IMG/VR virus record: IMGVR_UViG_3300049137_000252 | Location: 1 to 41,131 of that record | Source: a virus | Lineage: Duplodnaviria > Caudoviricetes | Direction: 5' to 3' (one strand) | Length of the DNA: 41,131 bases | The notes under the pieces: generated by a model | What the model saw: the letters and a program-made list of their open reading frames with translations, nothing else | Told to the model about the DNA's origin: nothing | The model's database searches: none | In this document: positions 1-41,131 of the stretch, one piece after another | How positions within the stretch are numbered: position 1 is the first letter of the stretch | How the letters are laid out: every line of letters begins with the position of its first letter | Position numbers and translations under genes: made by a program

Positions 1-43
1 TCACTTACGCTCCGGCGCGTTGTCGGACTCATCAGGAGAACTC

Positions 44-223
44 ATGGCAGACGACCCCAAGAAAACCGGCCTCGACCGCAAGCTGATTTCCCTCGACGAG
101 CCGCATGAGGTGCGCTCATGGACCGAATCCCTTGGCTGCAGCGAGACGCAGCTGCGCGATGCCGTCAAGGCAGTCGGCAATTCGGCCGAGGAAGTCCGTC
201 AGTACTTGGCCGGGGACCGGTGA
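44..223 (+). CDS. DUF3606-family small protein
   Basis: MADDPKKTGLDRKLISLDEPHEVRSWTESLGCSETQLRDAVKAVG pattern; AGGAG RBS at 34-38. Confidence 0.8.
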   Translation: MADDPKKTGLDRKLISLDEPHEVRSWTESLGCSETQLRDAVKAVGNSAEEVRQYLAGDR

Positions 224-486
224 TGCCCTCCATCCGTCGGATCTCCGTGCACGTCGACGAGCCGGACCCAGGGCACTTCTACTGGGTGCTGATGGAGGAA
301 GGCGATGAAGCCTCGCAATGGCGAGAGTTCGAGTCCGCCGACACGCCTTATGAGATGTGGATCGATGCCCTGAACGCGGGCATCAGTGCGCTGATCGGCT
401 ACGCCGCCGACGAGCGAATCGGGCCGCGCTCGGCCGGAGAACACGAGGACAGCTCGCCGGTAGCCGGACCTCAGTTCCTGTCCTGA
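223..486 (+). CDS. Hypothetical protein
   Basis: ATG overlaps upstream TGA (TGATG); protein-like acidic sequence MPSIRRISVHVDEPDPGHFYWVL. Confidence 0.7.
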   Translation: MPSIRRISVHVDEPDPGHFYWVLMEEGDEASQWREFESADTPYEMWIDALNAGISALIGYAADERIGPRSAGEHEDSSPVAGPQFLS

Positions 487-503
487 GTGTCGACCGGGTG
501 CGG

Positions 504-1250
504 CTACAGAAGTCCCAGCTGCACGGCAGGCCGGGGAGCCTCCTTCGCCTTTGGGATCTTCGGCGGCAGCGGCTCCGGCGTCATCGCCAGCATCTCGGCC
601 GGGTACTCGCGCATGAACTCGAACGCCTCCTGAGGTGAGGCGTCGAGCCAGGGCTCGAACTGCGCTGGCGGCAGGATCACGACCATGCGCTTGTCCTGCT
701 TGTCGACGGGCCGCTTGAGGTCCGGCCGGTGCATGTGCATGAACAGTGGGTGCGTGTCGGCGTTGATCGTCAGCATGGTGAAGCTGAGCTCCCATTCGCC
801 GGTTGCCGGGTTCTTCCAGGGCGACCAGATGCCGGCCACGCCGATCGCATCATCGTTGGCCGCCGTGAACCTTGTCGGGATCGACTTGCCCGTGCGCCAG
901 TCCGGTTCGTAGATCGCCTCGCACGGGATGATGCAGTGTCGCGGTTTGGCCCATGCGTTCTTGAAGCTGGCGAGCTGGTCGACGGTCTCGACTCGGGCGT
1001 TGTAGGTGCGCAGGCCGTACTTCACTTCCTTGGCGAATCCCGGCAGCAGACCGAAGTGGCCGCCGACCAGTTCCAGATCCGGCACCGCCTCGTCGCCTGA
1101 ATCGCGCTCGGGCGGCCGGCGGATGAAGGGCGCCAACTGCGTCGGGTAGATGTGCGACCCGCCGGGCGGCGGCTGCCACTCCGGCGGGAGCTTGATGCCC
1201 AACTTCTCGAGCTTCCGGCGGCGAGTTTCAGCCTGGTAGTGGGAGCACAT
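504..1250 (-). CDS. SOS response-associated peptidase (SRAP/YedK/HMCES family)
   Basis: N-terminal Met-Cys, TYNARVET, CIIPCEAIYEP, GVAGIW, FTMLTINA, H...DKRMVVIL motifs. Confidence 0.92.
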   Translation of the reverse strand: MCSHYQAETRRRKLEKLGIKLPPEWQPPPGGSHIYPTQLAPFIRRPPERDSGDEAVPDLELVGGHFGLLPGFAKEVKYGLRTYNARVETVDQLASFKNAWAKPRHCIIPCEAIYEPDWRTGKSIPTRFTAANDDAIGVAGIWSPWKNPATGEWELSFTMLTINADTHPLFMHMHRPDLKRPVDKQDKRMVVILPPAQFEPWLDASPQEAFEFMREYPAEMLAMTPEPLPPKIPKAKEAPRPAVQLGLL

Positions 1251-1307
1251 CGGTTCATTTTTGCCCGGGCGGGCCATTGCTGTCCACGTTCGATGTACGT
1301 CAAAATA

Positions 1308-1323
1308 CTGTACATTCATACAG
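1308..1323. promoter_or_regulatory. LexA (SOS) box
   Basis: CTGTACATTCATACAG matches CTGT-N8-ACAG, between SRAP and the divergent ORF at 1368. Confidence 0.85.
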
Positions 1324-1367
1324 CACCAAGGGGGCTGCACGGTGTTGGACATCTATCGGAGAGAGCC

Positions 1368-1655
1368 ATGAGCAAGGTGAAGGCGGCACGCCAGGAATGG
1401 GAAGAGCAGTACGCCGCGGCGCTGCTCAAGTTCGAGCCGCGACTCGCGCTCGACGACGCGCTCGAGGAAGCGTGGCTGCGCTACGAAAGCAGCGGCCACG
1501 AAGACCCGATCGCAGTCGCTCGGCGAGCTACGCACGTCAACGACAAGCCGGCAGAGGAGCTCATCCTCGGCGCGAATACGCCGGCCTGGATGAAACCCGG
1601 GGCCAAGGTGCCACCGGGCTGGAGGTTCGAAGGTGGACGCTGGCGCAACGATTGA
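1368..1655 (+). CDS. Hypothetical protein
   Basis: GGAGAG RBS before ATG; protein-like composition. Confidence 0.65.
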   Translation: MSKVKAARQEWEEQYAAALLKFEPRLALDDALEEAWLRYESSGHEDPIAVARRATHVNDKPAEELILGANTPAWMKPGAKVPPGWRFEGGRWRND

Positions 1656-1851
1656 CGACGAGCTGCTCGAGATGGCGCGCAGGGTCGGCGAGCTCGGCCC
1701 CGACGAGCCGATGCGGCCGTCGCTGCGGGATTTTGCCGACCACGTCGCCGGCCGCTGCGCCCGCATCGGCGATCTCTACGGCGACTGGGACCGGAATGCC
1801 GGCGACCACATCCGAGCGGTCATGCATGAGGTGCCTGGCCTTGCCCCCTGA
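1633..1851 (+). CDS. Hypothetical protein
   Basis: GGAGG upstream of GTG start; overlaps the previous ORF. Confidence 0.6.
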   Translation: MDAGATIDDELLEMARRVGELGPDEPMRPSLRDFADHVAGRCARIGDLYGDWDRNAGDHIRAVMHEVPGLAP

Positions 1852-1950
1852 GCCTAAGTAACCGCAGCAGCCATATCTGAAAGCAGAGTTTTTTACACGA
1901 CCGAGGCGCCTATCGGCATCATTGGGCCAGTTTTGACTTCCTCATCTGCC

Positions 1951-2229
1951 ATGGACAGACAAGAGCCCGAACTTTCAGAATCGCTGCAACTGTGGAGGCA
2001 ACTCGAGCAACTCGCTCGCGCAGCTGATCGTCGCCTGTGTACTGCGATGGTGGAGTACTGCCGCGACCGAGCGCCGAGGCCCTCGGCGGAAGATTTCAGA
2101 TTGGCAGTACATGCCAGGGCTCTGGCTGACGACCAATATCGGCGCTGGCGCAGAGAAAAGGACCGGCAACTCGGGAGGCTGATCACGCAACCCCGGGAGC
2201 AAGAAAGCACCCCCTACCAAACTTCATAG
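1951..2229 (+). CDS. Hypothetical protein
   Basis: Helical-looking ORF, weak RBS. Confidence 0.45.
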   Translation: MDRQEPELSESLQLWRQLEQLARAADRRLCTAMVEYCRDRAPRPSAEDFRLAVHARALADDQYRRWRREKDRQLGRLITQPREQESTPYQTS

Positions 2230-2263
2230 TTGCCGGCGATCCAGGGCGCTGCATACTGCCAAC

Positions 2264-2800
2264 ATGGCCTCCCCCTCCAGCCCCCGCGTCTACTTCGCCG
2301 GACCAGATGTGTTCCGGCGGAACGCGCCGGAGCACTACCGCAACCTCGTGCGCCAGTGCGAGGTTCTGGGGATGGAGGCGTTGGTCCCGACCGACGGCGA
2401 GCCGCCCGGCCTCATGGACGGCGAGGCGGCGCGCGCGATCTACGACACGAACATGGGGCTGCTGCGGCGCTCGAATGGGGTGATCGCCAACCTTGAGCCT
2501 TTCCGCGGCACGGAGCCGGATTCGGGCACGGTGTTCGAAGTGGGTATGGCCGTCGCGATCGGCCGGCCCGTCGTTGCCTATGGTGTGAGCGGCACATACG
2601 CGAAGCGCGTGGAACGCCTGCTGGGCGTAGTGCGCGCCAACGGCGTGCTGCGCGATCCGCATGACCTAATCGTCGAAGACTTCGGCCTCGAACTGAACCT
2701 GATGCTGGCGTGCTCGGTCAAGATCGAGGACACCGCTGCTGACGCGCTGCGCGCCCTTTCGCGCATCTTCATGACGCTCGGGCCGCTACCCGAGCACTGA
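2264..2800 (+). CDS. Nucleoside 2-deoxyribosyltransferase / nucleotide N-glycosidase family protein
   Basis: VYFAGPDVF, IANLEPFRG, DSGTVFEVG (catalytic Glu), NLML motifs. Confidence 0.88.
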   Translation: MASPSSPRVYFAGPDVFRRNAPEHYRNLVRQCEVLGMEALVPTDGEPPGLMDGEAARAIYDTNMGLLRRSNGVIANLEPFRGTEPDSGTVFEVGMAVAIGRPVVAYGVSGTYAKRVERLLGVVRANGVLRDPHDLIVEDFGLELNLMLACSVKIEDTAADALRALSRIFMTLGPLPEH

Positions 2801-2885
2801 GGCCCGCTCGCCTTTGACCCCGGCGCTTTTCACACGGAGGCTCTTGCAAGACCGCCAAGTGCCCTAGCCAAGGTGAAAGGGCAGT

Positions 2886-2975
2886 TCAGCGGGGATCACG
2901 CTTGAACCGCTCTGCAGGTATCGCGCCCTTTCGCTTGACCTTCACCCAGTCGATCAAACGGACGCCGGGCTGGTA
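2886..2975 (-). pseudogene. C-terminal remnant of an ATP-dependent DNA ligase-like gene
   Basis: YQPGVRLIDWVKVKRKGAIPAERFKR resembles ligase motif V (Y.PG.R...W.K.K); no KxDG adenylation motif in this short ORF. Confidence 0.55.
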
Positions 2976-3143
2976 GACGAGTTTGAGCGCATCGCCGTCG
3001 AAATCGGCCTGATGCAATACGGGTTCAGGGTTGCAGAGTTGTGCGCGTCGATCGGCGACCGGTACCCCGACGCGCACGAGGGCAACGCGGGGGAACACAT
3101 TCGGGCTCGCTACGGGGAGTGAGAATCTGACGATTCAACCAAC

Positions 3144-3172
3144 AAAAAAGGCCGCCATTAAGGCGGCCTTTT
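3144..3172 (-). terminator. Rho-independent terminator of the pilin gene (possibly bidirectional)
   Basis: AAAAGGCCGCC-ATTAA-GGCGGCCTTTT hairpin with T tracts on both strands. Confidence 0.85.
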
Positions 3173-3189
3173 CATTCCTTACGAACCGA

Positions 3190-3708
3190 TCAGGGTTGCT
3201 GAGCAGCGGCTACTTTGCAACCGTTGGGCGCGTACTTGGCTTCGACATTGGTTTCGCACGACCACGAGCCCGTATCAGCAGCGCGCGTCCACGTGACGGT
3301 CTTGTCCTTCACAGCCTGTGCAGCAGAATTGCCAAAAGTGCCCAAGATGGAGGACGCAGTCGTCGCATTCTCACCCAGCGTGATCACCGGATAGCCGGCA
3401 CCGGTGGGCGCCTCAGGCAGATCACCGTAAGCCACACCAGTGAGGAGCGAAGACGCAGTGGCGTCCGGGTAGCACTCGGTGGCCGCGTCATTGCCCAGCG
3501 CCAGCTTGCCGTCGAGCAAGCACGAGTCAACCTTGGTCTTCAGTGCACCGGTCTCACCCATGACCCGGGTAACCTGCGACTTGGCGACGTAGGTCTGATA
3601 CTGCGGAATCGCGATGGCGGCCAAAATGCCGATGATCGCAACAACGATCATCAGTTCGATGAGGGTGAAGCCGGCCTGGGCGCGGCGAGCGAAAGTGCGA
3701 CGGTTCAT
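3190..3708 (-). CDS. pilA: Type IVa major pilin
   Basis: Basic leader [13 protein letters not shown]|[24 protein letters not shown] (prepilin peptidase site, Glu5); C-terminal disulfide loop WSC...NGC; GGAG RBS. Confidence 0.95.
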
Positions 3709-3763
3709 GTGAAAAACTCCTGGTTGGAAGAAACTTGCCTGTTGTGCAGGACCTGATACCTCT

Positions 3764-3779
3764 TGCAATGACTGGGCCA
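3764..3779 (-). promoter_or_regulatory. Sigma-54 (-24/-12) promoter of the pilin gene
   Basis: Minus strand TGGCCCAGTCATTGCA has exact GG-N10-GC spacing, 55 bp upstream of the ATG. Confidence 0.8.
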
Positions 3780-3787
3780 ACCTGCGA

Positions 3788-3903
3788 GTGCCACAAACTT
3801 AGAGCTTAAGACTGCATTCTTTCGCCGGGAGATCCAGAAAACGCCGTGCCAAAATCAAATGGCACGCTGAAATGAGTGCCACGGCATGCAACTGAATGTG
3901 CCA
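3788..3903. repeat. GTGCCA/TGGCAC repeats including palindrome CGTGCCA-N8-TGGCACG; candidate regulator sites
   Basis: GTGCCA at 3788, 3846, 3876, 3898; TGGCAC at 3860. Confidence 0.6.
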
Positions 3904-3927
3904 ATACGTTACGATTGGATAATGAGA

Positions 3928-4392
3928 ATGAGCGCGATAAGCCTTGAAGCAGCCGTGGCGATGACGGGGCTCAGCCGTAGAACCCTGTGGCGCAGGGTCA
4001 CGGAAGGGGCCATCGCCAAGCGTGAAGAGGATCGGGGCCGGGCGATGTTGTCTCTCGCTGCCGTCGTCGACCTCATCCCCGTCCCGCTGGACGATGACGA
4101 TCTTGAAATGCTTGTCCAAGCCGACGCCGGTCAGCCCGATGCGCAAGCCGACGTTGGTGAGATGTTCTACACCGCAGGTGAGTTCGGTGCCGCGGTCTAC
4201 TGGTTGAGTGCAGCCGCGGCTCAGGAGAACGCCGACGCGATGCATTGGCTCGGCACCTGCCACTTCGCCGGGCACGGCGTGCCCAAGAGCGAGAACATCG
4301 GACTGAGTTGGATCGCTCGAGCAGCTGAAGCTGGCCATGTGATCGCTCAGCACCAGATGGAGTCCCTCAAGCGCTCTACGCTCCGGTCGTGA
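3928..4392 (+). CDS. Protein with N-terminal HTH (Xis/AlpA-like) and Sel1-like repeats
   Basis: ISLEAAVAMTGLSRRTLWRRV HTH; AQADVGEMF...AVYWLSAAAAQENADAMHWLG..HFAGHGVPKS....LSWIARAAEAGH Sel1 repeats. Confidence 0.85.
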   Translation: MSAISLEAAVAMTGLSRRTLWRRVTEGAIAKREEDRGRAMLSLAAVVDLIPVPLDDDDLEMLVQADAGQPDAQADVGEMFYTAGEFGAAVYWLSAAAAQENADAMHWLGTCHFAGHGVPKSENIGLSWIARAAEAGHVIAQHQMESLKRSTLRS

Positions 4393-4396
4393 CCTG

Positions 4397-4663
4397 TCAC
4401 AGGGGCGATGTGCATTCCTCGAGCGCGGCGCGAAGTTCCCCCTCGTACCCTTCTCTCAGCTCGATCTCAGCCTGAGACGCTGCCACGTAGCGATCCAGGG
4501 CCACGCCAGGTGCGAGGGCCTCGGTCGGCATGGCCGGTCGCGCCGGCATCTGTACCCTACATTCGACAGGCAGGGGCACGCGCACAGTCCGCAGCGGCGC
4601 CACGCCGCAGCCCGCCAAGGCGGCGGCCACAACCAGCAGCACGAATGGCGTGAAGCGCTTCAT
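4397..4663 (-). CDS. o-spanin (Rz1-like lipoprotein)
   Basis: Lipobox LAGC after a hydrophobic signal, Pro-rich, overlaps the i-spanin stop. Confidence 0.8.
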   Translation of the reverse strand: MKRFTPFVLLVVAAALAGCGVAPLRTVRVPLPVECRVQMPARPAMPTEALAPGVALDRYVAASQAEIELREGYEGELRAALEECTSPL

Positions 4664-5013
4664 GGTGCAGCTCTCCCCTTCAGCCATCCATCGACCCGCA
4701 CGCGAGCGCTGCCGCAGTCGTCGCCTGGCAACGCTGCCGGCGTGCTCAGGATCTGCTGTGCGCGGCCTTCGCGCCGGCCGGCTGCCTCGCGGGCGACGGC
4801 CTGCGCCCGCTTCGCCTCCGCGCCGCGCTTGTCTGCGAGTTCGCGCAGGTCGTCGGTCGCATCACTGCACGCCGAAGCGGCCGCACGCGCGTCGTCGCGT
4901 TCGGTGGTGGCGATGGCGACTTGATCGCGCGCACCGAGCCATACCCATCCGAGGGCGGCATTGCCCGCGACGCTGAGCGCCAGAGCGAGAGCGAGCACCT
5001 GCAGGACGCTCAT
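4660..5013 (-). CDS. i-spanin (Rz-like)
   Basis: N-terminal TM segment, Ala-rich coiled coil, follows the endolysin. Confidence 0.8.
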   Translation of the reverse strand: MSVLQVLALALALSVAGNAALGWVWLGARDQVAIATTERDDARAAASACSDATDDLRELADKRGAEAKRAQAVAREAAGRREGRAQQILSTPAALPGDDCGSARVRVDGWLKGRAAP

Positions 5014-5606
5014 TTGCTCAGCACCTTGTAGGCACGGGCCGTCGCCGCTTTGCGCTCCGACAGCTTGAGGCGCGCCAGGCCGTTCACTTTCGTCGTGACC
5101 TCGAAAACGTCGCCGCGCTCAGCGGCCGGCATGCAGCCCTTGTAGTCGACAAAAAACCAGCACGCCGTCAGCGCGGCATGCTTCGGCTGCAACACCAGGC
5201 CTGGGTCGCCGACATAGTCGAAACCGAGGGAATCGCTCGCGGCCTGATAAGCATCGAGCCAGGTGAGCTGGATCAGCCCGCGCGCGTGGTAGCCCTTGTA
5301 TCGAAGCTGGCTCAGCCGGCCCGGGCTCCGCACGTAGTCCTCGGCACGGTAGGCGCCCTTGACGAACAGGCTCGGGTACACGGCGCGCAGCCGGTCGGGC
5401 GTGGTGTAGTAGAGGTCTTCCTCCACCACGGACAGCGGCCCGCCCTTGCCTTCGGATTCGACGGCGAGCTGGCCCAGCAGGCAGGCCACCGGCATGGCCC
5501 CGGTGATGCCGAACCGTTCCATGGCTTCCTCGAGGTGGGCGGCATAGCGCTCTGCATTGGCGCGGCCGGCGCCGGTGCACGCGATGAGGGTGGGAAGATC
5601 GATCAT
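5010..5606 (-). CDS. Endolysin, glycoside hydrolase family 19
   Basis: LGQLAVES...EE, RGLIQLT, AALTACWF, TTKVNG motifs. Confidence 0.88.
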   Translation of the reverse strand: MIDLPTLIACTGAGRANAERYAAHLEEAMERFGITGAMPVACLLGQLAVESEGKGGPLSVVEEDLYYTTPDRLRAVYPSLFVKGAYRAEDYVRSPGRLSQLRYKGYHARGLIQLTWLDAYQAASDSLGFDYVGDPGLVLQPKHAALTACWFFVDYKGCMPAAERGDVFEVTTKVNGLARLKLSERKAATARAYKVLSK

Positions 5607-5638
5607 GGCTTCAGCTCCTTGGCGTGGTGCCGCGTGGT

Positions 5639-5827
5639 CTATTGAGAGACGCCCGCGCAGCGCAGATAGAGCGCGACGATGGCTTCGGTGTGCTGGTCAC
5701 GCTGCGCCGCGGACGGATTCGCAGGCCGGGTCGGCAATGTGGGACAGTCGCGCGCCTGCGGGGGCGGCAGTGGCGCGGCACAGCCGTGGAGCGCGGCGAG
5801 CAACAGAACAGCCGCAGTGCGCCTCAT
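5639..5827 (-). CDS. Small lipoprotein (o-spanin-like)
   Basis: MRR, hydrophobic stretch, LHGC lipobox; Pro-rich; overlaps the upstream stop (ATGA). Confidence 0.7.
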   Translation of the reverse strand: MRRTAAVLLLAALHGCAAPLPPPQARDCPTLPTRPANPSAAQRDQHTEAIVALYLRCAGVSQ

Positions 5828-6309
5828 GGGCGGACTCCCTGCAGCTTCTCGTTGGCCCGCTTGATGGTGTTGTTCACGGTGGTTGCAGGCGCCGCGGCGG
5901 GCACGGCGCCCGTGGCTTTTGCCGCGGCCTTGGCCGTGATCGCCGCGGAGGCCGCAGTCTTCGCCGCGGTACCGACCTGGTCGGCCGCTTCGCCCACTGC
6001 TTCAGCCGCGCTGGTGGTGGCCACCGCCGCATTCGTTGTAGCCACTGCGGCGTCGGTGACCGCGCCGGCCGCGCGATCAATGCGTTGCCCCCAAGCCGAT
6101 TGCAGGCGTCCAATCTCGCTCAGGTGGTCGCTGCGCTGTCGCAGCATCTGCGCGTCGGCATTGCGCGCCGCCCAGAAGTATCCCGAGCCGAAGCCGCCGA
6201 GGAAGAGACTGCCGATGACGCACACGGTTTCGAAAAGCCGGCGCCACTGGCGGGGCGGCCGCACGCGCGGCAGGTCTTCGAGCGGGGCGTTGTCAGAATC
6301 ACTGTGCAT
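5824..6309 (-). CDS. Membrane protein, one TM plus Ala-rich helix (i-spanin-like or lysis accessory)
   Basis: TM segment VCVIGSLFLGGFGSGYFWA followed by an Ala/Thr-rich helix. Confidence 0.7.
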   Translation of the reverse strand: MHSDSDNAPLEDLPRVRPPRQWRRLFETVCVIGSLFLGGFGSGYFWAARNADAQMLRQRSDHLSEIGRLQSAWGQRIDRAAGAVTDAAVATTNAAVATTSAAEAVGEAADQVGTAAKTAASAAITAKAAAKATGAVPAAAPATTVNNTIKRANEKLQGVRP

Positions 6310-6709
6310 GGATCTGCTCCTTCAGTTGTTGCAGCTGCTCGCGCAGTTGCGCCGCCTCGATGGCTTGCGCAGCAAGGGCCTCCCGCAGCTGCGCGACATC
6401 GGCGGCCTGTGCCGCCAGCGTCTCGCTCATCGCGCGCATCTGCCCCCTCAGTTCCCAAAGCTCTTCCCGGGCTTCGTTGCGTTCGGCGGCGAACTTGTCG
6501 GCACGCTCATCTGATCTCAACCGCGCGGCTCGCTCGCCCTCGAGCAACTCCTTCCACGTCCCGAGCGCAGCAATTTGCCCCTCGCTGTCGGCCCGCTCTT
6601 TCGCATCGGTCGGCTGCTGCTTGCGCCACACCTGGTAGCCGCCTGCGGCCGAAAGGATGAGGAAGGCGAGCTGTGCGATCGGGTTGCTTGCGATGTCGCC
6701 CATGTCCAT
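6299..6709 (-). CDS. Holin candidate (single TM plus coiled coil)
   Basis: First gene of the lysis cassette; TM IAQLAFLILSAAGGYQVW; long coiled coil. Confidence 0.55.
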   Translation of the reverse strand: MDMGDIASNPIAQLAFLILSAAGGYQVWRKQQPTDAKERADSEGQIAALGTWKELLEGERAARLRSDERADKFAAERNEAREELWELRGQMRAMSETLAAQAADVAQLREALAAQAIEAAQLREQLQQLKEQIHAQ

Positions 6710-6729
6710 GGAATGCCTCGTCTCTTTCT

Positions 6730-6951
6730 TTAGATTTCGATGACCTCGACGGGCAGCAAGGGTGCTTCGCCCTCGATGACGCCGTCACGCACGAACACTG
6801 GATCGCCCACGGCGCCGCCGCCCCGAGCGGTCAGCAAGCCGCCGCCGGGCAGCTCGACGGTCGCCACCTCGCCGTCGAGTGCGGTGATGGTTCCGACTTG
6901 CAGCGGACGGGCCGGGAGCAAGTCGAGGAAGACGCGGTAGATGTTTCGCAT
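6730..6951 (-). CDS. Small tail-tip-associated protein
   Basis: Last gene of the tail module; beta-rich, VGDPVFVRDGVIEG. Confidence 0.65.
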   Translation of the reverse strand: MRNIYRVFLDLLPARPLQVGTITALDGEVATVELPGGGLLTARGGGAVGDPVFVRDGVIEGEAPLLPVEVIEI

Positions 6952-6954
6952 GGG

Positions 6955-8823
6955 TCAGCTCACGTGGGTTTCGATGCCAATCGTCTGGCGCAGCACCGGC
7001 CGGTCCCAGCTGACCGCCGTGCTGCGCACCAGGCCGAGGCGCGTGGTGGGCCCGTCGACGTAGCGCACGAGCGCGCCGGGCTGGATGATTCCGGTCTCGG
7101 CCAAGACGGGCATGCGTAGCGTCACGAGCGCCTGCCGGCCGGTGTTGGAAAGCTCGGCCAGGCCGCGTTGCCGCGCGGCAGTCGCGTTGGTGATGAGCGG
7201 GTGCGTGACCATCGGCGCCACCACGCCGCCGGCCGTGCCAGCGCGCGTGACCTGGCCGAGCACCCCGTCCGACCTGGTGCCGCCGACAAAGACGCGGTCA
7301 TAGGGCGGTAGGCTCTGCCACTCGATGCCTTCCACGCTCGTGACGGCGCTCGGCAGCTCGAAGTCCGGCGTGAGAGTGTCCCAAGTCCATGGCGTGGCGG
7401 GATAGCGCGGCAGCACGCGCAGGGTGGCAGCCGTGCGATGCGGCTGCACGTAACCGCCTGCGGCCCGGACGATGTCCTGCACCGCGGCGATGTACGTGCC
7501 CTGGAAGTTCCATGTGCCGCCGGGGACGCTCCAGTCCTCGAGGCCCCAGGCCAAATCCCAGCCGATCCCGACGCCGTTGATCGTCAGCGCCTGGAGCGCG
7601 AGCTGCTGCGCCGTGCGATCCAGGGCGCTGAAGTGGTTGAGCACAGGCGCATAGGGTGCGTCGAGGATCGCAGCGCGCCCCCTGCCCTGCACGCGGATCC
7701 GGGCCTTGCCGAAGCTGCGCTCGCGGCTATAGCTTTCCGCGCAGAGACGGAAGGCCACGCCGTTGACGGTGGTCTCGATGTCGACCGGGTCCCCGTTGGT
7801 GCCCGGCTCGATCAGCGACAGCGCGCTGGCCGGAAGCGAGGCCCCCCAGGACCAGGTCCACGAGTCCACGTCGAGGCTCATGTTGAAGGCGTCGGCCTCG
7901 ATGGCCGCGCCGGTGTCTACGCGGTGCAGCGTGATGTGGTTTTCCACGACGTATACCCTCCTGACGGGAATGACGACCGTCTCTCCGGGCTGTGACCCGT
8001 GGCGCTCGCAGATGAAAACAAGGTTGGTGTCTGCGCTCCACAGCGCGTCGAACACGAGGTCGCCGCCGGGCAGGTAGCACGGCTCCGGCTCGGGCGGGAT
8101 GGGCGTGTCGCCGATGCCGGGCGGAGGTCGCATTGCGTCTTGGTAGCGGGTGCGGGAGCCCACCTCGATCGGACGGCCGTAGCCGTCGTGCTCCGCAAAG
8201 GCCACATGCAGCGCGATCGCGTCTTGGTAGCGGGTGCGCGCCTGATTGCGGACCTTTCGCCCGTCCTGATAACGGAGGGAGGCCGACACTCGGAGGGGAT
8301 CGCCGTCTTGGAACCGAACGCTGCGTGCGAGCGGAAGCCGCTGGGAGTCTTGGAAGCGCACCACGGCCGACGTGCCGAGCGCCGCCCCGTCTTGGAATCG
8401 ATCGCGAGAGGCGCGCCGCATGCGCTGTGTGTCGGCCCACCGCGCACGCACGCCGACGCGCAGCGGGGCTGCAGGCTGGAACCGCACCACGGTCGCGACA
8501 GGCAGGCGTGACGCGCGCTGTGAGCGGTCCCGCGTGCCCACTTCGATCGCCAGCGCGTCCTGAAAGCGAACGCGCGTGCGACCGACAAGCGGGCGCTGCG
8601 TGTCCGAGTGATAGAGGACCTCGCCGACCAACGTGGGCCGCGCCAGCACAAGCGCGCCGCTCGCGACGATGCCGAGCGCGACATGGCCAACCAGCGTGGG
8701 ACGCGCGAGCGTGATGGTGCCATCGATGATGGCGTTGCTGATCGGGCTGCTGCCGTCGTCCCCGAAAACGAGGTCGCCCGTTGTGAGCGGTACAGCGCTG
8801 AAGACGAGATCGACATTTGCCAC
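6955..8823 (-). CDS. Tail tip / hub protein with internal 14-aa repeats
   Basis: 622-aa ORF in the tail module; (R)FQD/(R)YQD repeats; hub-like C-terminal half. Confidence 0.75.
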   Translation of the reverse strand: MANVDLVFSAVPLTTGDLVFGDDGSSPISNAIIDGTITLARPTLVGHVALGIVASGALVLARPTLVGEVLYHSDTQRPLVGRTRVRFQDALAIEVGTRDRSQRASRLPVATVVRFQPAAPLRVGVRARWADTQRMRRASRDRFQDGAALGTSAVVRFQDSQRLPLARSVRFQDGDPLRVSASLRYQDGRKVRNQARTRYQDAIALHVAFAEHDGYGRPIEVGSRTRYQDAMRPPPGIGDTPIPPEPEPCYLPGGDLVFDALWSADTNLVFICERHGSQPGETVVIPVRRVYVVENHITLHRVDTGAAIEADAFNMSLDVDSWTWSWGASLPASALSLIEPGTNGDPVDIETTVNGVAFRLCAESYSRERSFGKARIRVQGRGRAAILDAPYAPVLNHFSALDRTAQQLALQALTINGVGIGWDLAWGLEDWSVPGGTWNFQGTYIAAVQDIVRAAGGYVQPHRTAATLRVLPRYPATPWTWDTLTPDFELPSAVTSVEGIEWQSLPPYDRVFVGGTRSDGVLGQVTRAGTAGGVVAPMVTHPLITNATAARQRGLAELSNTGRQALVTLRMPVLAETGIIQPGALVRYVDGPTTRLGLVRSTAVSWDRPVLRQTIGIETHVS

Positions 8824-8824
8824 G

Positions 8825-9211
8825 TCACACGAACTTCAGTTCGCCCAGGATGGCACGCGCTCCGGCATAGAGCAGCGTGCCGGTGGTGCCCTTGACCTTG
8901 AGCGCGCCAGAGCCCGCCTCGTCGGAGACATCACCGCTGAGCAGCAGCCTGTTCGCGCCGCTGTAGAGCTGAAACGATGCGGCGTTGCCCTGCGTCAGGA
9001 TGAAGTCTCCGCTCGCGTCCTCTTGGCTGAACACCAGCGTGTGATCCACAAGCGTGACGGCAGGCTTCGTGAACACCATCGTGACCAAGGGGACGGCCGC
9101 ACCGTCAAAGAGAACCGCATAGGCATGGTTCGTAGGGTCATCATCGAGCGCAGAATCAATTCCACCGACCAGCATTGCGTCATTGAGGGCTTGCGTTGCA
9201 GTGAAGCTCAT
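8825..9211 (-). CDS. Virion/tail structural protein
   Basis: Tightly packed within the tail operon. Confidence 0.7.
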   Translation of the reverse strand: MSFTATQALNDAMLVGGIDSALDDDPTNHAYAVLFDGAAVPLVTMVFTKPAVTLVDHTLVFSQEDASGDFILTQGNAASFQLYSGANRLLLSGDVSDEAGSGALKVKGTTGTLLYAGARAILGELKFV

Positions 9212-10683
9212 GCGATCAACTCCACACCGCCATTGGCGAGATTGAGGCCGTCCGCGATCACGGCGCGGTAGGTGCCGTCATGGTCGAATGCCACCACAAA
9301 GTAGGTCTCGGTCTCGTCGATGTAATCGAACGAGTAGGCACCGGTCCCGGGTGCGCTCAGCGTCTGGCGAATGGGCATGCCGTCGACCTGACGGAACAGC
9401 ATGGTTCGCTCCGACACAGGCACGTTCGGCGTGCCCTTGTCCTTCGTCGCGCCCCGCACGCGGCCGATCCCTGCGCCTCGGACATCCTCTGTGAAGTGGC
9501 GCCTCAGCTTGCTAACCTCGATGCCCCTCTTCACGCCGAAGTCCTCGTACGCCGGGACCGGCTGCAACGGCAGAACGCGACCCGGCGACTGCACAAGTCT
9601 TGTCAGCGTTTGATTCCCACGCGTCTCAATTTGATCAGCCCCGCGCAAGACCAAGGCGATGATCGACCAGCCTCCGATTGGGCTCGCATTGAGGGCATCA
9701 CTTGACCACGTGCCGCTAGTCGACTCCCCGGCCGACAACGGAATCGTCGCCAAGCCAAGACGCAGTTGCTGGATTGCAGTGAAGTGCCTCACCCACGGAG
9801 GCCTGGGAGCTATCGCCATATCCGTGGAGTTCGGATTGGCAAATGCCAAAGACCAAAACGCTGCAGAGATGCCCAAGCGACGATCCCCGCCCGCCACAAC
9901 GGAGGGCACCGAGTGCGAACCGGCGTTCCCACTTATAACGCCCGTGGCAACGGTGTTGAAGTCCTCAACTTCCGGCTGTCGAACCCCGCCGCTGACTACC
10001 AGAGCAATGATGTTGAACACCCCACCCCACGTGCCCGGGTCTTTGTCCGCCTCAGTTCGCACCGCACGGGTCCATATCTCGGTGCGGTTGTTGTTGGGTC
10101 CCGCGGCGCCTGCAGCCGCTTGGCGCACAAAGCCGGCTGGTGCAGTCGCGCCTACAGTCTCTGTCGTCGCGGCAACGATCAGCAAGTCGCCGAACTCAAC
10201 GATGGGAGGCGAGGCGCACACCATCGTCGAAGTCGTTGCTGACGAAGTCATCGCCCCCGCTGACCTCACCACAACTGGCGGGTTGACGTTCCGGGTCTTC
10301 TGAAAGGCCCCCGGATACGCGTACCAGTCGTCTCGCCGTGCAATGGTGTACGTCACACCATCGTCCGACCAAAGCAAGGTGAGCGTCGCCGGGAACTTCT
10401 GCGGGTCTGCCCCCGCCCCGAGCAGGAAATTGTTCACTTCCGCGGCTGCACCGAGGTCCCAATCGATCTGCACTCCCTCGGCCTTCGCCCATGCGACGAC
10501 GCTGGATGCGAGATCGTCGGCGAGGCTTGCAAGCGTGCCGGATACCGGCGCAATGTTGGTAGCGATCGTCGCACCAGCGTCCGCACGTGATGTGCCGTTC
10601 AGAAGCTGAAACTCGGTCAGTTCAAACCCGTCGCCCGCGACAGGGTAGATATTGCGAGCGCGCCAGTAGCGATGCACGGGCAT
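9208..10683 (-). CDS. Putative tail fibre / receptor-binding protein
   Basis: HRYWR-starting beta-rich N-domain, compositionally distinct centre, Ig-like C-terminus (TGAYSFDYID...AVIAD). Confidence 0.65.
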   Translation of the reverse strand: MPVHRYWRARNIYPVAGDGFELTEFQLLNGTSRADAGATIATNIAPVSGTLASLADDLASSVVAWAKAEGVQIDWDLGAAAEVNNFLLGAGADPQKFPATLTLLWSDDGVTYTIARRDDWYAYPGAFQKTRNVNPPVVVRSAGAMTSSATTSTMVCASPPIVEFGDLLIVAATTETVGATAPAGFVRQAAAGAAGPNNNRTEIWTRAVRTEADKDPGTWGGVFNIIALVVSGGVRQPEVEDFNTVATGVISGNAGSHSVPSVVAGGDRRLGISAAFWSLAFANPNSTDMAIAPRPPWVRHFTAIQQLRLGLATIPLSAGESTSGTWSSDALNASPIGGWSIIALVLRGADQIETRGNQTLTRLVQSPGRVLPLQPVPAYEDFGVKRGIEVSKLRRHFTEDVRGAGIGRVRGATKDKGTPNVPVSERTMLFRQVDGMPIRQTLSAPGTGAYSFDYIDETETYFVVAFDHDGTYRAVIADGLNLANGGVELIA

Positions 10684-10686
10684 GTC

Positions 10687-11880
10687 TTACCGCCACGGTC
10701 CGGTCACATCGAAAAACATCACCCCGGTGTTCGAATCAGAGGGGGTTGTGCCCATCGAGCTGTCCGTACAGCGCACCACAAGCATCCGCTTGCCGGCGTC
10801 ACTTCCAGCGCCGGGCCACGTATCCCCCGGGACGAACTGCTGCAAACTGACCGACTGTGGCACATGCCGAATGCCAGGTACGTCCGACCGCGGGGAGCCA
10901 TCACCACCAGAGAGCGCCATGAACTTCTTCGACATGTACAGCGCGCCGTCGATCGCATTTGGAAAGGCTCCCAGCGCAGGCTGCACACCTGACGTTCCAC
11001 TGCCTGTGTACTGATTGACGTACTGCGCCACTGCCGCCCCGAGGCCCGAGAAAGACCGGGGAGAGTACGTAGTGGCCGTTAGCTTGGCAAAGTCCCCCAC
11101 GCCAGTCGAATCAATCGCGGTGCTGGTCGCCATGTTCAGCACCGTCGAATATGGATCCCCGCTCGGCTTGAGGGGGATCGGATCTCCAAACCCTCGGATG
11201 GTCGTGCCAAAACTGTAGCTCGTTGGGCTCACCGCATACGGCACGAGCACGATGAAGAACATCCGCTCGTCGCCAATAACAAACCACACGACCCCCGTGG
11301 CAGATGCGGTCTGACGCTTGGGCCACACCCCGCCGCTCGCGAACTGCGCGGCAGTCGGAAATGCGCCGAGTCCTGAGTTGATGTCAGACATCGTTTCGTA
11401 GCCGACCACGCGCATGAACGTGGCGTTGGTGTCGTCGACTCGCAGCAGATGCTTGGGGCTGAGGACGTGCTGGCTCTGATACGCGGCCAGGTTCGTTCCG
11501 CTGAATGGCTTGGCCCACCCGAGGGGCGCCATCTTGATCGTGATGGTGCCGGTCACCGCACCGTCCGGTGCCGCCGTGGCGAAGGTGCAGGAGGTCGCGT
11601 TGAGCTTGCTCACGACCTTCTGCTCGCCGTTGAGCACCGTCCATGCGCCGGTCGCACCCGTCACCTGGATCACGCTTTCCGGGACTGCGCTGTGCACGCC
11701 CGACCATGTGACCGTCGCCACGCCCCCGGCGACTGCGATGGTCGCGCTCTTCGTGTCGAAGCCATCCTTCAGACACGCGTCGAGCACCGCGATGCCTGCG
11801 CCCGCGACGCCGCTGAGCACAGGCGGGTTCGCCATCATGCTGTGAAAAAACTTGACGCTGGTGTTCACTGGAGATGTCAT
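10687..11880 (-). CDS. Virion structural (tail) protein
   Basis: N-terminal VLDACLKDGF and APLGWAKPFSGTN motifs recognised as typical of tail proteins in these phages. Confidence 0.75.
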   Translation of the reverse strand: MTSPVNTSVKFFHSMMANPPVLSGVAGAGIAVLDACLKDGFDTKSATIAVAGGVATVTWSGVHSAVPESVIQVTGATGAWTVLNGEQKVVSKLNATSCTFATAAPDGAVTGTITIKMAPLGWAKPFSGTNLAAYQSQHVLSPKHLLRVDDTNATFMRVVGYETMSDINSGLGAFPTAAQFASGGVWPKRQTASATGVVWFVIGDERMFFIVLVPYAVSPTSYSFGTTIRGFGDPIPLKPSGDPYSTVLNMATSTAIDSTGVGDFAKLTATTYSPRSFSGLGAAVAQYVNQYTGSGTSGVQPALGAFPNAIDGALYMSKKFMALSGGDGSPRSDVPGIRHVPQSVSLQQFVPGDTWPGAGSDAGKRMLVVRCTDSSMGTTPSDSNTGVMFFDVTGPWR

Positions 11881-11889
11881 GGTGCTGCC

Positions 11890-13518
11890 TTATGCAATCG
11901 GGTTGTCCACGTCGCCGCGCACAAGCACTTCGAATGAGTAGTCGTCGCCTGCTTCTGCGCCGGGGGTGATAGTCTGAGCGAGCCAGAAAGTGGGCAACGC
12001 GCCGACGGTGTTGATACGCACCACGTTGCCGACGGACCAGCCGCCGCCCCAGCCCGCGACTGCGATGCGAAAGTACGGCGCACCAGCGTTGTTGTTGAGC
12101 GGCGCAGTCTCGGTGTTGATGCTGCCCTCGCCGATCACGCCCAGGTGCTCGCCGATGATGTCGAATGTCAGCGTCGTCTTGAACAACAGCGCCCAGCGCT
12201 CCGTGACGGCGCCGGCATTGGTGACTTCGACCGGATAGTCGATGTCGTTGTAGGTCGCGGTCGACGCGTCGCCCACCAGCGAATCGGTGAAGGTCCGAGG
12301 GTTCCAGGTGGCTTGATCGAACAGCAGCGGCACGCGCGCGGCGAGGTCGCCCGCGATGAGCGCGCTGGAGATGTAGGAGCCGACCGGATAGGCGTGCGTC
12401 AACGGGCGCATCCCCGTCAATTGCCCGTTGATCTGCGCATCGCGGGTCTGCGTCATGTCCTCGACGCGATGTTCCACGCGCATCGGCTGCACGAAGCCCG
12501 TCACATCGGTCCACGTGACCACGCCCGCCTCAAGATCGACCGTATAGCCCGTATGCTGCGTGGCGCCGTCGTTGCCGATCACGCGCACGCGGGACAACCG
12601 CGTCCGACCGCAATTCAGGGTACCGCCAACGATCGCCGTTGCGGGCGTGGTGGTGTCCTTGTGGCCGATGACGTGCGCACCGCCTGGCCGGAAGATCGGC
12701 ACGCGGCCATCGGTCGGCAGGCGCACAGGATCGATACCCAACAGGGCCGCGTCCAGCGGCAGGTACGTGAACGCCACGGCGTTGAGGCGAACAGTCTCCT
12801 GGCGGACCAAGTCGACGTAGGCGTTGGTGACACCCGGCACGCCGAGGAATGAAAGATCGGCTTTCGTCTGCCCGCCCGCGGCCGTGGGCGTGACGCCGAC
12901 GATGATCACGACGCCCGTCGTGTAGTTGACCTTGCCCTTGATGCGCGTCGCGTTGATGTAGCCGTCGCTGTCGGCCGTGACGTTGAAGGTCGTACCGTCC
13001 TGCATGGTCCCGAGAATCGACACGCTGCCGGTGCGAAGCGGCGCGGTCGGAACGCGGAACGTGATCGCGTAGGTGCTGAAGGGCGTGTCGGGGCCATTGA
13101 CGGGCGCGCCGGCCACCCCCCGCCAGTTGCTGACGGCAGGCGAGCCACCGGCCGTCCACGAGTCGAGCAGCACCTCGCCCTGGGCGGGCGTCATGGTGCC
13201 GACCGTGGTGCCGTTGCCGGTCACGGGCGAGGGATTTACCTGAACCGCGCCGCTGGCCTTGACGACGTAGTCCTGCCCGGCGCGACTGAACCGCACGCCA
13301 GACAGCGAGAACGCGTTGGCGACGTTGGTCTTCAGGTGCAGCTGGTCCATGTCGCCGGTCAGCACCTCGGAGCCCGCAGCGCCCGACGAGAACGTCGCAG
13401 CCGCGCTGGCGACGCCCGAAAGGTTCATCGACACGATCGTGTTGAGCGCGACTGAAGCGAAGGGGGCTCGCTTGAGTGCAGCGCCGGTATCGAGGGGGTT
13501 GAGAGTGACATCGGTCAT
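11890..13518 (-). CDS. Tail structural protein
   Basis: LGIDPVRLPTDGRVPIFRPG and GWGGGWSVGNVVRINT motifs; operon position. Confidence 0.8.
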   Translation of the reverse strand: MTDVTLNPLDTGAALKRAPFASVALNTIVSMNLSGVASAAATFSSGAAGSEVLTGDMDQLHLKTNVANAFSLSGVRFSRAGQDYVVKASGAVQVNPSPVTGNGTTVGTMTPAQGEVLLDSWTAGGSPAVSNWRGVAGAPVNGPDTPFSTYAITFRVPTAPLRTGSVSILGTMQDGTTFNVTADSDGYINATRIKGKVNYTTGVVIIVGVTPTAAGGQTKADLSFLGVPGVTNAYVDLVRQETVRLNAVAFTYLPLDAALLGIDPVRLPTDGRVPIFRPGGAHVIGHKDTTTPATAIVGGTLNCGRTRLSRVRVIGNDGATQHTGYTVDLEAGVVTWTDVTGFVQPMRVEHRVEDMTQTRDAQINGQLTGMRPLTHAYPVGSYISSALIAGDLAARVPLLFDQATWNPRTFTDSLVGDASTATYNDIDYPVEVTNAGAVTERWALLFKTTLTFDIIGEHLGVIGEGSINTETAPLNNNAGAPYFRIAVAGWGGGWSVGNVVRINTVGALPTFWLAQTITPGAEAGDDYSFEVLVRGDVDNPIA

Positions 13519-13526
13519 GTTGTGCC

Positions 13527-15569
13527 TCAGGCAACCACGATGTCCCCGATGAAGTCACCGGGTTGTCGCAGGAAGACGTTGTCCCAAGCGGTCACAAGCA
13601 ATGCGACCGGCGTGGGGATGACGGTGTTGGCGGTCAGCGAAAACGTGCCGGCGGCGTAGTTCATGCTCCCCACCACCAGGCGCGCATCTCCGAGCAGCAG
13701 CACGAGGGCGCCAGCGGCGTCATCGACGATGCGGTATGTCGTCGCAGCCCCCCAGTTCACGACCGGGTTGTCCTGGTAGATGGCCTTGATCTGCCCCGTC
13801 ACGTCGAGAGAAACGGACCCCGGAGTGATACCGGTCACGCCGAGAGAGCCCGACCCGCCAACGATGGAGACGGTGGCTGCGGCCTTCGCGCCGGTGGCCA
13901 GGTTTACGGTGACGGGCGTGCCAGGTGCGGGGAGCAGGTTCGGGCTTAGCCGGAAGGTGCCGCGCGCGTAGTTCACCGTGCCCGAGGCATCGCCGGTGAT
14001 GTTGCCCGCGCCGTCGTCCTGCGCCGACCGCGGAGTGCCATCGTCCCATGCGATCGAGAGCGCGCCCGGCTTGATCGCCTTGGCGCCGGCCTCGAGGCTC
14101 GAAACGCCCGAGGTGTTGAAGGGCCAGTAGAAGCGCCCGTTGTTGTCGAGCGTGAGCACCTCGCTCGACCGCGCAGCGTCAGGCTCCACCCACTGGTAGA
14201 TGACGAAGCTGCCCACGTCCGGCAGCGCCCCCAACGTCACAAGGACCGTGGCAGTGTCGAAGTTGAGGTTGCCGGCGCCGAAGCTAGTGTCGGGGCCACG
14301 GATCGCGCCGTCGCCCTGCTCGCGCAGCACGTACCAACGGCCCTGGCTCATGTAGCTGATCGACAGCGTGCCGCGCGCGGGAGCCGGCTCGATGGTGCGC
14401 ACGTAGCTCAGGGACCGCGTCTCGATCTTGACCTCGAAGCCCTGCGATTGGCTGACCGACTGCGGGACCGCGCCGGGCGCGTAAGTGACGGTGAAGGTAC
14501 GGCCACCCGTGCCGAACACGTTGGTCGTGAGTGCGGCGATACCGTTCTCGTAGTCGATGGTGCCGACCTCTGCGCCGCCGGAGAGCAAGCGCCCGCCGCT
14601 GTCCGCGACGGAGATTGCGTCAGCCACGATCGACAGCGTGCTCGGGGCAATGGCACCGCCCAAGGACAGGCTCTGCGTCGTCGAGAAGATCGCGTTCAGG
14701 CTTTGCACCACGGCGGCGCCCGAAGACACCACGGCCGCAGACAGCTGGTTCATGCGCGCGTCGGCGATCGGCGTGTCGATCTGCGCCGAGGGCACCAGCT
14801 GGCTGAACATGGATTCACCCTTGATCGTGAAGGCGCCGATGCTCGCGGGCTCTTCGAGGCGCGTCACGCCGTAGTAGCGCGCGGCGTTCGCGACAACCGT
14901 GTCGCTCAGCTTCGTGAGCTGGGCAATCTGCGCCTTCGTGTAGTCGAACCGCGACATGTCGAAGCCGGGAAAGTCCTGCGCGAGCGTGTTGCCCAGCCGC
15001 AGCTTGAGCACCCAGCGCTTGAACAGGCCGCGGTCATCTTCGAACTCCCGCTCTTCGGCGGTGGCCTCGATCACTCGCACGTACTGGCGGAACTCGTCGG
15101 GGAATCCCTCGCGCTTCGTCAGCACCATCGTGGCGCCGATCGGAGGGGTGTTGCTGGTCTTCTGGAAGATGAGCAGCGTGTCCTGATGCTGGATGTGGTT
15201 GCCGTAGAGGTAGGCCGGATACTGCGGCCCGATCGAAAGGTAGGCCTCGATCCGCGAGACGGCCTCGACACGCCGGTCGAACGTCTCGCCCGTGCTGAAG
15301 GCCGTCATCGAGATATTCGGGTCGTCGGGCGGCTCCGAAATGATGACGTTCGACCCTTGGTACACATCGACGTTGTCTGTGTCGACATGCACCGCCAGCT
15401 TGCGCAGCTTCACGCGGCCGAGCGCGCGGTCCAGTTCGGACACGTCGGGGAAGATGGCATTGCTGGTGCCGTCAGGTACGACGACGCCGGTGGGCGCGCC
15501 GCCGCCCTCAGGCACGTCGGCCATCACCTGTGTTTTGACGAGCTTGAGGTCGCCGCTGAAAATTGCCAT
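13527..15569 (-). CDS. Large tail structural protein (tail tip complex)
   Basis: N-terminal GGG...DG.SN.IFPDVSELDR..GRV.LRK motif; follows the distal tail gene. Confidence 0.82.
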   Translation of the reverse strand: MAIFSGDLKLVKTQVMADVPEGGGAPTGVVVPDGTSNAIFPDVSELDRALGRVKLRKLAVHVDTDNVDVYQGSNVIISEPPDDPNISMTAFSTGETFDRRVEAVSRIEAYLSIGPQYPAYLYGNHIQHQDTLLIFQKTSNTPPIGATMVLTKREGFPDEFRQYVRVIEATAEEREFEDDRGLFKRWVLKLRLGNTLAQDFPGFDMSRFDYTKAQIAQLTKLSDTVVANAARYYGVTRLEEPASIGAFTIKGESMFSQLVPSAQIDTPIADARMNQLSAAVVSSGAAVVQSLNAIFSTTQSLSLGGAIAPSTLSIVADAISVADSGGRLLSGGAEVGTIDYENGIAALTTNVFGTGGRTFTVTYAPGAVPQSVSQSQGFEVKIETRSLSYVRTIEPAPARGTLSISYMSQGRWYVLREQGDGAIRGPDTSFGAGNLNFDTATVLVTLGALPDVGSFVIYQWVEPDAARSSEVLTLDNNGRFYWPFNTSGVSSLEAGAKAIKPGALSIAWDDGTPRSAQDDGAGNITGDASGTVNYARGTFRLSPNLLPAPGTPVTVNLATGAKAAATVSIVGGSGSLGVTGITPGSVSLDVTGQIKAIYQDNPVVNWGAATTYRIVDDAAGALVLLLGDARLVVGSMNYAAGTFSLTANTVIPTPVALLVTAWDNVFLRQPGDFIGDIVVA

Positions 15570-15572
15570 GTG

Positions 15573-15971
15573 TCAGACCTCGATCAATCGCACGGTGGCG
15601 ACGTAGGGGAACGTGTCAGGGGGAAGCTCGGGCCGCGCGACGGGCTCCGCCTGCACAGGCTGATCTACCGGCGCGAACTGCACGGTGAACGCGCGACCGT
15701 CGGCCAGGGTGAGCAGGTGTTCGCCCACCGCATCTGCCGCGGCGAGGGCCCGCAGCGCCTCGACAACGCTGCGGCGGATCCAGCCCGCCGTCTCGTCGCC
15801 GCGCAGCGTGATCGGCCTGCCGGCCTGCTTGACCGCCGCGTCGATCAGCAGTGCGCCCGTGACGGAGTACTCGGCCGACTTCTGGACGGCGCTCCAGGCG
15901 AACTCGTCGCTCCAGACCATGCCGCGTGGCAGCTGCAGGCCGCCCAAGGTGTGGAAGGTGGTGATTGCCAT
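15573..15971 (-). CDS. Distal tail-like protein
   Basis: W.DEF.W..V.....YS.TGALLID..VKQAGRPITL; directly after the tape measure gene. Confidence 0.75.
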   Translation of the reverse strand: MAITTFHTLGGLQLPRGMVWSDEFAWSAVQKSAEYSVTGALLIDAAVKQAGRPITLRGDETAGWIRRSVVEALRALAAADAVGEHLLTLADGRAFTVQFAPVDQPVQAEPVARPELPPDTFPYVATVRLIEV

Positions 15972-15973
15972 GG

Positions 15974-18766
15974 TCAGGGAGCTGAGGTGCTGCGCGCCTG
16001 GCCGAGCCGCTGCAGCAGGTCCTGCAACAGGTGGGCGCCCGCGTTGTCGGTGTTGAGCGAGCCGAAGCTCTGGCCGTTGACGTTCAGGTCCACACGGACG
16101 GTGCGCGTCGACTCCGGCTTGGGGATCGTCGACGGCTGCTGCGCCTTGCTGTTGGCGGTGCCGAAGGTGTACCCCTCGGCCGCCTTGAGCAGCGCCATGC
16201 TGAGGGTGCCGCCGTCGCCGCCGTACTTCTTCTGGCCCGGGTTGTTGAAGAAGGGAATGTCTCCCTTGGAGTCCGCAAACTCGCTCGCGATCTTGCGTGC
16301 GATCGAGTCGTCATCCACGCCCGCGGCCTTGAGGAAAGCGGCGATGCCGGTGCGCGTGCCAAGGTCCGTGCCTGCGCCGCGCATTTCCCCGCTCGTCTGC
16401 GTCGACTTCACCACCTGGTTGGGCCCGATGATGCCGAGTTGATCCTCGGGACGGAGGTACGTGCCATCAGGCAGACGGCCGCCGCGAACACCGCCCGGCG
16501 CGCCGGCGCCGCCGGCGGCGGGGCCGCCCGGACCGGCGCCGCCGGGCGCGCGTACGCCGCCGACCACCTTGCCGTAGTTTTGCGCCGCCTTGGCGGCATT
16601 GTCGAATCCGCCCGCAAGGCCCTTCAATGCGGCGGACGTCTGGACGAGTTGCAGGGTGGCGCGCCCCGCCTCATCCACCTGCACCTCGTAGCCCTTGGCG
16701 GCTGCTTGCGCGGCAACCCATGTGGGCACCACGCCGTCGTTGGCCGCAATCGCAGCGTCGGCAGCCTTCGCCCACGCCGCGGCGATGGCATCGGCGCTCG
16801 CCTGCCCGCTCTCCCGGATCAGGTCGAAATCCGCGCGGGCAGTCTCTGCGGCGATGCGCAGCGATTCCTTCGTCTGCAGGCCCATCCGCGCGAACGCCGC
16901 TTCGATGGCCTTCGCCTGCTGCTCCTGCTTCTTCGTGTTTTTCTCGGCAGCGGCGGCCGCGGCATCCGTGGCGGCCTTGAGCTTGACCATGACCTCGGCG
17001 GCACGCTGCACGTTGCCGGTGGCGATCGCCTGCGCGTACTCCGCCCGCAGCGCCTCCTGGGCGGCCGTCGCCTCCTGCGCCCTTTTGGCCTGCTCGGCAT
17101 GGGCGTTTGCGGCGATGCGGGATTTTTCCGCCACCGCAGCATTGGCCTCGGCCGTGGCCTGCAGCGTGGTGGACATCCCGGTGTAGGCCTTCTCGGCGGC
17201 CGCCGCGGCGATGGCGGATGCATCGGCCTCCGTGGTCAGCGCAGCCCAGCCGGCACGCGCCGACTCCGCACCTTCAGCGGCCCGATCGAATGCGGCGCCG
17301 GCCTGCTGGGCATACGCCTCCGTGACGCCGGCCATGCCCTGCGCCGAGTCGCGGATCTCGTCGGCAGCCTGCTTGAACGCAGCAGAGACGTTGCCGATGG
17401 TGATCTTCGAGAGGCCCTCGATGATGAGGGACACGCCGCTCAGGATGTTCGAAGTCACCCCCGCGAACGACTCGGCGATCTTGAAGATGACCCCGATGAG
17501 CACGTTGGCGCCGCCGGACATGACGCCCCAGGCGGTTTGCACGACGTCGCTGGTGGTCTTCGCCCTGCGGCTCAGGTCGTCGAGCGCCGAGCCCACCCGT
17601 TCGGCGAACGCCAACGCGCTCGACGTGGCCGCGCCGAAATCGAAGCTCGCCGCGAAGTCGCGCACCCACTTGATGGCCGCCTGGAACGCCGTGGCAATGG
17701 CGGCGCCGAACTTCGCCACCGTCCCATCGTTGACCGCTGCGCGCAGCGAGTCGGCCAGCTGCGTTGCCGCCTTCGTGAGAACGGGCAAAACGGGCGTGCC
17801 CAACGTGTTGGTCACGTACTCCCACGCACGCCCCAGGCCGCTCACCGCGCCATTCAGGTTCTCCTGCATGACCTTCGCGGTCGCTGCGGCGCTGCCCTCG
17901 GAGTCCTTGAGGGAGCGCGTGAGGTCGTCCAGCTTGCCGACGCCCTGGTTGAGCAGCGCGCGCAGCGCGGGGCCGGCTTCGGTGCCCACGGCATTGATGG
18001 CGCGACTCGCGCCTGGGCCGCCCTTCGCAAGCTCGTGCAGCGCCGTGTTGAAGTCGACCGTCGTGATGCCGGCGGCGGCGAGTTCCGTGCGGAACTTGCT
18101 GGCGGGGTCGGCGAACTGCGCCATGATGCTGTTGAGCGCGGTACCCGCGCGGCTCGCATCGATGCCGGCGTCGGCAAACTGCCCGATGATGGCGACCGTC
18201 TCTTCAAGACTCAGGCCCAGCGAGTTGGCCAGCGGCGCCGCGTAGCTGAGCGCCTGGGCGAGGCCCGTCACGCTCGTGTTCGTCGCGTTCGCACCCTTGG
18301 CGAGCACGTCGGCCACGCGCGCCGCATCAGTGAAGGAAAGCCCGAGCCCGGTGACCGCCTTGGTGATGTACTCGGCCGAGGTGGCGAGCTCGATGTCTCC
18401 TGCCGCAGCCAGGCTCATGACCGCTGGCAGGGTGCCGACCGCGTCCTTGGCGTTCAAGCCAGCCTTGGCGAGGTTTTCGAGTGCCCCCGCTGCCTCCACC
18501 GCGCTGTATTTGCCAGATGCGCCCGCATCCTCTGCTGTCTTGCGCAGCAGCTTCATCTCGTCGGCGCTGGCGCCGGTGGCGGCCTGGACCCTGCTCAGCG
18601 CGGCCTCGAGATCGCCCGCGCCCTTGATGATGCCAACGAACGCCTTGACGCCGAAGTAGCCGAGGATGGCCGCGCCCACAGCCGCGACCTTGGTCTGCAG
18701 CTTGTCGAACACCGCGGACGCGTCGTCCTTGGCGTTGATCAGGATCTGAATCGGCTTGAAGGCCAC
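15974..18766 (-). CDS. Tail tape measure protein (TP901-type core)
   Basis: 930 aa, Ala-rich; AGALENLAKAG, ADVLAKGAN, GIDASRAGTAL motifs. Confidence 0.93.
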   Translation of the reverse strand: MAFKPIQILINAKDDASAVFDKLQTKVAAVGAAILGYFGVKAFVGIIKGAGDLEAALSRVQAATGASADEMKLLRKTAEDAGASGKYSAVEAAGALENLAKAGLNAKDAVGTLPAVMSLAAAGDIELATSAEYITKAVTGLGLSFTDAARVADVLAKGANATNTSVTGLAQALSYAAPLANSLGLSLEETVAIIGQFADAGIDASRAGTALNSIMAQFADPASKFRTELAAAGITTVDFNTALHELAKGGPGASRAINAVGTEAGPALRALLNQGVGKLDDLTRSLKDSEGSAAATAKVMQENLNGAVSGLGRAWEYVTNTLGTPVLPVLTKAATQLADSLRAAVNDGTVAKFGAAIATAFQAAIKWVRDFAASFDFGAATSSALAFAERVGSALDDLSRRAKTTSDVVQTAWGVMSGGANVLIGVIFKIAESFAGVTSNILSGVSLIIEGLSKITIGNVSAAFKQAADEIRDSAQGMAGVTEAYAQQAGAAFDRAAEGAESARAGWAALTTEADASAIAAAAAEKAYTGMSTTLQATAEANAAVAEKSRIAANAHAEQAKRAQEATAAQEALRAEYAQAIATGNVQRAAEVMVKLKAATDAAAAAAEKNTKKQEQQAKAIEAAFARMGLQTKESLRIAAETARADFDLIRESGQASADAIAAAWAKAADAAIAANDGVVPTWVAAQAAAKGYEVQVDEAGRATLQLVQTSAALKGLAGGFDNAAKAAQNYGKVVGGVRAPGGAGPGGPAAGGAGAPGGVRGGRLPDGTYLRPEDQLGIIGPNQVVKSTQTSGEMRGAGTDLGTRTGIAAFLKAAGVDDDSIARKIASEFADSKGDIPFFNNPGQKKYGGDGGTLSMALLKAAEGYTFGTANSKAQQPSTIPKPESTRTVRVDLNVNGQSFGSLNTDNAGAHLLQDLLQRLGQARSTSAP

Positions 18767-18789
18767 GGGTTCACTCGTTCAATGGGACG

Positions 18790-18883
18790 GGTGCCGGCGG
18801 CACCGACGATGGCGGCGCATGAAGCCTCACGAGGAAGCACCATGCGTCGCCACTGCCCGCCGCCGCAAAGGCGGCAGACGGGC
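18790..18883. other. Three consecutive hairpins between the major tail and tape measure genes
   Basis: GGTGCC-GGC-GGCACC; GGCGGCGCATG...CATGCGTCGCC; GCCGCC-GCAAA-GGCGGC with outer GCCCG/CGGGC. Confidence 0.55.
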
Positions 18884-18891
18884 GCGTGGAC

Positions 18892-19680
18892 TTAGGCAGC
18901 GACCGGTCGGCCGTCTGCGTAGATCGCCTCCGCGTTGGCCGACTTGAGCACCTCGAGGCCGAACTGCATCTGCACGAACTCGGTGCCCTCGGCGATGATG
19001 GGCAGGTCACCCGTGGGGGTCAGCGTCACCTTCGGCATGAAGAAGTCGCGATTGGCGCCGGAGGCGTTGTCCGCCACGATTCGCAGCGCGCCTTGCGTCT
19101 CGGCGGTGGCGCCCGAACGCACCGTCTCGTAGCTGCCCGCGACCGGCGTGTAGCCGAACTGGACGTTGCCGGCGGGGATCGATCCGCTGGCGAGGATCTG
19201 CACGCGCCCCGTTTCGAGATCGACGTTGTAATCCGTGCCGGCGGCGTACGGCGTGGCACCGTCGGCCGTCTCTACCGTTACTTCGGTGACAGCACGGACG
19301 CCGAGCGGATTTCCCGTGGTGGCGCCCAATTGGTAGAAGCGGCCCTTGACCACCGAGCGAATTTCGCCAGTGACTGGTGTGTTTTCTTGCTCCACAGTGG
19401 CGCGGGTTCCCGACAGCCATAGCGCAAAGTTAGCCGAGCTGAAGTTGTCGCAGTTCAGCGAGCCGGTGCGATTGACCTCAACAATGAGCGATTCGTCCTT
19501 CTCGCGCAGGCCCTTTTCCGAACTGAAGTGTTCGGCCTTGGTGGTCTCGATCGAGAGGTTCACGCCGGGGCAGTTGCCCATGGCGATTTCGCCCGTGAGG
19601 TTTCCGTTGGCGTCGAAGGGATCGAAGAACACGCGGCCGCGCGGGATTGCATATTCGTTCTTTGCGTAGATCAGGGGCAT
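18892..19680 (-). CDS. Major tail (tube) protein
   Basis: Y.IPRGRVFF...MGNCPG..LSIE...EHFSS..GLR.KD; position before the tape measure gene; GGAG RBS. Confidence 0.85.
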   Translation of the reverse strand: MPLIYAKNEYAIPRGRVFFDPFDANGNLTGEIAMGNCPGVNLSIETTKAEHFSSEKGLREKDESLIVEVNRTGSLNCDNFSSANFALWLSGTRATVEQENTPVTGEIRSVVKGRFYQLGATTGNPLGVRAVTEVTVETADGATPYAAGTDYNVDLETGRVQILASGSIPAGNVQFGYTPVAGSYETVRSGATAETQGALRIVADNASGANRDFFMPKVTLTPTGDLPIIAEGTEFVQMQFGLEVLKSANAEAIYADGRPVAA

Positions 19681-19705
19681 GTTGAAGCTCCAGAAAAATC
19701 GAGGA

Positions 19706-20119
19706 TCACTCGTGCCCGTCGTAGCGGGCCTGAGTGGTGAAAGTGAGGTCGACGCCGACAAGGCCGTCTTCGGGGTACTGCGGTGGCATCACCTGCAGCA
19801 GGCGCAGGCGCTCCCAGCGTCGCCCGCCAACCTCGCCCGCCGGCGCCCAGTTGTGCAGCGACGCCATCGAGGCCGCGAAGGCTGAGTCGACCAACGCCAC
19901 AGCCTGGTCGCCGCGCTTAGCGATCAACGTCACACGCCAAGCGAACTGGACCGCGGCGGCGCCTGCCTTGCTGTCCGCCACGTTGCCGTCGACGAACGAG
20001 ACTGAGGCCAGCGGCCATGCGTCACGGCGGCCGGCATCGCTCGCGAAGCCCATGACCTTCCAGGCTTCGGCCAAGCCGCTGCGCAGCTGGTCGACGATGA
20101 CGGGTTCCAGTGCGAGCAT
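19706..20119 (-). CDS. Tail terminator-like protein
   Basis: Size and position between the head-tail joining and tail tube genes. Confidence 0.65.
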   Translation of the reverse strand: MLALEPVIVDQLRSGLAEAWKVMGFASDAGRRDAWPLASVSFVDGNVADSKAGAAAVQFAWRVTLIAKRGDQAVALVDSAFAASMASLHNWAPAGEVGGRRWERLRLLQVMPPQYPEDGLVGVDLTFTTQARYDGHE

Positions 20120-20121
20120 GG

Positions 20122-20418
20122 TCAGGCCGTCCCGAGCACTACGCGGATAAAGCCAGAGCCGTCAGGCTCGGCGGTGATCACCTCGTAGGCGACACCGCCA
20201 ATGCTCAAAGCGTCGCCGCGTTCGAGCGCGCCGAGGCCGTCCGCCGGGCCGGTGCACTCCGGCGCTGCGGCGTCGGCCTCGCCGCCGAACGGTCCCGCAT
20301 AGGGCTTCTCGAAGATCACCGGCACATCCACGCCGCCAACCACCGCCACTGCATTGCAGAGGCGGCCAAGCACCGCCGCGTTGGCGCGGGCTTCGGTGGC
20401 AGCGAATGGTGCGAGCAT
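20122..20418 (-). CDS. Head-tail joining protein (gpFII-like)
   Basis: GDALSIGGVAYEV...EPDGSG motif; position. Confidence 0.75.
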   Translation of the reverse strand: MLAPFAATEARANAAVLGRLCNAVAVVGGVDVPVIFEKPYAGPFGGEADAAAPECTGPADGLGALERGDALSIGGVAYEVITAEPDGSGFIRVVLGTA

Positions 20419-20435
20419 CGGCGGGGTGCCTGCGC

Positions 20436-20768
20436 TTAGACGCTGACGCCGTTCAGGCGAACGCGGGCAACGGTCTCGCCGTTGGCTTTCGCATTGACGA
20501 ACACGCCGATGAGCGAGTTGTCGGTCGCGGTGCCCGTCACGTTCTTCGCCGTGTCGTCCCAGTAGGCTTTCGCACCCACTGCACCCGTGGCAGCCGTGGC
20601 CGCGGTCAGATCGAAGACGCCGGTCGTCTTCATTTCGCCCTGGGCGCCCGAAGCGTAGCTGCCCGACGACACGCCGAACAGCGAACCGACCAGCACGCCG
20701 GCGCCGGACGCGATGGCGGCCGCCGCGATGAAGGTGATCATGTCACCGGGTTGAACGTAGTTCTTCAT
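20436..20768 (-). CDS. DUF2190-family capsid-associated protein
   Basis: MKNYVQPGD...GVLVGSLFGV...TGVFDL...YWD signature. Confidence 0.85.
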   Translation of the reverse strand: MKNYVQPGDMITFIAAAAIASGAGVLVGSLFGVSSGSYASGAQGEMKTTGVFDLTAATAATGAVGAKAYWDDTAKNVTGTATDNSLIGVFVNAKANGETVARVRLNGVSV

Positions 20769-20802
20769 GGTTCAGGTTTCCTATTGCCGGTGGTTGTGGG
20801 AA

Positions 20803-22824
20803 TCAGGCGCCGTTCGCCTTGACCAGGCCGCGGTGCTCAAGCGCCTTGGCTGCGAAGTCGAGGCGGGCCTTGATCTCGGTGCCGTCGACTTCGAAGCCCT
20901 CGCGCGTCTCAGTGACAGGGCCGTCGGCGCCGTCCAGATAGGCGAACTCGACGGTGTCGACGACCGCGTTCTCGGCAGCGAGGTACCAGGCCGTGGCGCT
21001 GGTCTTGTCCAGTTCGGGGTCGACCACCACGGTGAGCGCGCTGCGGCCGCCTGCGGCGAACTCGTTGATGCCGGCCTGGGATGTCGGCACGTAGGCGTTG
21101 CTGGTGAGCTGGTACGCGAGGGTTTCGAGCGCCGAAGGCACGATGAGGTACTTCGGGGCCAGATTCAACGACTCGCCGGCCTGGCCCGTTTGCTTGCGCA
21201 TCTTGGCGCGGCCAGCGGTCAGCCCGTCGAGCGACAGCGCGGAGCCGGCGCCGGTCAGCAGGTTGTTGTGGTCTGCGTGGAACAGGGCCTTGCCATCCGA
21301 CATCAGCGGGTTGCCCGCCAGCTGCGCATAGACCAGCGTGTTTTCCAGCCGCTTGGCGCTGGAGCCGAACATGCCGATCAGGCGGTCGAAGCCGCGCAGG
21401 TCATCGTTGATGATCGCTTGCCGGGTCATCGCAACGATCCGGCCGTAGGTCGCGAGCTGGTAGGTCTCGCTGCCGTCGCCGAAGGTGCCGTACTTGAACT
21501 CGCCGTGCTCGTTCACCTTCAGGAGTTCGGGACCGGCGCCCATGCTCACCACCTGCACGGGCTTGAAGTCCGACAGGTTCGGGCCTCGGCGGGCCCAGAC
21601 GGTGTAGGTCGCGGGGAACGCGCTGTAGACGGCGCTCAGGCGGCGCGATGCCACGTTGGTGAACAGCGCGCCGAAGTCGCTGGTGGTGTGCATGCCAGCG
21701 GCGCGAACCTGCAGCATCTGGCGCGCGATGTTCATCTTGTCCATACCGCGCGTGCTCACGCCGCTGCGCTCCAGATGCTCGCGGCCCATCTCCACCAGCG
21801 TCAGGTGGCGGAACTGCCGACCGATGTCGGTCAGCTTGAAGGCCGGGTCCAGGCGCGAGAACAGCGCGTCTTCCATCCCGCGAATGCGCGTCTCGGTCTC
21901 GTCGTTGACGGTGACGATACGCGCGTTCTGCTGACCACCCGAAGCGGCATCGCGTACGGCGATGGCGTTGAGAATCGCGTCCTTGGCGGCGGGCACGTCC
22001 GCACCGGCGCGGATGAGCTGCGCGGCCATGTGCGGCACGGCATGTCGCGTGCACAGGTCGCTGATGTCGGCGGCACGCTGGGCGATGTCGTCGCTACCAC
22101 GGACGGCGGCAGGTGCAGCGGCGGGCGCAGCGGCAGGAGCCGGCGCGGGTGCGGCGGCGCCAGTCGGTTGACCCGCGCCTTGGTTTTCTTCGTCCATAAG
22201 GTTTTCCTTGGAGAGGGATGCGGCCTTGCCGCGGGTGATGAATTCGCAGGGTTCGGTGCGCGGCGCGCCGGGCTCGCCGGCGGACCGTGTCGACGCGCCG
22301 GGGTCAGCTGGCACGCTCACGAAAGAAAGTTCTTGCGGCATCCAGCGCGTGGCGGTCCACAGCGGCAAGGCGCCGTCTTCAGGCTCGTCGTCCACGAGGT
22401 AGCGCTGCACCGAATAGCCGACGCTGATGGCGCGCAGCACTCCGGCCTTGATGTCGGCGACGGTGCCGGCCTTGGCTGGGTCCGACGACAGGCGCAGCGT
22501 GGCGCGCGCCTCGTCGCCCTCGACCCACGCGCGCACCACGACGCCGAGCACGCTTCGCACCCCGCTGTACATGTCATGGTTATCGAGCACCTGCACCACA
22601 CCGGCGTCGACGCGCGTGAGGTCGATCGCGGCGGCGCTCACCTCCAGCTGTTCCTCGTAGCGCTGGCCGGTAGACCAGTCGCGGCGCGCTACACGCGCGC
22701 CGGCCGAGAACACCACGTCGACGGTGTTCTCGGCTTCGTTGAACGTGGACGGCACCAGCGCGGCGGCGCGGACCTGGGCGGGCACGTCCTTGTTGCTGGC
22801 CTTGCGTGTGTGGAGTTGCGGCAT
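20803..22824 (-). CDS. Prohead protease-major capsid protein fusion
   Basis: Protease motifs (LDNH, ISVGY, ELSFVSVPADPGA) followed by capsid motifs (HTTSDF, TRQAIINDDL, FAYLDG). Confidence 0.92.
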   Translation of the reverse strand: MPQLHTRKASNKDVPAQVRAAALVPSTFNEAENTVDVVFSAGARVARRDWSTGQRYEEQLEVSAAAIDLTRVDAGVVQVLDNHDMYSGVRSVLGVVVRAWVEGDEARATLRLSSDPAKAGTVADIKAGVLRAISVGYSVQRYLVDDEPEDGALPLWTATRWMPQELSFVSVPADPGASTRSAGEPGAPRTEPCEFITRGKAASLSKENLMDEENQGAGQPTGAAAPAPAPAAAPAAAPAAVRGSDDIAQRAADISDLCTRHAVPHMAAQLIRAGADVPAAKDAILNAIAVRDAASGGQQNARIVTVNDETETRIRGMEDALFSRLDPAFKLTDIGRQFRHLTLVEMGREHLERSGVSTRGMDKMNIARQMLQVRAAGMHTTSDFGALFTNVASRRLSAVYSAFPATYTVWARRGPNLSDFKPVQVVSMGAGPELLKVNEHGEFKYGTFGDGSETYQLATYGRIVAMTRQAIINDDLRGFDRLIGMFGSSAKRLENTLVYAQLAGNPLMSDGKALFHADHNNLLTGAGSALSLDGLTAGRAKMRKQTGQAGESLNLAPKYLIVPSALETLAYQLTSNAYVPTSQAGINEFAAGGRSALTVVVDPELDKTSATAWYLAAENAVVDTVEFAYLDGADGPVTETREGFEVDGTEIKARLDFAAKALEHRGLVKANGA

Positions 22825-22832
22825 AGGCACCC

Positions 22833-22876
22833 AATGTGCCAAGGCCGCTGTCTCAAATTAAGGCAAAAAGTGAGAC
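22833..22876 (-). promoter_or_regulatory. Late promoter with GTCTCA-N15-TGAGAC activator site (capsid gene)
   Basis: Near-identical copy at 24696-24722; weak -10 (CACATT) at the same offset. Confidence 0.7.
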
Positions 22877-22881
22877 GATTT

Positions 22882-24429
22882 TCAGGTGGCAGCCTTCGCC
22901 GCTTTCTTCTCGCGAGCGGACTTGTCCGAGGGCGCTTCTTCCGGCGGAGGCGCCGCAACGGAAGGTGCCACTGCGCGCCATCCGCCCAGGACATCGAGCA
23001 CGCCGAGGTCGCGCAGCTTCTCGATGTCGCTGGCGAGTTCCTTGTACACGTCGTCGGGGTTGTAGCCACGCTGGCGAAGCTTCTCGCTGATGCTCGAAAG
23101 CCCGCCGGAGATCTCGGCCAGGTCGGCGTTCACATCCTTCGAGGGATCGACATACGACCACTTCGGTGTGGAGTGGTAGAAAAGATATGACGCCCGCGGC
23201 ACGATGTCCGCCAGCGTCGCCGCATCCTCGAAGGCGCGGCACACGCGATCGCACAGGTTCGGAGCCAGCAGGCTCCACTGCTCGACTTCGGCTTCGCGGC
23301 GGAAGTCCAGCATCCGCACGCGCGCGCTGCTGAAGTTCACCTCGGACACGTCGCCGGTCATCATTTCGTAGGTCACGCCAAAGCCTGCGGCGATGAGATG
23401 CAGCTGGTGCTTGACGTACTCGACGTAGCCCGGCATTGCCTGCGGCTGCACCACCGTGAAGTTGGTGCCGATGGGCATGTTCATGATGCCGCCGCTGCCG
23501 AGCGCGCCGAGGGTCTCACCTGTGCGCGGCAGCGCGCCCTGCGCGCCCTGCACGCTGCCAGGCAGTGTCATTTCGCCCTGGGCGGCCAGCAGTTCGATGC
23601 TCCCGGAGCCGAGCACACTGATGCGCGCTTCGAGATTCTTTCGGTTGAGCTCGGCGTCTTCGTAGAGCTGCAGGTCGCGCACTCGGGCGATGACCGGCGC
23701 GATGCGCGGGAAGCCGCGGCCCTGCCCCGCCCTGTCCGGCGTGAACAGGTGGATGATGTACTGCGCATCGATGCGGCGGCTGATGTAGCCGGCGCGCGCG
23801 AGGCGCACCACGTCGCCGGGATGCTGGTCGAACAGCCAGTACGCTGCGACCCGGCCGAGCGGGTCATATTCGATGCCGTTCACGATGCGGCCCCCGGTCG
23901 GCAGTTCGGTGCATTTGTCCGAATCCAGGAAGTCGATCTCCAGCAGCTGCAACTGCAGCGGCACGGTCAAGCCATCGCTCTTGAGCCGCGGGCGCAGCCG
24001 CACGATGACTTCGCCGTCCTGTTGCATGGCCCGGTATGCCGCGGCCTGCATGCCGTAGTAGTTCGTGCGGCCGTCGGCGTCGCATTCCTTCACCCACTTG
24101 GCCCAGGCCGAATTCAGCTTGTCGGCTGTGCGAGCGTCTGCCCACGTCGGCGTGATGCCGACGCCCACGACGTTGGCGACCAGCGAGCGGAGACCCTGGG
24201 CGATGTAGGGCACGTTCTGAACCAATGCTCGCGAGCGGATTCGAAGCTCGCGGCCGTCGCGCGCATGGTCGGCGTTCGCCGATGCGCCCGCCCGCTGGGG
24301 GACCCAGCCGTCGGCACGGCTCGCGCCTTCGTAGGCACGCGTCAGCATCTGCCGCTGGACCTGCCGGCGAAGGCCATTGCCTGGACTGAAGTAGCCCACG
24401 ATGCGATCAATGATGTTGCGGCGTGCCAC
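22882..24429 (-). CDS. Portal protein, lambda family
   Basis: RAYEGA, LQLQLLEIDFLD, NGIEYD..GR..AYW, GQGRGFP, TGDVSEVNFSSAR; GTG start inferred. Confidence 0.93.
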   Translation of the reverse strand: MARRNIIDRIVGYFSPGNGLRRQVQRQMLTRAYEGASRADGWVPQRAGASANADHARDGRELRIRSRALVQNVPYIAQGLRSLVANVVGVGITPTWADARTADKLNSAWAKWVKECDADGRTNYYGMQAAAYRAMQQDGEVIVRLRPRLKSDGLTVPLQLQLLEIDFLDSDKCTELPTGGRIVNGIEYDPLGRVAAYWLFDQHPGDVVRLARAGYISRRIDAQYIIHLFTPDRAGQGRGFPRIAPVIARVRDLQLYEDAELNRKNLEARISVLGSGSIELLAAQGEMTLPGSVQGAQGALPRTGETLGALGSGGIMNMPIGTNFTVVQPQAMPGYVEYVKHQLHLIAAGFGVTYEMMTGDVSEVNFSSARVRMLDFRREAEVEQWSLLAPNLCDRVCRAFEDAATLADIVPRASYLFYHSTPKWSYVDPSKDVNADLAEISGGLSSISEKLRQRGYNPDDVYKELASDIEKLRDLGVLDVLGGWRAVAPSVAAPPPEEAPSDKSAREKKAAKAAT

Positions 24430-24431
24430 GG

Positions 24432-24644
24432 TCAGAAGCCCCGCATGGTCGTGAAGGTGAAGCGACGCTGTCCGCCCGCCGCGTTCAGCGTTCCCGCAGC
24501 CAGCTCCTGGCGGGCTACGAGGATCGCTTCCCACAGTTGCTTCATGTCCTGGTAGACGACGGTGCGACCGTTGAAGCTGACGGACTTCTGGCCGCTGTAA
24601 TAGACGGACTCCATCTGCTTGAGTTCGTCGGTGGTGATAGCCAT
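24432..24644 (-). CDS. gpW-like head-tail adaptor
   Basis: SGQKSVSFNGRTVVYQ; small gene directly before portal; AGGAG RBS. Confidence 0.8.
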   Translation of the reverse strand: MAITTDELKQMESVYYSGQKSVSFNGRTVVYQDMKQLWEAILVARQELAAGTLNAAGGQRRFTFTTMRGF

Positions 24645-24678
24645 GGGTGCTCCTGTCTGCATTGGCGGTAGGCTGCCA

Positions 24679-24722
24679 ACGCTACCGGCGCGACTGTCTC
24701 AAGTTAAGGCAAAAGATGAGAC
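24679..24722 (-). promoter_or_regulatory. Late promoter with GTCTCA-N15-TGAGAC activator site (gpW/portal)
   Basis: CTGTCTCAAGTTAAGGCAAAAGATGAGACG repeats the 22848 motif; -10 TAGCGT. Confidence 0.7.
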
Positions 24723-24726
24723 GGTT

Positions 24727-25143
24727 TCACGTGGAGCCGTCACGCCGCGGCGCCTGCTTCAGCAGTCGGTAGACCGTGGCTCGGCTGATGTTCAGGCTGC
24801 GGGCGACCTCTGACGCGTTGCGGCCATTGAAAAGCGACAGCACCTGGTGCGCGAGCGCCCCGCTTGCGCGGCGGGAGATGTACACGCGATCGCCGCCCAG
24901 GTGTTCGCGCACCGCGCGCTTCGCCTTCGCGAACTGCGGCCCTGCCAAGTGCGGAAACTCGCGCAGCAGGTAGGTGAAGACGTGGTCGACGAAGTCCACC
25001 TCGGCGAGTGGGGAGCCGGCGGGGGCTGGGGAGGACTCGGCGGCCGGGGCGCCGGCTGCGCCCTCACCAACGCCGGCCGAGCCCAAGGGGAGCAGGTCGG
25101 GCTGCGATGCGGCCTCGTTCGGCTGTGACGGGTTGAGGTTCAT
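24727..25143 (-). CDS. Mor/C-like transcription activator with C-terminal HTH
   Basis: HLGGDRVYI...FNGRNASEVARSLNISRATVYRLLK. Confidence 0.82.
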   Translation of the reverse strand: MNLNPSQPNEAASQPDLLPLGSAGVGEGAAGAPAAESSPAPAGSPLAEVDFVDHVFTYLLREFPHLAGPQFAKAKRAVREHLGGDRVYISRRASGALAHQVLSLFNGRNASEVARSLNISRATVYRLLKQAPRRDGST

Positions 25144-27025
25144 GGGCTCTCGGTGATGGTTCTGGCGTGTCAGGTGGAGAAGAAGAAGGCGCAGGGGTGG
25201 CCGGTGCCGGCTCGGGGTCGGTGGCGCGGGCGTGCAGGCGTTCGGCAGCGCGCTGCCAGTCGGCGCCGGTCCAGCGGTGCAGGCGCAGTTCCTGGTGATG
25301 GGCCGCCGCATACGCGTAGTCCCATGTGTCGAGCGGCTCGTTGCGGGCGCCGCGGCGCTTCACGAAGGTGTTCTTGCGGGGGTCGTACGTCTCGCTCACG
25401 AGCCCGGCGAAGTACATCGGCTCGAGCTCGTCGCTGAAGTGGGTGAGGCGCTGCTCCGGCTCGCGGTCTGAGTCCGTGGAGAGGCGACCGAACAACCAAT
25501 GCTTGATCGCCACGGTGCCCACCTGGTAGATCATCACGCCGCGCTTGTCGCTGCGGCCGCGCCAATCCACGTCGGACAGCTTGCCTTTGCCCAGCACCGG
25601 CGCGTTGTTGTGCTTCGCTCCGTAGATGGCCATGGGCCGGCGCACCAGCCGCCGACGCGCGAAGTCCTTGACGGCCTCCGTGCGGTGGCCGCCCATGTCG
25701 ATCGCCACAGCCTCGACGCGGAGCGTGGTGCCGCTGTCGTGCGCGATGGGCTTGTTGAGCAGCTCGGTGACGCTGACCCACACGGCATCGTCGGCGGGGT
25801 CCCCCATAAATTCGATGTAGTCGATCACCCAGAACGCCATGCCGCGTCCCCAGCCGACGATCTGCACGGCAAGACGGTTGTCTTGCGTGTCGACGCCCGC
25901 GGTGACGACCAGCGCACCGGCAGGCGCGTGGCGCAACCGATACGGCTCGGCGCGCTCGGCGATCGCGTTCTGCTTGACCGCGCGCATGGCCGGGTCCTCC
26001 CACGCCTCCGCGCGCCGATCGTTGACGAAGGTCTTGATCGCGGCGATATCGCCCTGCGCGTCGACCCATACCTGGGCCATCTCTGCCCAGCGAGGACCGA
26101 GGGCGAAGCGGTAGTACAGGAAATTGGCGCGATACCCCCGGATCCTGCGCTCAGGGTAGCGCGCGACCCACTCGCCACGGTCCACCATCCGGTCCTTGTG
26201 GTGCTCTTCGATCTCAGCGCCGCACTCGGGGCAGGTGCACCAGGCGCGCGTCACGCGGCCATCCGAGCCCACCGACCAATGGAATGCCTCCCAGGTCAGC
26301 GGGTGCATGTGCTCGCAGTGCGGACAGGGCACGTGATACAGGCGCTGGTCAGATTTCTCGTACTTCGCTTCGAGCCGGGAGAGCCCCTTGAATTCGGGGG
26401 TGCCGACCGATGCCCGCTTCGAGTTGGCAGGGAACGCGCTGTTCCGGCCGTCGAGCAGCGCGTCGGGGTCGTCGCCAGTCGGCAAACTCGACGCTACGCT
26501 GTCGTATTCATCGACCAGCACCAGCCGCGCGCTGGTCGACTTGAGCCGCTTCGCGTTGCCGGTGTGCTCCATGTAGAGCTGCCCGCCGGCGAAGTCCTTG
26601 AAGCCGCGTGTGTTGCTCGAGTTGCGCGATGCGGTCGACGTCAGCGCTTCCTTGCACGCGGGCGTCTCATCCAGCAGCGGGTTGAGCTTCTGGTTGATGA
26701 ACTTGTTCATCGAGACCTCACCCGGCAGCACGACCATGATCGGGCCCGGGTCCTCGCACATCGTGTAGCCGATGATGTTGGTCTCGATCTCGCTCTTGCC
26801 GAACTGGATCGGCAGCACGGCAACCATCTCGCGCACCGGGCTGCTGGCGCTCATGCAGTCCATCGGTTCACGCAACATCGGGCTGCGTGCCGTCACCCAC
26901 GGGCCGGGCAGCGAGCTCGCCTTGCTGCTGAGGATGCGATGCTCATCCGCCCACTGCGAGACGGTCTTCGGCCGCCGCGGCTGGATCGCGCGAGCGGCGG
27001 TTTGGTAGAGGCTCTGTGCTTCCAC
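25064..27025 (-). CDS. Terminase large subunit, lambda GpA family
   Basis: VSQWADEHRIL, Walker A QFGKSE, LVDEYD, CPHC/CPEC, TAGVDTQDNR, RNEPLD; GTG start inferred. Confidence 0.95.
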   Translation of the reverse strand: MEAQSLYQTAARAIQPRRPKTVSQWADEHRILSSKASSLPGPWVTARSPMLREPMDCMSASSPVREMVAVLPIQFGKSEIETNIIGYTMCEDPGPIMVVLPGEVSMNKFINQKLNPLLDETPACKEALTSTASRNSSNTRGFKDFAGGQLYMEHTGNAKRLKSTSARLVLVDEYDSVASSLPTGDDPDALLDGRNSAFPANSKRASVGTPEFKGLSRLEAKYEKSDQRLYHVPCPHCEHMHPLTWEAFHWSVGSDGRVTRAWCTCPECGAEIEEHHKDRMVDRGEWVARYPERRIRGYRANFLYYRFALGPRWAEMAQVWVDAQGDIAAIKTFVNDRRAEAWEDPAMRAVKQNAIAERAEPYRLRHAPAGALVVTAGVDTQDNRLAVQIVGWGRGMAFWVIDYIEFMGDPADDAVWVSVTELLNKPIAHDSGTTLRVEAVAIDMGGHRTEAVKDFARRRLVRRPMAIYGAKHNNAPVLGKGKLSDVDWRGRSDKRGVMIYQVGTVAIKHWLFGRLSTDSDREPEQRLTHFSDELEPMYFAGLVSETYDPRKNTFVKRRGARNEPLDTWDYAYAAAHHQELRLHRWTGADWQRAAERLHARATDPEPAPATPAPSSSPPDTPEPSPRAHEPQPVTAERGRIAARPAPLGLGRRW

Positions 27026-27029
27026 GTGC

Positions 27030-27632
27030 CTAGCGCCCCAGCTTCGAGAGACCGCTGGACGCCGTCTCCAGCGCATGTCGAATCTCGGCACTGAGCGTCG
27101 AACGCACGACCGCCTCATCCACTTCCGCCGCCAGCGCGGGCGCAACACGGTGCGCGATCCCCTCGATGGACGTGCGCAGCACGGTCATGACTTCGTTGAT
27201 CACGGCGCGCACCTCACTCGCCTCGAGCAGCTCTTTCACCCGCGCGCGATAGGAGGCCTCCGCCTCGAGCGCCGCGAAGTGTTCCCGCTTAGCCTTCGAC
27301 ACCTGGAAGTCGAAGCCAGGCGGTACCGCCCCCTCCCCGCCCGGCGCCTCGGTGTCATCGAGCGCAGACGCTGACGGAGGCGATGCCGGCTGCACCGGCG
27401 CGGGCGCCGCGCGCTCGCGTCGTGCCTGTGCGTGGCGGACCGCCACCCCCTGCTTGCTCGGGTCTTCGGTGGCGCGCACGCGCGCGATGCTCTCGGCGAC
27501 CAGCACGCGCTTGCCGTCTTCGGCCATCACGAGGCGGCCGTCCTTCTGCAGCTGGTAGCCGTAGGTGCGCCCGAAGCCCAGGTGGACCGAGAACTCGGGG
27601 ATGGTCATGGCGTTGGAATCGGCCATCGTCAT
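27030..27632 (-). CDS. Terminase small subunit (Nu1-like)
   Basis: N-terminal wHTH, AKREHFAA..AE coiled coil, directly upstream of TerL. Confidence 0.8.
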   Translation of the reverse strand: MTMADSNAMTIPEFSVHLGFGRTYGYQLQKDGRLVMAEDGKRVLVAESIARVRATEDPSKQGVAVRHAQARRERAAPAPVQPASPPSASALDDTEAPGGEGAVPPGFDFQVSKAKREHFAALEAEASYRARVKELLEASEVRAVINEVMTVLRTSIEGIAHRVAPALAAEVDEAVVRSTLSAEIRHALETASSGLSKLGR

Positions 27633-28408
27633 TCCCCTGCCGCCTGGCGGACGCGGAAACGCAGCCGGCGCGGCAGGTAAGCGTCCAGCCCTGCCCTGTC
27701 CGCCACCGCCTGCATGCTGAGACGTGAGCGGTACGAGGCAGCGCGCACGAACATCAGCACAGGGCGCAAGTCCGAGCCGTGCGTACCACTGGCCGCCCAG
27801 ATCCCGGGCGCCAAGTGGGCGGTGGCGCCGCTGCGCAGGCGGCCGTAGGCCACGAAGTAGCGCCGCCCCGTTTGGCGGGCTGTGCCGCGGTGCACGTTGG
27901 CGCGGCGCCGCGCGGTCATGTTGGCGCGGTAGCCTTGCTCGCCGAACGTCTGGAAGTAGCTGAGCAGCTGCACGATGAACGAGCCGCGCAGGTTGCCGCG
28001 GCCGTCGTCGCTGCCCGGGTAGGGGATGCGCGGAATGGCGGTCTGGAAGCCCGAGGGAAGGATGCCGGCGCGGCGCAGCGCCACCTCGCTGCGCTTGTCG
28101 CGCCGGGTGCCGCCGAACTCCTGCGCCTGCAGGATCTGCTGCGGGTCGATGCCCTTGCCCCCGTAGTAGGTCGGCTCGATCGCGACGCTCATCCGCTCGG
28201 CCGTTGCCTTGCGCACGTAGACGCTGTTCGCGACGTAGGGCGTGGGCCGATCGAACACGCTGCGGATTTCGTTGCGCATGACGCGCCGAACCTGGAACCC
28301 CGCGTCGTTGAGTGCGGCCGCGTAGGCGGTGCGCGCCTGCTTGCCGCTCAGCTTGCCCAGCGATTCACGCACGGATTCCAGGCCATCGAGCTTGAGATCA
28401 AGCCGCAT
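27629..28408 (-). CDS. Conserved phage protein (possible neck/tail-completion type)
   Basis: Basic protein with AALN..., FDRPTPY motif; overlaps the TerS start. Confidence 0.6.
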   Translation of the reverse strand: MRLDLKLDGLESVRESLGKLSGKQARTAYAAALNDAGFQVRRVMRNEIRSVFDRPTPYVANSVYVRKATAERMSVAIEPTYYGGKGIDPQQILQAQEFGGTRRDKRSEVALRRAGILPSGFQTAIPRIPYPGSDDGRGNLRGSFIVQLLSYFQTFGEQGYRANMTARRRANVHRGTARQTGRRYFVAYGRLRSGATAHLAPGIWAASGTHGSDLRPVLMFVRAASYRSRLSMQAVADRAGLDAYLPRRLRFRVRQAAGE

Positions 28409-28646
28409 GCGAACCTCCCGCCAGCACGGCGCCGTTTTCGGGCCCGACCGCGGCCAACCCCTGGGCGACCCATTCCGGCGCACCGGTGAGCGTCACCTCC
28501 ACCCCGCGCAGGCCCGGGAACAGGTCGTCAGCGCGCAGGCTTCGCACCAACGCCTTCAACTCCGGCCAGCCATTGACCAGGGCCGCAAACTCCGCCGCGT
28601 TCGCTTCCGTGCAGCGGATCACCTTCGAAATCACTTTTCCGTCCAT
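28398..28646 (-). CDS. Hypothetical protein
   Basis: AAGGA RBS; overlaps the next gene. Confidence 0.6.
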   Translation of the reverse strand: MDGKVISKVIRCTEANAAEFAALVNGWPELKALVRSLRADDLFPGLRGVEVTLTGAPEWVAQGLAAVGPENGAVLAGGSHAA

Positions 28647-28658
28647 CTCATCCTTTTT

Positions 28659-28907
28659 TGTGAGGCATGTGAGGGGTGGTGTGGGGCATGGGTGCGGACG
28701 TAAGTGCCTGTCGGCATTGGCGTGTGGGGTATGTGAGGTATGTGAGGCATGCAGGCGGGTGCACATGCATGCGGGTGTGCGCACGCACCCATGCATGCGC
28801 ACACATGGGCGGGTAAGGCCCGGATGCCTCACATACCTCACAGGCGTTGATTTCATTGGGTTTTCTTGCCTCACACCATGGCTCACAGATGGCTCACATG
28901 CCTCACC
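28659..28907. repeat. Putative replication origin: oppositely oriented TGTGAGG/CCTCACA iterons
   Basis: About 6 TGTG(A/G)GG on the left and about 6 (C/G)CTCAC(A) on the right; perfect 19-bp inverted repeat at 28732-28750 and 28824-28842; directly downstream of the primase-helicase. Confidence 0.7.
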
Positions 28908-28933
28908 GAATTGGACGAACGACCCCTGCGACA

Positions 28934-31357
28934 TCAATGGCCCCCTTCTCGGAATGCCTTGAGCGAGTCCCTGAAGGCGCGCGCCCTGTCGCCGATCCAC
29001 GTCGGCTCGTGCTCGCCGACCGGGCACTCGGCGCCGCCGGGCAGGAACGTGACCCCGGACGGGCCCTTCACGCCCGCGCCGAGGTCGTAGCGCTTCGAAA
29101 GAGTCTTCGCGCCGTGCTTGCGCATCAGCTCGCTCGCGAACCGTGGTTGATGCAGGGCCTTGAGGCCCACGCGATGGCACCAGGCTCCGTACAGGGCATA
29201 GAGGTCCAGGGGCAGCATCGGACTCAGCAGCTTCGGCGCGTTCCTGGCCGGAAAGCCGTCTATCTCGCCCGACTCGAAGGCCTTGAAGAAGCGGCTCGGG
29301 CTGTCCATGCTGAGGTCGATCAGCTCGCGCTTGGCTTCGGTCATCGGTGGCAGCGTGCCTTCGGTGAAGTCGCCCAGGTCGACGTGCAGCAGGTAGTCGT
29401 GGAGCGCCGCGGCGCCGCCGTTGTCCAGCTCCACGAGCAAGTCGCGGTAGAACTCGCGGCTCAGCTTCTCGGGCGTCCAGATGACGGCGTGCCGCCGGTC
29501 GTCCTGCTCGAGCACCACCGGCATCGTCTCGTTGCTCAGGAACACCAGGTTGACGTGGTTGCGTTCGTCGTAGGCAGAGAAATTCTTTGGGTTGATGCGG
29601 ATCCAGTCCCCAGTAATGAAGGCCTTGAGCTTGTTCTTGACGTGGTAGAGGTCGGACCGCGCCACCACTTCGTCAGCGATGAGGAACAGCTTCCGACTCG
29701 CCCAGTCGTTGAACTTGTCTTCGATCGCACTCTGGTCGATGACGCGGCCGTAGCGCCCGTAGATCGCCATCAGCGCTTCGAAAAACATGTTCTTGCCGGT
29801 GCCCTGCGGCCCGTGCAGCACGAGCGTCGTTTTCATCTTCGCGCCAGGGTGCTGAATCGGATAGGCGATCCAGCGCAGCACCCATCCGTAGAGCGCATCC
29901 GGGCGGCTGTCGCCGGCGCACATGTGGCGCAGCAGGTCGAGCAGGTACTCGCACTTTCCCGCCTTCGCCTCCGTGGGCCAGCCTGCCCAGAGGTTGCAGT
30001 GGATGGTGGTGTCGGTGCACGCGGGATCGAAGCCGACTTCGGTGACGCGCACGATCTGCTTCTCGGGATGCTCGGCCCACGCGCGATGCGTCTCCCGACT
30101 CAGGCACGCATCGCGCATGTCGCTGAGCGCCACGAGCATGTGCTCCTGGTGGTCGAAGGTGACGCCGCCCTGGCCATAGACCAGCGCGAACCGCTCGAGC
30201 AGCTCGTCGAGCGAATCGATGGGGCGCAGCGGCGCGGCCGCAGGCTTGCCGTCAGCCCCGCTCCCCTTGCCGCGTGGGGCACGCGCCGCACCCTGCGTGC
30301 GCCAGCCCAGTCCCGAAATGCGGGACTCCACCTGCGCACGCACGGCGTGCAGGCCCTCGGCCAAGTGCAGGTCGTTGAAGTCGTTGAGCTTCTCGCCCTT
30401 CTCCAGCCAGTCGGTGCGGCGTGTCTCAGGGTCGGCCCACCCAGGCACCATCCACCCGCCGCCGACGGCCATGGCGGTGAGGCTGGCCGCGGACACGCCG
30501 GCGTTCGTCGCCTTGTGCGGCTGGCCGCAGTGCGGGCAGATCGGGCCGTCGGCAACCCACACGCGGCGCTTGCACTCCGGCTGCTGGCACTTCTGCGTGT
30601 TGTCGTCGTCCGCGCAGATGAGCAGCTTCGCCAGCTTGTAGCGCTTGCGCAGCTCGGCCGCGACTGGCTGCAGGTTGCCGGCATCGAAGGCGACAGCGAC
30701 CGGCAGGCCCGTGGCCTCGTGCAGGCTGGCGGCCGTCGCGTAGCCCTCCGCCACGAGCATGATCGACCCACCCATCCCCAGCAGGTGGAAGTGCCCCTTC
30801 TTCACGAGACCCGCGGGCCAGAATTCCTTCTCGAGGCGCACGCCCTGCTGCTTGCGGTCCCGAATGATCTGCAGCCCGTGCACACGGCCGGCCGTGTCCA
30901 GCATCGGTACGACCATGGCGCCCTGCGGACTGAAGCGCACGCCATGCGCCCCCACCCCCTTGCGCTGGAGGTAGCCGCTGTCGCCTTGCTCGGAGCACTT
31001 GCGCCAGGCGGAGGTGGCTCGGGTGGCCGCGCGATCGGCATCGGCCTGGCGCGCCTGCTCGGCGCGGCGCTTGTCGTCGGCGAGCCGCTTGCGCAGGCTG
31101 TCGCGCTGCTCGGCGCTCAGTTCGGTCTTGCGCAACTCCACCTTCGTCGCGTTGTTGTCCGCACCGCGCCACACGCCGTAGCTCCCGACGATGAGGTCCT
31201 CGCCGTTGTCCATGCGGATCTCGTGCAGCAGGTACCAGCCGCGGCGCTCGCGGTCATCGACCACGCGGCAGCGGCGCAGCCGGCCGATGTCCAGGCTGTC
31301 CACGATCAGGCCCGCGGCCTGCAACTGGCCCAGCACGTCGTCGTAATTCGAGGCCAT
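28934..31357 (-). CDS. Toprim primase - SF3 (D5/P4 alpha-like) helicase
   Basis: VAEGYATA, AFDAGNL, ICADDD, DFNDL Toprim motifs; Walker A GPQGTGKN, ADE, FLSN; Cys-rich insert CQQPEC...CPHC. Confidence 0.92.
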   Translation of the reverse strand: MASNYDDVLGQLQAAGLIVDSLDIGRLRRCRVVDDRERRGWYLLHEIRMDNGEDLIVGSYGVWRGADNNATKVELRKTELSAEQRDSLRKRLADDKRRAEQARQADADRAATRATSAWRKCSEQGDSGYLQRKGVGAHGVRFSPQGAMVVPMLDTAGRVHGLQIIRDRKQQGVRLEKEFWPAGLVKKGHFHLLGMGGSIMLVAEGYATAASLHEATGLPVAVAFDAGNLQPVAAELRKRYKLAKLLICADDDNTQKCQQPECKRRVWVADGPICPHCGQPHKATNAGVSAASLTAMAVGGGWMVPGWADPETRRTDWLEKGEKLNDFNDLHLAEGLHAVRAQVESRISGLGWRTQGAARAPRGKGSGADGKPAAAPLRPIDSLDELLERFALVYGQGGVTFDHQEHMLVALSDMRDACLSRETHRAWAEHPEKQIVRVTEVGFDPACTDTTIHCNLWAGWPTEAKAGKCEYLLDLLRHMCAGDSRPDALYGWVLRWIAYPIQHPGAKMKTTLVLHGPQGTGKNMFFEALMAIYGRYGRVIDQSAIEDKFNDWASRKLFLIADEVVARSDLYHVKNKLKAFITGDWIRINPKNFSAYDERNHVNLVFLSNETMPVVLEQDDRRHAVIWTPEKLSREFYRDLLVELDNGGAAALHDYLLHVDLGDFTEGTLPPMTEAKRELIDLSMDSPSRFFKAFESGEIDGFPARNAPKLLSPMLPLDLYALYGAWCHRVGLKALHQPRFASELMRKHGAKTLSKRYDLGAGVKGPSGVTFLPGGAECPVGEHEPTWIGDRARAFRDSLKAFREGGH

Positions 31358-31392
31358 CAGTAAGTTCGCACCCCGCTGACTACACCCCGCAA

Positions 31393-31434
31393 GGGGTTCG
31401 AATTACCCTCATCGCACAGAGCCAGGGAGGACCC
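31393..31434 (-). other. Candidate cos site (cosQ-like GGGTCCT plus cosN-like dyad)
   Basis: Minus strand GGGTCCT-N19-GGGTAATTCGAACCCC; GGGTCCT is the lambda cosQ sequence and the terminase is GpA-type. Confidence 0.5.
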
Positions 31435-31535
31435 ACGTTTCGGTTGAGGCAATGCACCAAGCAGGTGCAGCGCTGTTACTGACAGCACGCGCCGAAAAGC
31501 GCGCGCCATCTGCTCGCTCGGGGGGGTGGGGCTGC

Positions 31536-32069
31536 TCACCTGTCCGCTCCCGGGTCACGCATGCGTGCGCGCAGCATGGCGAGCGTGTGGCCAGTGAGGG
31601 CGAGCAGCTCCTGCCCCATGTGGTCGGCCCTGCGCATCTGATTGCGAGACACCTCGCCGTCGCCGAGTAGCAGCGCATCGGCCACCGAGCGGCAGAAGTC
31701 AGCATGCGCCACCTGCAGGCGCGTGAAGGTATCGACCGGATCACCTCCCGCCTGGTCAGGCGTGGCGCGTGTGCACGTATGGCCCAGCGCCTCGGCCATC
31801 GCGTGCAACACCGAGTAGTTGCCGCTGAACACCTGCATGTCGATCAGCTCGCGGGGGTTGGGCTGATGCGTGTTGGTGTTCGGGTTGGCCTTGTGGGTGA
31901 GCGTGTTTGGGCTCATGCCCATGCGCGCAGCCAGCGCGGTCACGCCGCCAGGGTAGCCGTGCACCGTGTTGTAGACGGCGTCGAGGATGTCCTGCCCGAC
32001 CACGCTGGAGGGAAAGGGCTCATCAGCGCCGTGGGCAAGGTGCGGAGGAACTGAGACAGTTGCTTTCAT
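31536..32069 (-). CDS. Phage regulatory CII-family protein
   Basis: HGYPGGVTALAARMGMSPNTLTHKANP...H signature; downstream of cro; GAGG RBS. Confidence 0.85.
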   Translation of the reverse strand: MKATVSVPPHLAHGADEPFPSSVVGQDILDAVYNTVHGYPGGVTALAARMGMSPNTLTHKANPNTNTHQPNPRELIDMQVFSGNYSVLHAMAEALGHTCTRATPDQAGGDPVDTFTRLQVAHADFCRSVADALLLGDGEVSRNQMRRADHMGQELLALTGHTLAMLRARMRDPGADR

Positions 32070-32101
32070 GCAAACCTCAAGAGAAAGAAAGGGCCCGCCG
32101 C

Positions 32102-32359
32102 ATGGACGCAACGCAACCCACCACGCACGAACGAATCGATGCGATCGAACAATTCCTGCAGCAGCTCGTGCTGCTGCTCGAAGTGGAGCCCGAGCTTTCA
32201 CGCGACAGCATTGGGGCGTGGTTCGCTGTGTGCCAAGCCAGCTCGCGGGCCAGCGGCGTCGGATCGGCGCGCAGCGAGCAGGCGCTGGCGCAGCTGTGCG
32301 GCCGCGTGCTCGAGTCGCCGGTCGACGTGCTGCGACCGTCGGGCACATGGCCGTCGTGA
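32102..32359 (+). CDS. Orphan protein A, counter-oriented within the early lytic operon
   Basis: 85-aa helical ORF (ERIDAIEQFLQQLVLLLEVEP), purine-rich upstream sequence. Confidence 0.65.
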   Translation: MDATQPTTHERIDAIEQFLQQLVLLLEVEPELSRDSIGAWFAVCQASSRASGVGSARSEQALAQLCGRVLESPVDVLRPSGTWPS

Positions 32360-32434
32360 ACAAAGGGCGGGCGCCCGCCACCGTTGGACAATGCGGTCAC
32401 CACAACACCATTGCCAACGGAAGGGACGCCCGAA

Positions 32435-32827
32435 ATGAAAACGTACAAGCGCATGCTCATGGTCCGAAACGAGGCCAGCACGGATTCCGTACAGCTCGTG
32501 ATCGAGACGGACGATGGCGACGTCCAGTTGCGCATACCTGCGGATCTGCTCAACAGTGCGATCACGGGGCTTTTCGCCGCCGCGCACCAGTTGTCACCGC
32601 ACAGGCCACCAGTGCCGCTGCAGCCCAACCAAGCCACCATCGCGGCGCCCTTCTTTGCGCAGTCTGCGGGCACGCATGCGGAAGGTCCGGAGGAATCCGT
32701 GCTGACCGTCCAATGTGGCCCTGCGACGCTGGCGATTCACATGAGGCCGGCAGCACTGCGAGAGGCGGCTGCCACGATGGAACAAGCCGCTCAAACACTT
32801 CGCTCGCAGACTCCCCGGGCACACTGA
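32435..32827 (+). CDS. Orphan protein B, counter-oriented within the early lytic operon
   Basis: 130-aa ORF, GGAAGGGA RBS, beta-beta-alpha pattern apparently repeated twice. Confidence 0.7.
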   Translation: MKTYKRMLMVRNEASTDSVQLVIETDDGDVQLRIPADLLNSAITGLFAAAHQLSPHRPPVPLQPNQATIAAPFFAQSAGTHAEGPEESVLTVQCGPATLAIHMRPAALREAAATMEQAAQTLRSQTPRAH

Positions 32828-32915
32828 CCGGCGAAGCCAGCTTGCGTAGGCAAACGCGACCGCACGCGCGATCGCACTCGGAAATGTCGGGGAAGATGCG
32901 GTCGCTCTCAGACAT
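32562..32915 (-). CDS. cro-coupled ORF whose N-terminus mimics tail protein residues 39-59
   Basis: ATG overlaps the cro 3' end, GGGGAGGG RBS; IFPDISECDRACGRVCLRKLA versus tail IFPDVSELDRALGRVKLRKLA. The remainder overlaps orphan B antisense and may be non-functional. Confidence 0.6.
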   Translation of the reverse strand: MSESDRIFPDISECDRACGRVCLRKLASPVSVPGESASEVFERLVPSWQPPLAVLPASCESPASQGHIGRSARIPPDLPHACPQTAQRRAPRWWLGWAAAALVACAVTTGARRRKAP

Positions 32916-33168
32916 TGGCGCCCTCCCCCTTGGCCAACTGCTGCGTCGCCTCCGTGAGTTCGGGCCAGATGGCCTGCCAGTCGGTGGGGAACAGGACCTT
33001 GCGCGACACGATTCCGCGAGCCTCAGCGATCGGTGCGAGCCGAATCAACTTGTCGTCGGGGATGCGGCCGGACTTCCGCCATTCGGACACCGAGGGCTGT
33101 TTGATGCCGAAAAGCTCGGCAACGGCAGCCGTGCCGCCCAGCGCGTCGAGAAGGGTATTTGCATCCAT
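32908..33168 (-). CDS. cro: Cro-like repressor
   Basis: LGGTAAVAELFGIKQPSVSEW...IP HTH; divergent from cI. Confidence 0.88.
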   Translation of the reverse strand: MDANTLLDALGGTAAVAELFGIKQPSVSEWRKSGRIPDDKLIRLAPIAEARGIVSRKVLFPTDWQAIWPELTEATQQLAKGEGANV

Positions 33169-33174
33169 GCGCGA

Positions 33175-33239
33175 ATGTTAGGCATGCCTTATATGCAAGT
33201 CAATAGGGATGCCTTATTTTTCATGCGTAGGCTTGCCTA
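33175..33239. promoter_or_regulatory. OR-type control region: three operators and divergent PR/PRM-like promoters
   Basis: TAGGCATGCCTT 33179, TAGGGATGCCTT 33204, TAGGCTTGCCTA 33228; minus-strand TTGACT-N17-TAACAT. Confidence 0.85.
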
Positions 33240-33241
33240 AT

Positions 33242-33907
33242 ATGAAGACCACACTCGCGGAACGCATGCGCCTGGCGCTGGCTGGCCCGCCTAAAAAGAC
33301 CCAGACGGCTCTTGCTGCTGCGTGCGGCGTGAAACCGCCATCGGTCAACGGCTGGGTTTCTGGGGAATCGAAGACTATCGAGGGAGCGAACCTGTTGAAG
33401 GCTGCCGCCTTCCTCGGCGTGTCGGCCAAGTGGCTCGCCGAAGGCGTGGGCCCTATGCGTGGAGATGACGCGCCACCGCCGGATAGCGAGTTCGTCGAAG
33501 TGCATCGAGCTGACGTGAAGTTCTCAAATGGCACCGGCCAGATCGTCTACCACGTCGAGGACATGCCTCCCTTGTCATTCCGGGCCGACTTCCTGCGAAA
33601 GATGGGCATTCCTGCAGGAAAGGCTGTGGTTGTTGATGCCGTCGGCAACAGCAACGAGGGCAAGATTCAGGACGGATCGGTCGTGTTGGTCAACACGGCA
33701 GACAAGGCCAACTTGAACGGAGATTTTTTCGCGTTTCGCGTTGATGGTGAGCTGCTCATCAAGCGCCTGAACCGAGTGCCCGGCGTAGGCGTTGTTGCGA
33801 CCGCAGAGAACCCCAACTTCTCCCCAAAGGTGAAGGTGTACCCTGAAACATCAGAGATCGATTTCGAGGTCCTAGGGCGCGCGCTTTGGACCGGATCGAT
33901 GCTTTAG
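33242..33907 (+). CDS. cI: CI-like repressor (XRE HTH plus S24 peptidase)
   Basis: TQTALAAACGVKPPSVNGW HTH; GNS (catalytic Ser) and IKRL (catalytic Lys). Confidence 0.92.
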   Translation: MKTTLAERMRLALAGPPKKTQTALAAACGVKPPSVNGWVSGESKTIEGANLLKAAAFLGVSAKWLAEGVGPMRGDDAPPPDSEFVEVHRADVKFSNGTGQIVYHVEDMPPLSFRADFLRKMGIPAGKAVVVDAVGNSNEGKIQDGSVVLVNTADKANLNGDFFAFRVDGELLIKRLNRVPGVGVVATAENPNFSPKVKVYPETSEIDFEVLGRALWTGSML

Positions 33908-33923
33908 ACGGAACCGAGCTCAG

Positions 33924-33946
33924 AGCCCGCACTAGGCGGGCTTTTT
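33924..33946 (+). terminator. Rho-independent terminator after cI
   Basis: AGCCCGC-ACTAG-GCGGGCT followed by TTTT. Confidence 0.85.
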
Positions 33947-33966
33947 CTTAGCTCGCCATAAATAAT

Positions 33967-34007
33967 TAGGCATGCCTATTGACAGGCATGTAAGGCATGC
34001 CTAATAT
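33967..34007 (+). promoter_or_regulatory. OL/PL-type promoter with two operators
   Basis: TTGACA(33979)-N17-TAATAT(34002); perfect palindrome TAGGCATGCCTA at 33967 and AAGGCATGCCTA at 33992. Confidence 0.88.
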
Positions 34008-34046
34008 TCATCTCACGTGCCGCATCCCGCGGCAGTTGGAGATGAG

Positions 34047-34244
34047 ATGGCGAATGCTTCGCACCGCAGCTACCGCTGCTTCTACACCCCCAAGGACCGC
34101 CTCGGTCACTTGTCCCCTTCGGACACCGGCGCCCAGCCCTTCGTGCAGCTGAAGGCTGAGAACGCCGAAGCCGCTTTCGTCAGCGCGCACCACGTCACCG
34201 GCTGCCCGGTCTCCGACGTCGAGCGCATCGAACACGCCGCCTGA
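34047..34244 (+). CDS. Hypothetical early protein
   Basis: GGAGA RBS; first gene after PL. Confidence 0.7.
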   Translation: MANASHRSYRCFYTPKDRLGHLSPSDTGAQPFVQLKAENAEAAFVSAHHVTGCPVSDVERIEHAA

Positions 34245-34254
34245 GGCCTGAGCC

Positions 34255-34611
34255 ATGAAGGCCCCGAGCAAAAAAGCGCGCGTGGTGCTCGCGCCGATGT
34301 CGGTAACGGCAGCGGAACTGTTGCATCGCCTGCAGCAGGAAGCCGCCGACGCCGTCGCACCAGCGCCAGGCACCGTGACCCTGCAGCCAATGGGCGCGCT
34401 CAGCCCCTCGAGTGCGTGCGACGGGACGTATCTCGCTGCCTATGACGCGAGCCACTCCAGCTCGGTCACGCTGATGCATCACCACGGTCGCCAGAGCCTG
34501 CCCAGGTGGAGTGGCGTCGAAGTGCGCCGCGACCCGGACGGCCGGCGTTGGGAGCGCAGCTTCCGGGCAGTCGTCGATGACTTCGGCACGCTGGTCGAGG
34601 TGCACCTGTGA
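34255..34611 (+). CDS. Hypothetical early protein
   Basis: Operon packing. Confidence 0.6.
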   Translation: MKAPSKKARVVLAPMSVTAAELLHRLQQEAADAVAPAPGTVTLQPMGALSPSSACDGTYLAAYDASHSSSVTLMHHHGRQSLPRWSGVEVRRDPDGRRWERSFRAVVDDFGTLVEVHL

Positions 34612-34823
34612 AGCCCGCTCTCCGTCTCTGCACGGCAGCCGGCTCGCGCGTCATCACGCGCCGCGCCGCGGCCGGCATGCTGCGCGCCGCGCGCATGCTG
34701 CAGGAGCGCCGCATCGGGTACAGCGTGGCCTACAGCCGCCGCGCGGGCATCGTGCGCGGCGAGGGCCCGCGCGGCGACTGGCAGATCGAACACGTTCGAG
34801 GTGCAGCATGCACGCGCTGCTGA
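34608..34823 (+). CDS. Hypothetical early protein
   Basis: GTGA overlap, GAGG RBS. Confidence 0.6.
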   Translation: MKPALRLCTAAGSRVITRRAAAGMLRAARMLQERRIGYSVAYSRRAGIVRGEGPRGDWQIEHVRGAACTRC

Positions 34824-34945
34824 TGCTCGATACCGAGCTGTTCCTCGAAGCATGCGAGGTGCAGGAACTCGACGGCGAAGTCGCACAGCAGGCCGTTGCC
34901 GATGTGCTCGCGGGCGAAGACCTCGCGCTGGAGCAAGCGCCGTGA
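34808..34945 (+). CDS. Small acidic hypothetical protein
   Basis: GAGGTG RBS; coupled to its neighbours. Confidence 0.5.
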   Translation: MHALLMLDTELFLEACEVQELDGEVAQQAVADVLAGEDLALEQAP

Positions 34946-35064
34946 GAACGTCGCCCGTCCGGCACGCGCCCAGCGCCCTCAAGACCGCCGCGATGTTCGC
35001 GACGCCCTTCATCATGGCCGCCGTGGGCGCGGCCATGCTCGTGCACGGGTGGTGCGCACCATGA
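34942..35064 (+). CDS. Small membrane peptide
   Basis: GGAG RBS, GTGA overlap, hydrophobic C-terminus. Confidence 0.5.
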   Translation: MRTSPVRHAPSALKTAAMFATPFIMAAVGAAMLVHGWCAP

Positions 35065-35234
35065 TCGTCATCGTTCGCCCCACTCGCCCGCGCCGCCCGC
35101 GGATCGACGTGCCAGCCGGCCCCATTGGCGGGCTGACCGATCCTCGCTTCGTCTACCGGCGCAGCGAGTCCACCGACATCCGCAAGACCTTTCGCCGCGT
35201 GCGCGCTGAGCAGAAGAACGGAGAGCGGCTGTGA
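35061..35234 (+). CDS. Small basic hypothetical protein
   Basis: ATGA overlap; DPRFVY...STDIRKTF. Confidence 0.6.
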   Translation: MIVIVRPTRPRRPRIDVPAGPIGGLTDPRFVYRRSESTDIRKTFRRVRAEQKNGERL

Positions 35235-35611
35235 AATCGAGCGGCGTCTTCTTCCTGCGCAGTCGCCCTTCCGCCGTGCGCTTGCAGGCGACGGGCTCGA
35301 CTGGCTGGCTCTTTTCGCTCGGCGAGCGCACCAGCGCCCGTGGCGTGGCGCTGTTCTGTGCGCTCTGGCCCGGGCCTGAAGCCGATCGCTTCGTCGCTGC
35401 GAATCCGAACCTGCGCCCAGGCGACTGCCTGCGCCTCGAGCTGGACCGCCTGCACGCCACCAACAACGAGCTGCGCTGCTACGTCACGCGCTGCGAACTC
35501 GCGCCGCCCCGATGGCCCGAGCCACCCCCTACCGGAGGTGCCGACGGCGCCGGCACTAATGCCGCGCGCACCCATCACGGCGACGCGGGCCATTTTCATC
35601 AACCTCACTGA
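35231..35611 (+). CDS. Hypothetical protein (possibly OB-fold-like)
   Basis: GGAGAG RBS, GTGA overlap, beta-rich. Confidence 0.6.
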   Translation: MKSSGVFFLRSRPSAVRLQATGSTGWLFSLGERTSARGVALFCALWPGPEADRFVAANPNLRPGDCLRLELDRLHATNNELRCYVTRCELAPPRWPEPPPTGGADGAGTNAARTHHGDAGHFHQPH

Positions 35612-35623
35612 ATCTCATACGCA

Positions 35624-36316
35624 ATGCAGCACATCATTGGGCTCACCGGCTTCGCAGGCGCCGGCAAAGACACCGTGGCAGACCTGCTGGGGGCGCACGC
35701 GCGCTTTCGGAAGCTCGCCTTCGCCGACGCGCTGCGCGCCGAGGTGGCCGAGGGCTTCGGCGTGCTCGCGAGCGAACTGGCTGACCCGACCGCCAAGCAC
35801 CGGCCCACCGTGGCGCTGTGTATGCGCCGCGCGCCGCGCGACTTCCTCGCCGCCGTGGTGCTGTCGCTCAGCGTGGCGGCGCCCGACCACTGGACGCCCC
35901 TCAGCAACGAATGGCTGGACGCGCCGCGCGCGCCGCGGCAGATCCTCCAATGGTGGGGGACGGAGTACCGCCGCGCCCAGCACGATCGCTACTGGACCCG
36001 CATCATGGCCTCGCGGCTGGTCGCCTACCAGCGCGACGGCGAAACGCGCTTCGTCATCACCGACGTGCGCTTCGACAACGAGGCCGACACGGTGCGCGCC
36101 GCGGGCGGCACGCTCTGGCAGGTGACGCGCCCTGGCTGCGACGGGCGCGCCGAGGGCGCGCATGTCAGCGCCAGCGACGGCAGCCGCTTCAAGCCCGAGG
36201 TTGTCATTGCCAACCTTCACGACGTGCGCCACCTGCAGGGCGTCGTGCTGGCCGAGTTCGTCGCGCGCGACCTCGACCTCGATCCCTCCCGCGTGAAGCT
36301 GACCGTGAGCGCATGA
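35624..36316 (+). CDS. Deoxynucleoside monophosphate kinase (T4 gp1-like)
   Basis: IIGLTGFAGAGKDT P-loop, FADALR, RQILQWWGTE, VITDVRFDNE. Confidence 0.88.
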   Translation: MQHIIGLTGFAGAGKDTVADLLGAHARFRKLAFADALRAEVAEGFGVLASELADPTAKHRPTVALCMRRAPRDFLAAVVLSLSVAAPDHWTPLSNEWLDAPRAPRQILQWWGTEYRRAQHDRYWTRIMASRLVAYQRDGETRFVITDVRFDNEADTVRAAGGTLWQVTRPGCDGRAEGAHVSASDGSRFKPEVVIANLHDVRHLQGVVLAEFVARDLDLDPSRVKLTVSA

Positions 36317-36786
36317 CCATGATGCCGTCCGTCCTCAACGATGAACTGGCGGCCGTGCTACGCACGGTTGCGCAGGCCGACCTCTGCGAGCCCTCGAACA
36401 TCGCCAAGACCCACGGCCGCGCAGTGGCCGAGCAGCTCGACCAACTGCACGCCGCCGGCCTGGTCATGCGCCAGGGCGCTCGGCGCCCGGATCGCACGCG
36501 CACCACGCTCTACAGCATCAGCGCGACCGGGCGCGAGCGGCTTCACGCCTTCGAGGCAGGGTTTCGGCTCCGCATCAAGGCCAGCAGCCGCGTGCCGGCC
36601 GTAGCGGCCCCACGCACCGCCCACCTGACGACGCGGGGTCTGTACACCGGCGCCGAACTGCGCCCCTACGACGGCCGCCCGGGAGCCATGGACGCCTTCG
36701 CGCTGCCCAGCCGCATGGGCAGCCGCCTGCACTACCGATCCGGCGAAGTCGTCGAGGCAAAAGCGCTGGGAGGCGCGACGCAATGA
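36313..36786 (+). CDS. Winged-helix-like hypothetical protein
   Basis: LDQLHAAGLV...LYSISATGR wing motif; ATGA overlap. Confidence 0.65.
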   Translation: MTMMPSVLNDELAAVLRTVAQADLCEPSNIAKTHGRAVAEQLDQLHAAGLVMRQGARRPDRTRTTLYSISATGRERLHAFEAGFRLRIKASSRVPAVAAPRTAHLTTRGLYTGAELRPYDGRPGAMDAFALPSRMGSRLHYRSGEVVEAKALGGATQ

Positions 36787-37529
36787 GATTCTTCACAGGC
36801 CTGCACCAGCCCAGCGACGCGCGCCACTTTGATGGCGCCTTCGTGAGCGTAAACCGGCTGCGCTCGCGCAAGGCGTCGATGAATGTAGGCGACTGGATCA
36901 TGGACAGCGGAGCCTTCACCGAGGTTTCGCGTCATGGCGGCTACCGGCAAGACGTCGCAAGTTATGCGGCTGAGATCCGGCGCTGGGCGACGAACGGCTC
37001 TGGTCGGCTGCTCGCTGCGGCCGCCCAGGACTTCATGTGCGAGCCGTTCATCATCAAGATCACCGGCCTGTCGGTCGAGGAGCATCAGCGACTAACCGTC
37101 GAGCGCTACGACGCGTTGCGCGCCGAAGACACGGCAGGCGTCTACATACTGCCGGTGGTGCAGGGGTTCGATCCGACCGACTACGTGCGCCACATCGCGA
37201 TGTATGGCGATCGGCTGCAGCACGGCGCATGGGTCGGCGTCGGCTCGGTCTGCAAGCGCAACGGCTCGCCGGATCAGGTCGCGGCAGTGCTGATGGCGGT
37301 CAAGCAAGCGCGTCCCGACCTGCTGCTGCACGGCTTCGGCCTCAAGACCACGGCGCTGGCGCACCCATTCGTGCGCTCGATGTTGCATTCCGCCGACTCG
37401 ATGGCCTGGAGCTTTGCAGCTCGCAAACAGGGCCGCAACGCGAACGACTGGCGCGAGGCCGCCCGCTGGACCGCCGCGATCGAGAGCCGCCCCGTGCAGC
37501 ACATGCTCGCGCTGGAGGCCACGGCATGA
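36783..37529 (+). CDS. TGT/DpdA-like base transglycosylase (queuine tRNA-ribosyltransferase fold)
   Basis: IMDSGAF, QDFMCEP, PVVQG, GVGSVC, LHGFG, SADSMAW motifs. Confidence 0.8.
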   Translation: MRFFTGLHQPSDARHFDGAFVSVNRLRSRKASMNVGDWIMDSGAFTEVSRHGGYRQDVASYAAEIRRWATNGSGRLLAAAAQDFMCEPFIIKITGLSVEEHQRLTVERYDALRAEDTAGVYILPVVQGFDPTDYVRHIAMYGDRLQHGAWVGVGSVCKRNGSPDQVAAVLMAVKQARPDLLLHGFGLKTTALAHPFVRSMLHSADSMAWSFAARKQGRNANDWREAARWTAAIESRPVQHMLALEATA

Positions 37530-38053
37530 CGGTCGCCATCCTCTTCGCCCGCCAGGACAGCATCTACAAGACGCTGCCCGACTGCGACGTGTGGGACATC
37601 GATCGCGACGCCCGGCGGTGGCCCGGCGGTGGCCCGGCGGTGGCGCATCCGCCGTGCCGCGCCTGGGGCCGCTACGCGCACGTCGCGAAGCCGCGGCCTG
37701 ACGAGAAGGCGCTCGCCCCTTGGGCCATGGAGCAGGTCCGCAAGCATGGCGGCGTGCTCGAGCATCCGATCACGTCGCGCCTGTGGGCGCACTGCGGCTG
37801 CCTGGGCTACGGCGTGCGCGACCAGTGGGGCGGTGTGCTGCTGCCTGTGCATCAGTCGTGGTGGGGCCATCGGGCTCCGAAGCCGACCGGCATCTACATC
37901 GCGGGCCCCGCCCCCGACCTCCCATTCGATCCCGTCCTCGCCGCGGGGCGCATCGAGAACATGTGCCACGCCGAACGCGAGAAGACGCCAGAGCCGTTCG
38001 CTCGCTGGCTCGTTGACCTTGCACGCCGGTGCGAAAGGACGGTGACGGCATGA
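37526..38053 (+). CDS. C5-cytosine methyltransferase-like protein (atypical, short)
   Basis: AHPPC (motif IV), VLEHP (VI), QSWWGH...KPT (VIII); no FxGxG motif I visible. Confidence 0.65.
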   Translation: MTVAILFARQDSIYKTLPDCDVWDIDRDARRWPGGGPAVAHPPCRAWGRYAHVAKPRPDEKALAPWAMEQVRKHGGVLEHPITSRLWAHCGCLGYGVRDQWGGVLLPVHQSWWGHRAPKPTGIYIAGPAPDLPFDPVLAAGRIENMCHAEREKTPEPFARWLVDLARRCERTVTA

Positions 38054-38379
38054 AGCTCTACATCGCAGGCCCCATGACCGGGCTGCCCGACCTCAACTTT
38101 CCGGTGTTCCATCGGGCGGCGGCACTTCTGCGCGCCGCCGGCCATACGGTGGCCAACCCGGCCGAGATCAACCCCGACCCCGGCGCGCAGTGGCAGGCGT
38201 GCATGTTCCGCGACCTCGAAGAACTCGACACGTGCGACGGTATCTTGATGCTGCCGGGCTGGGAGAACTCGCCGGGCGCTCAGATCGAGCGGCTGTGGGC
38301 GAAGCGCACCGGCAAGACCATCCTCAATGCTTCGATGCTGAATTGCATCGAGGTGCAGCTGAACGAGGCATCCGCGTGA
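38050..38379 (+). CDS. DUF4406 / NDT-fold protein
   Basis: LYIAGPMTG..DLNFP.F, NPAE, CDGILMLPGWENSPGA.IE. Confidence 0.85.
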   Translation: MKLYIAGPMTGLPDLNFPVFHRAAALLRAAGHTVANPAEINPDPGAQWQACMFRDLEELDTCDGILMLPGWENSPGAQIERLWAKRTGKTILNASMLNCIEVQLNEASA

Positions 38380-39362
38380 GCACGAAGCACGTTGTTTCCG
38401 TCTCTGGCGGCAAGGACAGCCTGGCCACACTGCTGATCGCCATTGCGCGTTGCGGCATCGAGAACGTCATCGCGATCTTTTGCGACACCGGCAACGAGCA
38501 CGACGACACCTACGCCTACCTCGACTACCTTGAGGCACGGCTGGGCATCAAGATCGTGCGGCTCAAGGCAGACTTCACGCCCCAGCTGGCGGCCAAGCGC
38601 ATGTTCATCGCGCGCGACGTGCGCACGGGCCGCGACAAGCACGGCCGGCGCCTGCGCTGGTCGAATAAGGCCAAACGCCGCGCGCTGGCCGTGATGTACC
38701 CGAGCGGCAATCCCTTCCTGGACCTGTGCATGTGGAAGGGTCGCTTTCCCTCGCGCAAGGCGCAGTTCTGCACCGAAGAGCTGAAGCGCAACATGGCGGT
38801 GGGCTTCCAGCTCGACCTGATGGAGGCCGGCCACAACGTCATCTCGTGGCAAGGCATCCGGCGCGACGAGTCACAGAACCGGGCCAACGCGAAGAAGTGG
38901 GAGCGCGTCGGCCGCGGGCTGTGGATCGCTCGTCCGATCGTCGATAACACCGCAGAGGAAGTCTTCGCCTTCTCCGCATCGCACGGAGTCAAGCCCAACC
39001 CGCTGTACCTGCAGGACATGAACCGCGTCGGCTGCATGCCGTGCATCAACTGCAGCAAGGGCGAACTGCGCGCCATTGCCGCGCGCTTTCCTGAGCACCC
39101 CGCACGAATCGCCGAGTGGGAGCTGATCGTCAGCGCGTGCAGCAAACGCGGCTTCTCGACGTTCATGGCAGACGCGCACCAGGCCAAGGACCGCCGCGTG
39201 ATCTTCGCCGATCTCAACATCTGGGCGCGCATCGAATGGTCGAAGACCAGCCGCGGTGGCAAGCAGTTCAACCTGCTAGATGAGCAGGAAAACGAGGGCG
39301 GGGGCTGCAGCTCCAGCTATGGCCTGTGCGACCAAGGTGCCCCCATTCTGGAGACCGCATGA
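38376..39362 (+). CDS. PAPS reductase-family (PP-loop) protein
   Basis: SVSGGKDS, DTGNE, CTEELK, GIRRDES, RVGCMPC, C-terminal CSSSYGLC. Confidence 0.9.
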   Translation: MSTKHVVSVSGGKDSLATLLIAIARCGIENVIAIFCDTGNEHDDTYAYLDYLEARLGIKIVRLKADFTPQLAAKRMFIARDVRTGRDKHGRRLRWSNKAKRRALAVMYPSGNPFLDLCMWKGRFPSRKAQFCTEELKRNMAVGFQLDLMEAGHNVISWQGIRRDESQNRANAKKWERVGRGLWIARPIVDNTAEEVFAFSASHGVKPNPLYLQDMNRVGCMPCINCSKGELRAIAARFPEHPARIAEWELIVSACSKRGFSTFMADAHQAKDRRVIFADLNIWARIEWSKTSRGGKQFNLLDEQENEGGGCSSSYGLCDQGAPILETA

Positions 39363-39802
39363 AGCGCCGAGTGAAGAACCTCACCAGCTGGGCCGAGATG
39401 ATCGCCGCGCGCCAGCCCATGGCGCGGTCCGTTGCCGACGACGTCATGGCGAAGCTCTACAGCGCCTTCGGCGACCTGAAGGCCGGCAGCACCGACGACG
39501 AGTTGTTCGACCGCATGGCAGCCGCCATCAACGTAGGCATCGTGCGCGCTGAGCAGATCGCGCCGGCGTGCGTCTCGCCGATGCTGGCCGCGCGCGACGC
39601 GCTCATCCGATGCGATGACATTCGCGGCCGCCATGGCCGCTACGGCTTCGACGGCCCTGGACTGCTGGCGATGGCTGCAGGCCTCGAGGTCTACGAGGAA
39701 ATGGTGCGCAACAGCACCCCACAACAAATGCGCGAGGCCATGACGGCATCGATCGCGCGCATGCGCCGCCAAGCGGCGGCAGAACACCGGCTCCAATCAT
39801 GA
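39359..39802 (+). CDS. Hypothetical phage protein
   Basis: GGAG RBS, ATGA overlap. Confidence 0.7.
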   Translation: MKRRVKNLTSWAEMIAARQPMARSVADDVMAKLYSAFGDLKAGSTDDELFDRMAAAINVGIVRAEQIAPACVSPMLAARDALIRCDDIRGRHGRYGFDGPGLLAMAAGLEVYEEMVRNSTPQQMREAMTASIARMRRQAAAEHRLQS

Positions 39803-40065
39803 AGACGATCTTTCTGCTGATGGCGCAATACGACGCCCGCCCGGTCATTCCGCTGGAATGGGTGCAGCGCGACTTCTTCAGCCATCTCGAGGTGAAGAAG
39901 CTCGCGGCGAAGTGCACCACGGGGGAAATCAGGCTGCCCTTAGTGCGGACTGACCCCAGCAGCCAGAAGTCGCCGAAGGGGGTGGGCATCCAAGACCTCG
40001 CCCAGTACCTCGACGATCGACAACATGCGGCGCGAAAAGAGCTGGAACAGCTTCTCCCCAAGTGA
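39799..40065 (+). CDS. Pyocin activator PrtN-family protein (excisionase-like)
   Basis: MKTIFLLMAQY...IPL..V.RDFF...LP......SQKSPKGV...DLAQYLD. Confidence 0.88.
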   Translation: MKTIFLLMAQYDARPVIPLEWVQRDFFSHLEVKKLAAKCTTGEIRLPLVRTDPSSQKSPKGVGIQDLAQYLDDRQHAARKELEQLLPK

Positions 40066-40180
40066 ATCTGCCCGTGCCGCTGCTAGTAAACTTCGATCGC
40101 TCGTCGACGTCTTGACACGCGAGTTCAGACCCTCGAACGCCCGAGCAACTTGAAGCCAAATCCAAAGAAAATATTGACCC

Positions 40181-41131
40181 ATGAGCGCAGAACCAAGACC
40201 TAGGGAATCTGTCGGGGGCCAGTTCACCACACCTCTTCGATATCCCGGCGGCAAGGGGCGTCTGGGTCCCTGGATTGCGGAAATCATGCGTCACAACCGA
40301 ATCTCCGGGGGCTGGTACGTCGAACCGTACGCCGGCGGCGCCGGGGCGGCGCTCTTCTTGCTGACGCAGGGCTACGTCGACCACATCGTCATCAACGATG
40401 CCGACCCGATCGTTCATGCCTTCTGGAAGGCTGCTACCGACTACAACTCCGAACTACTGGCCACAGTCCAGAGAACGCCGGTGACAATGGACACGTGGCA
40501 TCGCCAGCGCGAGATCATCGCTGCGCCTGGAAAATACAACTTGGTCGAGGTCGCCTTCGCCACTTTTTTCCTCAATCGCACCAATCGCTCGGGCATCCTT
40601 TCCGCAGGAGTCATCGGCGGCAAGGCTCAGAGCGGCAACTACAAGCTGGATGCGCGCTACAACGTCGCGGAACTGATGAATCGCATCAAGACGATCGGTG
40701 CATATCGAAGTCGCATGACCGTGCTCGGCATTGACGCCCTTGATCTCTTAACTGATGTGGCGCCTGGCTTCCCCAGGGAGTGCTTGGTCTACCTGGACCC
40801 GCCGTACTACGTCAAAGGCAGCCTGCTGTATCGGAACCACTACCTCCATGACGACCACGCGGCGATTGCGGAGCGAGTCGAGGATGCGACCTATCCCTTG
40901 ATCGTCACCTACGATGATTGCTCCGAAATCCGCCAGCTGTACCGGTCGTTCGAATCCACGAACTTTGAACTGCACTACTCGACGCATTTGGCGCGCCCAC
41001 TCACCAGCGAGGTCTTGTTCTACAAAAACCTAGAACTGCCGTCCGCGCCGGCAATGACTCGCGCGACTCACTTGGCCCAGCAAGCACGCACGAATGGCGC
41101 GATGGCGTCCCAGAAGATGTTGAGCGCCTGA
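40181..41131 (+). CDS. DNA adenine methyltransferase (Dam/D12-like)
   Basis: TPLRYPGGKG, YVEPYAGGAG, IND, FFLNRTNRSG, YLDPPYY. Confidence 0.92.
   Translation: MSAEPRPRESVGGQFTTPLRYPGGKGRLGPWIAEIMRHNRISGGWYVEPYAGGAGAALFLLTQGYVDHIVINDADPIVHAFWKAATDYNSELLATVQRTPVTMDTWHRQREIIAAPGKYNLVEVAFATFFLNRTNRSGILSAGVIGGKAQSGNYKLDARYNVAELMNRIKTIGAYRSRMTVLGIDALDLLTDVAPGFPRECLVYLDPPYYVKGSLLYRNHYLHDDHAAIAERVEDATYPLIVTYDDCSEIRQLYRSFESTNFELHYSTHLARPLTSEVLFYKNLELPSAPAMTRATHLAQQARTNGAMASQKMLSA

Follow-up and report, generated by a model that had tools for sequence, protein, structure and literature searches.

What is a short stretch of tail protein doing behind the cro gene of a temperate phage? The window analysed here, a whole virus record of 41 kb (41,131 nt), has a gene content that reads as that of a temperate tailed phage, with recognisable cI, cro, cII-like, primase, terminase, portal, head and tail genes. 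Relevant to what follows are the cI repressor (33242..33907, plus strand; phrog_4), cro (32908..33168, minus strand; phrog_35, with a Pfam P22_Cro match below cut-off) and a cII-like activator (31536..32069, minus strand; phrog_101, PF06892). Inverted 53-nt operator/promoter blocks (33173–33225 and 33957–34009; 85% alike) flank cI in a lambda-like oR/oL layout. The protein family of the motif ORF discussed below has a Variovorax member, which suggests that the host of this phage may be beta-proteobacterial.

A fragment of the tail protein behind cro

The ORF that raises the question spans 32562..32915 on the minus strand (117 aa). Its ATG at 32915 overlaps the end of cro by 8 nt and lies 6 nt downstream of a GGAGG ribosome-binding site embedded in the 3′ end of cro (32922..32926, minus strand), a site that in relatives is part of the junction common to many unrelated post-cro cassettes. 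Codons 1–27 (32835..32915, minus strand) constitute the tail-motif module, of which codons 7–27 (32835–32897) copy residues 39–59 of the tail protein (15393..15455, minus strand). Compared codon by codon, the two stretches share 17 of 21 residues and 47 of 63 bases, with a different synonymous codon at 6 of the 17 shared residues, exactly as a preliminary description of the locus had counted. That description was also right about the start at 32915 and its own ribosome-binding site; the product it envisaged, a peptide of 21–27 aa, was not borne out, however, because the frame remains open to 32562. From about codon 30 to codon 117 the ORF runs antisense to a plus-strand gene termed orphan A. 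This portion is not common to the related metagenome loci L149 and L150 or the related proteins P0004–P0006, and is likely a passenger, left in the window after the orphan A cassette displaced the downstream DNA.

How specific is the resemblance? When the window was searched with the 680-aa tail protein by tblastn, the motif copy scored 43.1 bits (E 8e-7) and the next non-self match 23.9 bits, with best matches of 20.8–30.4 bits in 30 triplet-shuffled windows; the copy is the sole such self-match among the long ORFs of the window. The phrog_6128 profile, to which the tail protein belongs, matches the ORF at positions 36–59 only (E 2e-4), and the ORF reads as a fragment copy, not as a member of this family, whose full-length proteins measure ~1200 aa. 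Three cysteines in the copy had raised the idea of a metal-binding C-x3-C-x3-C role, which is ruled out: the middle Cys alone is kept in all six close copies. Nor was a conserved RNA fold seen, three different folds being predicted in an analysis that had no shuffle control.

A predicted pR-like promoter (33175..33203, minus strand; 9/12 consensus match) ends 6 nt 5′ of cro, and a predicted intrinsic terminator stem (32366..32382, minus strand) would end the cro and ORF transcript; the terminator is a weak prediction, since one such stem was found against 1.3 expected by chance. Together, these elements would place cro and the ORF on one immediate-early transcript, in agreement with the earlier proposal of early production from the lytic promoter. 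A single RNA-library contig spans 32470–32634, outside the motif, and such contigs carry neither strand nor level.

An accessory module with a selected reading frame

The preliminary description had proposed to look in relatives for a homologous motif downstream of cro, and there it is found. At L149 and L150, the same ORF N-terminus stands immediately 3′ of cro with the same overlap; the cro/cI pairs of the two loci differ from that of the window and from each other, as do the downstream genes. Among Logan contigs, taken from 8 of 24 listed runs, the whole module adjoins different cro ends in three runs: X3, where orphan A accompanies it in another cro/cII context, and X5 and X8, where other downstream DNA follows. 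Contigs of X2 and X9 diverge after roughly the first 16 codons, and those of X2 and X4 retain the window's cro but codons 1–10 only.

Protein searches returned a family of 13, in which relatives of 73–148 aa carry the motif at the N-terminus; a Pro-rich linker and then a basic, aromatic C-terminal segment often come after it. The motif is intact in P0004–P0006; P0012, P0014 and P0016 show changes in its second half, and in P0015 and P0021 it is eroded. Five of the 13 have the C-terminal module alone and no motif, which makes the motif an N-terminal unit separable from the rest.

Is it the peptide that has been kept? For codons 2–27, sense-frame pN/pS was 0.12 between the window and L149 (p = 0.006), 0.24 between the window and L150 (p = 0.056) and 0.48 between L149 and L150 (p = 0.19); changes are thus mostly synonymous overall, with two of the three pairwise tests on the motif codons non-significant. 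Codons 28–41 of L149 and L150, which still resemble the tail, gave 0.10 (p = 0.018), and the shifted sense frames gave values of about 1.2 to 2 or contained no synonymous change. The sense-frame values support the earlier argument for selection on the peptide rather than a recent DNA duplication or an antisense RNA.

The module is rarely present. No copy was found at any of 27 cro-relative loci or at any of 16 cII-relative loci, and the post-cro slot holds many unrelated cassettes joined at one shared junction, so that the motif element is accessory. From comparative sequence data, we take the cro-coupled motif ORF to be a real, selected, accessory module in which the tail motif of this phage is copied. 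It is rare and labile, and its loss or erosion in relatives fits both fluctuating defence pressure and decay.

The tail protein and the fit of the copies

The copied stretch belongs to a tail protein (13527..15569, minus strand; 680 aa) that corresponds to the N-terminal half of phrog_6128 and is preceded by the tape measure and a 132-aa gene. The remaining half (542 aa) is encoded by the next gene on this strand (11890–13518). The split (13518–13527) looks natural, because the phages G007 and G020 have similar first halves of ~680 aa. In GenBank phages, this family is likewise found behind the tape measure and a ~132-aa gene, under the labels tail fibre, putative tail protein or hypothetical. 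A broad motif scan, covering 29 of 64 parts, placed all 119 of the 119 viral matches listed in tail genes or tail fragments. One provirus carries two long tail-type frames with equal motif scores (G028:C1:25331 and 38272).

Compared over 23 residues with the tail of the same phage, the window copy reaches a score of 78, which none of 101 other tail variants attains. For the copies found in three other phages (see below), the variants scoring at or above the own tail, self included, numbered 1 of 101 (G074), 3 of 101 (G368) and 13 of 101 (G050). At all four positions where the window copy departs from its own tail, a set of 55 tail variants varies as well; these tails were gathered by a motif pattern, and the invariance of the remaining columns is therefore partly built in, which makes the comparison to that extent circular. 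For P0014 and P0016, the slightly better fit is to a second tail subtype (best score 60 versus 57, mean 52 versus 41–42), only a hint that copies track their own tail. Among nine cII-related records in which the tail start could be read, eight have the second subtype and one a near-canonical motif, and none has a copy.

Little can be borrowed from known structures. The tail N-terminus has no PDB sequence match and no VIA match, and residues 1–116 gave no Foldseek PDB match at E ≤ 0.001. The predicted N-terminal domain matches five unnamed viral models of 60–331 aa at E ≤ 0.03, and a 280-residue tail model gave weak tailspike matches. As a side observation, the BFVD entries A0A1J0MDA6, A0A6H0X7K0 and Q6PU85, small viral proteins of 60, 80 and 150 aa, match the predicted domain and, as far as models can suggest, are possible stand-alone copies of it.

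Second copies in unrelated phages

Whole-record searches covered 199 distinct virus records, mostly fragments, of which 170 have the tail motif; the search models included the known copies. At E ≤ 2.2e-4, three of the 170, from unrelated phages, contain a second copy in a small ORF, as do none of five GenBank phages. In G050, the copy sits in a 171-aa ORF that is coupled to a different cro, 5′ of a cII-like gene, and has no match in GenBank phages. G074 carries a 64-aa ORF that overlaps both terL and the preceding gene (phrog_756), by position presumably the small terminase. In G368, an 89-aa ORF starting 452 nt 5′ of the tail gene joins the tail's first codons (27 of 39 bases) to the motif (48 of 63 bases), a visible partial duplication; it has no clear ribosome-binding site.

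With a profile built from tails only, the window copy scored 43.9 bits, G050 21.3 and G074 16.6, against a maximum of 10.7 in 15 shuffles of 0.54 Mb; the G368 case rests on the nucleotide match and lies outside this scoring. All three ORFs stand where production would precede or accompany that of tails. Together with the window, this would make four origins, apparently separate, each of which drew on the same ~20 residues out of a total of ~1200.

Several further candidates were rejected. Weak second matches in G027, G014 and G026 were discarded, as none starts a coupled ORF, and those in G372 and G373 are located inside long frames. L120, L148 (a tail gene) and L332, which came from Cys-specific scans, are not copies, and a further Cys-specific scan yielded zero matches. 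A class-wide genome search gave a match in 12 of 250.

A candidate decoy for tail-sensing defence

What could favour this particular stretch? With the same ~20 residues taken in four origins and placed for production before or with tails, the simplest driver would be a protein that recognises the stretch and harms the phage. This is why we prefer to read the cro-coupled ORF as a candidate early-made competitive decoy for tail-sensing defence, a reading that we put at a probability of about 0.45. Translation of the ORF would be coupled to that of cro, on a transcript started at pR upon infection or induction. Its motif copy would bind a sensor encoded by the host or by another prophage without activating it, perhaps owing to substitutions at the three positions that are Cys in the window copy, and would so occupy the tail-sensing defence protein ahead of real tail production.

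In favour of the decoy stand the copy itself, its conservation behind different cro genes, the selection on its reading frame, its fit to the phage's own tail and the recurrence in three unrelated phages. There are also points against it. A peptide that reproduces the trigger exactly could activate the sensor instead of blocking it. The motif is rare and labile (0/27 cro-relative and 0/16 cII-relative loci, 3/170 records, 0/5 GenBank phages); G007 has a near-canonical tail motif yet no copy, and the G368 ORF lacks a clear ribosome-binding site. Finally, two of the three pairwise tests on codons 1–27 are non-significant (p = 0.056 and p = 0.19).

Could the copy act on tails themselves? The motif might be a contact surface of the tail tip, in which case a free copy would bind tail partners and either poison the assembly of competitors or delay or chaperone that of its own phage. 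Compatible with such a role, the motif region is modelled at low confidence in the monomer (pLDDT 44–52 for residues 31–60 in one model, 65–68 in another), as is seen for segments ordered by a partner, the copies of G368 and G074 lie in late operons, and the Tab and Tai systems discussed below show that prophages do use a block of tail assembly as a strategy. Its timing would be wrong for use against rivals, however, as a gene driven by pR would be silent in the lysogen and active while the phage itself grows, and the copy matches its own tail best. The copy is also absent from most relatives and so is not a needed assembly factor. We consider an assembly modulator unlikely.

The orphan genes and the question of a cognate pair

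Orphan A (32435..32827, plus strand), an antisense cassette gene of 130 aa, has eight homologs at 26–96% identity and belongs to no Pfam, PHROG or PADLOC family. Its third-position GC of 0.72, compared with 0.58 for the ORF, marks it as the likely real gene of the overlap. By eye, it comprises two similar units, each of two short strands and a helix. A pattern scan found no viral locus for it, and Atlas matches appeared only at 0.86, to unnamed clusters; P0004 had no Atlas match. Orphan B (32102..32359, plus strand), likewise antisense and just upstream of cII, has no family match.

By analogy with Tha/Ith (PMC11087260), orphan A could be a tail-triggered defence gene expressed in the lysogen, with the overlapping antisense ORF as its inhibitor. 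The layout resembles that system, at least as far as the small overlapping antisense gene is described in the available text; motif and orphan A moved together into another cro/cII context in run X3, and the phage G001, which lacks a copy, combines orphan A with a variant tail motif that might evade it. The motif also occurs with other downstream DNA, however, in L149, X5 and X8, orphan A matches no defence family, and no such antisense partner was identified at G074 or G368. L149 has the motif without orphan A and L152 has orphan A without the motif, each being found without the other, and an obligate link with the orphans is therefore not supported. For orphan B, co-occurrence fails too: among L152–L166, it is kept in all 14 cII relatives that reach that far, and the motif is in none. 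A cognate pair thus appears improbable; orphan A may nevertheless be among several targets.

In L152–L166, the cro-cII interval is a cassette hotspot in its own right, where unrelated cro-coupled ORFs and antisense genes exchange at the shared ribosome-binding junction, which makes it a candidate source of defence/counter-defence pairs. The cro-coupled peptide of L152 was considered as a copy of another tail part and has no match to its tail.

A relic or a docking signal?

Might the motif be nothing but a piece of tail gene captured at the post-cro cassette junction, decaying and carried along without function as a recombination boundary? The many unrelated cassettes accepted behind cro at a shared junction, the eroded and half-deleted versions and the partial duplication that G368 resembles would all fit. 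This reading sits poorly with the synonymous excess in the sense frame, with changes relative to the own tail at four tail-variable positions (a partly circular point, the tails having been found by motif pattern), with the G050 copy, which shares 12 of 23 residues but only 33 of 63 bases with its tail, and with four origins having each picked the same ~20 residues out of ~1200. We regard a relic as improbable. Slightly less probable still is a last reading, in which a general host factor, be it a protease, a chaperone or a membrane factor, docks on the motif and would be titrated by the copy so as to protect the nascent tail protein. The motif is short, linear and N-terminal, often with the linker and basic, aromatic segment described above, but the hydrophobic-moment values lacked a control and a general need predicts a wider presence than is seen.

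Comparison with known tail-directed systems

How would a decoy compare with known counter-defences? One close parallel is Tha/Ith of Staphylococcus aureus prophages, a tail-triggered defence countered by a small early gene (PMC11087260). According to that report, Ith is small and early and overlaps an antisense gene near the immunity region, and one phage has Ith without Tha, as a pure evasion factor; the window ORF, under a predicted pR, overlaps orphan A. A HEPN domain characterises Tha; orphan A, by contrast, matches neither a Pfam family at cut-off nor anything in PADLOC, and whereas inhibitor and defence form a cognate pairing there, the antisense partner of the window ORF is not fixed (L149, L152). 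The word 'mimic' is absent from the main text of that report, and the available passages mention no likeness of Ith to tail proteins.

Mechanistically, DSAD1 offers an analogy: it competes with the tail tube protein for DSR2 (PMC11263360), and we propose that the window copy likewise vies with a tail protein for binding to an immune sensor. The available text mentions no sequence copy of the tail tube protein, however, and the tail protein concerned differs from that of the window. Tab/anti-Tab of Pseudomonas phage JBD26 has its counter-defence coupled to a lytic gene and adjoining an opposite-strand defence gene (PMC10884400). Going by the available text, the G074 copy occupies the same slot, just before terL. 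Tab, however, targets the tape measure protein and no motif copy is described there; the window element lies between cro and cII, and no opposite-strand gene stands between the G074 copy and terL.

Tai targets the central tail fibre, and its counterpart Ati is confined to the lytic cycle in a noncontiguous operon (PMC11364771). Tail-directed defence and lytic-cycle restriction of the counter-defence are shared with our proposal, but Tai/Ati are described as a fixed cognate pair, and mimicry is not mentioned in the available text. As regards peptide triggers, a ~30-residue peptide of the tail-tip protein J is reported to suffice for HepS, and a one-residue variant binds but is a poor activator (PMC13043305); in that account, Gifsy phages escape by altering the tail protein itself, with no separate copy. 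In their available portions, three further texts do not mention a sequence copy of a structural trigger: one surveys Avs sensors (10.64898/2026.01.04.697583), one presents an anti-defence database (10.1101/2025.06.06.658234) and one is a review from 2026 (PMC13728456). The earlier remark that no element of this kind had been described in a cro-cII interval agrees with our search, which found none in the main texts of a mostly non-subscription literature. As far as these texts go, phages are known to counter tail sensing with unrelated proteins or by altering the tail, and the window would present a copy of the trigger sequence itself.

If the decoy reading is true, phages would have a simple way to evolve immune evasion, namely to copy the trigger. 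More tentatively, it is possible that phages repeatedly duplicate immune-sensed tail epitopes into small early or late decoy genes, that such self-copies mark the patterns bacterial sensors read, and that the phrog_6128 motif is one of these, copied at least four times independently, with its peptide a ready sensor bait. Small self-copies of structural proteins in phage genomes would then point to sensed epitopes without bench screens, and the 27-residue module could be used as a direct bait for the sensor in beta-proteobacterial hosts. If the copy acts on assembly instead, the motif would pinpoint an interface in a widespread tail family for which no solved structure was found.

Other features of the window

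Elsewhere in the window, an imperfect 55-nt direct repeat (82%) flanks the portal region (22848–22902 and 24694–24748), each copy lying just 5′ of a late gene. A long imperfect palindrome at 28732–28842, in the interval between primase and late genes, is a possible origin or packaging signal. Positions 36783–41131 contain matches to queuine tRNA-ribosyltransferase-like and PAPS reductase-like proteins, a nucleoside deoxyribosyltransferase and a DNA methyltransferase, and possibly form a DNA-modification cluster.
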